A stretch of DNA of 54,987 nt from contig JAUSEN010000016.1 of NCBI GenBank assembly GCA_030650025.1, positions 75,428-130,414 on the forward strand, given 5' to 3'. This DNA comes from Candidatus Magasanikiibacteriota bacterium (lineage in GTDB: Bacteria; Patescibacteriota; Patescibacteriia; Magasanikbacterales; GWA2-37-8). Every line of letters begins with the position of its first letter. Positions within the stretch are counted from its first letter, which is position 1. A model generated the notes under the pieces. It saw only the letters and a list, made by a program, of their open reading frames with translations. It was not told the origin of the DNA and did not search any database. This document shows positions 1 through 54,987 of the stretch, piece by piece. The translations under genes were made by a program, and so were the position numbers.

Positions 1-1
1 G

Positions 2-577
2 TTGGTAGTCACGGAATTTTTATTTCATGAGTATGGCAACCCCGAGGGCGAACTCACTAACTGGCGGGCGGCCTTGGTCAATGCTAAAATGCTCGCCGTG
101 ATTGCTTACGAAATTGGCATGGAGCCGCACCTCTTTTTAAGCCATGGTGAAGCTAAAGACGCCGGTACCAAAGCCCGCGATTATATTATGGCTAACGCCA
201 TTGAGGCTTTGATTGGCGCGATTTATTTGGATCAAGGCTATGATATGTCCAAGCAGTTTATTACCCGCTGGGTTTTAACACGGCTACCATATGTTTTGGA
301 GCAGGGTTTGTATCTTGACGCCAAAAGCCGCTTTCAAGAATCAGCTCAAGAATTGGTGGGGGTTACGCCTACTTACCGCGTGCTTCACGAAGACGGGCCA
401 GACCACGCCAAGACTTTTGAAGTTGGAGTATTCTTAGATAAGGAATTAATCGCGACCGGGGTGGGCACCAGCAAACAAGAAGCGCAGACCGAAGCGGCCG
501 AAGCGGCCGTGAAAACTAAAGCGTGGAAAGGGCCACACATCAATATAATTAAGCGCAATCCGGGAGATCCGATATAA
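2..577 (+). CDS. rnc: Ribonuclease III (N-terminus cut off by the window edge)
   Basis: The frame is open from the window start. The translation carries the end of the RNase III catalytic domain (NAIEALIGAIYLDQG) and a C-terminal dsRNA-binding domain (GPDHAKTFEVGVFL...GTSKQEAQTEAAEAA). The M at position 2 in the ORF track is an edge artefact. Confidence 0.9.
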   Translation: MVVTEFLFHEYGNPEGELTNWRAALVNAKMLAVIAYEIGMEPHLFLSHGEAKDAGTKARDYIMANAIEALIGAIYLDQGYDMSKQFITRWVLTRLPYVLEQGLYLDAKSRFQESAQELVGVTPTYRVLHEDGPDHAKTFEVGVFLDKELIATGVGTSKQEAQTEAAEAAVKTKAWKGPHINIIKRNPGDPI

Positions 578-621
578 CAGCTGAAAGTTATAAAGTTACT
601 TTATAATTTTTAACTAATCAC

Positions 622-694
622 GGGCCGGTAGCTCAGCTGGTAGAGCAGATCCCTCTTAAGGATAAGGTCCTGGGTTCGATCCCCAGCCGGCCCA
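622..694 (+). tRNA. tRNA-Lys (anticodon CTT)
   Basis: Hand-folded cloverleaf. Acceptor GGGCCGG/CCGGCCC; D arm GCTC-AGCTGGTA-GAGC; anticodon stem GATCC/GGATA (one 27:43 mismatch) with loop CTCTTAA; T arm CTGGG-TTCGATC-CCCAG; discriminator A. CCA is not encoded. Confidence 0.9.
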
Positions 695-703
695 CACAAT
701 ATT

Positions 704-775
704 GCGCCCGTAGTTCAACGGATAGAATATCAGGCTTCGAACCTGAAGATAGGGGTTCGATTCCCTTCGGGCGCA
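704..775 (+). tRNA. tRNA-Arg (anticodon TCG)
   Basis: Hand-folded cloverleaf. Acceptor GCGCCCG/CGGGCGC; D arm GTTC-AACGGATA-GAAT; anticodon stem TCAGG/CCTGA with loop CTTCGAA; T arm AGGGG-TTCGATT-CCCTT. It starts 9 nt after tRNA-Lys. Confidence 0.85.
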
Positions 776-789
776 CACGAATAAACTTT

Positions 790-2742
790 ATGGATTCAAA
801 GTTTATGCAGAATAATTTAGTGGAACTGGCGAAGTTGATTCGTTTTCACATTTTAACTTCCACCACGGCCGCGAGGAGCGGGCATCCGTCTTCGTCGCTT
901 TCGGCGACTGATTTGATGACAGTTTTGATGTTTTCCGGATTTTTTAAGGCTGATCTTGATCATCCAGCCAATCCTAATAATGACCGTTTGATTTTTTCGA
1001 AAGGCCACGCGGCGCCTCTGTTTTATTCGTTATACGCGGTGGCAGGTAAAGTGAGCGCGGAAGAAATGCTTACACTTCGCCAGTTTGGCTCGCGTTTAGA
1101 GGGGCACCCGACAATGTATTTTCCGTATACAGAAGCAGGGACGGGATCTTTAGGGCAGGGATTATCGATTGGGCTCGGTATGGCCTTGAATGCTAAGTTA
1201 GATAAATTACCATATAAAACATATGTTCTGCTTGGCGATAGCGAAATGGCCGAAGGCAGTGTGTGGGAAGCTATGCAATTGGCTGCGCATTATAAGTTGG
1301 ATAATTTAGTGGGTATTATCGATGTAAACCGGCTGGGACAGAGGGGGGAGACCATGTATGGGCACGATGTCGAAGGATATGCCAAGCGTGTTAGCGCCTT
1401 TGGCTGGGAGACGATTGTGATTGATGGGCATGAAGTTAACGAAATAGAAACGGCTTTTAGCGCTGCGCAAAAAATTACTGGGAAACCGGTGATGATTATT
1501 GCCAAGACTTTAAAAGGCAAAGGTGTTTCTTTTATTGAAAATAAAGACGGCTGGCATGGTAAGCCTTTGAATAAAGAAGAGTGTGAGAAGGCTTTATTAG
1601 AAATTGGAGAAGTAGATAAAAAGTTAGTTGGTAAAGTGGCGAGTCCTCCCCCTACCCCCTCCATTGCGATGGAGGGGGGTCGCGAACCCTCCCCTTCGCA
1701 AAGGGGAGGGCAGCCCGCCCGCAACGGCTTCGCCGTAGCGAAGTCGGGCGGGGGTGGGGTCTCGTATAAACTCGGCGATTTAGTTGCCACACGCAAAGCC
1801 TATGGCAATGCGCTAGTTAGGCTGATGGAAAGTTATAAAAATTTAGTAGTTTTAGATGCCGAGGTTTCTAACTCAACTTATAGCGAATTTGTTAAAAAAA
1901 CGCATCCGGAGAGATTTTTTGAAATGTATATTGCCGAGCAGAATATGGTGGGCGCGGCACTCGGGTTCTCGCGGCGCGGAAAAATTCCGTTTGTCTCCAC
2001 GTTCGCGGCATTTTTCGCGCGGGCGTTTGACCAAATCCGCATGAGCCAGTACGCGATGGAGATTAACCCCGACGCGCCTTCGGCGGTCGGGGCAGGCATA
2101 AAATTCGTAGGGTCACACGCAGGAGTCTCGATTGGCGAAGATGGCGCATCGCAGATGGCGCTAGAGGATTTAGCGATATTTAGAGCGATTTTGGGCAGTG
2201 TCGTGATGTACCCGAGTGACGCGGTTTCTTGCGAGAGGATTGCGGAATTGGCCGCAGACACGCCTGGTAATTTTTATATTCGTACTACGCGCAAAGAAAC
2301 ACTAGTGTTATATTCGCCAGAAGAAAAATTTGTGGTTGGCGGGAGTAAAGTCTTGCGCGAGAGTAAAAACGACGCGGTAACAGTGGTAGGAGCTGGGGTC
2401 ACGCTCCACGAAGCGCTGAAGGCCTATGAAGAATTGCAGAAAGAAAAGATAAATATTAGGGTGATTGATTTGTACAGTATAAAGCCATTAGACACAGCCA
2501 CGCTTCAGAAAGTGGCAGAGGAAACCAAAGCGATTATTACCGTTGAGGATCATTATGCCGAGGGCGGCCTAGGCGAGGCGGTGGCGTCCGCCTTTGTAGG
2601 GAACGCGTATACGCGTTCCCTACCGCGTATTGAGATGTTGGCTGTTCGCAAAATGCCGCGGAGTGGCAAACCAGCGGAATTATTGGCATACGAAGAAATT
2701 GACGCCGCGGCGATTGTAAAATTAGTTAAGAAGTTGTTGTGA
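790..2742 (+). CDS. tkt: Transketolase; short type with N- and C-terminal halves fused through a palindrome-encoded linker
   Basis: 650-aa ORF. The N-terminal half has thiamine-diphosphate-binding motifs (SGHPSSSLS, GSLGQGLS, GDSEMAEGSVWEA, IIDVNRLGQ). The C-terminal half has the pyrimidine-binding and C-terminal domains (RKAYGNAL, AEQNMVGAA, GEDGASQMALEDLA). Confidence 0.9.
   Translation: MDSKFMQNNLVELAKLIRFHILTSTTAARSGHPSSSLSATDLMTVLMFSGFFKADLDHPANPNNDRLIFSKGHAAPLFYSLYAVAGKVSAEEMLTLRQFGSRLEGHPTMYFPYTEAGTGSLGQGLSIGLGMALNAKLDKLPYKTYVLLGDSEMAEGSVWEAMQLAAHYKLDNLVGIIDVNRLGQRGETMYGHDVEGYAKRVSAFGWETIVIDGHEVNEIETAFSAAQKITGKPVMIIAKTLKGKGVSFIENKDGWHGKPLNKEECEKALLEIGEVDKKLVGKVASPPPTPSIAMEGGREPSPSQRGGQPARNGFAVAKSGGGGVSYKLGDLVATRKAYGNALVRLMESYKNLVVLDAEVSNSTYSEFVKKTHPERFFEMYIAEQNMVGAALGFSRRGKIPFVSTFAAFFARAFDQIRMSQYAMEINPDAPSAVGAGIKFVGSHAGVSIGEDGASQMALEDLAIFRAILGSVVMYPSDAVSCERIAELAADTPGNFYIRTTRKETLVLYSPEEKFVVGGSKVLRESKNDAVTVVGAGVTLHEALKAYEELQKEKINIRVIDLYSIKPLDTATLQKVAEETKAIITVEDHYAEGGLGEAVASAFVGNAYTRSLPRIEMLAVRKMPRSGKPAELLAYEEIDAAAIVKLVKKLL
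1655..1752. repeat. Three tandem GC-rich perfect hairpins inside the tkt reading frame
   Basis: Hairpin 1 is CCCCCTCCAT-TGCG-ATGGAGGGGG (1655-1678). Hairpin 2 is CCCTCCCCTT-CGCA-AAGGGGAGGG (1687-1710). Hairpin 3 is nested: CCCGCCCG...CGGGCGGG (1714-1752) with an inner CTTCGC/GCGAAG stem. GC content is far above the flanks. Confidence 0.85.
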
Positions 2743-2770
2743 GGGTGGCTGTAATTATACAGTATAATCG

Positions 2771-2810
2771 TTAACGTAGAGACGCCCTGGCAGGGCGTCT
2801 CTACGGTTAA
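2771..2810. repeat. REP-like palindrome, family A (the RAYT-associated family), between convergent tkt and gyrA
   Basis: Sequence is TTAAC-GTAGAGACGCCC-TGGC-AGGGCGTCTCTAC-GGTTAA. The 12-nt arms are identical to the copies at 35910-35938 and 36277-36305. Confidence 0.8.
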
Positions 2811-2859
2811 AAAATAATTTTTATAAATTTATTGCCTTTGCTTATAGAATTGTTACGCT

Positions 2860-2883
2860 GGCCTCTCGGCTGCGCTCGAGGCC
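2860..2883. repeat. Hairpin with conserved loop TCGGCTGCGCTC (family G)
   Basis: Sequence is GGCCTC-TCGGCTGCGCTC-GAGGCC. The same 12-nt loop consensus recurs at 17718-17729 and 36339-36350 on different stems. Confidence 0.5.
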
Positions 2884-2890
2884 TCTAAAT

Positions 2891-5347
2891 TTATAATATA
2901 GTGACAGAGGCAACCTTATCACCATCCTCCTTAAAACGCATCAATCTAACACCCTGGGTGGCGCGGCCAGAAGTGTTAATGGATTTAAATGGCAGGCGGA
3001 TAGCCTGGCCCTTCATGCTCATCATGACTAAATCATGTTCGTTAATATTGGCGCGATCCACGACGCGGGCGTAGACTAAAGGCCCGGTTTTGGCAGTGAC
3101 TTCGGCGGTTTTAATGCCCGAGCCGCCTCGCCCTTGGCATTTATATTCATCGAGAGCGGTGCATTTGCCAGTGCCGTTTTGGCCCACCACTAAAAATTCT
3201 AATTGTTTGGCTTTGGTGTCGATGATATCCATGCCGATAATGCGATCACTACCTTTTAGCTTCATGCCCCGGACGCCGCCAGCGGTGCGGCCCATGGCGC
3301 GAACGTCCGCTTCTTTAAAGCGAATGGCTTGGCCGCCCGAGGTTGCTAAAATAATATCATTGGCGCCATTTGAGGGCTTGACCCACTCGAGGTTGTCGTC
3401 GCCTTTGAGTTTGAGGGCGATGATGCCGCTTTTCCTAACGCTCGCGAAATCTTCGAGCGCGGTTTTTTTGATGGTGCCTTTGCTCGTTACCATTACGAGA
3501 TATTTAAAATCAGCTTTCTCGCCTACGGGGAGCATAGCGCTGATTTTTTCGTTGGGCGCAAGCTGTAAGAAATTTACCAGAGCCTGGCCTTTGGCTGTGC
3601 GGCTCGCTTGGGGGACATCATAGGCCATGAGTTGGAAGACGCGGCCGCGCGTGGTAAAGAAGAGGATGTTGTCGTGCGTGTTCATGGCGAGCGTTAAGTC
3701 CACGCTCTCGTCTTCTTTGGTAGTAACGCCAATCACGCCTTTGCCGCCGCGGCTTTGCTGGCGGAAGGTGTCGGGCGGAACGCGCTTAATATAGCCGTCC
3801 GTCGTAGTCATGACAATGGTCGGTTCGTTGGGGATCAAATCCTCGGTGGTAAATTCCTTAACACCGTGCGCGATGATTTGCGTTTTGCGCTCCGAACCGA
3901 ACCTGGTTTTCATTTCGACAGTTTCCGCTTTAATGACGCCAAGAATTTTTTGTTCCGAGGCGAGGAGAGTTTCCAAATCTTTAATAAGCGCCTTTTTTTC
4001 TTTTAGTTCGTCTTCAATTTTTTGGCGTTCTAAGTTAGCTAATTGCGAGAGGCGCATTTCCAAGATGGCCGTGGTTTGTTTATCGCTAAATTTGAATTTT
4101 TTCATCAGCTCTATCTTGGCCTCTTCTTTATCTTTAGAAGCTCTAATGGTTTTAATAACGGCGTCAATTTTGTCGAGCGCCATTTTTAGGCCTTCTAAAA
4201 TGTGGGCCCGATCCTTGGCTTTGTTCAAATCAAACTCGGCGCGGCGGCGCACGACCACTTGGCGGTGTTTGATAAATTCTTCCAAAACATTTTTGAGGTT
4301 CAAAATGCGAGGCTGAATGCCATCTACGAGCGCGAGCAAATTATAGTGGAACGTGGTTTGGAGAGCGGTTAAATTAAATAGCTGGTTAAGAATTTTTTTA
4401 GGGTAGGAATCTTTTTTAAGGTCCACCACGACGCGTACGCCGTCTTTGTTACTTTCGTCGCGCAGGTCTTTAATGCCTTCAATTTTTTTCTCTTGCACCA
4501 GGTTCGCAATTTTTTCGAGAAGCTCGGCTTTGTTTACTTGATAGGGCATTTCAGTGACGATTATTTGGTAGAGGCCGTTTTTAGCTTCTTGAATTTCGGC
4601 TTTGGCGCGCGTTACAATGCCTCCCCGCCCGGTAGCAAAGGCGCTGGCAATATCTTTTTTACTATAAATAATGCCGCCGGTTGGGAAGTCCGGGCCTTTG
4701 ATAATCTCGCTGATTTCTTCGATGGACGCTTTAGGGTGGTCAACAAGGTGAGTAACACCATCACATAGCTCGCTTAAGTTATGCGGCGGGACAGAAGTGG
4801 CCATGCCAACCGCAATACCAACAGTGCCATTCAGAAGCAGGTTCGGCACTTTGGCGGGCAAGACCTGGGGTTCTTGGTGGCTGCCATCATAGTTAGGCAC
4901 AAAATTTACAGTGTTTTTTTCAATATCGCTAAGCAGTTCTTCGCCAATAGCCGTGAGGCGCGCTTCGGTATAGCGCATGGCCGCGGCCGCGTCGCCGTCC
5001 ATACTGCCAAAGTTGCCTTGGCCGTCTACCAGGCGCTCGCGCATGGCAAAGTCTTGAGCCATACGGACTAAAGAGTCATAGATAGCGCTGTCGCCATGCG
5101 GGTGGTATTTAGCCATGACTTCACCAACGACGTTAGCGGATTTGCGAAATTTGGTGTTGTGGCGGAGCCCTAAGTTACCCATGGCATAAATAATACGGCG
5201 GTGCACGGGTTTTAAACCGTCCCGTACATCAGGCAGGGCGCGAGCGACGATAACGCTCATGGCATATTCTAGGTAAGAGCGTTTTACTTCATCAACTATC
5301 GGGGCGTTAGAAATTTTTCCCATCGAGCGCGGTTCAATTTCGGCCAT
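2891..5347 (-). CDS. gyrA: DNA gyrase subunit A
   Basis: 818-aa ORF with an N-terminal GyrA signature ([23 protein letters not shown]; catalytic Tyr region) and a C-terminal beta-pinwheel repeat region. Confidence 0.97.
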
Positions 5348-5372
5348 AGTTTTGTTAAGTTAGCGTGGAGAA

Positions 5373-5777
5373 TTATAAAGGATTATTTGGCGAGGTGGTA
5401 GCAGGAGTAGCGCTGGCAGGAGTGGAACTCTGGCTGCTAGTGGCCGCGGTTTGAAGCAGTTGGCCAATTATTTGGCTAAGCCTGGCGCGAGCGGAAATAG
5501 CGTTGTTTTGATTTTCGGCACGATCGGCAAAAGCTTGGTTCCAGTCCTGCTTCACTTCTTTAAAGAGTTTGGCATCAGCGCCTTTTTGCCAGAGGGAAGT
5601 TTCCATCTGGACTTTGAGCGAGATTCCCCAAATGACAGCGATCAGGGCTCCAAGGCCAAAGACCCCAATCCACATCCAGGACTCGGCAGAGCGTTTTTTA
5701 GCGTCGTAATATTTGCCAATAATAGAGCGCGGGTCAGAGGAAATTTTAGATTTTTTATCGCCTTTTTTAGCGGGCAT
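5373..5777 (-). CDS. Hypothetical single-pass membrane protein
   Basis: 134-aa ORF packed tightly between gyrA and the upstream gene on the same strand. It has a basic N-terminus, one hydrophobic helix (WMWIGVFGLGALIAVIWGI) and a Ser/Thr/Pro-rich tail. No family was recognised. Confidence 0.55.
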   Translation of the reverse strand: MPAKKGDKKSKISSDPRSIIGKYYDAKKRSAESWMWIGVFGLGALIAVIWGISLKVQMETSLWQKGADAKLFKEVKQDWNQAFADRAENQNNAISARARLSQIIGQLLQTAATSSQSSTPASATPATTSPNNPL

Positions 5778-5780
5778 ATT

Positions 5781-6392
5781 TTAAACGGATTTTTCTAGCA
5801 CATAAAGAGCAGTGTCTTCTTGGGGGAGATCTTTTTTCTTAAGAATAAATTTTTTGTCGGTGGCCGCCGGCTTCAAGCCGACTTCTTTAAGAAATTTAGA
5901 CAACGGTTCGGCTTTTGGATCGGTATCGCATTGGTAGCTGATGGGAATTACGACCCTGGGCTCTAGTTCAGTAATCAAAGCGGCCGAGTCCTCGAAAGTA
6001 AATTCTGGTTGGCCGGCCGGCGCCAAGAGAATATCAACATGGCCTAATTTTTCCACAGCTTCAGCCGTGAGTTTTTTGGTAATGTGCCCAAGGTGCACCA
6101 CACTAATACCTTCAATCATGATTTTAAAAATTAAATTTTGATCATTACCGGGAATCGCGAGGATCATGACATTCTTGGTTTCAAATTCGCCGAGCGTGTC
6201 TATTAGGAGCGGCGTTCCCGAGAGCGTGGCCGCGTTGTCCATTCCTATTGAAAATAAAGCGGCCGTCGGAGTGAAGCTGCGCGGAAATTCGCCTTTAAGA
6301 GGTTTGTAGGCGTCAATTAAAATAAGAACATCCTCGTCGAGGTGTTTAGTTTGGAGCTTAACACAGGTGTTGCCGAGCCAAGAAAGATGCAT
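5781..6392 (-). CDS. MBL-fold (Lactamase_B_3 / UPF0173-like) protein; canonical HxHxDH motif not evident
   Basis: Starts MHLSWLGNTCVKLQ, typical of the family N-terminus. The track ORF extends to 6473, but the ATG at 6392 matches homolog starts better. Co-directional with gyrA. Confidence 0.55.
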   Translation of the reverse strand: MHLSWLGNTCVKLQTKHLDEDVLILIDAYKPLKGEFPRSFTPTAALFSIGMDNAATLSGTPLLIDTLGEFETKNVMILAIPGNDQNLIFKIMIEGISVVHLGHITKKLTAEAVEKLGHVDILLAPAGQPEFTFEDSAALITELEPRVVIPISYQCDTDPKAEPLSKFLKEVGLKPAATDKKFILKKKDLPQEDTALYVLEKSV

Positions 6393-6543
6393 AGTTTTAG
6401 AGTAGAAAAAGCCTAGAAAATTAGAGGTAGAGCGAGGCTTAAGTAAGTAGTATTTTAGCATAGATTTAGGCAATTTGACAAGTGATTTTGGGGATAGATT
6501 TTAGCCTATTTTTTGGGCATCTTTGGCACCCTTACCCGGCTCT

Positions 6544-6572
6544 TGACAAAAAAATGGTTTTGCGATAAAATT
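6544..6572 (+). promoter_or_regulatory. Sigma-70-like promoter candidate for rpsA
   Basis: TTGACA, a 17-nt spacer, then TAAAAT, about 95 nt upstream of the rpsA ATG. Confidence 0.4.
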
Positions 6573-6668
6573 AAGCCGCTAACAACCTAAATCCAAGCTC
6601 TTCCACCTTAAGAGAAGGGCACCTGCATCTTAAATATTTTGGCAGGATAAGGAAAATTTTTTTTATAT

Positions 6669-7970
6669 ATGAGTATTCTTGACCCAAAAAACGAGGAGAA
6701 AACCGCCGTAAATACTGATAAGAACGATTTTAAAACATTATTTCAAAACTACGCGGTGAATATTCCCAAAGTGGGGGAAATTATTAAAGGCGCCGTCGTG
6801 GCCGTGGAGCGGGGGGGCGTTCATATTGATATCTCGGGTTTGACCACGGGCGTGGTGCGAGGCCGGGAACTTTTTGTTGAATCCAGTGAATACGCTAATT
6901 TGAAAGTGGGCGACGAAGCCGAGGCCACGGTTTTAGAATTAGAAAACGAGAACGGCGAGATGGAGCTTTCTTTCCGCTCGGCGGGATTCCGCAAAGCGTG
7001 GGACCAAATGAAAAAACTCATGAAGGATGGGGTGGCCATTAAAGCCAAGGTAACGGGTGCCAATAAGGGCGGTCTCATAATGCAGGTGGACGCGATTTCT
7101 GGTTTTATGCCCGTGTCCCAACTGTCTCCAGATAATTATCCGCGCGTCGCGGGCGGCGATAAGATGAAAATTTTTGAGAAACTCAAAGAAATTGTGGGTA
7201 AAGAAGTGGAAGTGAAAGTGATTGACGTTAATGAAATGGAAGAGAAATTGATTGTGTCGGAGCGCGCCGTGTGGGAAGACTCGCAAAAGGCCGTGCTCGA
7301 TACTTATAAAGTTGGTGACGCGGTGGATGGCGAAATTTCGGCTCTCACCACTTTTGGCGCTTTCATGAAATTTGGTGAAGGCTTGGAAGGCTTAATTCAT
7401 ATTTCCGAAATTGCTTGGCAGCGTATTGACCACCCGAAAGATGTTTTAAAAGTAGGACAAAAAGTGAAAGCGCAAATTATTCAGCTTGACCACGCCAAGA
7501 TCTATCTCTCCATCAAGCGTACAGTAGAGGATCCGTGGAAAAAGGCTAAAGATAAATTTACAGTTGGTTCTACAGTAAAAGGCAGAATTATCAAGATTGA
7601 AAACTTTGGTTTAATGGTAGCGCTCGACACCGAAATTCATGGTTTGGCGCATGTCTCCGAGCTCTCGGACACGCCGGTTGCTAATTTAAACGACAAATTT
7701 AAAGTGGGGCAAGAAATGGAATTTGAAATCGTGAATTTAGAACCAGCCGAACATCGCCTTGGCCTCAAAGTGCCGGGGGTGAAGGGCAAAGCGCCGAAGA
7801 AACCGGCCAAGGCTGTGGAAGAGAAAAAGACAGAAGAAAAGCCAGCCGAAGAAAAGTCTGTTGAAAAATCAGTTGAAGAAAAATCCGTTGAGGAAAAGAC
7901 AGAAGAGAAGCCGGTTGAGACGGCTCCGGCTGTAGCCGAAGAGAAGCCCGTGGAAAATAAAGTTGAATAA
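6669..7970 (+). CDS. rpsA: 30S ribosomal protein S1 with a Lys/Glu-rich repetitive C-terminal tail
   Basis: 433-aa ORF with repeated S1/OB domains (GEIIKGAVVAV, GVAIKAKVTG, GDAVDGEISALTTFGAFMKF, GSTVKGRIIKIENFGLMVAL). The tail contains EKSVEKSVEEKSVEEKTEEKP tandem repeats. Confidence 0.9.
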   Translation: MSILDPKNEEKTAVNTDKNDFKTLFQNYAVNIPKVGEIIKGAVVAVERGGVHIDISGLTTGVVRGRELFVESSEYANLKVGDEAEATVLELENENGEMELSFRSAGFRKAWDQMKKLMKDGVAIKAKVTGANKGGLIMQVDAISGFMPVSQLSPDNYPRVAGGDKMKIFEKLKEIVGKEVEVKVIDVNEMEEKLIVSERAVWEDSQKAVLDTYKVGDAVDGEISALTTFGAFMKFGEGLEGLIHISEIAWQRIDHPKDVLKVGQKVKAQIIQLDHAKIYLSIKRTVEDPWKKAKDKFTVGSTVKGRIIKIENFGLMVALDTEIHGLAHVSELSDTPVANLNDKFKVGQEMEFEIVNLEPAEHRLGLKVPGVKGKAPKKPAKAVEEKKTEEKPAEEKSVEKSVEEKSVEEKTEEKPVETAPAVAEEKPVENKVE

Positions 7971-7980
7971 ATAAATTATC

Positions 7981-8010
7981 AAAAAACCCGACCGTAAGTC
8001 GGGTTTTTTG
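7981..8010 (+). terminator. Intrinsic terminator after rpsA
   Basis: AAAAAACCCGAC-cgtaa-GTCGGGTTTTTT. An A-tract on the other side makes it potentially bidirectional. Confidence 0.75.
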
Positions 8011-8125
8011 ATACTCTTTTTTAGCTGGGTGGGGGCCAAGAGTGTGGAGGTAAGGGGGTAGCTGTGTTTGACAGGGCTTAACACAATGGTATATACTATA
8101 ACTATATTATAACTACTAAACTACT

Positions 8126-8467
8126 ATGTCTAAAAATATAGTGAAAACAGCGGTAATTAATTTAAAAGTGGATAAAGATCTAAAAATAAAAGCGGCTAAT
8201 TTGGCCGAGCAACTCGGGATTCCATTATCTGTCGTTGTGCAAGGGGGCTTGCGGCAATTTGTGGCTAAACAAGGAATTAGTTTTTTTTCTTATCAACCAC
8301 TGTCCGGTTCCGGCCCTACCGCCAACCGCATCGAACTCAAACCCAGCCCTTATTTGCAGGAAGCCATTAAAGAAGCGCGCCGCGAGCGAGCCAAAGGCAA
8401 TAATTATAGTTTTAATTCTGCCGCTGAAGCAATAAAATTTTTGAATAAAACGAGCCGCCGGGTATGA
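8126..8467 (+). CDS. Type II antitoxin, RelB/DinJ (ribbon-helix-helix) family
   Basis: The N-terminus INLKVDKDLKIKAANLAEQLGIPLSVVVQGGLRQFV matches the DinJ-type RHH pattern. There is a 4-nt ATGA overlap with the downstream toxin gene. Confidence 0.7.
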   Translation: MSKNIVKTAVINLKVDKDLKIKAANLAEQLGIPLSVVVQGGLRQFVAKQGISFFSYQPLSGSGPTANRIELKPSPYLQEAIKEARRERAKGNNYSFNSAAEAIKFLNKTSRRV

Positions 8468-8739
8468 GATTTAAAATTGTCTTCTCCAAAAGATTTGTTA
8501 AACATTATCAAAAAGCGCCGAAAAAGGTTCAACAAAAGTTTAATGAGAGAATAATTATTTTTGAAAACAATCAATACGATGAAAGGCTTCGAAGCCATTT
8601 TTTAGCAGGCGAATGGGCGGGGTGCAAGAGTATTGATATAACTGGGGATTGGCGCGCAGTTTACGAAAAATTAGAAAACGGATTGATAGAATGGGTGGAA
8701 TTTGTGGAAATTGGCACGCATAGCCAACTGTACGGATAA
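8464..8739 (+). CDS. Type II toxin, RelE/YafQ (ParE/RelE superfamily) mRNA interferase
   Basis: 91 aa. Has FSKRFVKHYQK...L.G.W.G..S.DI.GDWRAVY...IGTHSQLY, the characteristic C-terminal GTHS-L-Y/F signature of RelE/YafQ toxins. Confidence 0.78.
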   Translation: MRFKIVFSKRFVKHYQKAPKKVQQKFNERIIIFENNQYDERLRSHFLAGEWAGCKSIDITGDWRAVYEKLENGLIEWVEFVEIGTHSQLYG

Positions 8740-8747
8740 AACATGTT

Positions 8748-8785
8748 AAAAACAAAATCCGCCTCAATGGCGGATTTTGTTTTGC
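8748..8785. terminator. Bidirectional intrinsic terminator after the toxin gene
   Basis: AAAAACAAAATCCGCC-tcaat-GGCGGATTTTGTTTT. Confidence 0.7.
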
Positions 8786-8872
8786 TCTTTTACCACAACC
8801 CAGTTATGGCCAAAGAGGAAGTGCCACTTTTGAACGTGTGTGGCGCACGGGAGGCGGGGTGTTTTGCAGGTA

Positions 8873-8971
8873 TCAGTCACGTGGCGGCTGAAGACAAGCC
8901 CCCATTAAGGCTACGCCAATACAAAACACCAATACAAACAGCGGGTAATTTCTCCAAATGAAATCCAGCAT
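8873..8971 (-). CDS. Candidate 32-aa hydrophobic peptide (below the ORF-track length cut-off)
   Basis: On the minus strand, AGGAGG lies 6 nt upstream of ATG. Translation is MLDFIWRNYPLFVLVFCIGVALMGACLQPPRD followed by TGA. This is one of the few clear Shine-Dalgarno sites in the window. Confidence 0.3.
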   Translation of the reverse strand: MLDFIWRNYPLFVLVFCIGVALMGACLQPPRD

Positions 8972-9027
8972 GTTCATCCTCCTGTTTTAAAGAGCGGTTG
9001 TTCGATTGGCCACTCGGTTCGGTTTTT

Positions 9028-9050
9028 CCCTGTACCAGAACGGTTCAGGG
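9028..9050. repeat. Palindrome family B, degenerate copy
   Basis: CCCTGTACCAGAACGGTTCAGGG compared with CCCTGCACCAGAACGGTGCAGGG at 35136-35158 and 46473-46495. Confidence 0.5.
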
Positions 9051-9090
9051 CTTTGCATCTTCGAACTAAACGGAACAGGTCTATGCCGAT

Positions 9091-9462
9091 ATGCTGACCG
9101 ACAAGCAGCCGATTTTGGCGTATGAGGATTTGGAGCATATGAAGGCCGGGATGCGTTCGGTATTTTATAGTACTTGGCCAGCCGAAAGGGCCCGGCGGGG
9201 TATTACCTTTAAGTCAATTTCGCGCGACTCGGCCACGGCTCGGGAATTTACTAAAAATAATATCAAGCTCCTGCGCCAATCCAAATTTATCCAAAGCGGC
9301 GATCTTAAAACCGAAATCAATATTTTTGGCAACAAGGTGGCACTCATGAGCTTGCGCGCCAAGACGCCGTTCGCGGTTTTAATTGAAGATCATGATATTG
9401 CCGAGACTTTGCGTGTGGCGTGGGTTGAGCTGTGGGAGCGGTTGGGGCCAGTGATGGGATAA
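9091..9462 (+). CDS. Stand-alone C-terminal domain of a TrmB-like regulator (truncated paralog of 48233..48976; possible gene remnant)
   Basis: The last ~95 aa align by eye with the C-terminus of the TrmB-like protein. For example, IFGNKVALMSL...AETLRVAWVELWERL matches IWKNKIAQFSI...ANMQRAWFEALWERL. No N-terminal winged-helix region is present. Confidence 0.55.
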   Translation: MLTDKQPILAYEDLEHMKAGMRSVFYSTWPAERARRGITFKSISRDSATAREFTKNNIKLLRQSKFIQSGDLKTEINIFGNKVALMSLRAKTPFAVLIEDHDIAETLRVAWVELWERLGPVMG

Positions 9463-9597
9463 GCAGTTGACAACTTTGTTGATAAGTTGGGAATTTTTTT
9501 TGACAAGTTTAGGCCTGCATAAGTTAAGGCCTTGATTTAATTGTTCATTTGCGCTATAATGCAGTATCTAAAGCAGTTTGTTTTTTTTGTATAAAGT

Positions 9598-11451
9598 ATG
9601 AAATATTTCGCGAAGAATTTCCTCATTGTTTTTTTGGCTTTGTTTTTAATTGCCGGAGTTTTGGGCATGATTAAATCTGGAGAGAGCAAGAAACCGGAAA
9701 CGGTTGGCGTCGCTAAACTGGTGGAAGAAATTAATGCCGGAGCGGTAAAACAAATTACGATTCAGGGCGACCTTTTGAAAGTGGTGTTAAAAGACGAGAA
9801 GGCCAAGCCGCAAGAGATTAAAAAAGAAAGCCGGGAGTCGTTTGGCGACATCATGAAGAACTACGGCGTGACTGACGAAGCGCGCAAAAATATTCAGGTG
9901 GAAGTGAAAGAAGACAGCGCCTGGAAGGTGTGGGCGATCAATATTATTCCGGCGCTTTTGCCCTTAATTTTGATAATGGTATTTTTCTTTTTCATGAGCC
10001 GCGGCGTCGCGGGAATGAACAACAAGGCCATGGGTTTTGGCACTAGCAATCCGCGCGAAGTTAAGCCGGATGAGCAGAAAGACAAGAAAACTTTCGCCGA
10101 TGTGGCCGGGGCTAAAGAGGCTAAGCAAGAGCTGGAAGAAGTGGTGGATTTTTTGAAAGATCAAAAAAAGTTTGTTGCCATGGGCGCGAAGATTCCGAAG
10201 GGCGTATTATTAATGGGGGCCCCTGGTACCGGCAAAACACTTTTAGCTAAGGCGGTTGCGGGCGAGGCGAGCGTACCCTTTTTTCACATGAGCGGCTCGG
10301 AATTTGTGGAAATGTTTGTGGGGGTGGGCGCGTCGCGCGTTCGGGATTTATTTTCTAAAGCCAAAAAAGCGGCTCCGGCGATTGTTTTTATTGATGAAAT
10401 TGACGCGGTTGGCCGCCGGCGCGGCGCGGGCTTAGGCGGCGGGCATGATGAGCGCGAGCAGACCTTGAACCAAATTTTAGTAGAAATGGATGGGTTTGAC
10501 CCTAACTCCGGCGTGATTGTGATGGCCGCCACGAACCGGCCCGATGTCTTAGACCCGGCGTTACTCCGGCCCGGGCGGTTTGATCGCCGGGTTATTATTG
10601 ACATGCCTGATATTAAAGATCGCGAAGAAAATTTGCAGATTCATGCCAAGGGCAAACCACTCGCGAGCGATGTTAATATTCGCATTATCGCGGAGCGGAC
10701 GCCCGGATTCTCGGGGGCGGATTTGGCGAACCTCATGAATGAAGCGGCGATTTTGGCAGTGCGCCGCAGCCGTAAGGATATTACCATGGACGAAATTTTG
10801 AATAGTGTGGAAAAGGTAATGCTCGGGCCGGAGCGAAAGAGCCGAGTGATCACGGATCGTGATAAAAACATGACCGCGTACCACGAAGCCGGGCACGCGA
10901 TTGTTGGCTTTATTCTCCCTAATTCCGATCCGGTACGCAAAGTGTCCATAATTAGTCGCGGCGCGGCCGGGGGCTACACTTTGAAAATGCCGAGCGAAGA
11001 TAAACACTACCACACCTTAGCGCAGTTTAAAGATGAAATTGCCATGGCGATGGGAGGATACGTGGCCGAGAAAATGATTTTTGGCGAGGCCAATGTTTCA
11101 ACCGGCCCATCGAGCGACCTCAAAAGCGCTACTAAAATCGCGCGCGACATGGTGACGCGCTATGGCATGAGCGCGCTACTTGGCCCGCGGACGTTTGGCG
11201 ACCACGAGGAACTGGTGTTTTTGGGCGGCCGTACTCAAGAAGATAGAGACTACAGCGAAAAAACAGCCGTGGAAATTGACGCGGAAATGCGCGCCCTGGT
11301 TGAGGAAGGGCAAGAGCGGGCTAAACAGGTGATTTCCAGCCACAAGGATAAGCTGGAAGCCATGGTGAAAGTTTTGTTGATAAAAGAAACTATGGAACAG
11401 GCGGATATTGAAGCAGTAATGGGCGGGCCGCAGAAAAAGAATATATCTTAA
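9598..11451 (+). CDS. ftsH: ATP-dependent zinc metalloprotease FtsH
   Basis: 617 aa. Has two TM helices, AAA+ Walker A (GAPGTGKT), Walker B (IVFIDEIDA), SRH ([19 protein letters not shown]) and the zinc site HEAGHA. Confidence 0.97.
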
Positions 11452-11460
11452 TTTTTAAAA

Positions 11461-11489
11461 CAGCCCCTTGACGCTCGGGGCTGTTTTTT
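11461..11489 (+). terminator. Intrinsic terminator after ftsH
   Basis: CAGCCCC-ttgacgctc-GGGGCTG followed by TTTTTT. The loop is related to the family G loop. Confidence 0.75.
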
Positions 11490-11553
11490 ATTTTTGACTA
11501 AAACATGGTATAATATAGAATCGCCATTTAGTAATCTATATCTGCCAAATCAT

Positions 11554-12507
11554 ATGCTCGAGCCAACTTATCGCCAGGCACTCTCGCACGCGTGGAGGCT
11601 AACGTGGCATCACAAAATGGTCTGGATTATCGGCCTCTTGTCTTTGTTTTTAGGGCAACTCGGTCTTAGCAATTTTATCGGCCAATTTATTTCTCAAGCT
11701 TTAACGGACGATACGTGGTGGCCAAAACAATTGGGGGTTATTTTGATTTCCACTAACGAGCAGTGGTTTTGGTTTATTTGGGCTTTAATCATAGTGGCCG
11801 CGGCGGCTTTGTTTATTTTAGTGGCCGCGGTTTGCGCCCAAGGGGCGTTATTTGTGATTGCGATTCGTTGGTACCGAACCCATTTGGTGCCCTCTTTATC
11901 CAGCGCTTGGCACGAGGGGGCGAAACATTTTTGGGGAGTCTTGGCGATAAATTTTTTGGAAAAAGTTACGTTGAGTGCGCTGTTGGCAACAGTTTTGCTC
12001 TCGCTTAGTTTATTTTCGCCAGGTACGACGGCTGGTCTTTTTGGGCAAATTCTTGTGGTGGCCGCCGGCATATTCTTGGCTTTAATTATATCGACCGTGA
12101 CAATTTACGCGCTCGGGTTTACGGTGGTTGACGAGGTCCCCGTGGTGGAGGCAGTCTGGCGGGGCTATAGTTTATTTAAGCACCATGTTTTAGTTTCGCT
12201 CGAGCTTTCGGCGCTGTTACTACTCTGCAACGCGGTGGTAATAGCGGTGGTGTCGTTCGCCTTAATTCTGGCTTTGATCCCGACTTCGTTATTTACACTC
12301 GCGGTAGGGTTCACGGGTTACACTTCTTTGCTGGTGGTTTCGGTAACATTGTATTTGTTTGTGGTGTGCTTTTTACTCGGAGTAATCGGGGCGGCTTATA
12401 ACACTTTTACCACGGCGTCTTGGGTGTATTTGTTTATGAAAATGCACCACGAGGGGCTAGTGAGCCGCCTCCTGCATCACACGGGTAAATTATTCTCCAA
12501 AAAATAA
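11554..12507 (+). CDS. Polytopic membrane protein, function unknown
   Basis: About 7 predicted TM helices. The track start at 11494 is a TTG lying inside a TGgTATAAT extended -10 box, so the in-frame ATG at 11554 is preferred. Confidence 0.55.
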   Translation: MLEPTYRQALSHAWRLTWHHKMVWIIGLLSLFLGQLGLSNFIGQFISQALTDDTWWPKQLGVILISTNEQWFWFIWALIIVAAAALFILVAAVCAQGALFVIAIRWYRTHLVPSLSSAWHEGAKHFWGVLAINFLEKVTLSALLATVLLSLSLFSPGTTAGLFGQILVVAAGIFLALIISTVTIYALGFTVVDEVPVVEAVWRGYSLFKHHVLVSLELSALLLLCNAVVIAVVSFALILALIPTSLFTLAVGFTGYTSLLVVSVTLYLFVVCFLLGVIGAAYNTFTTASWVYLFMKMHHEGLVSRLLHHTGKLFSKK

Positions 12508-12531
12508 GGTGTAGTTTTCCAAATATTTGTT

Positions 12532-14250
12532 ATGACATCGGATTTTCCTTCTATTTCTGATTTAGCCAGTAAAGCGGGCGCGCCGGTTTTGAATGCGCAA
12601 GGCACGCAAGGGGCACAGACAAAATTTACAGAGAAGATGAAGGAGATTGGCATAAAAGAAAAAGAAGCGATTGTCGCCCAAAACGCCGGCGCGCAAAATT
12701 TGCCGTATATTGATTTGGCCAAGTTCGCGATCGCGGCTGAAGCGCTTAAAGTTTTGCCCCAGGAGCTCGCGACCGAAGCCAAGGCGGTATGTTTTTTCTT
12801 TACCGCCGAAGAAATTCGTTTAGGGACCGTGGAATTTACTCCCGATATTGAAGAATTAGCTTACCAAATTGGGGAACGCCACCACGCGCACGTGGGTGTT
12901 TATTTAATTTCTCAAAATAGCTGGGAGCACGCTTTAAAACTGTACGCTAATTTGCCAATTGTTAAGGCCGTCTCTAAAGAAATTAATATTACCGATGAAG
13001 AGCTTAATCGCTACGCTTTAAACATAGGCAATCTAAGCAGCATTCATGAGGCGTTTAAGCAAGTTTCGATTACTGATATTTTGACTTTAATGATCGCCTC
13101 GGCTTTAAAAGTTAGCGCCTCGGATATTCATGTGGAAGCCGAAGAAGAGGGAATCAAGGTGCGGTACCGTATTGATGGCGTGCTTCAGGACGTGGCCGAG
13201 CTCCCCAAGGATCAGTGGAAGCGGTTTGTGTCGCGTATTAAACTTTTGGCCGCTTTAAAAATTAACATTACGGACCGGCCGCAAGATGGGCGCGTGACTT
13301 TGAAACTTTCTCAAAATAGCCTGGACGTGCGCGTGTCCACCATGCCAACTATTCATGGCGAATCCGTGGTGATGCGTATTTTGCACAGCGGCAGTAAGGG
13401 TGTGACGTTTGATGAACTCGGCATTCGCGGCGAAGCGTACGTGCGCCTCAAGCACGAGGTAGAGCGCCCGACGGGCATGATAATCACCACGGGGCCGACC
13501 GGCAGCGGTAAAACCACTTCACTGTACGCTATTTTGCGCACGCTGAATAAGCCGGATGTTAAAATCATTACGCTCGAAGATCCGATTGAAATTAAAATGG
13601 AAGGCATTAACCAAAGCCAAGTGGACGCGGCCCGCGATTACACTTTTGCCAAGGGCCTGCGCAGTATTTTGCGGCAGGATCCGGACATTTGCATGGTGGG
13701 TGAAATTCGCGATTTGGAAACCGCGGAAATCGCTATTCAAGCGGCCTTGACCGGGCACCTGATGCTTTCGACCATTCATACCAACAGCGCCTCGGGCGCG
13801 ATTCCGCGTTTTCTTTCTATGGGAGTGAAGCCGTTTTTGTTGGCTCCGTCACTCAATTCCATAATTGGGCAGAGACTAGTCCGGCGGATTTGCCCGGATT
13901 GTGTCGAAGAAACAGAACTTCCGAGCGATACGCTAGAGCGAGTTGGTAAGGTACTGCAAGAATTGCCGGACAAAGAAAAAGCGAATGTGAATTTTACAGA
14001 TTTGCATTTTTATAAAGGTAAGGGTTGTGAGGTTTGTAGCGGCCTGGGGTTTAAGGGCCGGGTGGGAGTTTATGAAATTTTTACCATGAATAAAGAAATT
14101 GAAGAGGTAATTTTGTCGGGCAAAGTTTCGGAATATACGATTCAGGAATTGGCCGTAAAACAGGGCATGATTACCATGGCGCAAGATGGTATTTTAAAGG
14201 CCCTCGACAAAATTACGACTGTCGAAGAAGTGTTTAGGGTTACGGAATAG
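12532..14250 (+). CDS. Type II secretion / type IV pilus assembly ATPase (GspE/PilB family)
   Basis: 572 aa. Has an N-terminal T2SSE_N-like region, Walker A GPTGSGKTT, Asp box, Walker B, His box (STIHTN) and the tetracysteine motif (CPDC...CEVC). Confidence 0.9.
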   Translation: MTSDFPSISDLASKAGAPVLNAQGTQGAQTKFTEKMKEIGIKEKEAIVAQNAGAQNLPYIDLAKFAIAAEALKVLPQELATEAKAVCFFFTAEEIRLGTVEFTPDIEELAYQIGERHHAHVGVYLISQNSWEHALKLYANLPIVKAVSKEINITDEELNRYALNIGNLSSIHEAFKQVSITDILTLMIASALKVSASDIHVEAEEEGIKVRYRIDGVLQDVAELPKDQWKRFVSRIKLLAALKINITDRPQDGRVTLKLSQNSLDVRVSTMPTIHGESVVMRILHSGSKGVTFDELGIRGEAYVRLKHEVERPTGMIITTGPTGSGKTTSLYAILRTLNKPDVKIITLEDPIEIKMEGINQSQVDAARDYTFAKGLRSILRQDPDICMVGEIRDLETAEIAIQAALTGHLMLSTIHTNSASGAIPRFLSMGVKPFLLAPSLNSIIGQRLVRRICPDCVEETELPSDTLERVGKVLQELPDKEKANVNFTDLHFYKGKGCEVCSGLGFKGRVGVYEIFTMNKEIEEVILSGKVSEYTIQELAVKQGMITMAQDGILKALDKITTVEEVFRVTE

Positions 14251-14304
14251 GTGGTTTTGTGGTATAATGTAAGTAGTAATAATTTAATTTTATGTCGTGC
14301 AGTT

Positions 14305-14356
14305 TTGCGCCGCGCTTCAGCGGACATTGCGCGGCACGATTTTGTTAAATCGTATG
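14305..14356 (+). promoter_or_regulatory. Double-hairpin leader element, copy A (family D), ending at the probable start codon
   Basis: TTGCGCCGCGCTTCAGCGGACATTGCGCGGCACGATTTTGTTAAATCGTATG. It is 44/52 identical to 32162-32213. It lies downstream of a TGgTATAAT box at 14261-14269. Confidence 0.55.
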
Positions 14357-15502
14357 ATGACATATCGTTTTGCCACGCAACCAGAGACCCCGACGCCACC
14401 GGTCAGGATTTATAAGTGGATAGCATTATCGTTTTTGGTTATAACGGTGGTTTTGTTTGTGGTGATTGTGTTTATGCTGTCAAAAAAGGTAACGGTGACT
14501 GTGGTCGCTAAAGAGGATATTAAAAGCGTGGCGATGACGGTAAAAGTGCAACCCAAGGCGCTCCTGGGCGCGATCGGGGGAACAGTGACCACCACGCCTT
14601 TTGCTTGGTCCGAAGTCTTTCGGCCTACTGGCACTAAAGCGCAAGTGGGGTTAGCCACGGGCCAAGTGATACTTTACAATAAAACTACTGCCCCGCAAGG
14701 TTTAGTAAAAATTACTCGCTTGCTGTCTCCGGATGGCGTGTTATTTCATTTGAGCGATAAAGTGACGGTACCGGCGAATGGCCAGGTAACGGCGAATGTT
14801 TACGCGGATAAAGAAGGCGCCGCGAGCGAGATCAAGCCCACTACCTTTACTATCCCCGGGCTCTCGCCCGAAAAGCAGAAAGTAATTTACGCGGAGAGCA
14901 AAGAGCCGATGAAAGGCGGCACCACCTTGGTCGGCATGCTCACGAGCGAAGACGTTAATAGCGCCACCAAACAATATAAAGATAAGGCGACCGAGGCGTT
15001 TTGGAACAGTGTTTCGAGTACTTTGCCAAAGGATAATAAATACGTAGTCACAGTGAGCGTGAAAGAAGTTACTATTAATCATAAACCCGGTGAGGAAGTG
15101 AGTGAATTTATTATCAGCGGGACCAGTACGGCGGCGGTAGTGGCTTATAAAGAGAGCGATTTAGTCGCGATTTTAGAAGAGGCCATAAGCCAAAAGGTAG
15201 ATGTTAATAGCGAGAAAGTGATTTCTTTAGACAAAAATCCCAAAGTTACGCTCGCCCAGTTTGACGCGTTGAAGGGCACCGCGGACCTCTCGATAAAACA
15301 AAATTTAGTGGTGACGGTAAACCCGGATGGAGAGGCGCTCGCGGCGCGTAATTTTATGGGCAAGAAGAAAGATGAAATCGAGCGCTATATTATGGGGGTA
15401 GATCATGTTTACGCGGTGGATGTTAAGTTCAGTCCTTCTTGGATTTCTACCGCGCCATCGGTACCGGATCGAATTAAAGTGATTGTGAAGAGTGTGAAAT
15501 AA
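14354..15502 (+). CDS. Hypothetical N-terminally anchored extracytoplasmic protein
   Basis: One TM helix (WIALSFLVITVVLFVVIVFML) followed by a beta-rich Thr/Val/Lys-rich domain. The track start at 14297 (GTG) lies in the repeat element, so the ATG at 14354 is preferred. Confidence 0.55.
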   Translation: MMTYRFATQPETPTPPVRIYKWIALSFLVITVVLFVVIVFMLSKKVTVTVVAKEDIKSVAMTVKVQPKALLGAIGGTVTTTPFAWSEVFRPTGTKAQVGLATGQVILYNKTTAPQGLVKITRLLSPDGVLFHLSDKVTVPANGQVTANVYADKEGAASEIKPTTFTIPGLSPEKQKVIYAESKEPMKGGTTLVGMLTSEDVNSATKQYKDKATEAFWNSVSSTLPKDNKYVVTVSVKEVTINHKPGEEVSEFIISGTSTAAVVAYKESDLVAILEEAISQKVDVNSEKVISLDKNPKVTLAQFDALKGTADLSIKQNLVVTVNPDGEALAARNFMGKKKDEIERYIMGVDHVYAVDVKFSPSWISTAPSVPDRIKVIVKSVK

Positions 15503-15613
15503 TGAGCTAAATGTTAGCTGACTGATTGGACGCTGTCGCTATGGGTAAGATGAGTTCGCTCGTCCGCTGGTCATCTTGGCGATGACGCAGCGGGCTATGC
15601 GATGGTAAGGTTA

Positions 15614-15642
15614 TTGACAAAGAAAAATAGTTGTAGTAGACT
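15614..15642 (+). promoter_or_regulatory. Promoter candidate for the thrS leader
   Basis: TTGACA (15614-15619), a 17-nt spacer, then TAGACT (15637-15642). Confidence 0.5.
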
Positions 15643-15649
15643 AGATATA

Positions 15650-15847
15650 CTCGATAGGCAAGGGCTACCAACCTTTGCAGCGCAGAAAACCAACGGCCGT
15701 GCACCTCAAGTGGCGCATGGTAAAAATGAGTTAAATATTCGGGTGGAACCGTCCTACGCTCCTTCGGAGCTTCGGACGGCAAGCCGTCAGAAGCTTGCTG
15801 TTATCTAGGACCCCGGTATCTCTAGTTTTGAGATAGCGGGTTTTTTG
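15650..15847 (+). promoter_or_regulatory. T-box riboswitch leader (Thr-specific candidate) with terminator/antiterminator
   Basis: - T-box motif: AAUAUUCGGGUGGAACCGUCC at 15733-15753, matching the consensus GGGUGGUACCGCG.
- Antiterminator: the CGGG 5' arm can pair with CCCG at 15811-15814.
- Terminator: that same CCCG is also the 5' arm of CCCGGTATCTC-tagtttt-GAGATAGCGGG plus TTTTTT (15811-15847).
- Specifier: candidate ACC within GAAAACCAA at 15685-15693.
- Context: lies directly upstream of thrS. Confidence 0.7.
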
Positions 15848-15945
15848 TTAACGACCAAAATTTACGAAGTAAATTTTGAGTCAGTTAACAACCCCGTCGA
15901 ATGACGGGGTAGCTAATATATATAATTTTAAGCAAATTTAAATAT

Positions 15946-17688
15946 ATGGATCAAGAACAACTTCAACAAGCTCGTCATTCCTGTGCGCACCTTTTGGCCG
16001 CGGCGGTGCGGAGTATTTGGCCGCAGGCGCTCAATGCTATCGGCCCGGCCATTGAAAGTGGTTTTTATCAGGATTTTGATATGGGAGATGTTACTGTATC
16101 CGAAGCAGATTTGCCGAAGATAGAGGAAAAAATGCGCGAGCTGGTAAAGCAGTGGGGGCCGTTTCAAACCATGGAAGTAAGCGTAGAACAGGCGCGGAAA
16201 GATTTTTCGTATAATAAATACAAACTGGAATTAATAGAGGAGTTTGCGGAAGGTGGAAAAAAGATTACGGAAAATGACCCAGGTAATTTTTTGGATTTGT
16301 GCAAAGGCGGGCACAGTGGTGACCCACAAAAGGAGTTGCGGCATTTTAAACTTTTGAGTTTAGCCGGGGCTTATTGGCGCGGTAGCGAAAAAAACAAAAT
16401 GTTGACGCGTATTTATGGCACTGCCTGGCCGACCAAAGACGAACTCATGAAGCATTTGAACATGATCGAGGAAGCCAAAAAACGCGATCATCGGAAATTA
16501 GGCAAAGAGATGGGCTTGTTTGTTTTTTCGGATTTAGTAGGTTCGGGTATGCCTCTGTTTACGCCCAAAGGCGCGCTGGTGCGTAGCCAAATCGTGCAAT
16601 ATTCTCGGGATTTAAATACCAAGATTGGCTTTGGTGAGGTGCATACACCAAATATTAACAAAGGCGAATTATTTAAGATTTCAGGGCATTATGATAAGTA
16701 TAAAGACGACATGCTTATGGTAAAAACTCATTATTCGGATGAAGAATATTTTTTGAAACCCATGAATTGCCCGCAGCATACTCAAATTTACGCTTCGTCC
16801 ATGCGAAGTTTTCGCGATTTGCCAATTAGGTACTCGGATTTTGCGAATTTGTATCGCGACGAACAGCCGGGCGAACTTTCGGGTCTCACGCGCCTCCGCA
16901 GTTTTTGCCAGGATGATGGCCACTGCTTTTGCCGTGAGGACCAAATTGCCGAAGAGTTTAGCAATGTTTTGGGCGTTATCAAAGAGGCGCTGGCAACTTA
17001 TGGCCTAAATTATTGGATTAGGCTGTCCTTGAGCGACCAAAAACAGCCGGAGAAATATTTGGGCGATCGCGACACTTGGCAAAAAGCCGAAGCGACTTTG
17101 CGTGAACTGCTGAAAAAAAATAAGGTTGAGCATAAAGAAGCTATTGGTGAAGCGGCTTTTTACGGGCCGAAGATGGATATCATCGCCAAAGATTCACTGG
17201 GGCGTGAGTGGCAGATTTCGACAATCCAGTTAGATTTAAATATGCCGGCGCGTTTTGGTTTAAAATATATTGATTCTGATGGTAAAGAAAAAACTCCGGT
17301 TATGATTCATCGCGCGTTAGTTGGCTCTCCAGAGCGGTTTATGGGTATTTTGATAGAGCATTTTGCCGGCGCCTTCCCCGTGTGGCTTGCGCCGGTGCAA
17401 GTAGCGTTGTTACCAGTTTCGGAAAAGCATGTAGCGGGAGCGCAAAAAATTGCTGCGGAATTTAGGGCGGCAGGAATACGCGTGGAGACAGACACGGCGG
17501 ACGAGACTGTAGGCAAAAAAGTGCGTAATGCCGCTAAGCAAAAAGTGCCCTATATAGTAGTGATGGGTGATCGGGAGTTGGAGGGCGGGGAGTGGGCGGT
17601 GCGGGTGCGGGGCGTTGAGGAACAATTGCCAATACAAAAATTAGACTTTATTGCGCGAGTACAGGATGAGATTAAAAAGCGCCGTTAA
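15946..17688 (+). CDS. thrS: Threonine--tRNA ligase (no N-terminal TGS domain)
   Basis: 580 aa. Starts in the editing domain (HSCAHLLAAAV). Has class II motifs (FRDLPIRYSDFANLYRDE, GEAAFYGPKMD) and a C-terminal anticodon-binding domain. Confidence 0.95.
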   Translation: MDQEQLQQARHSCAHLLAAAVRSIWPQALNAIGPAIESGFYQDFDMGDVTVSEADLPKIEEKMRELVKQWGPFQTMEVSVEQARKDFSYNKYKLELIEEFAEGGKKITENDPGNFLDLCKGGHSGDPQKELRHFKLLSLAGAYWRGSEKNKMLTRIYGTAWPTKDELMKHLNMIEEAKKRDHRKLGKEMGLFVFSDLVGSGMPLFTPKGALVRSQIVQYSRDLNTKIGFGEVHTPNINKGELFKISGHYDKYKDDMLMVKTHYSDEEYFLKPMNCPQHTQIYASSMRSFRDLPIRYSDFANLYRDEQPGELSGLTRLRSFCQDDGHCFCREDQIAEEFSNVLGVIKEALATYGLNYWIRLSLSDQKQPEKYLGDRDTWQKAEATLRELLKKNKVEHKEAIGEAAFYGPKMDIIAKDSLGREWQISTIQLDLNMPARFGLKYIDSDGKEKTPVMIHRALVGSPERFMGILIEHFAGAFPVWLAPVQVALLPVSEKHVAGAQKIAAEFRAAGIRVETDTADETVGKKVRNAAKQKVPYIVVMGDRELEGGEWAVRVRGVEEQLPIQKLDFIARVQDEIKKRR

Positions 17689-17705
17689 CGATTAACGATA
17701 GCAAT

Positions 17706-17741
17706 AAAAAATCCCCTTCGACTACGCTCAGGGGATTTTTT
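17706..17741. terminator. Bidirectional intrinsic terminator with family G loop
   Basis: AAAAAATCCCCT-TCGACTACGCTC-AGGGGATTTTTT, between convergent thrS and the 17745..17945 ORF. Confidence 0.8.
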
Positions 17742-17744
17742 AAG

Positions 17745-17945
17745 TTACGCTTGCGCTTGTGTCGGTGGCCGTTCTGAAGGGTTATCTTCATGGCGGGGAA
17801 ATGGCTTTTCGTCAACACTTTCGGCTTCGAGTGCCGCCAGCTCTGCCGGACTTTTGCCTTTACGGATTTGTTCACCTCGAGCCAAGGCCGCTAAAAATTC
17901 AGGATCTTCTGACAATGGTTCAAATTGAGGCATTCCTTCACGCAT
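17745..17945 (-). CDS. Hypothetical small acidic protein (66 aa)
   Basis: Second gene of a two-gene minus-strand unit. Contains DPEFLAALARGEQIRKGK, reminiscent of the C-terminal tails of some antitoxins. No family was recognised. Confidence 0.4.
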   Translation of the reverse strand: MREGMPQFEPLSEDPEFLAALARGEQIRKGKSPAELAALEAESVDEKPFPRHEDNPSERPPTQAQA

Positions 17946-17974
17946 ATATTTTAAATTAAGATAAATAATGCAAC

Positions 17975-18181
17975 TTAATTAAGCGGCTCAGTTAGCCTAT
18001 CTGGCGTAAAAGGCGGGGTGTGTTTTTGACGGATTTTTTCTCTATCTAATTTAAGCCTAATTTCATCCAAGAGGTGCTCGCCTCTTGCCAGTAGTTCCCG
18101 CAGTTTCATATTCGTTTCTTCCAATTCTTGGATTTTAGGGTTTTCTGGAATGGACAGGGGCATTTCTTTTAATTGAGCCAT
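17975..18181 (-). CDS. Hypothetical small coiled-coil protein (68 aa)
   Basis: Preceded on the minus strand by TTGACA, 17 nt, then TATATT. Heptad-like sequence QELEETNMKLRELLARGEHLLDEIRLKLDREK. Confidence 0.45.
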   Translation of the reverse strand: MAQLKEMPLSIPENPKIQELEETNMKLRELLARGEHLLDEIRLKLDREKIRQKHTPPFTPDRLTEPLN

Positions 18182-18292
18182 AAGATGACAAATTAAAACT
18201 TATTAAAGATAATATAGCACATTTTAGGAGTTTTGTCAATAGGCATAGGCCGGTTGACGGATTGGCGCCTGATCTCTACAATAGTTATCTAT

Positions 18293-19300
18293 ATGACTTC
18301 TAGCCTCCTCCCCAAAATTATTGTTATTCTCGGGCCCACGGCTTCGGGCAAAACCGAGCTGGCTTTGCGTTTGGCCAAAGAATTTTCCGCCAAAGGCGGA
18401 CCAGCCTCTGGCTGGAATGGCGTTGAGATAATTTCGGCGGATTCGCGTCAGGTTTATAAGTATTTGAACATTGGGAGCGCCAAGCCAAGCGGTAAATGGG
18501 AGAAGTTACCTGATAGTGACGGCCAAGATAGTAATCAAGATAACGCTAATCAAGTTTACATGGTAGACGGAGTGCCGCATTACCTCATGGATATATTAGA
18601 CCCAGCGGAGAGTTTTAGCGTGGCTGATTTTAAACGCCTGGCTTTAGAAAAAATCGCGGATATTCAGAGGCGCGGGAAGATTCCTTTTATAGTGGGCGGC
18701 ACCGGCCTTTATATTCAGGCGTTGGTAGAGAACTGGGATATCGCGGGGGTTTTGCCTAATAAAGAATTGCGGGACGAGCTGGAGGCAAAAAGTTTGAGTG
18801 AGTTGATAAAACAGTTGGGAGTAGCGGACAAGCAATCGTTAAAAATTGTGGATCTTAAAAACAAGCGGCGCGTAATTAGGGCGCTCGAGGTAGCGCTGGG
18901 CGGCGGGGGGGCGGCGGCGCGACGCGGGAAACGTACCAAGAATAAGCTATTTGATTATTTAATGGTGGGAATTAATTGGCCACTCACTACTTTGCGCGAA
19001 CGGATTCAAGCGCGCTTGGCGGAGCAATTGGCGCGCGGATTTACCCTAGAAACCAAGAGTCTAATACGCGCCGGGTACAGTTTGGACTTGCCGAGTTTAA
19101 GTAGTCTTGGCTATAAGGAGATAGTGCGCTATTTGGCTGGCGAGATGACTGACCTTGAAGCCGAAGAAAAAATTGCCACGAATATTTGGCGTTATGCTAA
19201 GCGCCAAAACACTTGGTTTCGGCAGATGCCTGGAATCAACTGGATTAAGGGCGCGGATTATGACGAGTCTACCCGACTGATTCAACAGTTTCTGCGCTGA
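18293..19300 (+). CDS. miaA: tRNA dimethylallyltransferase
   Basis: P-loop ILGPTASGKT, then SADSRQVYKYLNIGSAKP and VGGTGLYIQAL. The ATG at 18293 is preferred because the track TTG at 18233 overlaps the promoter TTGACG-17-TACAAT (18254-18282). Confidence 0.9.
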   Translation: MTSSLLPKIIVILGPTASGKTELALRLAKEFSAKGGPASGWNGVEIISADSRQVYKYLNIGSAKPSGKWEKLPDSDGQDSNQDNANQVYMVDGVPHYLMDILDPAESFSVADFKRLALEKIADIQRRGKIPFIVGGTGLYIQALVENWDIAGVLPNKELRDELEAKSLSELIKQLGVADKQSLKIVDLKNKRRVIRALEVALGGGGAAARRGKRTKNKLFDYLMVGINWPLTTLRERIQARLAEQLARGFTLETKSLIRAGYSLDLPSLSSLGYKEIVRYLAGEMTDLEAEEKIATNIWRYAKRQNTWFRQMPGINWIKGADYDESTRLIQQFLR

Positions 19301-19303
19301 AAT

Positions 19304-21280
19304 TTAAGGCGTGGCCGCGGGAGGGGGAGTAGCGAGGGGCAATTCTTCGCTCAAGAAGTCTAACTTTTTACCGGTCACGGCGTCTTTAGCGGTGATATGA
19401 ACTTTAGAAATTAAAATGGTTTGGCTGGGGTTCCTTTTGTTAATAACCACGCTGAAGGGGAGGGTGGCGAGTTCCAGGCTCGTAGGTAGTTTAGGTATGG
19501 TCCAAAGCAGATTTTTGTCTGGTTGATTAAATACCACACTGCCGAGAGACGAGGAAGCGGTTTCCGCAAAAGTAATATCGCCAAATAAGCTAGCGCTAAC
19601 CACGACATCTTGGAGTTCATGAGCAGAGTTAGTAATGAGCCAATTAACATTGAATTGGGTTTTGTCCTGGTCGTTTTTGGCGGTAGTCACTTGGCTTTCA
19701 AAAGCGAGATCAGAAGAGCAGGTTATACCGATGGGCGCGCTAGAGAGCGATTGATTGGCGCCAGTGGTATCAGTAAAGACTAGCGAACCGAGAGCCGAGA
19801 TGGTGGAAGTGCCGAGAGCAGTCACATCAAAATTGGCTGTGGATTTTATCGGGAGGCGCAGGTCTACGATTGCCGCGGCGCCGGGTTTTAAGCGGGCTAG
19901 GGCCGGGAGTTGTTTACTCGTCCAAACAATGGTGCCGCGGCGAATGGAGTCGCTTCTTTGCTCGCCAATGATAGTGCCGTCGAGCGGGTCAGAGATCGCG
20001 GCCCAATCCAAGAGACTTTGTTTTTTTAAAGAGGGAGCGTCCAGGACCAATTTTAAAGCGGCATTTTTTATATCACGCGCGCTGTTATTTTTTACCTGCA
20101 AGGTGATGGTAAGCATTTCGCCAGGCTTTGAATCAAAATCTTTGGTAGTGCCATTGATGGCGAGGCTAATTGATAAATCATTATTTTCTACCGCTGTTGT
20201 TACGGCGCTCTCGGCTAGGCGGTAGGAGCTTTTGTTATCAAGATTAGTATAGAGCGCGGCTGCCAAGGGCGTAGATGAAACCTCGCTCGCGCTGGTAAAC
20301 GCGCCGGTTATTTTATAAGTCATTTCTAAAGGAGCGGTGGTAGTAGCCTCGGGCGGCGTTAAAAGCGCCCAGGCGCCGTTTACCAGGGCGGGGCTACTGC
20401 TGGTAAGATTAAAATTGCCCGGCCAGCTTGGTTTAATTGCTAAGCGGCCGCCGATATTTTGGAAATTTTTAACTTTGATGCTATAGCTAACGGGCGAACC
20501 GACCGTAGCGACGGCTGGGCCAGTGAGGGAGAGTAAGGCCTCACTGGCGGTTAAGTTAGTAATAGTACTGGCGACTTGTTCCAAAGTAGAGTTAAATTTT
20601 TCCGGTTGGTAATGAATAAACGCGCGCCAGGAGAATGCCGAGCCGGCATCGCCATAAGGCCGCCCGGTAATACTAATGGCACCGCGCCCATATGGAGGAA
20701 TCGTGCCGAGACGCCATTCATTATGGCCGGCATTTTCCGCGGGGGCAGAACTGGCTAGAAATACAAAACCATCGGGAGCGTAAACATTAAGGGTGGCGTT
20801 GTGCAGCGAGACTTTTTCCGTATTGATATAGGAAATAGTGTAAGTGGTGGTAGCGCCCACCGCAATTTTAGAGGGTCCGGTTAGACTAAAGTTCAGAGCA
20901 TCAGTAGTAATGGCGCTCGAAGTCCACCATAAAAATTTAGCCCAAATTAAACCGGCTGATAAAACCCCTAAGACTAAAAGGCCAATTAAAAAATTGAGCA
21001 GGGGGCGGGATTTTTTAACAGTAATGTTCTTCATGTCCGGCAGGGTTCCATCTGGTTCTTGGTAGATATTCGTGAGTTCGCGCGAAATATTCGCCGAGGT
21101 CTCGGCAGTGGTTGAAAGGATGGATCTTTCTTCCTCTCCATCTACCGGCAAGGGATTAGTGCTTTTAGGGCGAGCGGGTGTTGTTTTACCCTGCCTCATC
21201 GGCTCGCCTCGCTGACGCTTTGGCGAAGCGGGCAGGCGAGCGCGTGGTGTGCTGTGGCGTTTAGGGGTAGTTTCGGGCAT
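19304..21280 (-). CDS. Membrane-anchored surface protein with DUF11/CARDB-like repeats
   Basis: Has an Arg/Pro-rich cytoplasmic N-tail and one TM helix. These are followed by three or more repeats of the pattern LSLTGP..(A/V)..G....Y(T/S)I...N. The ATG at 21280 avoids overlap with the upstream gene; the track start is 21307. Confidence 0.6.
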   Translation of the reverse strand: MPETTPKRHSTPRARLPASPKRQRGEPMRQGKTTPARPKSTNPLPVDGEEERSILSTTAETSANISRELTNIYQEPDGTLPDMKNITVKKSRPLLNFLIGLLVLGVLSAGLIWAKFLWWTSSAITTDALNFSLTGPSKIAVGATTTYTISYINTEKVSLHNATLNVYAPDGFVFLASSAPAENAGHNEWRLGTIPPYGRGAISITGRPYGDAGSAFSWRAFIHYQPEKFNSTLEQVASTITNLTASEALLSLTGPAVATVGSPVSYSIKVKNFQNIGGRLAIKPSWPGNFNLTSSSPALVNGAWALLTPPEATTTAPLEMTYKITGAFTSASEVSSTPLAAALYTNLDNKSSYRLAESAVTTAVENNDLSISLAINGTTKDFDSKPGEMLTITLQVKNNSARDIKNAALKLVLDAPSLKKQSLLDWAAISDPLDGTIIGEQRSDSIRRGTIVWTSKQLPALARLKPGAAAIVDLRLPIKSTANFDVTALGTSTISALGSLVFTDTTGANQSLSSAPIGITCSSDLAFESQVTTAKNDQDKTQFNVNWLITNSAHELQDVVVSASLFGDITFAETASSSLGSVVFNQPDKNLLWTIPKLPTSLELATLPFSVVINKRNPSQTILISKVHITAKDAVTGKKLDFLSEELPLATPPPAATP

Positions 21281-21287
21281 AGATAAA

Positions 21288-23774
21288 TTATTTTTTGAAA
21301 GCCACACTCCAAATAGTGTCGCTATTTAATGAAGATAAATTAATCGCCACGCCATTATCCGCCAAGGTAACCTTGGGGCCGCTGTGCCAAGCCGGGCGCC
21401 ATTCAGGCGGAAGAATTACCTGACTTTCAAAAGCTGATTCCACGCCGGATTGCCGCATAACGACGAGCTGGTAGCGCCCAGTTTGCGGGAAGAGCAGGCT
21501 GGGCGAAAGCCAGCCTAAATCGCCTCGGTGGCTAGCGCGGATATTCCAGGCTTTAAATGGTAGGCGGTAAGAAAAACGGACGCGGCTAATGGTTCCGGGT
21601 TCGGTTACCACCCAATTGCCAAAAGCGTACTTGCCGAATTCTTTAGTGACGCGAGTGCCGGTATGTTCGTCGATGGCTATTTCTTGTTCGAGGTTGCTTA
21701 AGTTAGCATCTATTTTTGCCCAAGGGTAGGGAACGCGGAATAATTTTTCGTCTGGCCAGCTAAAGCCGCTCGCCGAGAGGAGGACACTGCCCGCGGGCAC
21801 GTAAAGCCTTAAATAATTAATGTTAGCTTGGTCATACAAAGGGTTGCCAGTGCTGCCCTGGTGTTCGCGAGTAATTTCTACGGTATTGATAATGCTGCCA
21901 TCGCCGCTAATAACGCTTTGATGAGAGATATTTTGTTTGATAGCGCGATCGCTTTTGCCGCCTTGGATATTGGCCGAGACGACATAGAGAAAATCTTGCG
22001 AGTTTGAAGTGCCGAGCAAGCGCCCGCTCCAGCCGTAGCGGTCAACCAAAGCCTCGGCGGCAGGATCCACAAAATAAGCTTGGATTTCTTTTTGTTTTAA
22101 AGCGTCGGCCAGGGTTACTAAAAGAGGCAACGCTGTCCCGGGCGTAACTTCGGAAAAATAATTTAATAAAGCCGGGCTGATTTCCGAGAGGATAGCCTTG
22201 GGTTTGTTAGATTTTCTCTCGGGCTCGCTTTCAATAATGGATTGGAGAGCGAGGATAGCGTTGTCCTTTGAAAATGCCAAGCCGCGTTCAGGGATATTAA
22301 CTGGCCCGGAGAGGGTTAAGAGGCGCTCTAATACGCGGCCATTAATGGCGATGACGCCGTCCAGCGTGACCGCGCGGCTGTGGCGATAAAACCAGAGCAG
22401 TTTTTCGGCGCTACTCGGGAAATCCGGGAACCAATTAGCGTCTTGGAACTCCCAGCGTTTATTAGCGAGGCTCAAAGGCAGGGGCGGCTCTAGGTAGGTG
22501 TCGAGCTGGCCTTGCAAGTCATAGCTCCCGCCGGGAGGGATTTCGAGGCTTAAGAGCTTGCCATCTTTAAAGTTAGCTAAGGCGAAACTGCCAATAAAGC
22601 CTCCGGTCGGCCTAATTTCGTGTTCGTTTTGAAACACCAAGAGATAGGTTCTTTGTCCATGGCCGCCAAAGATTTCGGCAATAGTGGCTTCCACGTCCAC
22701 CAATTCACTTAAGTCGTGGGTGATGCTCTCAAGGAGAGCGCGACCGATTAGCAAGTCGCTTTGGTAAGCGGCCGGGACTATCCCCGCGTCAATGTCTTTA
22801 AGATAAGAAGAGGCCAGGCGGTAATGAGGGAGAGCCAAACGCAAAGATTGTGAGAGCAGAGAGAGGCGCGCGAGCAAAGTGCTGGACGGATTAGCGGCGG
22901 GCAAGCCAGCGAGAAGTTTGGCGTTGCCAACGGCTAGTTCTTCGGCGGCTAAAACTAATTCTTGGCCACTGGTAACGCGGTTACCTATTAGCGGCAAGGT
23001 AGCAATAGTAGTTTGGAGCAGTGGGTGAGAAGAGCGGATGATCTCGGAGGCAGATCTAAGTTCGTTTAGAGCCAAGCCATTCCTTTGTTCCGCCAACGCC
23101 AAGTTGCCCTGAATAATCGCGGTGGTAGCTTCGGCTAATGACTTAAAACCACTCGTGCCAAAGACAGCTAGCTTGGCTAAGGAAGAGTGGAGATCCTCGT
23201 AATAGCTTAAGGCGAGGCGCGGCAAAGCGAACAGCGCGATAGCCGCGAGCGCGGCGCCAACGAGCTTATATTTAAATTCTTTTTTAAATAAACTAGATTG
23301 GAATAAAGAAGAAAATAAATTAGAGCGAGAGGGCAGTGCCGAGCGAGTCGGCCTTAAAGAAAAAATCTTATCTATTGAATTAGTGCTGGGTGGTGAAACT
23401 GGTTCTGGGCGTGGAGACGAAGTAGTATGCTTGGTTGGGGCGAGCGGGGGCGCCTCGGCCGGCGCTTCGTGGTAAAAGTGGTAGAGAGGACTTGGGGAAA
23501 CAGTCGGAGCCACGGATTCGATTTTATGCCAGGGGCTGGTATTAGTTTTTAAGTTTATTAAGTGCGCCGAGGTGACGGCGGGAGTTTGAACATGATGAAT
23601 AAAAAATTTTAAACCCGCCCCCTTAGAAGTTGGCGATTGAGTGGCAGCGGCAAGCGGGGGAGCGGCTTCGCAGGTGGCGCGGTTGTGCCCGACCGCGTGG
23701 CACGTTTTACAACGTCTTAAATTTTTTTTCGGCGGGTGTAAGCGAGGCATGAAAAAGAGAAGACCAAATAACAC
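21288..23774 (-). CDS. DUF4012 domain membrane protein with an N-terminal CCHC zinc knuckle
   Basis: Central IRPTGGFIGSFALANFKDGKL and surrounding regions resemble DUF4012 envelope proteins. The N-terminus carries CKTCHAVGHNRATC. An alternative ATG start is at 23750; the track start at 23774 is GTG. Confidence 0.65.
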   Translation of the reverse strand: MLFGLLFFMPRLHPPKKNLRRCKTCHAVGHNRATCEAAPPLAAATQSPTSKGAGLKFFIHHVQTPAVTSAHLINLKTNTSPWHKIESVAPTVSPSPLYHFYHEAPAEAPPLAPTKHTTSSPRPEPVSPPSTNSIDKIFSLRPTRSALPSRSNLFSSLFQSSLFKKEFKYKLVGAALAAIALFALPRLALSYYEDLHSSLAKLAVFGTSGFKSLAEATTAIIQGNLALAEQRNGLALNELRSASEIIRSSHPLLQTTIATLPLIGNRVTSGQELVLAAEELAVGNAKLLAGLPAANPSSTLLARLSLLSQSLRLALPHYRLASSYLKDIDAGIVPAAYQSDLLIGRALLESITHDLSELVDVEATIAEIFGGHGQRTYLLVFQNEHEIRPTGGFIGSFALANFKDGKLLSLEIPPGGSYDLQGQLDTYLEPPLPLSLANKRWEFQDANWFPDFPSSAEKLLWFYRHSRAVTLDGVIAINGRVLERLLTLSGPVNIPERGLAFSKDNAILALQSIIESEPERKSNKPKAILSEISPALLNYFSEVTPGTALPLLVTLADALKQKEIQAYFVDPAAEALVDRYGWSGRLLGTSNSQDFLYVVSANIQGGKSDRAIKQNISHQSVISGDGSIINTVEITREHQGSTGNPLYDQANINYLRLYVPAGSVLLSASGFSWPDEKLFRVPYPWAKIDANLSNLEQEIAIDEHTGTRVTKEFGKYAFGNWVVTEPGTISRVRFSYRLPFKAWNIRASHRGDLGWLSPSLLFPQTGRYQLVVMRQSGVESAFESQVILPPEWRPAWHSGPKVTLADNGVAINLSSLNSDTIWSVAFKK

Positions 23775-23814
23775 CTAGTATTAAGAAGTGCTGGTAGCTT
23801 AGTATTATTATACA

Positions 23815-24975
23815 CTATAATACTTGTTTTTGGTATGAGTCCCAAGTAGTTTTAGCCACAGATTCCCAAGAAAGAGAGGAAATTAAGTTTTGGCCGGATT
23901 TTATCAGGGCGGCGCGCTCGTTGTGATTGTTTAATAAGCGTAAAATTGTGTTGGCCATAGCCAGAGAGTCGGCGGGGTCGAAGTAAGCGGCGGCAGTTTT
24001 TAGTAATTCTGGCAAACAAGAAGAGTCGCTGGCCGCTACCGCCAGATTGTTTTGCATGGCTTCAAAGGCCGGGAGGGCCGAGCCTTCATAAAAAGAGGGG
24101 TGGACATAAAGCGTGGCATTTTGGTAGAGAGCCGGGAGGTCCGCGTCGTCTACAAAATCAGTATAAATTGCCCCAGATAGTTTTTTCCAGTCCGGGGAGT
24201 TAATTAAGCGATTGTAAAAGTAATTTTTTTTGCCTATAAAAACTAATTGGTATTGTTGGGGCGCTATTTTTTCTATCTGCGCCCAGGCTTTAACTAGCCC
24301 TTCTAAATTTTTGTGCGGGTAAGCCACGCCGACATATAAGGCGTAGGGTTTAGTTATTTTGTGTTTGGTGAGTAAGTTATGAGCGGTAGGTTGTTGTAGG
24401 CGGTAGGTTGTAGGTGGTGAGAGGGGCGCGGGGGCGAGCGGTGTTACAGTAATTTTGTTAGAATTTATTTTTGGGAAGTTTTTTAAAATATCTTGTTTAG
24501 AAAAATTGCTCGGCGTAAAAATATGCCGGCTATTTAAGATAGCGTGGTTGAGGATTTTTTTAAAAGCTAAATTTTTTAGCCAGTATTTTATTGGCCCGAG
24601 GGCGCTGGCGCGGCGGGAAGGATAATTGAGTAGGAGTAAGTCATGAATTGTCGTAACAAACGGACGACGGTAAAAAATGGGAATGTTCCAATGCGGCACG
24701 TGCAAGAGGTCGAGTTTGGCGCGATTAAAAATTCGGGGCAATAAAATTTGTTCGGAGAGCGAATACCAAGGGATATCAGCTAAGATTTTTTTAAAGCGCG
24801 GGTTTTGGGGCGAGTAGGCGTCCCAATTAGCGGAGCGTAAAAAAATACTAAATTCGGCTCCGGGATCGAGTATCTCCAGATGCGCGATTAGTTGTTGAAT
24901 ATAGCGGCCCAGGCCGCCTTGCTCGGGGCCGTAGAGTCGGGCGTCAATGCCGATTTTGGGTAAAGTTTTTTTCAT
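23815..24975 (-). CDS. Glycosyltransferase family 4 (GT-B, group 1)
   Basis: 386 aa. N-terminus KIGIDARLYGPEQGGLGRY and the C-terminal EX7E-type region (HPSFYEGSALPAFEAM). Confidence 0.85.
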   Translation of the reverse strand: MKKTLPKIGIDARLYGPEQGGLGRYIQQLIAHLEILDPGAEFSIFLRSANWDAYSPQNPRFKKILADIPWYSLSEQILLPRIFNRAKLDLLHVPHWNIPIFYRRPFVTTIHDLLLLNYPSRRASALGPIKYWLKNLAFKKILNHAILNSRHIFTPSNFSKQDILKNFPKINSNKITVTPLAPAPLSPPTTYRLQQPTAHNLLTKHKITKPYALYVGVAYPHKNLEGLVKAWAQIEKIAPQQYQLVFIGKKNYFYNRLINSPDWKKLSGAIYTDFVDDADLPALYQNATLYVHPSFYEGSALPAFEAMQNNLAVAASDSSCLPELLKTAAAYFDPADSLAMANTILRLLNNHNERAALIKSGQNLISSLSWESVAKTTWDSYQKQVL

Positions 24976-25058
24976 AATTATCCGTATTATAGCGTAATTA
25001 TTAATAAACAGCCACGGGCTTGCGAGGATACTCTAATTTAGAGTACAATAGTCCCAGT

Positions 25059-26264
25059 ATGTATTTAAGTAAAGTTTTAAATCGAACCGTGGTGGACAGT
25101 TCGGACGCGCGTATTGGTAAACTGGAGGACATACTAGTGTCGCCCGTGCCGGGCTCATACGCGCCGGTCACGTTTTTGCTTGTTAAAACGCGCCGCGGGG
25201 AGGAGCGTTTTATTCCGTTTGAAGCCGTGTCTAATTTGGGCGGGGACGGCGTGAGTTTAAAGTATTTGTTCGCGTCTTTGCCAGTGGTGGCGCCGCCTCA
25301 AGAGGCGATTCGGCTGGTGCGTGATGTTTTGGACCAGCAAATTGTGGACGTGGAAGGGGCGCGGGTGGTTCGGGTTAATGATTTAAAGTTTGGCACGGTC
25401 GGAGCCGCGCTTTCGGTGATTGGAATTGACGTGAGCTGGCGCGGAGTACTCCGGCGCCTCGGCCTTTCGGGCCTGGATATTTTTAACGTGTTTAAAATAA
25501 ACTTGATAGATTGGCGGAGCGCCGAGCCTCTCAAAGGCACACTTAAAATTGACACGGTTTCGCAAAAATTAACCACTATTCACCCGGCAGATTTAGCGAA
25601 TATCGTGGAAGACTTGAATGTTAAACAGGGCAGCCACCTGGTGAGCGCGCTGGATTCGAAAACAGCCGCGAAAGTAATCGAGGAAATGAGCCCGGAAATT
25701 CAGAGGCTAGTTATTCGCTACCTGGGGCCGGAGCGGGCTTCTAAAATTTTAGAGAGAATGTCCATAGACGAGGCCGTGGACCTTTTAAAAATGATGAGCG
25801 CGAGCGAAGCCAGGAAATTTTTGTCGTTTCTTCAAGATTTGCAGTCGAAGAAAATGGAGCGGCTCTTGGCGTATGAGAATGACACCGCGGGCGGTATGAT
25901 GACACTTGATTATGTAACGGCTCGGCCCGAGTGGACAGTGGCGGAAACCATTGACGAGATTAGGCGTGCCTCACCCCAGCTACGTTCTATTTTATATGTC
26001 TATATTACCGACGAGAAAAATAAACTCAAGGGAGCCGTATCGCTACGTACTCTAGTGGTGGCCAAGCCGGATCGTGCTCTCAAAGAAGTTATGAAACGAT
26101 TGCCTAAAAATTCTATTTTGCGTTTACACGACCATGTTAACCGGATCGTGCGCGTGATGACGAAATATAATCTTTTTACGGCCGCGATTGTGGACCATGA
26201 TCATAAATTGGCCGGGGTTTTAACGATTGATGACGTGATGCGCCATTTGGTGCCGAATGCCTAA
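25059..26264 (+). CDS. Soluble PRC-barrel + MgtE N-terminal domain + CBS-pair protein (MgtE cytosolic module without a membrane domain)
   Basis: PRC-like N-terminus (VVDSSDARIGKLEDILV). The MgtE_N-like helical region has HPADLANIVEDL and a KVIEEMSPE..ILERMSIDEAVDLL pattern. A CBS pair follows (MMTLDYVTARPEW..., LFTAAIVDHDHKLAGVLTIDDVM). No TM segments. The ATG at 25059 lies 10 nt after TACAAT. Confidence 0.8.
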   Translation: MYLSKVLNRTVVDSSDARIGKLEDILVSPVPGSYAPVTFLLVKTRRGEERFIPFEAVSNLGGDGVSLKYLFASLPVVAPPQEAIRLVRDVLDQQIVDVEGARVVRVNDLKFGTVGAALSVIGIDVSWRGVLRRLGLSGLDIFNVFKINLIDWRSAEPLKGTLKIDTVSQKLTTIHPADLANIVEDLNVKQGSHLVSALDSKTAAKVIEEMSPEIQRLVIRYLGPERASKILERMSIDEAVDLLKMMSASEARKFLSFLQDLQSKKMERLLAYENDTAGGMMTLDYVTARPEWTVAETIDEIRRASPQLRSILYVYITDEKNKLKGAVSLRTLVVAKPDRALKEVMKRLPKNSILRLHDHVNRIVRVMTKYNLFTAAIVDHDHKLAGVLTIDDVMRHLVPNA

Positions 26265-26273
26265 ACAGGAGTT

Positions 26274-27527
26274 ATGCGCCTAAAATTGAATAAATTTCTT
26301 AAATATTGGCCAGTTTTTTTGGCAGTGGTAGGCCCGGGGATAATTACCGCCGTGGCGGATAATGACGCCGGGGGCGTCGCGACTTATACAGTCGCGGCGG
26401 CCATGTATGGCATGGCCTCGCAATATTTAGTGGTGCCGACGACTTTTTTACTCGCCTTGACCCAAGGGATTGGGGCGAAATTGGCTATTGTGACCGGCAA
26501 GGGTCTCGGCGCTTTAATTCGCGAAAATTACGGCGTGCGCGTGTCGGTGGTAATTTTTTTAATATATTTCGTGGTTAACCAGGGAGTCGTGCTCCAAAAT
26601 ATCAGCGGCCTCAAGGCTTCGCTCCAGCTTTTTAACGCGCCCTGGCAACTAAGTTTAATTTTAGCCTGTTTAGCGTTGACGGTTTTTGTAATTGTTTTTA
26701 ATTTTAAAAGCATTCAGCGGGTATTTTTGTTCATGATTTTGTTTTACATCGCTTACGTGGTCTCCGCTTTTTTGGCGGGCCCCAATTGGGGGCAGGCGGC
26801 GCGCGAAAGTTTTGTGTGGCCGCGTCTCGTTAATGTTTGGGACGCGCGCTATTGGTTTTCTTTAATCGCGGTTCTTGGCACCACGATCACGGCTTGGGGG
26901 CAGTTTTTTGTGGCCAGTTTTATTGTGGACAAGGGCACGCGCGCCAGCCAACTTAAAGCCGAACAGGCGGAAATTTACGGCGGCGCTTTGGTTACTAACT
27001 TCTTTTCTTGGATGATTGCGTTGTCGGTAACCTATACTTTATTCGCGCATAAAATTGTGGTGAGCAGCGCGGGCGAGGCGGCGCTCGCCATGGCGCCGTT
27101 TGCCGGAAAAATGTCATCATTTTTGTTCGCGGGCGGTCTCTTTGGAGCGTCGCTCTTGGGGCTCACGATTGTGCCCCTCGCGACCGCGTATGTGTTTACG
27201 GAAATGCTGGGGTTCGAGCGCACGCTCAATTCTAAATTTAAATCGGGCCGCCCGTTTTATATTTTTTTTATGATTCAGATTCTGATCGGCCTTCTGGCGG
27301 CGCTCCTCCCCAGCACTAATTTATTTACTTTAACTTTGTACGCTGATTTTTTGAATGGCGCGATGCTTCCGATAATCTTTTATTTTTTAATTAGATTTTC
27401 GGAGGACAAGGCGATTATGGGGGAGAGGGTGAGCGGGCGCGTCACCAGATTCATTATCCGGCTCGCGGCAATTTTAATTATTCTGGCAGTCGTGGTAACT
27501 TTTGTCGGCAAGATTTTTGGGTTGTAA
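26274..27527 (+). CDS. NRAMP-family transporter, divergent (NRAMP-related, Mg2+-type candidate)
   Basis: 417 aa with about 11 TM helices. TM1 reads GPGIITAVADNDAGGVATY where canonical NRAMPs have DPGN. TM6 reads GTTITAWGQFFVAS where canonical NRAMPs have MPH. It starts 10 nt after the MgtE_N-CBS gene. Confidence 0.8.
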   Translation: MRLKLNKFLKYWPVFLAVVGPGIITAVADNDAGGVATYTVAAAMYGMASQYLVVPTTFLLALTQGIGAKLAIVTGKGLGALIRENYGVRVSVVIFLIYFVVNQGVVLQNISGLKASLQLFNAPWQLSLILACLALTVFVIVFNFKSIQRVFLFMILFYIAYVVSAFLAGPNWGQAARESFVWPRLVNVWDARYWFSLIAVLGTTITAWGQFFVASFIVDKGTRASQLKAEQAEIYGGALVTNFFSWMIALSVTYTLFAHKIVVSSAGEAALAMAPFAGKMSSFLFAGGLFGASLLGLTIVPLATAYVFTEMLGFERTLNSKFKSGRPFYIFFMIQILIGLLAALLPSTNLFTLTLYADFLNGAMLPIIFYFLIRFSEDKAIMGERVSGRVTRFIIRLAAILIILAVVVTFVGKIFGL

Positions 27528-27545
27528 TTAAATTATTTAAAGATT

Positions 27546-28730
27546 TTATTTATTCAAGCTGGGTAAAAGATCCAGCCATTTTTCCGCGGCTAGATGCCAG
27601 CTAAATATTTTAGAGCGCTCTAAGGCCGAGTGTTTTTTTAGTTCATATAGTTTGGGGTCGGAGATAAGAGCAATTAAATTCGCAGCGATTTGCTCGGGGT
27701 GGTGTGGGTCAATGAGAAGAGCCGCGCTACCGACCACTTCTGTTAACGAAGAGCGGGCTGAAGTTATGACCGGCACTCCCAGGCTCATGGCTTCGAGCAC
27801 CGGGAAGCCGAAGCCTTCGTAAAAGCTCGGAAAAATAAAAACCTCGGACGCGGCAAAGAGGGCGGGTTTGTCACCAGCTTCGACATAACCTAAAAATTGA
27901 ATGGCAGCGTGAGAGTTCGCGAGGGCGGCGGCTCTGTAAATTTCCTTATTTTTCCACCCCGGCGCGCCAGCGATGACGAGCTTAAAATTAGCCGGTAGCT
28001 TGGGGTAAGCGGCTGAAAAGCCAGCGATTAAGCCCAGCAAATTTTTGCGCGGTTCAATGGTGCCAACACACAGGGCAAAACGCTCTGGTAAATTATATTT
28101 TTGGCGCACGGCAGTAACCGCGCGGCTCCTCGCTTCGGCGGAGACGCCTTGGAAATTTTCAAAGGCTGGGTTCTGGCCAGGAGTTAAGACGGTAATACTC
28201 TCTGGGTTGATTTGGTAATAATTTATTAAATCTTGCTTGGTGCTCTCGGAAGGCGTTAGTAAACGCGCGGCCGCTTGGCACTGTTGGCGCGGCGCGAGCA
28301 GACGGTGCCAAAGATTTTGGCGGCTGGTAAAAAACTCCGGAAATAATAAAAATGTTAAATCGTGAATCATTAAAACGTGTTTAACATTTTTGGAGCAAGC
28401 AAAAAAATTAAAATTTGGCGAATATAAAATATCTAATTTGGCGGGGCGAGGCTTGGCCTGGCGTAAAATAAATTTGTCTAAATGCGGGCGGCGCAGGAGT
28501 AAAAGCGACAGGTTTAAGAGCTTGTTAGGCCAGCGGGTCAGCACGAAATGCACGTTAGCTTGCTCCCAGGGCGGAAGAGTTTTGGTTTTGATGTCCCAAG
28601 AGTTCGCGAATAAATAATACTGATTGGTCTGGTCTCGCCCAAAAATCGCGGTGAGGAGTTCCACGGTAAATTCGCCGACGCCAGTGCGGTAGGCTTCTAC
28701 AATAGTGCGCAGGTCAATGCCGATGTTCAT
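27546..28730 (-). CDS. Glycosyltransferase family 4
   Basis: 394 aa. MNIGIDLR...GVGEF N-terminus and FPSFYEGFGFPVLEAM C-terminal motif. ATGA overlap with the upstream GT gene. Confidence 0.85.
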   Translation of the reverse strand: MNIGIDLRTIVEAYRTGVGEFTVELLTAIFGRDQTNQYYLFANSWDIKTKTLPPWEQANVHFVLTRWPNKLLNLSLLLLRRPHLDKFILRQAKPRPAKLDILYSPNFNFFACSKNVKHVLMIHDLTFLLFPEFFTSRQNLWHRLLAPRQQCQAAARLLTPSESTKQDLINYYQINPESITVLTPGQNPAFENFQGVSAEARSRAVTAVRQKYNLPERFALCVGTIEPRKNLLGLIAGFSAAYPKLPANFKLVIAGAPGWKNKEIYRAAALANSHAAIQFLGYVEAGDKPALFAASEVFIFPSFYEGFGFPVLEAMSLGVPVITSARSSLTEVVGSAALLIDPHHPEQIAANLIALISDPKLYELKKHSALERSKIFSWHLAAEKWLDLLPSLNK

Positions 28731-29866
28731 ACAGCGGCTAGGGTAGAGAGCGGAAAAGCGATTTGTTTGAGCCCCACGCGCTGTTCTTCTAGGCGTTCAG
28801 CCACATAACGTGTGATAGCTTGTTTGAAAACGGCGGAGTCAAATTGGCTGGCATGGGTTTTAATTCTAACAGGGTCCCAAGCAGTGTAATCAAAATTCGT
28901 TAGAGCCATAAATAGCGCCTCCCAGGTTTGCTCGTGGAAGAATACGCCCGTCACACCCGGGATAATAGTTTCGGTAGCGCCGCCGTCCGCGTAGGCGATG
29001 ACGGGTCGGCCGGCGGCCATGCTTTCTATGGGAGTAATGCCAAAGTCCTCGACTTGGGGGTGGATAAAAGCGCGCGCCCGCGACAGGAGCGTGGCTTTGG
29101 CTGGTTCACTGACGCGGCCGAGAAATTCAATATTGTGTTTGGCGATGTCTTTAAGATGTTCCAGCTCTGGACCAGTGCCAAAAATTTTTAAAGGCCACTT
29201 GAGGCGATTAAAAACACGAATGACTAGATCCAGCTGTTTGTAAGGCACCAAGCGGCCGCCCGTAACATAATAATCCGCTACCGATGGGCTGATGGCAAAG
29301 TCAGTAACATTTACCGGCGGGTTGATGATGGCGGAATCACGGCGGTAGTATTTTTGAATGCGGCGGCGAACCGTGTCGGAGTTGGCGATAAAATGGTCCA
29401 CGCGATCGGCGCTCATTTTATCCCAAAGCCGCAAGCGATGCAGAACGCGGGGTAGAAAGGCTTTGACTAAAGGGTTGTAGGGGAGGTCAGCGATATACTC
29501 ATGCGTGTCGTTCCATAAATAACGAGTAGGAGTGTGGCAGTAAGAAATGTGTACAGAATTAGCGCCGGTAATAACGCCTTTGGCAAAAGCGCTGGTAGAG
29601 GAGAGGACAACGTCGAAATTGTCTAACCGATGACGTTCGGTGGCGATGGGCATAAAGGGCAAATACCACTGGTAGTGCGTTTTAATAAATGGCAGGCGCG
29701 CCAAAAAAGATTCGCGCACGTCGCTCTCTTTAAAATGCTCAACTTTTTGGTGGTCGGCAAATAAAACAAAAATAGGGGCAGTAGGCCACAGCTCGTGGAA
29801 AGCTTTTAAGACGCGCTCCGCGCCGCCATCTTGCGATAAATAATCGTGGACGAGTGCGATTTTCAT
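28727..29866 (-). CDS. Glycosyltransferase family 4
   Basis: MKIALVHDYLSQDGGAERV start and the EDFGITPIESMAAGRPVIA motif. The ATG at 29866 is preferred over the track GTG at 29893. Confidence 0.85.
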   Translation of the reverse strand: MKIALVHDYLSQDGGAERVLKAFHELWPTAPIFVLFADHQKVEHFKESDVRESFLARLPFIKTHYQWYLPFMPIATERHRLDNFDVVLSSTSAFAKGVITGANSVHISYCHTPTRYLWNDTHEYIADLPYNPLVKAFLPRVLHRLRLWDKMSADRVDHFIANSDTVRRRIQKYYRRDSAIINPPVNVTDFAISPSVADYYVTGGRLVPYKQLDLVIRVFNRLKWPLKIFGTGPELEHLKDIAKHNIEFLGRVSEPAKATLLSRARAFIHPQVEDFGITPIESMAAGRPVIAYADGGATETIIPGVTGVFFHEQTWEALFMALTNFDYTAWDPVRIKTHASQFDSAVFKQAITRYVAERLEEQRVGLKQIAFPLSTLAAV

Positions 29867-29892
29867 GTTAGATAATTTTACGCTGTCAATCA

Positions 29893-29961
29893 CTTCTTCG
29901 CTTTCCTCGCGCGCGAGCGCTCGGGGTGACCCGCCTCGGGCGGGTCAAACCCGCTCAGAAG
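29893..29961. repeat. Structured repeat family E, copy 1
   Basis: Core CTCGCGCGCGAGCGCTCGGGGTGACCCGCCTCGGGCGGGTCAAACCCGCTC (29906-29956), enclosed by CTTCT/AGAAG. A second copy is at 41439-41526. Confidence 0.6.
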
Positions 29962-29985
29962 TAATTGCCAGCGTAATTTAGTTTT

Positions 29986-31407
29986 TTAAACCACGGACCC
30001 TTTTTTGGATAGAACTACAAATGGGGTTTTGATTAAAATAATCAAATCAGTTAACAGGCTCCAGTGCTCAATGTAAAAAGCGTCCAGCTTCATTTCGTCC
30101 GCGAAATCGAGGTCGCTCCGGCCCGAGACCTGGGCGAGGCCGGTGATGCCCGGTTTAATGGCGAGTACAATTTTGTGCGGCTTGCCGTACTGGTCAACTT
30201 CCCTTGGCTGGTGGGGGCGAGGGCCTACCAGGCTCATCTCACCGATAAAAACATTCCAAAATTGGGGGGTTTCGTCGAGGCTCCAGCGGCGAATAAAGCG
30301 GCCAAATGGCGTGACGCGCGGGTCGTTTTGAATTTTATAAATCGGCCCGGCTTTAACACTATTGGTTTTAATTAATTCGGCTTCGCGCTCTAGCGCCTCT
30401 TCTCCGGAAGAGCCAAACTGCGCGCCGGTAGAATCTTTTTGAAACATGGAACGAAATTTGAGAGTGAAAAATTTATGGCCATACTGCCCGACGCGTTCAT
30501 TTTTGTAAATAATCGGCCGGCCGGTTTCTATTAAAATTACTATATACACTACTAAATAAATTGGCGAGCAGATGATAAGCAGAATTAAACTACCGATTAA
30601 ATCCACTAAACGTTTAATAATGCGCCCCCAGCCGGTGAGGCGAGTGCGCCGCAGTTCAACTATGGGAATGCCGGCAATGGTTGAGACGGAGAGATTAGAG
30701 GCAATGGTCGCAAATAAGTCCGCGGAGTATTTAAAAGTTATGTGGTGGTCGTTGGCATATTCCACGGCCGCGAGAGTCTCGGCTTCGTGGGCTTTGGGGT
30801 CGGTAAAAATAATTTCATCCGGGGTAAGGGCCGCGAGTTCGGCGGCGGTGCGGTCGCTAAAATTATTGAATTGGCCAACCACGAGGTAGCCGAGGCGCGG
30901 GCTGTGCTTGAAAGTATTGATGATAGTATCGGTAACCGCGGCCGAGCCGATAATAACCACGCGGCGCAGGCCCACTCCGAGGCGAAAGAGTAGGGTTTTG
31001 AGAGCGCGCACCAAGAGCCTTCCTAAAAATACGTAAACAATGGCGATGACCCAGCTAGTTAAAACTAAAAAGCGGGAATCGAATTTTTGGAGCGTAAAAA
31101 AAACGTAAATTGTGATGCCCGCGAAGCCGGTGGAACAAGCGAGCAGGAGGCGCAAAAAGTCGCGCGCCAACTTGCGGTTGGGGTCCAGGCTATACAGGCC
31201 GGCGAAAGCGAAAATAACCACCCAGGCCGCGGCCACGACAAAAACAATTGGCCAGTATTTGTTAAAAGGCAAATTAAAAATCACGGGGCGAATGGCCACG
31301 ATTAGTTTGCTAAAGCGCAGGCTATAAGCGGTAAGGCCAGCGAGAATTAGCGCTAGATAGTCGAGCGGCACTTGGAACAAGGCAAAGGCCAATTCAAATC
31401 TCTTCAT
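29986..31407 (-). CDS. Polyprenyl-phosphate hexose-1-phosphate transferase (WbaP/exopolysaccharide priming sugar transferase family)
   Basis: 473 aa. Has N-terminal TM helices plus a C-terminal bacterial sugar transferase domain ([49 protein letters not shown]). Confidence 0.88.
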
Positions 31408-31566
31408 ATTTATATGGGGTTATTTTAGGCTAAAAACTGCTCGGCGTCAATGTGACGAGGCGAGAGTTTGGAATGGTAATAAAAAGGCCAGAAAGGAGGG
31501 CTAAAAGGGTGGTAAGTTTCCAGTTTTTTATTTGACCACAACCTTATTTCCTGATAGTTTAGAGTT

Positions 31567-32154
31567 ATGTTTACCGGTATAATCGCGCATAAAACCAAGA
31601 TAGTAGCCGCGCACCAGGCGGGCGGTGATTTAAAGCTAGCTTTAGCAAAGCCGGCTAGTTTAAAATTAAAATTGGGCGATTCGGTAGCCGTGAATGGCGT
31701 TTGTTTAACGGTGGATAATTTGAAGAGAAATAACACGGCCGAGTTTTTGCTCATGCCTGAAACGCTTAATAAAACAATTTTTGGGAAAAATTTTGTGAAA
31801 TTAATTGGCCAAGAAGTTAATGTGGAATTGCCCCTGAAATACAGGCAACGGATGGGCGGGCATTTTGTGCTTGGGCATGTTGATGGGGTGGGTAAAATCG
31901 TGAAGATTATAAAAAAAGGCCAGACCAAAGTTTTGGTAATCAATTATCCCCAGCAATTTAAAAAATTATTAGTTAATAAAGGTTCGGTAGCGATTGATGG
32001 CGTCAGTTTGACCGTGGCTAGTTTAGCGCCAAATAGTTTCTCGGTTTCGCTAGTCAATTATACTCTAAAACGCACAGCGTTTAATAAGAAGAAAGCAGGA
32101 GATTTAGTTAATCTAGAGTTTGATATTTTAGGAAAATATATTTTGAATAAATAA
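31567..32154 (+). CDS. ribE: Riboflavin synthase (alpha chain)
   Basis: Starts MFTGII. Two lumazine-binding repeats are present (GDSVAVNGVCLTV and GSVAIDGVSLTV). Confidence 0.9.
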   Translation: MFTGIIAHKTKIVAAHQAGGDLKLALAKPASLKLKLGDSVAVNGVCLTVDNLKRNNTAEFLLMPETLNKTIFGKNFVKLIGQEVNVELPLKYRQRMGGHFVLGHVDGVGKIVKIIKKGQTKVLVINYPQQFKKLLVNKGSVAIDGVSLTVASLAPNSFSVSLVNYTLKRTAFNKKKAGDLVNLEFDILGKYILNK

Positions 32155-32161
32155 AAGAAAA

Positions 32162-32213
32162 TTGCGCCGCGCTTCAGTAGACGTCGCGCGGCATGATTTC
32201 GTCAAATCATATG
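32162..32213 (+). promoter_or_regulatory. Double-hairpin leader element, copy B (family D), ending at the probable ribH start codon
   Basis: TTGCGCCGCGCTTCAGTAGACGTCGCGCGGCATGATTTCGTCAAATCATATG. See copy A at 14305-14356. Confidence 0.55.
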
Positions 32214-32693
32214 CTAAAAGCAGAACTTGGTAAATTTAAAAAGTTTGATGCGAAAAATTATAAAGTAGGGATTGTGGCGGCACAATTTAATGCTGATATT
32301 ACCACCGAACTTTTGAAATTTGCCAAGAAAATGCTGACCGCATATCGAGTGCTGCCAAAAAATATTGAAATAGTTTATGTGCCAGGGAGTGTGGAAATTC
32401 CGGTGGTGCTTCAGGCCATGGCCGAGAAAAGAATCGGGAAGGGGAGTGGTAAAAATAAGTATGATTGTTTAGTGGCGCTTGGGGCCGTGATTAGGGGCGA
32501 GACCACGCATTATGATTATGTTTGTAAAATGGTGAGTGAGGGCGTGATGCGCGTGGCGCTAGATTATAATATTCCAGTGGGTTTTGGGGTGCTGACAGTA
32601 GAAAATAAGAAACAAGCCAGGGAGAGACTGGGAGTAGGCGGTGGGGCGGTTGAGGCGGCGCTTCAGACGGCAAAAATAATTCAAGAATTATAA
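32211..32693 (+). CDS. ribH: 6,7-dimethyl-8-ribityllumazine synthase
   Basis: KVGIVAAQFNADIT, VPGSVEIP and LGAVIRGETTHYDYV are typical of the family. The ATG at 32211 is preferred; the track start at 32193 lies in the repeat. Confidence 0.9.
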   Translation: MLKAELGKFKKFDAKNYKVGIVAAQFNADITTELLKFAKKMLTAYRVLPKNIEIVYVPGSVEIPVVLQAMAEKRIGKGSGKNKYDCLVALGAVIRGETTHYDYVCKMVSEGVMRVALDYNIPVGFGVLTVENKKQARERLGVGGGAVEAALQTAKIIQEL

Positions 32694-32700
32694 GTTTGTT

Positions 32701-32812
32701 TGTCATTCCAACGACGAAGCCTGCCCGACACGCTGACGCGAGTCATGCGGGCGAGGAGGAATCTCTCTCACAATTATCAGACAGGGATCTCTCCTGCGAC
32801 GTCGAGATGACA
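32701..32812. repeat. MITE-like composite element with TGTCAT termini (family F)
   Basis: The left end TGTCATTCCAACGACGAAG and the reverse complement of the right end TGTCATCTCGACGTCGCAG are similar. The element has internal GC hairpins. It is related to the hairpin at 46934-46970. Confidence 0.45.
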
Positions 32813-32843
32813 TATAAAAAATATTTATTAATTTATTAGGTTT

Positions 32844-33605
32844 ATGAGGAGGGTAGGGTTATTAGTAATAATAGTGTTAGTGGTTGGCCTCGGGATTTAT
32901 TTAAACCGTGGCTACGCGCATTTTTTTAATGTAATTGGTATGTATGAAAATGTGTTGATACCGCCGAGCTGGGAAAACCCGGTAACAGTTGGAGAAAATA
33001 ATAAGAAGCAGGCGCCTGCTATTACTTACGTAGCGCTCGGCGACAGCCTCACGGCTGGTACGGGAGTAAGCAATATCGAAGCTACGTATCCATATAAAAT
33101 AGCGAGCGCTTTGGCGGCTCAAGAAGGTAGAGCAGTAAATTTGTTTAATTTAGCAGTTTCCGGAGCCACATCACTTGATTTGTTAGAAAACCAAGCCGGG
33201 AATCTTAAGGATTTAAAGCCAGATATTGTGACTATTTTAATAGGGGTTAACGATGTTCACGCCGTGGGAATAAGGATTGGCCAGTTTAGAGCCAATTTAG
33301 AAAAAATTATTGATCTTGCTAAAGCGGCGCGCCCAAAAAAAATCGTGGTCGGGACAGTGCCCTTTATTGGCAGTAAAAATATTTTATGGCCACCGTATGA
33401 CAAATATTTCGCGGCGCAAAGCCGGCGTTATAGCGAAGTAGTCCGAGAAATAGCGAGCAAAAATGGGGTAACGGCGGCGGATTTTAGCGAGACATTTGAT
33501 AAAAAATGGCGTGAGAGTGATTATTACGCCGAAGACAATTTTCATTTAAACGAAGATGGCCATAATATTTTAGCTAATATTTTTTATGCATCCTTTAATT
33601 GGTAG
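32844..33605 (+). CDS. SGNH/GDSL hydrolase family protein with N-terminal anchor
   Basis: Block I VALGDSLTAGTG, block III GVNDV and block V-like DNFHLNEDGH. Has an N-terminal TM/signal helix. Confidence 0.8.
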   Translation: MRRVGLLVIIVLVVGLGIYLNRGYAHFFNVIGMYENVLIPPSWENPVTVGENNKKQAPAITYVALGDSLTAGTGVSNIEATYPYKIASALAAQEGRAVNLFNLAVSGATSLDLLENQAGNLKDLKPDIVTILIGVNDVHAVGIRIGQFRANLEKIIDLAKAARPKKIVVGTVPFIGSKNILWPPYDKYFAAQSRRYSEVVREIASKNGVTAADFSETFDKKWRESDYYAEDNFHLNEDGHNILANIFYASFNW

Positions 33606-34719
33606 CGCGAGCGAACAAACTTGGCTTGTGGTTTTCGCCATGGTGATTTATTTTTTGGTTACAGTCAAACCTAGGGATAGCGGGTTATTTACCAAAGAAG
33701 TAACGGCCAGTGTTAAAGGCGTGGCAATTTTATTGATTATTTTTGGGCACGTGGGTTATTTTTTTATTAGCGACCACGCGTTTTTACCGCCCTTGTCTAA
33801 TTTTAGCGGCATTGGCGTTGACATGTTTTTATTAGTTTCGGGAATGGGTTTGATGCTTAGTAGCCTCAAGTCGCCACTCACTATTTGGCAATTTTATAAA
33901 CGGAGATTAAGTAAAGTTTATATACCGGTTTTAATTTCAATGGCCCTGCTTTTGATTTTGGATTTTTTAATTTTAAATAAAACTTACCCGCTGGGTTTGA
34001 CGATTAAAAATATTTTCGGTATTTTTCCGCAAGCGGATATTTTTAACGATATAAATTCGCCCTTGTGGTTTATCACGCCGCTTTTGGTTTATTACTTAAT
34101 TTGGCCGCTAGTATTTTCGCGCCGAGCGCCTTGGATTTTGCCAGTGATTTTTTTTGGGTTAGGGTATGCGCAAGCGAGCGATCAATTTTTAGGCAGACTG
34201 CCAATTGCCAGCGGTGTGTATGGCCTGTACCAGGTGCATGCCTCCCCGTTCGTAGTCGGAACGCTATTGGGTTTTTGTGTTTGGCATTTAAATAGATGGT
34301 ACGAGAATCACGGGCGGGCGTTAGTGGAAAGCCATAGGAAATTATTTTTTTACGGGTATCGTTTGTTATTAATTTTAGCCGGGGCGGGGCTCTGGCTCAC
34401 TCTCATGAGTGTGGACGTGAATAGCCGTTGGCAGGAGGTGGCGTTTTTTAGTTTATTATCCAGCGTCATGGCAGTATTATTTGTGGCAATATTGCCTGTT
34501 GAGGTCGGCGCTCTGGTTAAGCTTGGCGCGGCGTCGTTTTTCTTGTATGTTATTCATACGCCGCTCATGACGCGTTTTGATTTCTTGTTTCGATTTTTGC
34601 CGAGCGGCCTAGCTTTGGTTGTGTACCTGGCTGGCTTAATGGTATTATGGAGGTTATATTTGAGGTGGCGGGAGCGGCGGTTGTTAAAAAAAATTGATAA
34701 TCACCAAAATTACCTATGA
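33586..34719 (+). CDS. Acyltransferase family 3 (AT3) integral membrane protein
   Basis: About 10 TM helices, with a VKGVAILLIIFGHV motif near the N-terminus. Overlaps the SGNH gene by 20 nt; an alternative start is at 33640. Confidence 0.78.
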   Translation: MHPLIGSASEQTWLVVFAMVIYFLVTVKPRDSGLFTKEVTASVKGVAILLIIFGHVGYFFISDHAFLPPLSNFSGIGVDMFLLVSGMGLMLSSLKSPLTIWQFYKRRLSKVYIPVLISMALLLILDFLILNKTYPLGLTIKNIFGIFPQADIFNDINSPLWFITPLLVYYLIWPLVFSRRAPWILPVIFFGLGYAQASDQFLGRLPIASGVYGLYQVHASPFVVGTLLGFCVWHLNRWYENHGRALVESHRKLFFYGYRLLLILAGAGLWLTLMSVDVNSRWQEVAFFSLLSSVMAVLFVAILPVEVGALVKLGAASFFLYVIHTPLMTRFDFLFRFLPSGLALVVYLAGLMVLWRLYLRWRERRLLKKIDNHQNYL

Positions 34720-34854
34720 AAACATTAGAAGATTTAGTCGAAGAAGTTGAAGAAATAAAATTACGCAAGCTTTTTTATTATCAACAATATCTATGCCAGT
34801 ATTAAAAAAATGGTGGTTAAAAAGATTTATTAAATAGAAAAATATAAAAAATAT

Positions 34855-35121
34855 ATGGTTTTAGACAAACCTAAAGTTTATTCTAAAGATGAATTAAGAC
34901 AGCAGGGGTTAGTGATTGAGAGAGTTTTGCGGACTGGCACCAAAGAAGAGCTGGATAAGTTAAAGGCGATGTATCGCGATTCCGAGGTGCACCCACAGGT
35001 TAGAGCGCTGATTCGTCAAGTGGCGGCTATGGAAAACATGGCAGTACTTTTTTCTGAACAAACAGTTTCACTAGAGCCAGAAAGGAAAGGCGTGGGAATG
35101 CGGCCAAGAAAAAGGAAATAA
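34855..35121 (+). CDS. Hypothetical small protein (88 aa)
   Basis: An ORF followed by a strong hairpin. No family was recognised. Confidence 0.4.
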   Translation: MVLDKPKVYSKDELRQQGLVIERVLRTGTKEELDKLKAMYRDSEVHPQVRALIRQVAAMENMAVLFSEQTVSLEPERKGVGMRPRKRK

Positions 35122-35133
35122 ATTTTAAAATAA

Positions 35134-35158
35134 ACCCTGCACCAGAACGGTGCAGGGT
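35134..35158. terminator. Palindrome family B copy acting as a bidirectional terminator (small ORF on +, RNase P RNA on -)
   Basis: ACCCTGCACC-agaac-GGTGCAGGGT. On the minus strand it is followed by TTTATTTT. The 23-nt core is identical to that at 46473-46495. Confidence 0.7.
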
Positions 35159-35161
35159 GAA

Positions 35162-35617
35162 CATTACGATAAGCCGAATTCTGTCCCCGCCTCCTCGGCG
35201 GATGGTAATCATTTATCTGGCCTAGTTATTGCTAACTAGATCTTAGCTAGTTTTGGCCCCTCGATAAACTCGGGGCTTTAGCTTCGCTAAAGCGAGCGAA
35301 CTTTTCGAAACACCCGCCTCCGCCCGTGAGGGCTTCGGCGTGGCGCAGCGCTGCTCTTGCACTCAAGTAAGGATTTAGCCGTTTCACCTCTGGCCTTTTT
35401 GCCCTTGACCAAAGTTAAGCTATAATCGCTGATAAATCAGCTATTTGGGGCGAGCTCTCTTTGCCTTTTCAGACAAAGACGTCACTGATCGCACCTCGTC
35501 CCGACATTAAGCCGGGAGGTGGGTGTTACCCACTACCTGTGTCCCGCCTCATCGGCGGGGAGTGTTCGGACTTTCCTCTCCGACGCGCTGACGCGGTCGG
35601 AGCGATTACCTGTAATG
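35162..35617 (-). ncRNA. rnpB: RNase P RNA (bacterial type A-like, enlarged)
   Basis: The minus strand contains GAGAGGAAAGTCCGAACAC (CR-I: GAGGAAAGUCCG) near the 5' end and GGACAGAATTCGGCTTATCG (CR-V: ACAGAAnnCGGCUUA) near the 3' end. It also has GGTAACACCCAC and GAGGTGAAACGG internal motifs. The P1 candidate is CATTAC/GTAATG. Ends are approximate. Confidence 0.85.
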
Positions 35618-35674
35618 AACGTTGGGCATATTAACATAAATGGCGGGTTTTGTCAATGGGCAATCGTAAGATTA

Positions 35675-36250
35675 TTAGATTTTATACATTTCATCCTCGA
35701 TCCATTTTTCGGGATTGCTTTTGATGTATTGTCTTATATTGATTAATGATTTTTGGTTTCGTATAACATGATCATGAAAACGGGATTGCCAGGCGAATTC
35801 GGATTCGATTGGGCGAATTCTTTTGGTACAAACCATTTTAAATTGATTGATAATCGAACCCAATGAATTTGATTTCCATTCTGCTCGTTTACCGCCAGTA
35901 CGTGTGTCCGTAGAGACGCCCCGCCGGGGCGTCTCTACAATGTTGGCCAACACATTCGCGCCACGGGGCGCGCCTACTATGCCAATTATTAAATGAACAT
36001 GATTGGGCATAATTACCCAGGTATCAATATCAATATTTGGTCGAATGATGGCTGTTTTTAATAATTCTTCTTCGGCAATTTTACCGACTGAAGATAATTC
36101 CATTACGCCTTTGTTTACATCGCCAAAATATTTTTCTCGATTTTTTGTGCAAATCGTTACAAAATATAAACCGGTCGAGGAATAATCATATCCTGGCAGT
36201 CGGTTTGATGGTATGCGGTATTTATGTAAATATTTATTTTCAACAGACAT
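35675..36250 (-). CDS. IS200-like Y1 (HUH) transposase, REP-associated tyrosine transposase (RAYT)-type
   Basis: 191 aa. HUH motif in VIMPNHVHLII and catalytic-Tyr region NIRQYIKSNPEKW. Single gene with no partner TnpB. Flanked by, and containing, family A palindromes. Confidence 0.85.
   Translation of the reverse strand: MSVENKYLHKYRIPSNRLPGYDYSSTGLYFVTICTKNREKYFGDVNKGVMELSSVGKIAEEELLKTAIIRPNIDIDTWVIMPNHVHLIIGIVGAPRGANVLANIVETPRRGVSTDTRTGGKRAEWKSNSLGSIINQFKMVCTKRIRPIESEFAWQSRFHDHVIRNQKSLINIRQYIKSNPEKWIEDEMYKI
35904..35940. repeat. REP-like palindrome family A copy inside the RAYT reading frame
   Basis: GTGTCC-GTAGAGACGCCCCGCCGGGGCGTCTCTAC-AA. Read on the minus strand it encodes IVETPRRGVSTDT between the HUH motif and the SLGSIINQFK helix. 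Confidence 0.85.
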
Positions 36251-36270
36251 AATTATTATACCTGTTTTTT

Positions 36271-36321
36271 GTGTCCGTAGAGACGCCCCGGCGGGGCGTC
36301 TCTACAACGGGGCGTCTCTAC
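36271..36321. repeat. REP-like palindrome family A copy plus an extra half-site, immediately upstream of the RAYT start
   Basis: GTGTCC-GTAGAGACGCCCCGGCGGGGCGTCTCTAC-AA followed by CGGGGCGTCTCTAC. The first 37 nt differ from 35904-35940 by one dinucleotide in the loop. Confidence 0.85.
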
Positions 36322-36363
36322 ACCTCTATCACCACCCCTCGACTGCGCTCGGGGCAAGCCGGC

Positions 36364-38166
36364 TTAGACTTCGATAACAACGGGTAGGATCATAGGTCTC
36401 TTCTCGGTTTTGGTGAAGAGGAACTGGCCGACGTAGTCGCGGATTTTATTTCTGATATAATTGGTGTCGGCCCAGGATTTGGGGTCAGAATCGACGACCA
36501 GTTTTTTGACGCGGTGGCGGAGATCCTCGATTAATTCTTTATGTTCTTTGAGATAGACAAAGCCACGCGAGATAATATCGGGGTTTTGAATTAAGAGGCC
36601 AGTTTTGGTGTCGACGGTGGCGATAATTACTACCATGCCATCTTCGGCTAAGGCCTGGCGATCGCGGAGGACTACATTGGTTTCGTCGGAAACACCAAGC
36701 CCGTCTACAAAGACATAATCGGACGGGAGTTTAGTGGTGGTAAGGACACCGGTGCCTTTAGAAAATTCCATTACTTGGCCGTTGTCAGCAATAAAAATAT
36801 TTTCTTTGGGCATACCCATAGCAGCGGCTATTTTACCATTCAGGCGCAACATAAAGTGGTTGCCATGTTGAGGGACAAAATAGCGTGGTTTGAGTAAGCT
36901 CAACATTAATTTAACATCATCGGCTTTGGCGTGGCCACCGGCGTGTACATCCATCATTTCGTGGTGAATTACTTCAGCCCCTTTTCTAAACAAGGTATCT
37001 TTAAGGCGCTGGACAGTGCGTTCGTTACCAGGGATGACAGAGGACGAGAAAACAACCGTATCGCCAGGCACTAATTTGATTTCGCGATGTTCACCGGTCG
37101 CGATCCGCATTAAGGTGGCATTTTTTTCACCCTGAGCGCCAGTACAAATTACCACTACCTTATTCATTGGGTATTTGTCTATCTGGCGCATGTCGATTAG
37201 TATTTTGGAGTTGAATTTCATGTACCCTAGCTCTTTGGCGATTTCCACGTTGCTTTTCATGCTGTAGCCGCCGAGCGCCACTACCTTACCAAGTTTTTCC
37301 GAAATTTCAATAAGCTGTTTAATACGCGATAGCAATGAAGAAAAAGCGCCAATAATAATGCGGCCCTTGGCTTTCGTAATAAGGTCTTCCAGGTTAACTC
37401 CGATTTCGGATTCGGAAGTTTGGTGCCCTGGCATCATGGCGTTGGTGGAGTCGCTCATGAGGGCTAACACGCCTCGGTCACCAATTTTAGCGATGCGTTG
37501 CAAGTCGGCCGGTGGTTCGCCTACGGGCTGATAATCAAATTTCCAATCCCCAGTGTGTACCACAGTGCCTTCGGGTGTGTTGATAACAACCGCCATTGAA
37601 TCAGGAATGTTGTGATTGACGTGGAAAAATTCGATATCAAAGGCTCCGAGGCGAAGATGGTCGTCAATTTTAACATTATGAATCCGGAATTGATTAACGT
37701 CGGTAAAATCGTCTTGGCGTTTTTTAATAATGGCGTTAGTAATGGGGAGCGCGTAAATTGGTGGATAACCAAGGTTGGGTACTAAGTGGGGAATACCACC
37801 AATGTGGTCGTAGTGACCGTGGGTAATAATAATACCGCGAATGCGCTTCTCTTTTCCTTTCAAATAATTCATGTTCGGAATGATGTAATCAATACCCGGC
37901 ATGTCCTCTTCGGGGAATTGGAGGCCAAGATCAATTAAAATAATGTCTTCGCCATACTCAATTAGAGTGCAATTGCGGCCCACTTCTTCGAGGCCCCCCA
38001 GCACGGCGACTTTGAGTTTTTTAGTGTAAACGCCAGGGCTACTGGCTAGAGCGGGGGCGCTGGCGAGGGGCATCCCGGGTGGGCGGTTAAGCGGAGCGGG
38101 ACGACGTTGCGGGCTTGACCCATAGCGGCGGCGCGACGGGTGTGAGGCTGGTTTGCTGCTGATCAT
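36364..38166 (-). CDS. rnj: Ribonuclease J (MBL / beta-CASP family) with an Arg/Pro-rich N-terminal extension
   Basis: HGHYDHIGG motif, beta-CASP region and the C-terminal domain typical of RNase J. The first ~50 aa are low-complexity and basic. Confidence 0.92.
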   Translation of the reverse strand: MISSKPASHPSRRRYGSSPQRRPAPLNRPPGMPLASAPALASSPGVYTKKLKVAVLGGLEEVGRNCTLIEYGEDIILIDLGLQFPEEDMPGIDYIIPNMNYLKGKEKRIRGIIITHGHYDHIGGIPHLVPNLGYPPIYALPITNAIIKKRQDDFTDVNQFRIHNVKIDDHLRLGAFDIEFFHVNHNIPDSMAVVINTPEGTVVHTGDWKFDYQPVGEPPADLQRIAKIGDRGVLALMSDSTNAMMPGHQTSESEIGVNLEDLITKAKGRIIIGAFSSLLSRIKQLIEISEKLGKVVALGGYSMKSNVEIAKELGYMKFNSKILIDMRQIDKYPMNKVVVICTGAQGEKNATLMRIATGEHREIKLVPGDTVVFSSSVIPGNERTVQRLKDTLFRKGAEVIHHEMMDVHAGGHAKADDVKLMLSLLKPRYFVPQHGNHFMLRLNGKIAAAMGMPKENIFIADNGQVMEFSKGTGVLTTTKLPSDYVFVDGLGVSDETNVVLRDRQALAEDGMVVIIATVDTKTGLLIQNPDIISRGFVYLKEHKELIEDLRHRVKKLVVDSDPKSWADTNYIRNKIRDYVGQFLFTKTEKRPMILPVVIEV

Positions 38167-38260
38167 ATGAATTTCCTTGATAATAATTAAAATAAATAAA
38201 AAGAAGAAAAATAATGAATTTAATAAAATGTTTTGTTTAATAAAATAAAGATTGGTTCTG

Positions 38261-38342
38261 TGGGCGCGGAGAGATTTGAACTCTCATGGATTGCTCCATA
38301 CGCTTCTGAGACGTACGCGTATACCAATTCCGCCACGCGCCC
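38261..38342 (-). tRNA. tRNA-Leu (anticodon CAG), type II with a long variable arm
   Basis: Read on the minus strand. Acceptor GGGCGCG/CGCGCCC; anticodon stem TACGT/GCGTA with loop CTCAGAA; variable arm TGGAGCAATCCAT; T arm GAGAG-TTCAAAT-CTCTC; discriminator A. Confidence 0.88.
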
Positions 38343-38355
38343 TAGTTGAAGTTGT

Positions 38356-40284
38356 TTACCACTTCCAAGTCCAGTGGGTTTTTAAATACCAAGCGGAAAT
38401 ATTATTATAACGGTCGGAGGGCACAAGGACATTATCGAGAGCCACGCCCCGCAAATCTTGGTGGGCTAAGAATAGATATTTTGGGGTGTAGAGAAAAACA
38501 GCCGGAATATCTTTGGATATTTGGGTTTGGATTTTTTTGTAAAGGGAGGCGCGGGATAACTCATCGTTAATAGCGCGGGCTTGGTCGAGCCAGCTATCCA
38601 CATCTTTATTAACGTAACGCGCTAAATTTAGGCCAGGCGCGTCGCTTTGCGAAGAGTGCCAGAAGGGGAATAAATCTGGATCCGAGCCCAGAATTTCGCC
38701 GTATAAAATAACTTCATAGTCGCGTGTTTTAATGGTTTCGCGGGCAAGTTGGCGAGGGGCTACAAAACGGACATTAGTCTTAATGCCGACAGCACGCCAG
38801 TACTCCGCAATTTCTTCGGCCACGGCGCGATATTCCGGGGTGTCCGCGGTCGTGATCGTTAGTGATAGAATGGCTTTAGTGGTTTTATCTTGGCGATAAA
38901 ACGACTGGTTCGGGGCCATGCTTTGACGGATGGCCGCGTTTTCTGCCAAAGCCCTTTCAGTAGAAGAGGCGGCGGCAGTAGAACTAGCCGTGGAACTAGG
39001 GGATTTTTGTTCGGCTTGTTTTAGTTTAAAATATTCTTCGGGTTCGAGACGGATCGAAATTTTATCCAAGAGAGCATTGGCCGCGGCTGGGTCATAGGTT
39101 AAACTACTGCTGTTCACTGCCGCGGGCGGAGGGATGCTCGGGGGGGTGGGCCCGACGGCTACCATGCCGCCATTGGCCAGAGTAGTAGAAACAATGAAAT
39201 TTTTGTTAATCGCGTTGGACAAAGCTAAGCGCACGGACTCGTTTTTAAGCAGTGGGTGCTTAACAGGGTTGAAAAAGAGCGCGGTGTATTGAGCCAATGT
39301 AAAATCGTAAAATTTAATTTTTTTGTTGCCAATTTTTTTAGTAGCGAGGCGGGGCGGAAAGCTGACCGCTAAAACCGATTGGTTGCGCATTGCCTCGAGC
39401 GCTTCGGTGTAATCGCTGACAAATTTCAAATTTAGTTTCTCGATATTGGGACGCGGGCCGAAATAAGCCTCGTTTCTGACGAGAATATAATTTTGAACGG
39501 CGCCGGTTTCGTCCTTGGAAATTTTACTCACAACCCAGGGCCCGGCGCCGACTGGTTCAATATTAAGTTTGGCCAGGCGCAGGTTAGCGGGGGTAATCTC
39601 CCCCCAGAGGTGTTCGGGCAAGAGGCCGACAGTGAGAGCGGATAAAAAGAAGCTAAAAGGGCGAGGCAAGGTAAAGCGAACGCGGGCGGTGTCTATCACT
39701 TCTACTTTAACATCTTGAAAAGAGGATAGTAGAGGGCTGCCAACTTCTGGATTTTGAATGGTGCTTATCGTAAAGGCAATGTCATGAGACGTCAACGGCT
39801 GTTTATCCGGCCAAGTTAAGCCGGAACGTAATTCAATAGTGTAAGTTTTGTTATCAGGGCTCACAGAATATGATTTGGCCAAGGCGGGAATAATTTGGCC
39901 GGACGGGCCCCGGGCAAAAAGCCCGGCGTAAATTAAACCCACTAAATCACTATCCACATCGCTCGAAGGCGCGAATACTGGGTTAAGGTACTGGGGTTGC
40001 CCAACGATGGCTTCGGTATAAACGCCGCCAGGTTTAGGGCCGATTACTAAATGTTTTTGGATAGTTATAATAATAGAGGCGAGCGACCCGGTTACGACCA
40101 CAACGGCCACCCAAGTAATTATTTGGCGCTCTTTTGGGTTCAAAAATTTTTTTAAATAGCGCAACTGCCGCCAGTCTGGCAGCCAGCGCGCGCTGACGTT
40201 GCGCAGTAGGGTGTGATTAAAATTTTTATAACGGGGAGCAGAAGCTTTTTGTTTCAGCCTCTGCCAGAGGAATCGCCAAGTCAT
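38356..40284 (-). CDS. ABC transporter substrate-binding protein, family 5 (oligopeptide/dipeptide type), membrane-anchored
   Basis: 642 aa. N-terminal TM helix followed by SBP_bac_5-like sequence (GGVYTEAIVGQPQYLNP, EPVGAGPWVV). No cognate permease or ATPase genes are adjacent. Confidence 0.82.
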   Translation of the reverse strand: MTWRFLWQRLKQKASAPRYKNFNHTLLRNVSARWLPDWRQLRYLKKFLNPKERQIITWVAVVVVTGSLASIIITIQKHLVIGPKPGGVYTEAIVGQPQYLNPVFAPSSDVDSDLVGLIYAGLFARGPSGQIIPALAKSYSVSPDNKTYTIELRSGLTWPDKQPLTSHDIAFTISTIQNPEVGSPLLSSFQDVKVEVIDTARVRFTLPRPFSFFLSALTVGLLPEHLWGEITPANLRLAKLNIEPVGAGPWVVSKISKDETGAVQNYILVRNEAYFGPRPNIEKLNLKFVSDYTEALEAMRNQSVLAVSFPPRLATKKIGNKKIKFYDFTLAQYTALFFNPVKHPLLKNESVRLALSNAINKNFIVSTTLANGGMVAVGPTPPSIPPPAAVNSSSLTYDPAAANALLDKISIRLEPEEYFKLKQAEQKSPSSTASSTAAASSTERALAENAAIRQSMAPNQSFYRQDKTTKAILSLTITTADTPEYRAVAEEIAEYWRAVGIKTNVRFVAPRQLARETIKTRDYEVILYGEILGSDPDLFPFWHSSQSDAPGLNLARYVNKDVDSWLDQARAINDELSRASLYKKIQTQISKDIPAVFLYTPKYLFLAHQDLRGVALDNVLVPSDRYNNISAWYLKTHWTWKW

Positions 40285-40341
40285 TGGGAAGCAAAAGTTA
40301 CAGCCAGGAACTCTATTGGTTAGTTAAAGTTGTTCCGAGCT

Positions 40342-40560
40342 TTACAAGAAGAGACGCACTAAAGAGAAAACAAAGAAAATAATAGACGTGATAATAGTAA
40401 TATAGTGCAGGATTTTGTCTAACCCTCGTTTGGTGGAATAAACGTTGCTCGAGCCGCCAAAGGCGCTACCGAGGCCGGAGCCTTTGTGCTGTAAAAGGAT
40501 AACCAAAATAAGAATAATGGCTAAAACTAGCTGAATTATGTTATAAACGTTTTCTTTCAT
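40342..40560 (-). CDS. secG: Preprotein translocase subunit SecG
   Basis: 72 aa with two TM helices and the LLQHKGSGLGSAFGG motif. Confidence 0.85.
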   Translation of the reverse strand: MKENVYNIIQLVLAIILILVILLQHKGSGLGSAFGGSSNVYSTKRGLDKILHYITIITSIIFFVFSLVRLFL

Positions 40561-40684
40561 AGAGGAAGTAAAAAACTGTTGCTATGAGTATAGCACGAAA
40601 TTGGGCTGGTTGTCAATTAGCGTATTGATTAATTTTCGTTTATGGTATAATATCGCTAGACGTTTTTGGACTTGATTTTATTTT

Positions 40685-41425
40685 ATGCCTTGGTTTAGAC
40701 AGTGGTGGGGCGTGGTCTTGATTACTTTGTTTTTAGCCGCCGCGCTTCTCGCGGTGGTAATGGCGATTCTTATTGGTTATTATTTTTGGGAAATTAAACA
40801 AGGCCGCGGCGAAGCGCTTAAGATGGATTTTGCCAAGCAGTTTACGGCCATCCAGGGCCGCTCGGCGGCGGCGCAAATAGCGACTCGCGCGGATTTAGAG
40901 ATACCGGGCCGCCCCTATTTAGGAGCGGCCAGCTCGAGCCTGGTCGTGGTAGAGTTTATAGATTATAAATGCCCTAATTGTTTACTAGCCGAGCCGATTT
41001 TAAATAATGTTATTAACAAATACGGCCAGAAAATTAAATTAATCATCAGAGATTTTCCAGTAGAATCCACGCACCCGGGGGCAACGGCTCTCGCCGAGGT
41101 GGCCGCTTGCGCGGGCGTAGAGGGGCGATATAAGGTAGTTCACGATTGGTTATATAAAAACCAAAATAATTTACCGGCGTATCTTGGCCAAGCTGAATTG
41201 GATACCCTCTCTAGTGAAACGGGGCTTGATTTACAAAAATTAAAAGCGTGTCAAAGTAATACTAATAGTGAAGCAGTGCGAAACGTCCGGTCGGATTATT
41301 TTGATGGTTTAAAATTTGGGGTGCGGGGCACGCCGACGTTTTATATCAATGGCGTGAAGGTGGAGGGTGTGATCTCGGCAGAGGGGTGGGCTAGTATTAT
41401 TGAGTCTCAAAGCCGAGCTGATTAG
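40685..41425 (+). CDS. DsbA-family thiol:disulfide oxidoreductase, membrane-anchored
   Basis: N-terminal TM helix, thioredoxin-fold CxxC (DYKCPNC) and C-terminal GTPTFYING typical of DsbA/thioredoxin_4 proteins. Confidence 0.8.
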   Translation: MPWFRQWWGVVLITLFLAAALLAVVMAILIGYYFWEIKQGRGEALKMDFAKQFTAIQGRSAAAQIATRADLEIPGRPYLGAASSSLVVVEFIDYKCPNCLLAEPILNNVINKYGQKIKLIIRDFPVESTHPGATALAEVAACAGVEGRYKVVHDWLYKNQNNLPAYLGQAELDTLSSETGLDLQKLKACQSNTNSEAVRNVRSDYFDGLKFGVRGTPTFYINGVKVEGVISAEGWASIIESQSRAD

Positions 41426-41438
41426 ATTTCGAATTTTC

Positions 41439-41526
41439 CCGTCTGGCAATTTTCTCGCTTTTCTCGCGCGCGAGCGCTCAGGGTGACGCCTGCGGGCGTC
41501 AAACCCGCTCGAAAACAGTCAGACGG
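41439..41526. repeat. Structured repeat family E, copy 2
   Basis: Core CTCGCGCGCGAGCGCTCAGGGTGACGCCTGCGGGCGTCAAACCCGCTC (41463-41510), enclosed by CCGTCTG/CAGACGG. Confidence 0.6.
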
Positions 41527-41545
41527 TAAAATTATTTAATTTATT

Positions 41546-43354
41546 ATGACTCATCGTTTTTTAGTAGCAGTGGTAGCGGGGCTTATTTTGTTACCGAGCG
41601 TAACTTTGGCGGCAGAAGAGGCCTTAGCGCCGATGTTTAACCCGGTGTGCTGGCGGCAAAAAGATTGCGAGGCGCAACGCCAAAAAATGAATCCGGGCAA
41701 CCGCGAGACCAGCGGCGGGTGGGTAACGGACTTCCCCTGCACGGGCGAATGGGGCAAATGCTTGCCGACCGGAATTACTAAAACGCAAATTGCGATTGGC
41801 GGGAGGCGAGAATTTACCAATCTCGGAGACTATTTACAACAAATTTACCGCTATTCAATAATGATGGCCGGAATTCTGGCGGTAGTGGTAATTATGATTT
41901 CGGGCGTTCAGTGGTTAACTTCAGGCGGGAGCAGTGAGAAAATTACCAGCGCGAAAAAACGCTTGGGCGGGGCGATTATGGGGCTGTTTTTGGTTTATAT
42001 GTCATATTCAATTTTAACTTGGATTAATCCAGCTTTGACGACCCTTAGATTACCCCAGGCTTGGATGGTACGGCCCGCTACGCTGATGCCCTCGTTTTGT
42101 TCTGGGCTACCAACCTCGACTACGTATGCCCTGGCTTCGGACAATATTGACGATCAAGTGACTAAATTAGACACCACGCCGGATTTTGCTAATAGTTTAA
42201 CTTACAGTGGCGTACCCAAGACTGATAAGATAAATAAAAATTGGGTAAAAGAAACTTTTTATTGCGGCAAGCGTTTTTTTATGGATGGCGGGGGCAGTGG
42301 CACTTGTTTTGGCGATGTTTGTAAGCAGAGCGGCAGCCAGCCATTTACTTGCTCGGATTTGCCTTATGAAGGCAAAGCGGAAAAAAAGAAGTTTAATTGC
42401 GTACAGGGGCAGTTGATGGGGTCAATTGATGGGACGGTCGGCGGCGCTAGCAATAAAACAGTGGATAATGACATTAAGCTGTTGGCATTTTGCAAAACTG
42501 GCAAAATTGTATCGGTAACCGAGATTGATGCCACGGGCAATAGTAACCCGCAATATTATCGTTTTAATTTGCCCGCGGACGGAATGGCGCGAGTCTGTGG
42601 CGGCGAGAAAAATGTGGGTGGTTATTTTTTGGGCGTGGAAGGCAATGATGAGACCGCGGCGGGTGGGGCACTAGCCGAGGGAGGCGAGGCTAGTACCGGA
42701 GCGGACGATTGGTACGCGGTGGGGCAAACCGCGCCTGGTTCGCGCGATTGCAGTGTTAACCTAGCCAAGGCCGCGATGCGTTATTATCCGCCGGATGATA
42801 GTGGCTATGGTGAGTGCGGGCCAGGCAATATCCAGTGTTCTTGCAGTTATATTGGTTTGGACCACATCGCGAACAATATTAAATTGCATGGTAAAGAATT
42901 TGAAAAATATTTAATTTCGCCAGCGGATTTAAAAAGAGGCTATACTTGCAATATTCATATGGACAGGCGCGATTTTCCGCCTACGGATAATGGAGCCGTG
43001 ATGGTGGATTTAATAAAAGCTAAAGAAATAGGGTGGGCGGTGGGCACTTATGCCGCCCCAGCGGGGGCGATTATCGCTGGAGGTACTTTTATGTTTGTGT
43101 GTGCGACTGTTGATATTACGGCAGCAGCAGTTACTCTCGGTGCCGCTTTGGCGGCCATGCCCGGATGCTTTGCTATGACAGCAGCGATAGCAGGCGCTGG
43201 ATGGGGTGGAGGTGCGGCACTTGGGTTAGTTTCTGGTGGTGTTTGGGTTTTGGGAGATGCTTTGATACATAATTATGATAAAGCACTGGGCGCGGATAAG
43301 TCGGAGTGTATTTTAGATGAGCTTAATTCTCCGAATCTAGATAACATAGATTAA
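41546..43354 (+). CDS. Large secreted Cys-rich protein with an N-terminal VirB2/TrbC-like pilin domain and a Gly/Ala-rich C-terminal membrane region
   Basis: Signal peptide, then a segment typical of CPR T4SS-type pilin domains (YRYSIMMAGILAVVVIMISGVQWLTSGG...AKKRLGGAIMGLFLVYMSY). This is followed by ~350 aa with ~20 Cys and then a glycine-zipper-like hydrophobic tail. Confidence 0.55.
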   Translation: MTHRFLVAVVAGLILLPSVTLAAEEALAPMFNPVCWRQKDCEAQRQKMNPGNRETSGGWVTDFPCTGEWGKCLPTGITKTQIAIGGRREFTNLGDYLQQIYRYSIMMAGILAVVVIMISGVQWLTSGGSSEKITSAKKRLGGAIMGLFLVYMSYSILTWINPALTTLRLPQAWMVRPATLMPSFCSGLPTSTTYALASDNIDDQVTKLDTTPDFANSLTYSGVPKTDKINKNWVKETFYCGKRFFMDGGGSGTCFGDVCKQSGSQPFTCSDLPYEGKAEKKKFNCVQGQLMGSIDGTVGGASNKTVDNDIKLLAFCKTGKIVSVTEIDATGNSNPQYYRFNLPADGMARVCGGEKNVGGYFLGVEGNDETAAGGALAEGGEASTGADDWYAVGQTAPGSRDCSVNLAKAAMRYYPPDDSGYGECGPGNIQCSCSYIGLDHIANNIKLHGKEFEKYLISPADLKRGYTCNIHMDRRDFPPTDNGAVMVDLIKAKEIGWAVGTYAAPAGAIIAGGTFMFVCATVDITAAAVTLGAALAAMPGCFAMTAAIAGAGWGGGAALGLVSGGVWVLGDALIHNYDKALGADKSECILDELNSPNLDNID

Positions 43355-43400
43355 AAAATTTATTCAATTTTTTTAAATATTTTTTGTTAGGTAAAAATTT

Positions 43401-46211
43401 ATGGCGGATTTTTTGAAGATTCGGGGGGCGAGGGTGCACAACTTAAAAAATATCACGGTATCTATCCCCAAGAATAAATTGGTGGTTTTGACGGGGTTAT
43501 CGGGGTCGGGGAAGTCCAGCCTGGCTTTTGATACTATTTACGCGGAAGGGCAAAGGCGCTATGCCGAGTCGCTCTCTTCTTACGCGCGGCAGTTTATGGG
43601 AGTACAGGATAAGCCAGACATTGATGGTATCGAAGGGTTGTCCCCCACGATCGCGATTGACCAGAGAGCCTCGGTGCAGAACCCGCGCTCGACGGTCGGC
43701 ACGGTAACAGAAATTTACGATTATTTACGGTTGCTTTTTGCCCGGGCGGGCACGCCCTACTGCCCGGATTGCCGCGTAGCCGTGACCGCTCAAACTTCGG
43801 GGGCGATTGTGGAGGCAGTGCGCAAATTAGCGCGCGATAAAAAGGATTTGGGAATATACTCGCCGCTCGTGCGTAGCGCGATAGTGGACTCTAAGATATT
43901 ACTTGAGAAAATAGAAAAATCTGGTTTTGAGTGGGTCAGGATTGATGGCGAAAAATATAAAATTAATGATTTAATTGGGTTTCGGTTTGAGCCGAGCACT
44001 GCCTACACTGTGGAGATACTGGTGGGTACGATTAGAGATATTAAAAAAGACGACCCGGTAAAATTAGTAGAGGTGGCGCTGGATTTATCGAATGGTTTTG
44101 TAACGGTCGGGAATGGGAATGGCGATAAGAGTCAGCTTTTCGCGACGGTTGGCCTGTGCCCCAAATGCGGCAGAATTTTAGCGCCGCTCGATATTAGGAG
44201 CTTTAGCTTTAATAGTCCGTACGGCGCTTGCCAGCGGTGCACGGGCCTTGGAGTGACGATGGAAGTGGATCCTAATTTGGTAGTGCCTAATAATCGTTTG
44301 ACTCTGGCGGAAGGCGCTATCCAGCCCTGGACGCGCATTACCGGCAACCAAAGTTGGTATCAAAAATTACTCGCGGCGGTGGCTGAAATACAGGGTTTTT
44401 CGGTGCATACGCCGCTTGCCGAGCTCCCGGCGAAGACGTTGGATTTAATTTTGTATGGCACGGGCGAGACTGTTTATAATGTTGAAAATAAAAAAACCAC
44501 ATTCCCCGGCGTGATTCCGGATTTGATGCAAAAGCACCTTGATACCAGCTCGGATTATGTGCGTAAAGAAATCGAACAATACATGCGGGAAAAAATTTGT
44601 TCCATTTGCCAGGGCAAGCGCCTTCGGGTCGAGTCGCTCTTTGTGCGCTTTGGCGATTACACCATCGCCGACTTCTCTGGCATGAGTATTGAAGAAGCCA
44701 GCCAAGCGGTTGTTAAGATTAAATCTAAAACCGGTCAAGAAAAAATAGTAGAGCCCATTTTTAGAGAAATTGTTCCGCGCTTGAGCAATCTAATCCGGGT
44801 GGGCCTTGGATATTTGAGCATGTCGCGCGCCATGAATACGCTCTCGGGCGGCGAAGTCACCCGGGTGCGCCTCGCTACCCAGCTCTCGGCGGGGTTAACC
44901 GGCGTCATTTATATTCTGGACGAGCCGTCGGTTGGCCTCCACCCCAGGGATAATAAACAGCTCATTGACACCCTTAAATATTTGCGCGATTTAGGGAATA
45001 GCGTCATCGTGGTGGAGCACGACCCGGCCATGATGCGCTCGGCTGACTATATTATTGACGTGGGCCCGGGAGCGGGTGTTTATGGCGGCCAAATTCAGGC
45101 CGCCGGGACACTCCTCGAACTTAAAAAGGCGAAAAATTCTTTGACCGCGGATTATTTATTTGGCCGTTTGCAGGTGGCGGTAGAACGTGAGAATAGAAAA
45201 ATAAAAAAAGACAGAGAGACAAATAAGCGCAACGCGGAGCTAACCATTGTGGGAGCGAGCGCGTTTAATTTAAAAAATATTGATGTTACCATTCCCCTTG
45301 GTAAGCTCGTTTGCGTCACGGGCGTGTCGGGTTCGGGGAAATCTTCTTTGATTATTGATATTTTAGGCAAAGCGCTGTCCAAATATTTTTTTCGCGCCAA
45401 AGACGAGCCGGGCGCGCATAAAACTATTAAGGGCTTAAATAATATTGATAAAGTGATCGCGATTGATCAGAGCCCCATTGGCCGAACGCCGCGTTCTAAC
45501 CCGGCGACTTATACCGGTGTTTTCACGCTGATTCGAGATTTGTTTGCCAGTTTGCCGGAGGCCAGAATGCGCAGTTATGACGCGGGCAAGTTCAGTTTTA
45601 ATGTTAAGGGCGGGCGGTGCGAAGCGTGCGCCGGGGACGGTTATGTGCGCATACCAATGCAATTTTTGGCAGACGTGTTTGTGGAGTGCGGCGAGTGCGG
45701 CGGCCTGCGCTATAATGCCGAGGCTTTAGAAATTCATTACCATAACAAGCATATCGCCGATGTTTTAAAGATGACCGTGGAAGAAGCCCACGCGTTTTTT
45801 CATTCCTGGCCGGCGATTTCCGAAAAATTAAATGTCCTGCGCGAAGTGGGTCTTGGCTATATGGAGCTTGGCCAACCGGCCACTACTATCTCGGGCGGCG
45901 AAGCCCAGCGCATCAAATTGGCGCAAGAATTATCGCGCGCCTCGACTGGCAAAACGCTTTATATTCTGGACGAGCCGACCACGGGTTTGCATTTTGAAGA
46001 TACCAAGCGCTTGCTCCAGGTTTTAACGAGGCTAGTCGCGAAAGGCAATTCCGTGGTTATTATTGAACACAATATTGATGTGATTAATAACGCCGATTGG
46101 GTGATTGATCTCGGGCCTGAAGGCGGCTCGAAAGGCGGAGAAATTGTGGCCGCCGGCACGCCCGCTGATATCAAGAAAAATAAATATAGCTGGACGGGGC
46201 GATTTTTGTAG
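43401..46211 (+). CDS. uvrA: Excinuclease ABC subunit A
   Basis: 936 aa. Has two ABC ATPase modules (GLSGSGKSS, GVSGSGKSS, LSGGE signatures) and zinc-finger Cys clusters. Confidence 0.97.
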   Translation: MADFLKIRGARVHNLKNITVSIPKNKLVVLTGLSGSGKSSLAFDTIYAEGQRRYAESLSSYARQFMGVQDKPDIDGIEGLSPTIAIDQRASVQNPRSTVGTVTEIYDYLRLLFARAGTPYCPDCRVAVTAQTSGAIVEAVRKLARDKKDLGIYSPLVRSAIVDSKILLEKIEKSGFEWVRIDGEKYKINDLIGFRFEPSTAYTVEILVGTIRDIKKDDPVKLVEVALDLSNGFVTVGNGNGDKSQLFATVGLCPKCGRILAPLDIRSFSFNSPYGACQRCTGLGVTMEVDPNLVVPNNRLTLAEGAIQPWTRITGNQSWYQKLLAAVAEIQGFSVHTPLAELPAKTLDLILYGTGETVYNVENKKTTFPGVIPDLMQKHLDTSSDYVRKEIEQYMREKICSICQGKRLRVESLFVRFGDYTIADFSGMSIEEASQAVVKIKSKTGQEKIVEPIFREIVPRLSNLIRVGLGYLSMSRAMNTLSGGEVTRVRLATQLSAGLTGVIYILDEPSVGLHPRDNKQLIDTLKYLRDLGNSVIVVEHDPAMMRSADYIIDVGPGAGVYGGQIQAAGTLLELKKAKNSLTADYLFGRLQVAVERENRKIKKDRETNKRNAELTIVGASAFNLKNIDVTIPLGKLVCVTGVSGSGKSSLIIDILGKALSKYFFRAKDEPGAHKTIKGLNNIDKVIAIDQSPIGRTPRSNPATYTGVFTLIRDLFASLPEARMRSYDAGKFSFNVKGGRCEACAGDGYVRIPMQFLADVFVECGECGGLRYNAEALEIHYHNKHIADVLKMTVEEAHAFFHSWPAISEKLNVLREVGLGYMELGQPATTISGGEAQRIKLAQELSRASTGKTLYILDEPTTGLHFEDTKRLLQVLTRLVAKGNSVVIIEHNIDVINNADWVIDLGPEGGSKGGEIVAAGTPADIKKNKYSWTGRFL

Positions 46212-46253
46212 GGTATGCTATATTTAGCTGTAATTTATTAACATAAATAGTAT

Positions 46254-46457
46254 ATGGCAAATCCAAATATCTTAAGTCCAGAAGACAGATTGACGCCTGA
46301 AGATCTAACTGAATTAAACACAGAAGAAGATGCGCTTAGAATGTTGGCCATCGAAAATCAAGAATTAGAAGCGGATGGTAAACCAGATGCCCACAGCGAG
46401 GCTATTGCCGCGCTCGAAGGTCGTTTAGAAACTATCAGAAAGTCTCGCGTTAACTAA
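46254..46457 (+). CDS. Hypothetical small acidic protein (67 aa)
   Basis: An ORF followed by a strong terminator. No family was recognised. Confidence 0.4.
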   Translation: MANPNILSPEDRLTPEDLTELNTEEDALRMLAIENQELEADGKPDAHSEAIAALEGRLETIRKSRVN

Positions 46458-46471
46458 GAATTTTAAAAAAA

Positions 46472-46500
46472 CCCCTGCACCAGAACGGTGCAGGGTTTTT
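46472..46500. terminator. Palindrome family B copy with U-tract (terminator for the + small ORF and the - rplS)
   Basis: AAAAAAACCCCTGCACC-agaac-GGTGCAGGGTTTTTT. Confidence 0.78.
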
Positions 46501-46524
46501 TGTTGATGATAGATTATGAAGCTG

Positions 46525-46860
46525 TTAGGCCGCGGCTTTTTCTTTAATTTTGCGTTTAAAGTCATCGCTCCTTATGTACTCTAGCTTAGCGCGGCGCGTA
46601 TCGAGGGTTTTAACAAGCTCAACATGGTCGATTACCGGTGAGTATACTGGAAAGATCTTTTCTACGCCAACACCTTCAGATTTTTTGTATACAGTAATAG
46701 TACTCGTAGCTTCGTTGCCATGGCGGCGAGCGATAATAGTTCCTTCAAAAATTTGGATACGTTCTTTTTCTTCGCCTTTGGTGTTGGTTTCTTTAATTTT
46801 TTGGTGGATTTTGACGACCATGCCGGGCACAAGAGTTTTGAGGTCAGCAACTTGGGACAT
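46525..46860 (-). CDS. rplS: 50S ribosomal protein L19
   Basis: GMVVKIHQKIKE...ERIQIFEGTIIARR...RRAKLEYIR. The ATG at 46860 is preferred; the track start at 46875 is TTG. The minus-strand promoter TTGACA-17-TATACT lies at 46925-46897. Confidence 0.9.
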   Translation of the reverse strand: MSQVADLKTLVPGMVVKIHQKIKETNTKGEEKERIQIFEGTIIARRHGNEATSTITVYKKSEGVGVEKIFPVYSPVIDHVELVKTLDTRRAKLEYIRSDDFKRKIKEKAAA

Positions 46861-46933
46861 ATAAACAAATAACAATTAACAAATTATAGTGGGCTTAGTA
46901 TAGCGAAAGCGCTTATTCTTGTCAACACCTCAT

Positions 46934-46970
46934 TGTCATTTCGGTCGCCTTAGGCGACCTCGGAATGACA
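46934..46970. repeat. Hairpin with TGTCATT termini (family F), located just after the gmk stop
   Basis: TGTCATTTCGGTCGCC-tta-GGCGACCTCGGAATGACA. An imperfect long stem. Confidence 0.6.
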
Positions 46971-46971
46971 A

Positions 46972-47541
46972 CTAAACGTTAGTTTTTAAGTGGTTTTTAA
47001 TAATAGCTTCGATTTTATTGATAGTGGCCGCGAGTTTGCCTTCGGCATTAACAACTTTAAAATCATAATCTTGAGAGGCTTGAATTTCGGATTTAGCGAT
47101 GGCGAGGCGTTCTTTGAGCTCTGCTTCGGAGACCCCGCCCCGGCGGCGGATGCGTTCGGCCAGCTTAGCAAGATCTTCTGGTATGAGGAAGATGGCGACA
47201 TGAGGTATTTTGGCTTTGTCCAAATTATGTTTGCCGTTGACTTCAATTTGGGTTAAGACTAGCGCGTGTTTATTTAAGGATTCGGTGAGGCGGGATTTTT
47301 CGGTGCCGTAGTAGTTATCGGCGTAAAAATTGTATTCGATAAATTTGCCCTGCTCTATTTTATTTCTAAATTCTTCGGGAGAAATAAAATGGTAATCCAC
47401 GCCTTCGCGGTTACCCGGGCGCGGCGGGCGGCTGGTGGTCGTCACAAAACGCGCGGAATTGGGGAAACGCTTGAGGAGAGCGTTTATAACACTGTCTTTG
47501 CCCCCGCCTGAGGGGCTGGAGATTACAATGAGTAGGCCCAT
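46972..47541 (-). CDS. gmk: Guanylate kinase
   Basis: P-loop SSPSGGGKDS, then TTSRPPRPGNREGVDYHF. The ATG at 47541 is preferred; the track TTG at 47562 overlaps the upstream gene. Confidence 0.9.
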   Translation of the reverse strand: MGLLIVISSPSGGGKDSVINALLKRFPNSARFVTTTSRPPRPGNREGVDYHFISPEEFRNKIEQGKFIEYNFYADNYYGTEKSRLTESLNKHALVLTQIEVNGKHNLDKAKIPHVAIFLIPEDLAKLAERIRRRGGVSEAELKERLAIAKSEIQASQDYDFKVVNAEGKLAATINKIEAIIKNHLKTNV

Positions 47542-47551
47542 AAATAAGTGG

Positions 47552-47926
47552 TTAAACAGCAAATTCTTCGTATTTTTTATTGGTAATATCAGATAGTACA
47601 GCGTCTAAATTTTTATTCAGCTCCTTAACCACCAGCGGATTGTTCAGAGCCATATTATTGCCAAATATCTTATCTTTTTTAAGCCTAATCAGCAAGGGAA
47701 CAATTTTTTTGTTATTTAATAAGACAAAAACAATCATGCGAGCGCTTTGCATTTTGCCTATCCTAACTTTATAAAATTGTAAACCGGGAATTGCGCTCGG
47801 AGGTTTGGTTGGTATTCCTAAACCCTTAAGAACTTTGGCGGAACCTTTAAGGATATCTTCCAGGGTCAAGTAGCGAGCCAATGGCGCCAATTCGTGTTTG
47901 GTTACGAAGTGAGTTAATATCACCAT
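47552..47926 (-). CDS. Candidate toxin (RelE/ParE-fold-like) of a second type II TA pair
   Basis: 124 aa, 6 nt downstream of a DinJ-like antitoxin gene. The core FYKVRIGKMQSARMIVFVLLNNKKIVPLLIRLKKD resembles RelE/HigB-type beta-sheet cores. The assignment is weak. Confidence 0.4.
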   Translation of the reverse strand: MVILTHFVTKHELAPLARYLTLEDILKGSAKVLKGLGIPTKPPSAIPGLQFYKVRIGKMQSARMIVFVLLNNKKIVPLLIRLKKDKIFGNNMALNNPLVVKELNKNLDAVLSDITNKKYEEFAV

Positions 47927-47932
47927 AAAAAC

Positions 47933-48172
47933 CTACGCCAGAAGGCGCGCGAGTTTGGCAGCTTTAGATTTTAATTTTTTGTCGGTAAATTTAATTAATT
48001 CAACTTCTGGTTCAGTGTCGCGTTCGGTTAACCCAAAAGTGATTTGATTGTTAACAAAACCTTTCAGAGCATAAACGAGCACTGTTTTTAGAGGGTAACC
48101 TTCGTTTTTAGCTTTGCGTAGCGCCTGGTTTTTAAGGTTTTTTTCGGCGGTAAAGGTTACTTGAGTATACAT
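47933..48172 (-). CDS. Candidate antitoxin, RelB/DinJ-like RHH
   Basis: VTFTAEKNLKNQALRKAKNEGYPLKTVLVYALKGFV parallels the N-terminus of the 8126..8467 antitoxin. Confidence 0.5.
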   Translation of the reverse strand: MYTQVTFTAEKNLKNQALRKAKNEGYPLKTVLVYALKGFVNNQITFGLTERDTEPEVELIKFTDKKLKSKAAKLARLLA

Positions 48173-48232
48173 AAAATAAAGCTATATATTAACTATATGT
48201 AGTATATATTTGATTTGAAATTATGTCAACGG

Positions 48233-48976
48233 CTACACCAGGCGCTCCCAGAGGGCTTCGAACCAGGCGCGTTGCATGTTTGCCACCTCGGCGCTTTCAG
48301 TGACCGAGGCTACAAAATCGCCAGCTATAGAAAATTGGGCGATTTTGTTTTTCCAGATATAGATTAAGCCATGAAATTCTGAGGTGTTGGGTAATAGCTT
48401 TACTTCACGCAATTCATTTTTACCAGCCGCTTGGCGGGCGCGCGCATGGGGAGTATCTCGGAGGATAACGCGCAAAGGAATTTTTTTAGAAATACGGCGT
48501 TCTAAAAATTGTTTGTGAACCGAAGATAGCTCTCGGAATAGGTCGTCGCTAGAACTAAGGCCGAGTAGAGTATCGGCTTCGTTCAAGATTTCATCAAAAA
48601 TAATTTCAATTTCGTTTTTGCCTTCATAAAAACGGATACTGGGACGGCGTCTGGTTTTGCCGGCTAAGGCGTTAAGTTCAGGTAAGGCGCTTTTTAACAC
48701 ATTTACTCTACTTTCGGCGAATCCGACAATTTGATTAGGGTCTTCGGCGCTATACCAACGAATTTTTTTCTTAAGGTAGGTCGTTACTAAGTTTTTTTCG
48801 CGGAGTCGCTCTAGGACTTCGTAGGCGGTAGAGCGCACCAGGCCGGATTTAACAGCAATTTTTTGGACAGACGCGGAACCAAGCTCGAGGGTAGCGAGGT
48901 AAAGAAGCGCTTCACGGCGGGTGAGACCAAACTTCTGAAGCGTATTTTCTAATTTCATATGATTCGACAGAATCAC
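48233..48976 (-). CDS. TrmB-family winged-helix transcriptional regulator
   Basis: N-terminus LQKFGLTRREALLYLATLELGSASVQKIAVKSGLVRSTAYEVLERLREKNLV. Divergent from the ABC transporter operon. Confidence 0.8.
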   Translation of the reverse strand: MILSNHMKLENTLQKFGLTRREALLYLATLELGSASVQKIAVKSGLVRSTAYEVLERLREKNLVTTYLKKKIRWYSAEDPNQIVGFAESRVNVLKSALPELNALAGKTRRRPSIRFYEGKNEIEIIFDEILNEADTLLGLSSSDDLFRELSSVHKQFLERRISKKIPLRVILRDTPHARARQAAGKNELREVKLLPNTSEFHGLIYIWKNKIAQFSIAGDFVASVTESAEVANMQRAWFEALWERLV

Positions 48977-49019
48977 GTCACGCAGTGACCTTTGAAGCGC
49001 GACGCAATTATTGTTAAAT

Positions 49020-49104
49020 TTGTCGGGAAAATTGACAACATTTTGTCAGTAACATTATATCATATATTAGCCAAATTGTCAATAATAGTAAATATTTTTG
49101 TCAG
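49020..49104. promoter_or_regulatory. Candidate operator region with repeated TTGTCA/TGACAA half-sites
   Basis: TGACAA-CATT-TTGTCA inverted repeat at 49033-49048. Additional TTGTC(A/G) half-sites lie at 49020, 49076 and 49098, in the divergent regulator/transporter intergenic region. Confidence 0.4.
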
Positions 49105-49182
49105 AAGTATTGGCGTTTGTTTGTAGGTGCGGTATAGTTCATCGTTTCCCGGATTTTTCTGGGGTAATTAAATTTAAACAGT

Positions 49183-50169
49183 ATGAGTATAAAAAATAAA
49201 TTTATAATCGGCGTAGCGGCATTGCTTGTAGTAATAGGGAGTTTGTTTGCAGTGGGGCGTATTGGGCAAAATGGTAAAATTAAGGCTCCAGTTGTTTTGC
49301 AATCAGTAACTTTGGGATACCGTACGCACGATTTGTATGCACCAGTTTTTGTGGGGATAGAGACTAAAATTTTTGAACAGCATGGACTCGCGGTTAAGAC
49401 CGAAGAATTTGCTTCTACGAATCAGTTAACGGATGCGCTTCTCGGCGGCAAGATTGATGCGGCTCTTGGCGGTGTTAACGTGCCTCTCATTTTGACAATC
49501 GCCGACAAATCGCCAGGCGAACTGCAAGCTTTTGGAATTGTTAATGAGACGGCCGCTACTCCGTTGACGTATTTGTTGGTTAGAAAAGAGTCGAGTATTA
49601 AAAGCGTGACAGATTTGAAAAATAAAAAAATAGCGGCGTTTCCTGGTTCGACGGCGCAATATTTATACAAGAAGACAGTTCAGAATTATTTTGACCCAGC
49701 AAACGCAGAGCTGGTGCAAATGAATCCGGAACTTGAGTTGCCGGCGTTAGCAGCTGGCCAGGTTGACGCGGCCATAGTACTTGAGCCGCTAGCTTCGATT
49801 GCTGTAACAAAAGGTGAGGCAGAAGTTTTAGCGTCAGCATTATTTCATAATTACGTAATGAACGATTTTCCTAATGCGGCCAGTGTTATGAGTAGGAGAT
49901 TCGCACGCGAGCACACCCAAGCAGCCATTGCCCTGCGAGAGGCGACCAGAGAAGTTGTTACTTATATAAATTCGCACCCGAATGAGGTTAAAGATATTCT
50001 TGCAAAGTATTTACCATTTGAAAGGGATTTTTTGGAAGTGATTAATTTGCCGTATTTTGTGCCCGAATCAAATATAGATTTAGCCGCAGTACAAAAAGAA
50101 GCGAATTTATTATATGCTGATAAGCAATTAAAAAATTTGGTTGATGTCAAGAGTATTTTTGTCAGATAA
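49183..50169 (+). CDS. ABC transporter substrate-binding protein, NMT1/THI5-like (SsuA/TauA/ThiY type)
   Basis: 328 aa with an N-terminal anchor. Has LGYRTHDLYAPVFVG and AAFPGSTAQYL patterns typical of the nitrate/sulfonate/bicarbonate-type SBP family. Confidence 0.78.
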   Translation: MSIKNKFIIGVAALLVVIGSLFAVGRIGQNGKIKAPVVLQSVTLGYRTHDLYAPVFVGIETKIFEQHGLAVKTEEFASTNQLTDALLGGKIDAALGGVNVPLILTIADKSPGELQAFGIVNETAATPLTYLLVRKESSIKSVTDLKNKKIAAFPGSTAQYLYKKTVQNYFDPANAELVQMNPELELPALAAGQVDAAIVLEPLASIAVTKGEAEVLASALFHNYVMNDFPNAASVMSRRFAREHTQAAIALREATREVVTYINSHPNEVKDILAKYLPFERDFLEVINLPYFVPESNIDLAAVQKEANLLYADKQLKNLVDVKSIFVR

Positions 50170-50201
50170 AGAAAAGCAACGCGCGATCATTTTTGTTTGA
50201 T

Positions 50202-50942
50202 ATGATTTCTGTTTGTAATTTATCGATTGCTAAACCAAACAAACAAGGAAGTCATCAAATTATTGAGCGTGTTGATTTTGATGTGATGAAAGGTGAGATT
50301 GTGGCTATCTTGGGGCCGAATGGTTCTGGGAAAAGTACCTTACTCAAGGCTTTGGCTGGTCTTCAAACGGTTACTAGTGGTCAAATAATTTTGCTTTCTA
50401 AAGATTTAAAAATAGGCATGGTTTTTCAGAATGCCTCACAATCATTATACCCTTGGTATTCGATAAAGAAACAGATTTGTATGTTCGCTAAGATATCGGG
50501 TTGTAAAAGTCCAGAACTGTCTGCAAAAAAAATGGTTGACTTATTTGGTCTTGGAAGTATGGATCATCTATTCCCGTATCAATTATCAGGAGGACTCATG
50601 CAGCTCGTGGCTATGGCGCGCACAATGGTGACTAAACCGGACCTGCTCTTACTTGATGAGCCCTTCTCTTCGCTCGATTATTTTACAACGATGCGCTTAC
50701 TGTTTAAGGTTAGAAATATAATTAAACAAGAAAAATCAGCGACAATTTTTGTTACTCATTCTCCCGAAGAGGCATTATTGTTTGCCGATAGAATTTTACT
50801 CTTATCTAAGTCTCCAGGAAAGATTGTGGGTGAGGTAGATGTTAAACTTAAAAGTGAGCGTAGCCAAGAGTGTGTGCTTGATGGCTACTTTGTTGAGCAA
50901 AAACAAAAATTATTGTCTCAGCTAGTTGGATTTATAGCATGA
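50202..50942 (+). CDS. ABC transporter ATP-binding protein (SsuB/TauB-like)
   Basis: Walker A GPNGSGKST, signature LSGGLMQ and Walker B LLLLDEPFS. The ATG at 50202 is preferred over the track TTG at 50193. Confidence 0.9.
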   Translation: MISVCNLSIAKPNKQGSHQIIERVDFDVMKGEIVAILGPNGSGKSTLLKALAGLQTVTSGQIILLSKDLKIGMVFQNASQSLYPWYSIKKQICMFAKISGCKSPELSAKKMVDLFGLGSMDHLFPYQLSGGLMQLVAMARTMVTKPDLLLLDEPFSSLDYFTTMRLLFKVRNIIKQEKSATIFVTHSPEEALLFADRILLLSKSPGKIVGEVDVKLKSERSQECVLDGYFVEQKQKLLSQLVGFIA

Positions 50943-51688
50943 ATAAATGGCGATTAGAAATGTTAATTGTGATAGGCGTATTTTTAGTGTGGTGGTTAGT
51001 GTTTACTTTAAAATTGGTGAGCCCACTTTTAGTGCCACACCCAGGGCTGGTTGCTAAGTCAATGTTTGCGTTATTATTTTCCGCTAAAACATATTTAGAA
51101 ATTGGCGCAACCTTATATAGATTTGGCGCGGGTTTGTTCTTAGGAATATTTTTCGGTTTGCCGTTAGGGCTCTCGATGGAGCTGTTCAGTTTGGTTTATC
51201 GCGCGGTGATTTTCTGGATAGATTTTGTGCGTTCAATTCCTGCCACAGCTTTTATTCCGTGGTCGATTTTAATATTTGGAGTAGGCAGTAATTCTAAGAT
51301 TTTTGTGATTGCATTATTTTCTGGAGCGTATTTTGCGCTAAGTACTTGGTACGGAGTGAAAGCAATTAGCCCGGGGCGTTTGCAAGTTGCAACGTTGCAT
51401 GGGTTTTCTTTGTGGCAAAAAATAATTCATGTGATTATTCCGGAAACCATCGCGCACACTGTTTCGGGGCTGCGTAGCGCAATTACCGTAGCGCTCGTTA
51501 TTTGTGTAGCCGCCGAAATGTTTGTGGGTACAAAATATGGTTTAGGCAAAGTTTTAATAAATTCACAAATAACTTATGAAACTGCCACGCTCTATGCCTG
51601 GATAATTATGATCGGCTTAATTGGGCTTGGCATAAATAAAGCGACACTCATATTAGAGCGTCGCTATGTGCATTGGGTAGGGAAGTAG
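50939..51688 (+). CDS. ABC transporter permease (SsuC/TauC-like, BPD_transp_1)
   Basis: 249 aa, about 6 TM helices, with an ATGA overlap with the ATPase gene. Confidence 0.85.
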   Translation: MNKWRLEMLIVIGVFLVWWLVFTLKLVSPLLVPHPGLVAKSMFALLFSAKTYLEIGATLYRFGAGLFLGIFFGLPLGLSMELFSLVYRAVIFWIDFVRSIPATAFIPWSILIFGVGSNSKIFVIALFSGAYFALSTWYGVKAISPGRLQVATLHGFSLWQKIIHVIIPETIAHTVSGLRSAITVALVICVAAEMFVGTKYGLGKVLINSQITYETATLYAWIIMIGLIGLGINKATLILERRYVHWVGK

Positions 51689-51693
51689 CATGT

Positions 51694-52794
51694 CTAGTTT
51701 AAGTTTTTGATAAATTCATTCAAATTCTTCGGCAGGGAAGATTCGAATTCTTGTTTTTTTCCAGCCAAATCCGTAAACCCAAGTTTAGTGCTGTGCAAAA
51801 ATAGCCGGCCACATTTCTCGTCCAAATTCTTCTTGCGTTTTTTTTGAAAGTAAAGCGAGTCGCCAACGAGAGGGTGGTTATAGGCTAAAAAGTGCACGCG
51901 AATTTGGTGCATGCGGCCGGTGTGCAAGAAAACACGCACGAGTGTGCAATTGGCAAAAACTTTTTCGGTAATATATTCGGTATGCGCTTCTTTGGCACCT
52001 TGAGGAATGTAGGGAGTGACGGGCAGGGCAGCCATGCGGTCGTTATTTTCGCCCCGCGCGATCGGGAAGCGCAGGTGCTCCCAATCGCGTTCGACTTTGC
52101 CATGCACTAGAGCCAAGTATTCTTTAGTAATCTCTCGATTTTTAAATTGATTTTTTAAATTTTCGAAAGATTTTTGAGTGAGAGCCACGACCATAAGGCC
52201 AGAGGCTTCTCTATCTAATCTGTGTACTATTCCCGGTCTAATGTTAGTACTTGAGGATAACTTGCCCCGCACCGGGCCGCGTAGCGGCTCTGGTGCGGGG
52301 TCGCCCACGGTTTTTATTTTGGGAAATTTTTTGATAAGCCAGGATGCTAGGGTGTTGGTTTCGTTTGCTTGGGTGGGATGTACTAATAAACCAGATGGTT
52401 TATTTAAAATTACAAATTCAGAATTTTTAAAAATAATTTCTGGTTCTAACTTCTTTATTGTTGGCTTGTTTTTTAAGAGAGAATTAACGCCCCCTCTCCT
52501 TCGCAAAGGAGAGGGTTGGGGTGAGGTTTCGCTCGCAATGACGACAGTGTCACCCGCGCGCAAGGGCTGGCCGTGTTTGGTGGCGAGCATATTGTTTATC
52601 AAAACTAGCCTCTGGTCGATTAGTTTTTGGATTTGGGAACGAGAAATTCCGGCCAAATCTGTTAAAGCAATATCGAGGCGGGTTTTAACAGCGCCTTCGG
52701 GAATAATAAATTTTTGTCCTGATTTTTTGACAGAAGTCCTTGGAGATTTTTTGGCGGTGGCTTTGGATTTTATCATAATTATTTTAGCGGTCAT
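51694..52794 (-). CDS. rluD: 23S rRNA pseudouridine synthase, RluD/RluA family, with two palindrome-encoded insertions
   Basis: S4 domain (RLDIALTDL...SRSQIQKLI), catalytic motif GIVHRLDREASGLMVVA and HQIRVH. Confidence 0.9.
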   Translation of the reverse strand: MTAKIIMIKSKATAKKSPRTSVKKSGQKFIIPEGAVKTRLDIALTDLAGISRSQIQKLIDQRLVLINNMLATKHGQPLRAGDTVVIASETSPQPSPLRRRGGVNSLLKNKPTIKKLEPEIIFKNSEFVILNKPSGLLVHPTQANETNTLASWLIKKFPKIKTVGDPAPEPLRGPVRGKLSSSTNIRPGIVHRLDREASGLMVVALTQKSFENLKNQFKNREITKEYLALVHGKVERDWEHLRFPIARGENNDRMAALPVTPYIPQGAKEAHTEYITEKVFANCTLVRVFLHTGRMHQIRVHFLAYNHPLVGDSLYFQKKRKKNLDEKCGRLFLHSTKLGFTDLAGKKQEFESSLPKNLNEFIKNLN

Positions 52795-54560
52795 AGTTTT
52801 TGTTTTTCCCAGAGGTCATAAAATCGGCCACGCTGATTGTAAAGCTCTTCAAAAGTGCCGGTTTCTAAAATCGTTCCATCTTCGAGTACCACGATACGGT
52901 CCATTTCTTTGATGGTAGTTAAGCGGTGGGCGATAACCACGGCCGTGACCGACCCAAAGAATTCGTGCAAGGCAGATTGGATTTTTTCTTCGGATTCAAG
53001 GTCTAAATGCGAAGTAGCTTCGTCTAAAAATAAAATCTGGGGGTTTTTGTAAATGGCTCGCGCCAGCCCCACACGTTGGCGCTCGCCGCCCGAGAGCTTC
53101 ACGCCTTTTTCGCCAATCAGGGTATCAAGCCCGTGCGGCAGACGATTTAAGAAATCCGCGACATGAGATACGGCGATGGCTTTAGTGAGGCGCGCTTCGG
53201 TTTGCTCGCTCTCGGGGACCCCGAGCGTGATATTGTCACGCATGCTTAAGTTAAATACCTCGGTGTCTTGAAGCACTACCGCGGCCTCTGTGGCAAAGGA
53301 ATTCGGTTCGATTTGGCGCACATCAGTGCCTCCAATTTTAATGTCGCCGGTAAAGTCAGAGTGTTCTTTGAGAAGCAGTTTAAAAAGAGTGGTTTTGCCA
53401 GCGCCCGAGAGGCCGACAATGCCAACGCGCTCGCCGCGTTTAATGATGAGGTTGACGTTTTTGAGGACTGGGTTGTCACCATAAGCAAAAGAAATATTAG
53501 TGAGAGTGATGTCCTGCCACGCGCTGGGAAAGGCGAGGATGCCAGATACGGCTGGTTCTAAGGCTAAGTGGTGCACGGTTTTAAGACGATTCAGGCGATA
53601 GCGGGCAATGGTAAATTCTTCGGCGCTCTCGGTTAATTGTTCGCTCATGTCGCGCAAGTTCGCAAAATAGTTGTTGAACAAAAGCAAAAATCCGATTTCG
53701 AATGAACCACGCATAACCCCCCAAATGATGTAGGCTAAAAAGAGCATGCGCACCGTGATGGAAAAGGTGTTGGCAATGGCGCCGCCCCCTTGGTAGGCTT
53801 TGATGCGCGCAAAAATTAAACCGGTGAGGCCATCCATTAACTTCACCAGCCGAGCGCGCAGCCAAACGTAAAGGTTCATGACTTTGACAGTGCGAATACC
53901 ATTGGCAATTTCAAAGATAAAGCCGCTCACTTCTTCTTCGGCGGCGTTAACGCGCCGGGCGCGCCGCCCAGCCGAGCGCATGAGCGGGCGGGTGATTAAC
54001 CAATAGGCTAACAAGTAAGCGGCTAAAATAGCGCCCAGGCGCCAGCTAATAAAGGTGATGACTGCCACCATGACCAGACCGTGGCTTACAATGGCAATCC
54101 ATTGGTCTTGGAATAAAAGCAAAATTTTATTAATACCCTCGGCGCCATTGCGAATGCGTTTTATTTTATTACCAGAGTTTTCCGCTTCGTGCGCCAAGAG
54201 CGGCCAGCGCACAAGCATATCGACGCCGGCGATCTCGGCGTCGAGCGCCGCTCGTTCGCGCACGCGGTTGGCAAACCAGCGGCCGCAGCGCTGGCCGGCA
54301 ATGCGCACAAAGTGGCTGCCCATCCAGATGCTAAAATAGGTATAAACTAAACTGGCCGGAGCGCGTTCCGCTAACACGGTAATCATTTTGGCAAACGCAT
54401 AGGGCGAGACAGTAAAGGCCAATTCGGAAGCGAGGCGCAGTATGGTGCCCGCCCAAAAACGGCCGCGATAGGGCCGGACATAGCGCCAGATAAAAGGGAT
54501 TAATTCGCGAGTGCCCATGGGTTGGGTAGAGGCGGAATCAGATGGTGGCAGGGGAGTCAT
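52791..54560 (-). CDS. ABC exporter, fused permease/ATPase (MsbA/ABCB-like)
   Basis: Six-TM ABC_membrane domain, then Walker A GLSGAGKTT, signature LSGGERQ and Walker B ILFLDEATS. ATGA overlap with rluD. The ATG at 54560 (589 aa) is preferred. The track ORF continues to 54932 through a palindromic region that is open on both strands. Confidence 0.85.
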   Translation of the reverse strand: MTPLPPSDSASTQPMGTRELIPFIWRYVRPYRGRFWAGTILRLASELAFTVSPYAFAKMITVLAERAPASLVYTYFSIWMGSHFVRIAGQRCGRWFANRVRERAALDAEIAGVDMLVRWPLLAHEAENSGNKIKRIRNGAEGINKILLLFQDQWIAIVSHGLVMVAVITFISWRLGAILAAYLLAYWLITRPLMRSAGRRARRVNAAEEEVSGFIFEIANGIRTVKVMNLYVWLRARLVKLMDGLTGLIFARIKAYQGGGAIANTFSITVRMLFLAYIIWGVMRGSFEIGFLLLFNNYFANLRDMSEQLTESAEEFTIARYRLNRLKTVHHLALEPAVSGILAFPSAWQDITLTNISFAYGDNPVLKNVNLIIKRGERVGIVGLSGAGKTTLFKLLLKEHSDFTGDIKIGGTDVRQIEPNSFATEAAVVLQDTEVFNLSMRDNITLGVPESEQTEARLTKAIAVSHVADFLNRLPHGLDTLIGEKGVKLSGGERQRVGLARAIYKNPQILFLDEATSHLDLESEEKIQSALHEFFGSVTAVVIAHRLTTIKEMDRIVVLEDGTILETGTFEELYNQRGRFYDLWEKQKL

Positions 54561-54637
54561 GAAAAAATATTTTAAACTATGTGTCTCTATTGTACCAAAC
54601 TCGCACCTATTTCCAAAACAAAGTGAGGTAATGACTT

Positions 54638-54971
54638 CGCACGCTCCGCGTGCGTGGTGGCTTGAAACTGCCCCGTTCGCTCGGAGAAAGCCCCACGCAC
54701 TGGCGAGTACGCCAGCAACCCCGAAAGAAAAAACACTCCTTGCATTTCTGATTTGGCGGGGGTGGGATTTCTTTTGAAAAAGGAAAGGGTGTTTTTCTTT
54801 CGGGGTTCTGCCCTCCAAGTATTCGGGCAGTGCGTGGGGCTTCAATGCGGACGAAGTTTTGGCAACACTATTTTTTGGGGAAAGGATTTGCCAAAACTTC
54901 GGCTGATTTGTTTTTGAATTCGGATGTCGCAAATGGAAAAGGAGGGGTTTGGGGAGGAATTTTCCATTTGC
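54638..54971. repeat. Cluster of long perfect inverted repeats (candidate structured RNA or MITE cluster)
   Basis: - 54638-54654: hairpin CGCACGC-tcc-GCGTGCG.
- 54688-54842: 155-nt four-way structure. The 15-bp outer stem is AAGCCCCACGCACTG/CAGTGCGTGGGGCTT and the ~19-bp inner stem is AACCCCGAAAGAAAAAACAC/GTGTTTTTCTTTCGGGGTT. There are two side hairpins.
- 54852-54901: 14-bp stem CGAAGTTTTGGCAA/TTGCCAAAACTTCG.
- 54929-54971: 12-bp stem GCAAATGGAAAA/TTTTCCATTTGC. Confidence 0.6.
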
Positions 54972-54987
54972 TCCGCTGATTTCTTTT

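Follow-up and report, generated by a model that had tools for sequence, protein, structure and literature searches.

A doublet of TM/BoxC-like repeats with a nested hairpin in the inter-domain linker of a Magasanikiibacteriota transketolase

Results

The transketolase gene and its linker

The window, that is, the whole 54,987-nt stretch of DNA analysed here, comes from a groundwater ultra-small bacterium of the Candidate Phyla Radiation (CPR), a member of the Magasanikiibacteriota, and its features are listed in Table 1. The tkt gene encodes a fused short (human-type) transketolase carrying three transketolase domains in one chain, Transketolase_N (aa 13–269), Transket_pyr (aa 332–503) and Transketolase_C (aa 520–642). 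The protein scores 851 bits against NCBIfam NF004559 (cutoff 488), and its best PDB match is human TKT, with ~596 bits over aa 10–649.

Three GC-rich hairpins lie within the gene as the original prediction had described them, at 1655–1678, 1687–1710 and 1714–1752, the first two with perfect 10-bp stems and the third nested. They encode aa ~286–323, between the Transketolase_N and Transket_pyr halves, and the split point of split transketolases coincides with this position, PDB 6yak matching aa 9–273 and 6yaj matching aa 323–649; the Pfam domains and the 6yak/6yaj boundaries thus agree with the predicted placement between the two halves. The antisense open reading frame predicted at 1290–1796 is also present.

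Table 1. Features of the window (position 1 is its first letter)
Feature	Positions	Strand	Evidence or remark
tkt, fused human-type transketolase, 650 aa, hosts inserts	790–2742	+	ORF, Pfam, NCBIfam, PDB
Whole linker insert, head-to-head doublet of TM-type repeats plus nested third hairpin	1645–1759		triad check
Hairpin 1 third block, GGGGGAGG, after 2-nt linker	1645–1654	-	8/8 allowed triads at linker 2
Hairpin 1, CCCCCTCCAT-tgcg-ATGGAGGGGG, perfect 10-bp stem	1655–1678		
Spacer between hairpins 1 and 2, 8 nt, GTCGCGAA	1679–1686		L106 counterpart GGCGTGAA
Hairpin 2, CCCTCCCCTT-cgca-AAGGGGAGGG, perfect 10-bp stem	1687–1710		
Nested 39-nt (13-codon) element bearing hairpin 3	1713–1751		splits hairpin 2 from its third block
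Hairpin 3, nested, CCCGCCCG..CTTCGC-cgta-GCGAAG..CGGGCGGG	1714–1752		
Hairpin 2 third block, GGGTGGGG(T)	1752–1760	+	9 triads
Second in-frame tkt insertion, aa 422–434, AMEINPDAPSAV/G, in Transket_pyr	2053–2092		homologue comparison
Perfect 28-nt palindrome, GTAGGGAACGCGTA/TACGCGTTCCCTAC, GTAG..CTAC ends	2596–2623		
REP, GTAG-type, CGTAGAGACGCCCTG-g-CAGGGCGTCTCTACG, 33 nt downstream of tkt stop codon	2775–2805		
RAYT-like (REP-associated tyrosine transposase-like) gene	35675–36250	-	NCBIfam, PDB, Pfam
REP cluster, GTAGAGACGCCCCG-type, immediately upstream of RAYT-like gene	36277–36321		
Second rluD hairpin element, CCCCGCACCGGGCCGC-gta-GCGGCTCTGGTGCGGGG	52261–52301		-34 kcal/mol, strongest in window
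TM-type single element in rluD, antisense to gene, CCCTCTCCTT-cgca-AAGGAGAGGG-TTG-GGGTGAGGTT	52489–52528	+	10 triads

The linker of the fused transketolase family, which human TKT shares, is hypervariable, with a median length of 36 aa across the stretch compared. The insert at 1645–1759, which encodes roughly SPPPTPSIAMEGGREPSPSQRGGQPARNGFAVAKSGGGG, has no counterpart in 119 of 119 aligned homologues or in human TKT, and its site is likewise empty in a syntenic relative (L126; aa identity 76% in tkt and 85% in gyrA), in which no GC hairpin was found within genes over 21.8 kb. The elements lengthen the linker by ~20 aa net and replace its variable core. Since 115 nt does not divide evenly into codons, the insertion must have been accompanied or followed by loss of some of the old linker; no target-site duplication was seen, and no exact insertion borders are definable. 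The original prediction held that a mobile element family had built or expanded the linker of a fused tkt. Expansion stands. The elements did not, however, give rise to the fusion itself: throughout this family the enzyme is fused and has a linker, and on that ground the idea of an element-created gene fusion was rejected.

In the AlphaFold2 model of the enzyme (mean pLDDT 87.7), confidence drops below 50 exactly at aa 297–321 and aa 425–432. The structure prediction proposed with the original prediction thus returns a low-confidence, disordered segment at aa 297–321, and the linker insert is predicted to form a disordered surface loop, rich in Pro, Gly, Ser and Arg, on an otherwise intact enzyme.

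Anatomy of the linker hairpins

With shuffled sequences as the chance baseline and perfect GC-rich hairpins with stems of at least 10 bp as the object counted, tkt holds three against 0.007 expected, and the window holds eight against 0.28 expected, with a maximum of two in any shuffle. The fold of 1640–1765 gives z = -5.8 as DNA and -6.2 as RNA relative to shuffles, and no chance match to the 24-mer hairpins occurred in 100 shuffles.

By their sequence, hairpins 1 and 2 are not simple palindromes but three-block motifs of the TM/BoxC type, arranged as an inverted doublet. In each unit a 4-nt loop joins a C-rich arm to a G-rich arm, and a turn of 2–3 nt leads on to a further G block, the mirror image of the first. 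Specifically, the third block belonging to hairpin 1 mirrors the purine arm GGAGGGGG perfectly, and that of hairpin 2 mirrors the purine arm GGGGAGGG, with T opposite A. The latter sits at linker 41, against linker 2 in other copies, a displacement of exactly 39 nt; in L106, the secA locus described below, CA+GGGTGAGGG directly follows hairpin 2 without a nested element. Hairpin 3 is a separate element, from another repeat family, that sits nested within the second unit's turn.

In the fold, hairpins 1 and 2 pair with each other, outward third blocks included, to give an outer stem. The result is a REPIN-like inverted doublet that can form one long hairpin, and the same layout is seen at four further loci (L106, L119, L121 and L122). 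The doublet is nearly free of stop codons, five of its six frames being open.

Relationship to the TM/BoxC family

The G/C-rich intrastrand triplex motif TM_ECO, formerly called the BoxC or PIT motif, was described by Holder et al. (2015, Nucleic Acids Res, PMC4666352). It was reported in Proteobacteria, and every E. coli K-12 copy is intergenic. Triplex formation in vitro and an association with local genome instability have been described for TM motifs, and Holder et al. found no transposase linked to the family (PMC4666352).

The units in the window have the same parts as TM_ECO: a C-rich arm (CCCTCNCC..), then a short loop, the complementary G-rich arm (GGNGAGGG), a turn of 2–3 nt and finally a mirroring G block in which T or A stands opposite A; in hairpins 1 and 2 and in the rluD copy the stems are perfect over 10 bp and the loops have 4 nt. 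A second G-rich block mirroring the first through G.G, A.A or T.A triads is present in every copy checked, with eight triads for hairpin 1 (linker 2), nine for hairpin 2 (linker 41), ten for the rluD copy (linker 3) and eight for both L106 units (linker 2), and across 74 copies the third block covaries with the purine arm. Also like TM_ECO, the units are multi-copy and ~35–40 nt long, are conserved in sequence, occur singly or as inverted ("palindromic") pairs and have no known linked transposase; their borders are sharp, the information content falling to zero beyond ~42 nt.

By inspection, however, the units do not fit the published pattern CCCTCNCCC-N3-6-GGGNGAGGG-N3-GGGNGAGGG. Their blocks have 8 nt rather than 9, two extra innermost A/T pairs close a 4-nt YGCR loop, and hairpin 1 carries CCCCCTCC, in the variant combination CCCCCTCC/GGAGGGGG/GGGGGAGG. 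Furthermore, unlike TM_ECO, copies lie in frame within CPR protein genes (tkt, rluD, and secA in L106), one of them split by a nested element. The linker units are thus a variant subfamily of TM/BoxC and not TM_ECO proper. Two TM loci, in tkt and rluD, are present in the 55-kb window.

Neither the window nor 15 loci carrying canonical copies gave an Rfam match that reached the gathering score; a whalefall-1 match (18 bits against 37 required) was rejected as chance.

Copies in the source metagenome

We checked the assembly against Logan unitigs (k=31) of the source run, which reproduce 1200–2900 with zero differences. In the unitig graph, 1646–1764 is broken into four short unitigs of depth 18–40, against 10–15 for the flanks, that are common to other loci. 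Both junctions are nevertheless carried by locus-specific unitigs, one covering 1200–1673 and extending into hairpin 1, the other covering 1735–2284 and beginning inside hairpin 3, and a single 64-nt unitig (1656–1719, depth 18) runs from hairpin 1 through hairpin 2 into the beginning of hairpin 3.

The linker hairpin region occurs in multiple copies in the source metagenome. The doublet, the junction between hairpins 2 and 3, and hairpin 3 itself all have variants on other sample contigs, the copies of the hairpin 3 element differing by 2–4 mismatches, and summed unitig depth reaches ~470 against 10–15 for the flanks. Elsewhere in the sample, hairpin 1, spacer and hairpin 2 recur together as one unit in variant form, one variant having TT inserted after 1685.

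Copies in other genes and lineages

The same doublet, in the same frame, lies inside secA of MAG nzgw347 (L106), another Magasanikiibacteriota MAG. When metagenomes were scanned for the doublet, one intergenic locus (L119) was the sole match. The hairpin with its G-rich tail is carried by more than 115 further loci, among the matches listed; they are mainly from Chloroflexota but extend across phyla, and, again among the matches listed, there are several hairpin copies per Chloroflexota genome. The copy search proposed with the original prediction thus found further copies in rluD, in secA of another MAG, in the listed loci and on sample contigs. Together with the multi-copy status in the sample and the empty site in L126, these matches support its claim that the hairpins belong to repeated, apparently mobile palindromic families.

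Searches aimed at the peptide and at possible vectors returned little. The 43-aa insert peptide gave no candidate in a large protein database, and a HMMER search with it against 1.84 billion representatives returned only two unrelated repeat proteins. Viral contigs gave only three matches to the hairpin and none to hairpin 3, and so offer no indication of a phage vector. Neither hairpin 3 nor GTAG-REP patterns were found in the retrieved loci.

Expanded tkt linkers occur in 17 of 120 homologues, scattered over the tree, and the expanded linker contains strong hairpins in all six homologues whose DNA was read. The linkers of L121 and L122 hold head-to-head TM doublets, L121 also a nested palindrome, while other CPR lineages carry different palindromic element families in the same linker.

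Further inserts in tkt and rluD

The insertion at 2053–2092 carries the hairpin CCCCGAC..GTCGGGG (2067–2092), which folds at -21 kcal/mol. It is missing from 119 of 119 homologues, from human TKT and from L126, its pLDDT is below 50 at aa 425–432, and it shows no extra unitig depth, being single-copy in the sample at 95% identity. The palindrome at 2596–2623 encodes VGNAYTRSLP, within a loop of the C-terminal domain that is variable; it produces no clear length excess relative to homologues and is likewise single-copy in the sample at 95% identity.

The copy of hairpin 2 predicted in rluD at 52492–52515 exists and differs by one compensated pair. The TM element that contains it encodes SPQPSPLRRRGG, which falls between the S4 domain and the catalytic domain, where E. 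coli RluD has a 13-aa gap, and four other sample contigs match it over exactly its 37–40-nt span. At 52261–52301, rluD has ~20 extra aa relative to E. coli RluD, and one other sample contig matches this span with four mismatches.

Two kinds of candidate were rejected. The sequence GTCATTGCGAGCGAA upstream of the rluD TM copy, which resembles the start of a long-hairpin family present in L116 and L118, aligns with conserved RluD residues, and other strong local folds, such as 10409–10592 in ftsH, encode conserved motifs and are ordinary coding sequence.

The original prediction had made no mention of the G-rich or C-rich third blocks at 1645–1652 and 1752–1759, the 2053–2092 insertion, the 2596–2623 palindrome, the REP at 2775–2805 or the rluD element at 52261–52301. 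The phenomenon is wider than first seen, with more inserts in tkt and rluD, the RAYT-like gene and the linkers of other CPR lineages.

GTAG REPs and a RAYT-like gene

The family of the REP at 2775–2805 recurs at 35910–35938 and 36277–36321 and is common to contigs of the sister samples X2 and X3. The RAYT-like gene is interrupted in frame by the copy at 35910–35938. It matches NF047646 with E 1.6e-17 and 63.7 bits, or 71.7 bits without the REP-coded residues, both below the cutoff of 80; its best PDB match is 4er8 (TnpArep), covering the HUH and Y..NP motifs, and Pfam Y1_Tnp matches.

The repeats that flank and interrupt the gene are GTAG REPs and not TM units. A GTAG start and a CTAC end are found at 2596–2623, 2775–2805, 35910–35938 and 36277–36321, whereas hairpins 1–3 have no terminal GTAG or CGTC tag; in hairpin 3 and the rluD element at 52261–52301, GTAG occurs in the loop only.

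Discussion

Origin of the linker insert

We consider it likely, with a probability of about three in four, that 1645–1759 is selfish repeated DNA that landed in the hypervariable linker of an ancestrally fused transketolase and was kept because it is harmless. Palindromic repeats would have replaced and expanded a pre-existing linker core. As the elements are almost free of stop codons, their copies can be read through; those that keep the frame would yield a disordered loop, while those that break the gene would be removed by selection. The copies were probably moved by transposition, and, judging from the DNA, the linker segment is presumably translated and neutral. The same process may have placed the second hairpin in a loop of the pyrimidine-binding domain, two elements in rluD and a GTAG REP in the RAYT-like gene, and may have brought other palindromic families into the same tkt linker in other CPR lineages. 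The mover is most likely an HUH/Y1 enzyme that would recognise single-strand-DNA hairpins at replication forks; such a mover is plausible for the GTAG REPs, given the RAYT-like gene.

Alternatively, the hairpins might themselves serve a function at the domain boundary and be retained for it, either as mRNA structure that pauses ribosomes for co-translational folding or as a DNA hairpin or triplex acting in recombination or replication. The position exactly between the domains, the very stable structure (~-83 kcal/mol over 126 nt for the mRNA, far beyond shuffles), the covariation of the third block with the purine arm, and the triplex formation in vitro and ties to local genome instability of TM motifs (PMC4666352) would all suit such a role. 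We regard it as improbable, however, in that the closest relatives and most homologues manage without the insert, unrelated element families fill the linker in different lineages, and the same elements also occur within domains, in secA, rluD and the RAYT-like gene, and between genes. The recurrence of palindromic elements in this linker across many CPR lineages, which might otherwise argue for function, is equally explained if the linker is the most tolerant site.

An origin in place, by replication template switching, quasi-palindrome correction or slippage in a low-complexity linker, in contrast to mobile insertion, is more improbable still. Template switching yields perfect stems, target-site duplications were not seen, and the palindromes at 2053–2092 and 2596–2623 have no other copy in the sample at 95% identity, all of which speak for it. 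For hairpins 1–3, however, such an origin is already contradicted by more than 60 nt of the same sequences, loops and spacer placement in secA of another MAG and by copies on many other sample contigs, and hairpins 1 and 2 in particular belong to a family of more than 115 loci, among the matches listed, across phyla.

An assembly artefact, in which repeated unitigs were misthreaded and the three hairpins are not contiguous in the real tkt, would account for the four short, deeper unitigs common to other loci but is very improbable, given the locus-specific unitigs at both junctions, the 64-nt bridge from hairpins 1 and 2 to hairpin 3, a unitig path identical to the window with the reading frame kept, and the same doublet architecture in the independent assemblies of L106, L121 and L122.

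Beyond the insertion of harmless selfish repeats, one may speculate that TM-type and other palindromes are a regular source of new linker and loop sequence in CPR bacteria, that they home to single-stranded turns of folded DNA, and that a hairpin or triplex at a domain boundary affects expression, through a translational pause, or serves as a recombination hotspot favouring domain fusion or fission. Homing to single-stranded turns would explain both the nesting and the repeated tkt-linker insertions, but we hold this wider proposal to be unlikely.

Implications

The insertion of selfish repeats in tkt would extend the range of a phenomenon known from Rickettsia, selfish palindromes that become part of essential proteins, to both the Candidate Phyla Radiation and TM/BoxC, a repeat family thought to be strictly intergenic and of obscure origin. 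In-gene copies with empty sites in relatives, nesting, and a doublet shared by two genes in two MAGs constitute the clearest sequence evidence so far for TM/BoxC mobility. In practice, inserts of this kind inflate and distort alignments of CPR proteins, fragment unitig graphs within genes and give rise to spurious antisense reading frames, and annotators and phylogeneticists should mask them. They also flag enzyme loops that tolerate 10–40 extra residues.

Comparison with known systems

REP/REPIN repeats and their RAYT enzymes have been described in detail (Nunvar 2010, PMC2817692; Bertels & Rainey 2011, PMC3116915; Di Nocera 2013, PMC3733652), and in-frame REPs within conserved genes are already documented, with dimers encoding 20–30 aa and clusters 43–82 aa (PMC3733652). 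The linker hairpins resemble REPs and REPINs in being short and GC-rich, in forming an inverted doublet that makes a longer hairpin and in lying in frame in conserved genes; a palindrome within a palindrome, as in the nesting here, is also known there. The window also has a candidate RAYT-like gene, scoring below the family cutoff, with GTAG REPs beside it; in the literature searched, we found no description of REP/RAYT systems in Patescibacteria. Unlike REPs, however, the linker hairpins have no GTAG or CGTC tag, and they differ from the repeats that flank the RAYT-like gene.

The analogy drawn at the outset with the Rickettsia palindromic elements (RPE), reportedly described by Ogata and colleagues in 2000, is apt. 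The linker insert, like RPEs, is palindromic and probably selfish DNA in frame in an essential gene, would be translated as a surface segment, is absent from orthologues and resides in a small genome with little intergenic space. By description, RPE-1 differs in its length of ~100–150 bp and in belonging to Rickettsia-restricted families, whereas the units here have 37–40 nt, cross phyla and are stacked or nested.

Yeast and fungal mitochondria harbour mobile, GC-rich palindromic GC clusters in an AT-richer genome, and these can lie in frame in var1. They are alike by description in being GC-rich palindromes in frame in a protein gene, but are organellar, belong to other sequence families and have another presumed mechanism. 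The intragenic kind of REP and RPE is thus already known, and TM-type members within CPR genes are the addition made here.

Hairpins at the junction of the two transketolase halves

The three tkt hairpins described in the original prediction were re-found in the sequence with the same positions and stems, as were the antisense ORF across them and a copy of hairpin 2 in rluD that differs by one compensated pair. The tkt product scores above the cutoff of the NCBIfam transketolase model NF004559 (851 versus 488 bits), has human transketolase as its best solved-structure match (~596 bits), and comprises the domains Transketolase_N (aa 13–269), Transket_pyr (aa 332–503) and Transketolase_C (aa 520–642). 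Split transketolase chains align to aa 9–273 and 323–649, so hairpins 1–3 lie exactly at the split point, and both the domain positions and the split-chain matches agree with the predicted location between the two halves. The hairpin pattern is beyond chance: perfect GC-rich hairpins with a stem of at least 10 number eight in the window (0.28 expected) and three in tkt (0.007 expected), shuffled sequences yield an expectation of zero matches to the 24-mers of hairpins 1 and 2, and the 126-nt hairpin segment has a folding z of about −6 as DNA or RNA.

Positions of the palindromic elements and associated features (window coordinates unless a locus from another genome is named)
Feature	Positions	Strand	Description
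tkt ORF	790–2742	+	650-aa transketolase; contains hairpins 1–3
Hairpin 1	1655–1678		perfect 10-bp stem, 4-nt loop
Hairpin 2	1687–1710		perfect 10-bp stem, 4-nt loop
Hairpin 3	1714–1752		nested hairpin
Whole linker insert	1645–1759		head-to-head TM doublet, third blocks outward
Fourth hairpin	2067–2092		CCCCGAC..GTCGGGG, inside Transket_pyr
GTAG-type palindrome	2596–2623		inside tkt C-terminal domain
GTAG-type palindrome	2775–2805		33 nt past tkt stop
S1-domain protein extension	7878–7967		30 aa, C-terminal
Terminator-like hairpin	35134–35158; 46473–46495		two copies
RNase P RNA	35154–35621	−	bacterial class A
RAYT-like ORF	35675–36250	−	NCBIfam REP-associated tyrosine transposase, E 1.6e-17, under family cutoff
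Second rluD hairpin element	52261–52301		in frame
rluD TM element	52489–52528		
L116 locus	3001–4881		long GTCATTSCGA...-type hairpins in the tkt linker
L118 locus	1852–3729		long GTCATTSCGA...-type hairpins in the tkt linker
L117, tkt linker			several hairpins
L120, tkt linker			TM-like unit
L121, L122, tkt linker			head-to-head TM doublets

Insertion into a pre-existing linker

An alignment was made of the window protein and its top 119 homologues, which come from CPR/Patescibacteria including Magasanik-, Doudna- and Daviesbacteria and are mostly 606–615 aa long. The linker is hypervariable in all 119, and the residues encoded by the hairpins have no counterpart in any of them. A second window-specific insert (aa 424–434, EINPDAPSAVG) coincides with the fourth hairpin and is without counterpart in the 119 homologues and in human TKT. 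In the closest relative examined (L126), which has the syntenic locus RNase III–tkt–gyrA–S1–ftsH with aa identities of 76% for tkt and 85% for gyrA, both insert sites are empty; its 21.8 kb contain no intragenic GC-rich perfect hairpins, the hairpins there being terminator-like and intergenic. The window linker exceeds that of L126 by 24 aa, whereas ~38 of its residues are element-coded, so the elements replaced the variable core and also lengthened the linker. The earlier proposal that palindromic elements built or expanded the linker thus holds for expansion and not for building, since the tkt fusion itself is ancestral and the linker pre-existed. The S1-domain protein of the window carries a Glu/Lys/Pro/Val-rich extension that is absent from L126 and is not palindromic.

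An AlphaFold2 model based on an 80-sequence alignment has a confident enzyme fold (mean pLDDT 87.7, pTM 0.89), with pLDDT below 50 precisely at aa 297–321 and 425–432, both without secondary structure; the linker insert is thus predicted to be unstructured. By inspection, stop codons occur in just one of the doublet's six frames, so frame-preserving copies can be read through, and the intact reading frame suggests that the inserts are translated. A search for RNA runs turned up none.

The hairpins resemble the intrastrand triplex motif

One genome per species was scanned with a degenerate pattern derived from hairpins 1 and 2, and more than 115 loci are among the matches listed. Most of these are in Chloroflexota, with several copies per genome, and the others are in Bacteroidota, Armatimonadota, Peribacteria, Gastranaerophilales, one Firmicute, one actinobacterium and one Magasanikiibacteriota MAG. 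The matches have a common asymmetric G-rich tail, giving the consensus C-CCCTCTCCAT-YGCR-ATGGRGAGGG-G-nnn-GGGGGGTGAGG, and conservation ends abruptly beyond ~42 nt. No Rfam family covers this type of element. A literature search traced the element to a G/C-rich "intrastrand triplex motif", TM_ECO, earlier named BoxC or PIT, with the published pattern CCCTCNCCC-N3-6-GGGNGAGGG-N3-GGGNGAGGG (Holder et al. 2015, PMC4666352). According to that paper, 262 proteobacterial genomes contain 3610 copies and E. coli K-12 has 23, no transposase is linked to the motif, it can adopt a triplex in vitro, and the genome tends to be locally unstable where it occurs.

The window copies obey the three-block rule of this motif. 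On the minus strand, hairpin 1 is followed by 2 nt and then by GGGGGAGG, a perfect mirror of the purine arm, while the rluD copy is followed on the plus strand by 3 nt and then by GGGTGAGGTT, giving 10 triads. The strict TM_ECO regular expression is not matched by the window copies, because their blocks are 8 nt long and inner pairs are A/T; judged by sequence, they constitute a variant subfamily of TM. In 74 copies from other genomes (loci L001–L115), the third block and the purine arm vary together, with G opposite G in 23/23 cases and A opposite A or T in 51/51, a signal to which the filter used (at least 7/8 triads) and subfamily descent both contribute. The covariation extends to seven copies in which a T kept in the pyrimidine arm gives a G:T pair. 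These patterns fit a structural constraint acting on each of the three blocks, and they hint at the G-tail strand as the one that is structured.

The mirror block of hairpin 2, GGGTGGGG(T), is present, but at a distance of 41 nt, not 2. Hairpin 3 makes up the 39 nt in between (1713–1751, 13 codons) and is accordingly an element of its own, nested within the turn of the second TM unit. In folding, the outward third blocks of the doublet pair as an outer stem.

Copies in other genes and genomes

The same doublet lies in frame inside secA of another Magasanikiibacteriota MAG, nzgw347 (L106), where Pfam SecA domains confirm the gene identity. Loop order and reading frame are the same and the spacer is near-identical, the translations being NPPPTPSTVVEGGREPSPSQWRGQGEGS in secA and SPPPTPSIAMEGGREPSPSQRGGQ in tkt; CA+GGGTGAGGG directly follows the second hairpin, with no nested element. 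This secA (~2435–5575, minus strand) also has ~125 extra residues at SecA aa ~165–290, splitting the SecA_DEAD domain; among them are peptides characteristic of hairpin elements (VIPSAAEGSR, GRNDSGQRS and LARDDK). Other contigs of the sample carry the entire doublet in variant form, such as one whose spacer has an inserted TT, and some have the hairpin 2/hairpin 3 junction or hairpin 3 alone. The rluD TM element has four matches on other sample contigs that end exactly at its borders, and the second rluD hairpin element has one, likewise ending at the borders, with 4 mismatches. A doublet built in the same way lies between genes in an unrelated 596-kb metagenome contig. Viral contigs hold hardly any copies of the hairpin motif (3 matches). 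The suggestion of a repeated, apparently mobile palindromic family, with further copies elsewhere, is thus supported.

With a probability of roughly three in four, the best-supported reading is that the hairpins are selfish, non-autonomous palindromic repeats, of which in-frame copies would be retained at protein-tolerant places. The scarcity of intergenic space in CPR genomes makes genic copies stand out. The hairpins do sit at a domain boundary, and the doublet also sits in secA; selection for a structural role at that boundary, for instance in pausing translation or in recombination, is unlikely. Still less probable is an origin in place by template switching, which is already contradicted for hairpins 1–3 and may still apply to the single-copy sequences at 2053–2092 and 2596–2623.

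The window derives from a groundwater metagenome, and its assembly was checked with Logan unitigs of the same run, in which positions 1200–2900 were recovered with zero differences. At 1646–1764 the graph splits into four short unitigs with elevated depth, and 30 sample contigs share parts of this interval (summed depth at most ~470 versus 10–15 in the flanks). Locus-specific unitigs extend into hairpin 1 (1200–1673) and begin inside hairpin 3 (1735–2284), and a single unitig (1656–1719) connects hairpin 1, hairpin 2 and the start of hairpin 3. On these unitigs, the assembly of the hairpin region is very probably correct and an artefact very unlikely.

Recurrent elements in the tkt linker of CPR bacteria

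In 17 of 120 tkt homologues, scattered over the tree, the linker is at least 8 aa above the median. Strong hairpin elements occupy the linker in all six expanded-linker homologues whose DNA was read, which makes the tkt linker a recurrent landing or tolerance site. The doublet of L121 has a palindrome nested in its spacer. L116 and L118, from other CPR lineages, carry a different, long-hairpin family, GTCATTSCGARCGAAG...CTTCG..TCGCAATGAC, that encodes peptides such as RHSERSEESH and VIANEVKQS. A 15-nt look-alike of this family in rluD (52528–52542) encodes conserved residues and was rejected.

Other palindromic elements in the window

Compared with E. coli RluD, the window rluD has two inserts, each coincident with a hairpin element. 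At −34 kcal/mol, the element at 52261–52301, which has GTAG at its loop, surpasses every other hairpin of the window in strength; hairpin 3 of tkt bears CGTAG at its apex. The best PDB match of the RAYT-like ORF is E. coli TnpArep (4er8), with the HUH and WQxRF..YIxxNP motifs aligned. GTAGAGACGCCCCG-type REPs lie directly upstream of this ORF, with one more read in frame inside, and 35675–36321 may be regarded as a REPtron-like unit. Because this gene is present, a single-strand-DNA hairpin-recognising HUH/Y1 enzyme is a plausible mover of the GTAG REPs. A second imperfect GTAG palindrome (~35950–35975) neighbours the in-frame REP.

The terminator-like hairpin CCCTGCACC-agaac-GGTGCAGGG precedes a T run at gene ends and may represent a further small repeat family. 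The RNase P RNA scores 76.5 bits (E 2e-23), below the Rfam gathering score of 100, and was not detected by a default Rfam scan; at 468 nt versus a 367-nt model, it probably carries insertions. Every 2-kb bin has a positive GC skew (0.06–0.23) whatever the gene orientation, so the whole window apparently lies on one replichore.

Comparison with known systems

Rickettsia RPEs are the classic case of in-frame intragenic palindromes. A literature search found no paper combining REP/RAYT with Patescibacteria, and this host clade appears to be new for such elements. Further features that appear to be new are the occurrence within a gene of a doublet with nested architecture, the sharing of one doublet by different genes in two MAGs, the recurrent occupation of a single linker, and intragenic TM/BoxC, a family that had been reported as strictly intergenic. 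Like the window tkt inserts, known intragenic REPs are in frame and include palindromes within palindromes, as well as dimers and clusters coding up to 82 aa (Di Nocera 2013, PMC3733652). TM_ECO is always intergenic in E. coli K-12 (PMC4666352), whereas the TM copies of the window lie inside genes, tkt and rluD.

Follow-up and report, generated by a model that had tools for sequence, protein, structure and literature searches.

The window analysed here is a stretch of 54,987 nucleotides (about 55 kb) from a Magasanikbacteria-like genome. It holds a single gene for a RAYT, or TnpA-REP, protein similar to TnpA-Y1 subclass 2.4, together with short REP palindromes upstream of the gene, in frame inside it, and at a distant intergenic site. 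Placement of the window in the CPR lineage, originally suggested without database searches, is supported by the best named relatives of its GyrA, which come from Magasanikbacteria or Patescibacteria (74-81% identity). The main features are as follows.

35675-36250, minus strand: RAYT / TnpA-REP gene, TnpA-Y1 subclass 2.4-like, an ORF of 191 aa
36271-36307, no strand assigned: upstream REP copy, with its palindrome at 36277-36305, 27 nt 5' of the ATG
35904-35940, no strand assigned: internal in-frame REP copy, a 29-nt perfect palindrome (35910-35938) within a 37-mer with shared flanks
36309-36321, minus strand: extra single arm (half-site) GTAGAGACGCCCC, an exact match adjoining the upstream REP
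2776-2804, no strand assigned: dispersed REP copy in the transketolase-gyrA intergenic region, 33 kb from the gene
35957-35977, minus strand: degenerate second GTAG-footed hairpin, GTAG-G-CGCGCC-CCGT-GGCGCG, encoding VGAPRGA
2596-2623, no strand assigned: member of a second double-foot GTAG...CTAC family, GTAGGGAACGCGTATACGCGTTCCCTAC, in frame inside the transketolase ORF (VGNAYTRSLP)

The enzyme

The 191-aa product contains the two motifs first noted in it, the HUH motif (MPNHVHLII) and the catalytic tyrosine region (RQYIKSNPEKW). The HUH residues are H84-V-H86, the WQ residues are W154-Q155, and the catalytic tyrosine is Y175, followed by N179-P180. The resulting Y-x3-N-P context (Y175-IKS-N179-P180) aligns to Y115 and N119 of the E. 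coli TnpA-REP structure 4er8. In the phmmer alignment, 4er8 residues W94, Q95, E100, H101, R104, Y115 and N119 correspond to W154, Q155, D160, H161, R164, Y175 and N179. The 4er8 residues in contact with the GTAG guide (W94, Q95, E100, H101 and R104) are matched, with one change (E100 to D160), and W154, Q155, D160, H161 and R164 are nearly invariant in the homologue alignment.

Among profile models, Pfam Y1_Tnp scores 26.9 bits on the protein, above its GA of 23. The RAYT equivalog of NCBIfam (REP_Tyr_transpos, NF047646) scores 63.7 bits, under its cut-off of 80; this model was, we presume, built mainly on proteobacterial groups. An AF2 model (pLDDT 82.2) retrieves E. coli TnpA-REP (4er8_A) as the top Foldseek match (E 9.1e-7, TM 0.53/0.60), followed by the TnpA proteins of IS608 and ISDra2. 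The protein is a predicted HUH/Y1 nuclease-ligase acting on single-stranded DNA.

The gene is present in single copy when both strands of the window are counted. Its neighbours are RNase J and the RNase P RNA (rnpB), and the stated absence of TnpB or a second IS gene near it holds. The HUH motif, the Y-x3-NP motif, the GTAG-contact residues, the fold match to 4er8 and the GTAG-footed hairpins at the gene bear out the assignment to a RAYT/REP system.

Copies of the REP in the window

The core of the REP is a perfect 29-nt palindrome, GTAGAGACGCCCCG-N-CGGGGCGTCTCTAC, found at 36277-36305 and again at 35910-35938. Its full form, GTAGAGACGCCCCGNCGGGGCGTCTCTAC, has the 5' GT[AG]G and the 3' C[TC]AC of a double-foot REP. 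Because the palindrome is perfect and double-footed (GTAG...CTAC), both strands would present the same substrate.

The upstream copy lies 59 nt beyond the stop codon of RNase J, on its 3' side. As predicted, it is nearly identical to the internal copy: the central base (G versus C) is all that distinguishes the two 37-mers (36271-36307 and 35904-35940), and their likeness ends at the 37-mer edges. The central base alone could suggest that the copies are inverted relative to each other. This reading was rejected on account of the flanks, which are asymmetric (GTGTCC...AA) and run in the same direction at both copies; the 37-mers are therefore direct repeats. The internal palindrome encodes V105-T114 (VETPRRGVST), between H86 and Y175, in the loop that joins the HUH strand to the helix after it.

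The half-site and the distant third copy also proved to be as first described. The third copy is perfectly palindromic, its one stem change being compensated (CCCTG/CAGGG), and it is missing from the same region in three syntenic close relatives (L207-L209). Matches to the REP arm number 9 in the window against 0.6 expected from shuffles, and none of 100 shuffles reached 9. In total, the 55 kb contain no more than three full copies and a single half-site.

There is no REP downstream of the enzyme gene, where the rnpB promoter sits. A gathering-threshold Rfam scan of the window and an E-value scan of 35100-36400 assigned no RNA family to the hairpin; the only matches were to tRNAs and RNase P RNA. 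A literature search for the raw sequence GTAGAGACG gave only unrelated primer matches among the matches listed. The promoter scan found no sigma-70-like site between the upstream REP and the ATG; a TATAAT lies 4 nt before the ATG, with no match to a -35 element. The enzyme gene may be transcribed by read-through from rnj.

Other palindromes in the window

A mini-palindrome, GCGCCACGGGGCGC, lies at 35958-35971 and encodes GAPRGA, as originally reported. Read on the coding strand it extends to the degenerate hairpin listed above and is therefore itself GTAG-footed. This hairpin looks like a remnant of a REP of the GTAGGGGCGC type, which occupies the same loop in two homologues, L025 (VGAHGRAPLR) and L070 (VGAPGRAPLP). 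A 12-nt palindrome, TGTTGGCCAACA, fills positions 35941-35952 between the main internal REP and the degenerate hairpin.

The transketolase segment encoded by the second GTAG...CTAC family, VGNAYTRSLP, is 3-4 residues longer than the corresponding segment in relatives and in human transketolase. The remaining palindromes include T-run terminators (7977, 8749) and families without GTAG, such as CCCTCC...GGAGGG and CCCTGCACC.

The enzyme had been put forward as the obvious mobiliser of the other palindrome families in the window. This is not supported: the RAYT signature is confined to the two GTAG...CTAC families. The idea that every other palindrome in the window is a RAYT substrate was rejected, several being T-run terminators or lacking the GTAG foot.

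The internal hairpin across homologues

Whether VETPRRGVST is an insertion or a feature of the whole family had been posed as a check. Among the 120 closest homologues, 90 have the peptide VETPRRGVS. A broader set of 81 genes spans Chloroflexota, Bacteroidota, Cyanobacteria, CPR, Proteobacteria and other phyla. In 46 of these genes a perfect stem of 10 bp or more occupies the same loop, past the HUH motif, and in 35 there is no such stem. Most of these hairpins combine a GTAG(A/G)G(A/G)C foot with a covarying inner stem. Their distance from the HUH motif ranges from 19 to 183 nt, and stems of 13-17 bp are perfect although the proteins share only 35-60% identity.

The hairpin is not read in one frame. 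The GTAG foot is in frame 0 in 14 genes and in frame 1 in 13, and never in the third frame, in which TAG would be a stop codon. An identical arm, GTAGAGACGTTGCA, is translated as VETLHATSL in some genes and as RRDVACNVST in others. Codon identity to homologues is 48/57 (84%) in the hairpin against 250/520 (48%) in the rest of the gene (Fisher p = 1e-7), and the same hairpin codons occur in six homologues picked by protein similarity alone. In the AF2 model, residues 96-121 have pLDDT below 50, a disordered segment. The internal hairpin is thus a family-wide feature that is constrained as DNA, not as peptide.

Extra copies of a gene's own specific arm occur in 23 of the 46 loci, mostly less than 200 nt from the gene; in the other 23, the internal copy is the only one within +/-10 kb. 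Genes with the same arm encode somewhat more similar proteins than other genes do (identity 0.524 versus 0.474; permutation p = 0.0075). Single arms may also be repeated: nine arms at 16-nt spacing form an array upstream of the gene in L001, and in-frame arm repeats are found in homologues P0005, P0015 and P0090.

Dispersal of the 29-mer

The exact 29-mer also occurs in metagenome contigs, where 103 of 123 occurrences are on contigs without a RAYT gene. The GC content of contigs carrying it ranges from 0.32 to 0.75. The surroundings of 120 dispersed 29-mers showed no conserved flank and no target site; the bases next to them are biased, with A depleted at -1 and T depleted at +1 after the palindrome. 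Some exact copies lie in frame within UvrB, PanC and a kinase. Together with the in-frame palindrome in transketolase, these indicate that residence inside genes is a general habit of the element.

Comparison with known systems

TnpA-Y1 subclass 2.4. This group was described by Quentin, Siguier, Chandler & Fichant 2018, BMC Genomics 19:475 (PMC6006769). The paper treats the subclass as equivalent to group 4 of the RAYTs in Bertels et al. 2017 and gives as its traits NH[IFV]H, WQ and YIxNNP motifs, double-foot REPs and a length with a median of 194 aa. An in-frame REP within the RAYT gene itself is given as a defining feature. The present system shares NHVH, WQ and Y-x3-NP, a similar length (191 aa versus the median of 194), double-foot GT[AG]G...C[TC]AC REPs, a probably low copy number, and a variable region predicted to be peripheral and unstructured. 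It differs in its tyrosine motif, YIKSNP where the consensus is YIxNNP, and in its host, a Magasanikbacteria-like Patescibacteria genome, where the paper names Cyanobacteria, Bacteroidetes and 'various phyla'. Members of the subclass are already present in public CPR genomes (L005, L007, L019, L028, L033 and L040). Since the in-gene palindrome is a published hallmark of the subfamily, the locus is a new member and no new phenomenon. Several points described here were not found in the sections of PMC6006769 consulted: the use of two frames, the synonymous sites that stay frozen, the remnant left by an older hairpin, and the identity of the exact 29-mer across phyla.

Group 2 and group 3 REPtrons. 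With E. coli TnpA-REP (group 2, 4er8) and the group 3 REPtrons of Stenotrophomonas and Marinomonas, the system shares the HUH/Y1 fold, the GTAG-contact residues and a GTAG-footed hairpin, here a putative substrate, next to a gene that is single-copy, here within the window. In E. coli the REP hairpin is bulged, has one foot and is strictly extragenic, with the enzyme gene flanked on both sides. By contrast, the present palindrome is perfect, has two feet and occurs inside a gene as well. Sequence similarity to the E. coli enzyme is low, at 21% identity over the structural alignment.

Rickettsia palindromic elements. RPE-1, the best-known family of these elements (RPEs), is longer than the REP described here, and we know of no dedicated transposase for them. 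Like the present REP, RPEs and intragenic GTAG/CGTC REPs (Di Nocera et al. 2013) are short palindromes found in frame in functional genes. Their host genes include DNA-repair genes; here the hosts are UvrB, PanC, transketolase and the RAYT gene. The present element differs in having the RAYT guide tetranucleotide, and among its host genes the one for the enzyme is the most consistently occupied.

IS200/IS605. The Y1 HUH fold and, by analogy, a single-strand chemistry that recognises hairpins are common to the TnpA proteins of these elements and the enzyme here. IS200/IS605 elements have a Y-x3-Q motif, multiple copies, often TnpB, and hairpins at both ends, and none of these was found here.

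Proposed mechanism and origin

The locus is, with high probability, a REPtron that belongs to TnpA-Y1 subclass 2.4 (RAYT group 4), and its host genome is Magasanikbacteria-like. Weighing against this are the NCBIfam score under its cut-off, the small number of copies in the window and the lack of a REP downstream of the gene. By analogy with the TnpA-REP proteins of E. coli, Stenotrophomonas and Marinomonas, the enzyme would bind the GTAG-footed hairpin when it folds on single-stranded DNA. It would then cut beside the hairpin and rejoin strands, seeding new REP copies. Cleavage has been established in groups 2 and 3 (PMC8266576), and it is from these groups that cleavage of the hairpin is proposed for the present enzyme. 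Copies sit on the upstream side of the gene, at another place in the genome, and in frame in the variable loop of the gene itself. The internal copy is translated into a surface loop predicted to be disordered, and the protein tolerates it in either of the two frames free of stops.

The internal copy most likely originates by turnover. The enzyme may act preferentially near the site of its synthesis, a REP already present may draw further REP events, and the loop may be the only permissive site in the gene. Under these three conditions the loop would stay occupied while its contents turn over. Such turnover would explain both the degenerate older GTAG hairpin beside the perfect one and the single-arm repeats.

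The repeat families of group 4 are small: the flanking 16-mer occurs about 14 times per replicon (PMC5581495). That at least 57% of genes nevertheless carry a hairpin in one short loop could equally reflect selection for the internal copy.

Alternative explanations

A selected cis element. The internal hairpin may be an element maintained by selection, not a tolerated passenger, a possible reading though clearly the less likely one. It could be a 'master copy' that binds enzyme and substrate into one heritable unit and can re-seed REPs after horizontal transfer. It could instead be an autoregulatory site, with the enzyme binding its own gene or mRNA, or with the hairpin itself throttling transcription or translation of a potentially toxic nuclease. 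Several observations favour selection: the very high occupancy of a single short loop across phyla, the perfection of 13-17 bp stems and frozen synonymous sites in diverged proteins, and the loci where the sole copy within +/-10 kb is the internal one. Contigs of 32-75% GC carry the same 29-mer, which fits joint horizontal spread, and subclass 2.4 is reported to have a patchy taxonomic distribution (PMC6006769). A fixed site, however, is at odds with the variable offset from the HUH motif, with the 35 of 81 genes that have no perfect stem, and with the remnants and single-arm repeats, which point to turnover. REPs in frame in the unrelated UvrB, PanC, kinase and transketolase genes also count against it.

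An inside-out transposon. In its boldest form, selection would have made the in-frame REP part of an 'inside-out transposon', in which RAYT and REP are one indivisible unit of about 600 bp. This is a doubtful proposition, slightly more so than the cis element in general. It would explain the identity of the 29-mer across the whole GC range, the frozen synonymous sites and the high loop occupancy alongside small repeat families. If true, such a unit would survive deletion pressure, re-seed its REP family after horizontal transfer, and may regulate itself.

A private insertion. The original prediction allowed for a recent REP self-insertion into this one gene, tolerated in the loop. The single-base difference between the internal and upstream 37-mers does look recent, and in-frame REP insertion occurs in other genes of the lineage. 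A private event is nevertheless highly improbable, given that the same loop holds the hairpin in three quarters of the closest homologues and related, DNA-conserved hairpins across phyla, and that six homologues chosen on protein similarity alone have the same codons. As a one-off, the insertion is refuted; recurrent re-insertion or homogenisation at an occupied site survives as part of the turnover explanation.

A peptide motif. VETPRRGVST could be a functional protein motif with the palindrome as its by-product, and E106, T107, P108, R110, G111, V112, S113 and T114 are indeed invariant or nearly so among close homologues. This has very little probability, because distant members use another frame (RRDAMHCVST, GRDVACNVST, VETQNFASLR), synonymous positions are conserved far above the gene background, the segment has low pLDDT despite its conservation, and the same peptide or DNA is present in unrelated proteins.

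An ordinary IS200/IS605 element. The Y1_Tnp domain and the hairpin beside the gene would also suit a mobile element whose terminal hairpins are alike by chance, which is extremely unlikely given the Y-x3-NP motif in place of Y-x3-Q, the score of 13.7 bits against a cut-off of 55 for the NCBIfam IS200 model (NF033573), the lack of TnpB, of a second copy in the window and of a downstream end hairpin, and the dispersal of the hairpin without the gene.

Significance

The locus adds an example from Patescibacteria to a described subclass of RAYTs. It places GTAG double-foot palindromes in the loop of an enzyme, at an intergenic site and in a housekeeping gene of one small genome, and these palindromes are missing from close relatives. 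The finding also carries a warning for annotation: peptides such as VETPRRGVST or GRDAPAGRLY, when met in unrelated proteins, represent translated REPs and should not be taken for domains. Finally, the use of two frames, the frozen codons, the remnants and the identity of the 29-mer turn the in-frame presence of the enzyme's own substrate in subclass 2.4 into a testable question.

The RAYT gene and its palindromes

The RAYT gene of the window (a HUH/Y1 enzyme gene, also called TnpA-REP) holds an in-frame copy of a REP, a GTAG-footed hairpin. This internal palindrome is family-wide and is constrained as DNA.

35675..36250, minus strand: RAYT open reading frame, 191 aa, with MPNHVHLII and RQYIKSNPEKW
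36255-36262: TATAAT hexamer, 4 nt before the RAYT start codon
35904-35940: internal palindrome, read as VETPRRGVST (V105-T114)
36271-36307: upstream copy
36309-36321: extra arm, exact
2776-2804: third palindrome, perfect, with one compensated stem change

The original prediction described this reading frame and its motifs, two near-identical 37-mers, a half-site and a third copy, and all of these were found. The 37-mers differ only in the central base, their similarity stops at the edges, and the core of both is a perfect 29-nt palindrome, GTAGAGACGCCCCG-N-CGGGGCGTCTCTAC. Arm matches in the window number 9, against 0.6 expected from shuffles. A small palindrome at 35958-35971, also predicted, is real. 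Because GTAG precedes it on the coding strand (GTAG-G-CGCGCC-CCGT-GGCGCG), it too forms a short hairpin with a GTAG foot.

More than 4000 homologues of the protein are detectable. Pfam Y1_Tnp matches above threshold, restricted to the N-terminal half. The best NCBIfam model is the RAYT equivalog, at 63.7 bits (below its cut-off of 80), while the IS200 model gives only 13.7 bits. When aligned by phmmer to E. coli TnpA-REP (4er8), residues W154, Q155, D160, H161, R164, Y175, and N179 pair with GTAG-guide-contact and catalytic residues. An AlphaFold model built from 45 homologues has a mean pLDDT of 82; among known structures it matches 4er8_A best, then ISDra2 and IS608 TnpA. The residue pairing and the fold bear out the general RAYT/REP reading.

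As predicted, the gene is solitary: it is the only RAYT homologue on either strand of the window and has no TnpB in its neighbourhood there, with RNase J on its upstream side and RNase P RNA on the other. The proposed CPR lineage is supported by the window's GyrA, whose best named relatives are Candidatus Magasanikbacteria / Patescibacteria (74-81% identity). No recognisable -35 box or Shine-Dalgarno sequence accompanies the TATAAT hexamer. The RAYT gene may have a leaderless transcript, or readthrough from rnj, passing the upstream REP, may transcribe it.

The RNase P RNA (bacterial class A; 35154-35621, minus strand) lies directly downstream of the RAYT gene. Its match covers the full model (1-367, E 4e-23) at 76.5 bits, below the Rfam gathering score of 100, and spans 468 nt, about 100 nt beyond the model length. 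A promoter-like TTGACA-17-TAATAT lies by it at 35656-35628.

Conservation of the internal hairpin

VETPRRGVS occurs in 90 of the 120 closest homologues, with obvious variants in most others, and E106, T107, P108, R110, G111, V112, S113, and T114 show little or no variation in the 45-homologue alignment. To the window gene were added 80 loci fetched from named genomes of Chloroflexota, Bacteroidota, Cyanobacteria, several CPR phyla, Proteobacteria, Ignavibacteriota, Acidobacteriota, and others. Perfect stems of at least 10 bp are present in the variable region right after the HUH motif in 46 of these 81 genes, and many further genes have shorter or degenerate hairpins; outside the variable region, perfect stems are mostly missing or shorter. 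In most hairpins the foot is GTAG(A/G)G(A/G)C...CTAC, and inner stems vary by gene with complementarity kept. The segment is a family-wide, palindrome-encoded feature.

The GTAG foot is read in frame 0 in 14 genes and in frame 1 in 13, and never in the frame that would give a TAG stop. A single arm, GTAGAGACGTTGCA, yields VETLHATSL in some genes and RRDVACNVST in others. Six homologues (L201-L206, on contigs of 38-58% GC) were picked by protein similarity alone; in five (L202-L206) the codons of the palindrome arms are the window's throughout, the central base alone differing, and L201 has a variant 3' arm. At identical residues, codon identity is 48/57 in the hairpin versus 250/520 elsewhere (Fisher p = 1e-7; L202-L206 and a further homologue locus, L001). 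Residues 96-121, exactly the palindrome-encoded segment, have pLDDT below 50 although they are highly conserved in the input alignment.

Taken together, the family-wide hairpin, two-frame translation, codon identity, and low pLDDT exclude both a functional peptide motif and a private self-insertion, the latter being one of the two origins first proposed.

Dispersal of the REP

The specific arm of the gene recurs outside it at 23 of the 46 loci, mostly within 200 nt and in some cases in arrays. Nine single arms with 16-nt spacing stand beside the RAYT gene of L001 (about 9680-9830), and six full hairpins about 180 nt apart follow that of locus L020 (about 11510-13020, +1509 to +2402 nt from the gene end). 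A comparison of REP with RAYT for co-evolution had been suggested: genes with the same 12-nt arm are slightly closer in conserved protein parts (0.524 versus 0.474 identity, permutation p = 0.0075).

Scanning metagenome contigs for the exact 29-mer gave at least 120 stretches, with 123 occurrences among the matches listed. Of these 123, 14 are inside RAYT ORFs, 5 lie no more than 400 nt from such an ORF, 1 shares its contig with a more distant RAYT, and 103 are on contigs without a RAYT. The contigs in the matches listed range from 32 to 75% GC, and no common flanking sequence surrounds the 29-mer in them.

Among the same matches the 29-mer is in frame in other genes, identified by eye from translated sequences: UvrB (L090), a Ser/Thr kinase (L178), and a molybdopterin oxidoreductase (L136). 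On two different metagenome contigs, L088 and L110, it encodes VETPRRGVST at the identical position of PanC (pantoate-beta-alanine ligase, likewise identified by eye), so a housekeeping gene has either inherited an in-frame REP or acquired it anew. The L110 PanC gene has a second, degenerate copy (ARRGVS) earlier on. GTAG REPs within genes, notably repair genes, have been described (Di Nocera et al. 2013, PMC3733652).

One close homologue of the RAYT, P0076 (10001-10528 of L206, Chloroflexota contig JACIWX010000006.1), lies within a type III-B CRISPR-Cas locus, flanked by cmr genes on one side and cas6-cas1-cas2-cas4 on the other.

Other palindromes of the window

790-2742, plus strand: transketolase gene, with at least 4 or 5 palindromic in-frame segments, especially 1655-1767, 2059-2100, and 2596-2623
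35134-35158 and 46473-46495: two copies of the hairpin (A)CCCTGCACC-AGAAC-GGTGCAGGG(T), a separate small repeat family
52492-52515: third CCCTC(T/C)CC-TTCGCAAA-GG(A/G)GAGGG copy, in a 373-aa stop-to-stop ORF on the minus strand, read as SPQPSPLRRRGG

The transketolase segment at 2596-2623 is a second double-foot palindrome (GTAG at the 5' end, CTAC at the 3' end), GTAGGGAACGCG. Others include two CCCTCC-type hairpins; in the inter-domain linker lies a nested CCCGCCCG hairpin, and an imperfect CCCCGAC...GTCGGGG hairpin is read as EINPDAPSAVG. The copy at 52492-52515 suggests that the CCCTCC family, too, is found in frame in genes. Three syntenic relatives (GyrA 81-84% identical) have none of the transketolase palindromes, nor the intergenic REP at 2776-2804, so the window's lineage has gained palindromes recently; the window transketolase is 5-41 residues longer than theirs. 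In-frame palindromes of this kind resemble the RPEs of Rickettsia, but here the genome is that of a CPR bacterium.

The RAYT had been proposed as candidate mobiliser of the window's other palindromes, a role that is not supported for all of them, since only the two GTAG...CTAC families fit as its substrates. The palindromes at 7977-8013 and 8749-8783 are bidirectional T-run terminators. The GTAG foot is missing from CCCTCC...GGAGGG (1655, 1687, 52492) and from CCCTGCACC...GGTGCAGGG (35134, 46473), one copy of which overlaps the 3' end of the RNase P RNA match.

A known subclass

Quentin, Siguier, Chandler, and Fichant (2018, PMC6006769) defined TnpA-Y1 subclass 2.4 and equated it with the group 4 RAYTs of Bertels et al. 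They give it the motifs NH[IFV]H, WQ, and YIxNNP, a median of 194 aa, REPs of canonical long and "double foot" types, and a variable region modelled as a peripheral extension. Every testable defining feature is found in the window RAYT except one Y-motif residue (YIKSNP), so it belongs to an already described kind. The in-frame REP copy is a published hallmark of the subclass. Group 4 is rare in Proteobacteria, spans 17 bacterial classes, and has modestly repeated flanking 16-mers, with about 14 occurrences (Bertels et al. 2017, PMC5581495). CPR members are already in public genomes (homologue loci L005, L007, L019, L028, L033, and L040).

A proposed reason for the occupied loop

TnpA-REP enzymes of groups 2 and 3 bind folded single-stranded REPs with GTAG as guide, cut on the 5' or 3' side of the hairpin at a CT or CA dinucleotide, and carry out strand transfer (PMC8266576). 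Fold, catalytic and guide-contact residues, hairpin anatomy, DNA-level conservation, and dispersal are shown here, and by analogy the same chemistry may act on the double-foot palindrome. The symmetry of this palindrome would make a substrate of either strand, and the 3' CTAC foot would put CT opposite the guide.

The favoured explanation for the consistent occupation of the loop is that local (cis) action of the enzyme and REP-next-to-REP events would keep it filled, as the sole permissive part of the gene. Three observations agree with it: an older, degenerate GTAG hairpin (VGAPRGA) adjoins the perfect one, single-arm repeats occur both upstream and in frame in homologues, and the offset from the HUH motif varies (19-183 nt). 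In a minority reading, the internal copy may be under selection, serving as a linked master copy or for autoregulation; the chief argument here is that small repeat families can hardly reach so high an occupancy.
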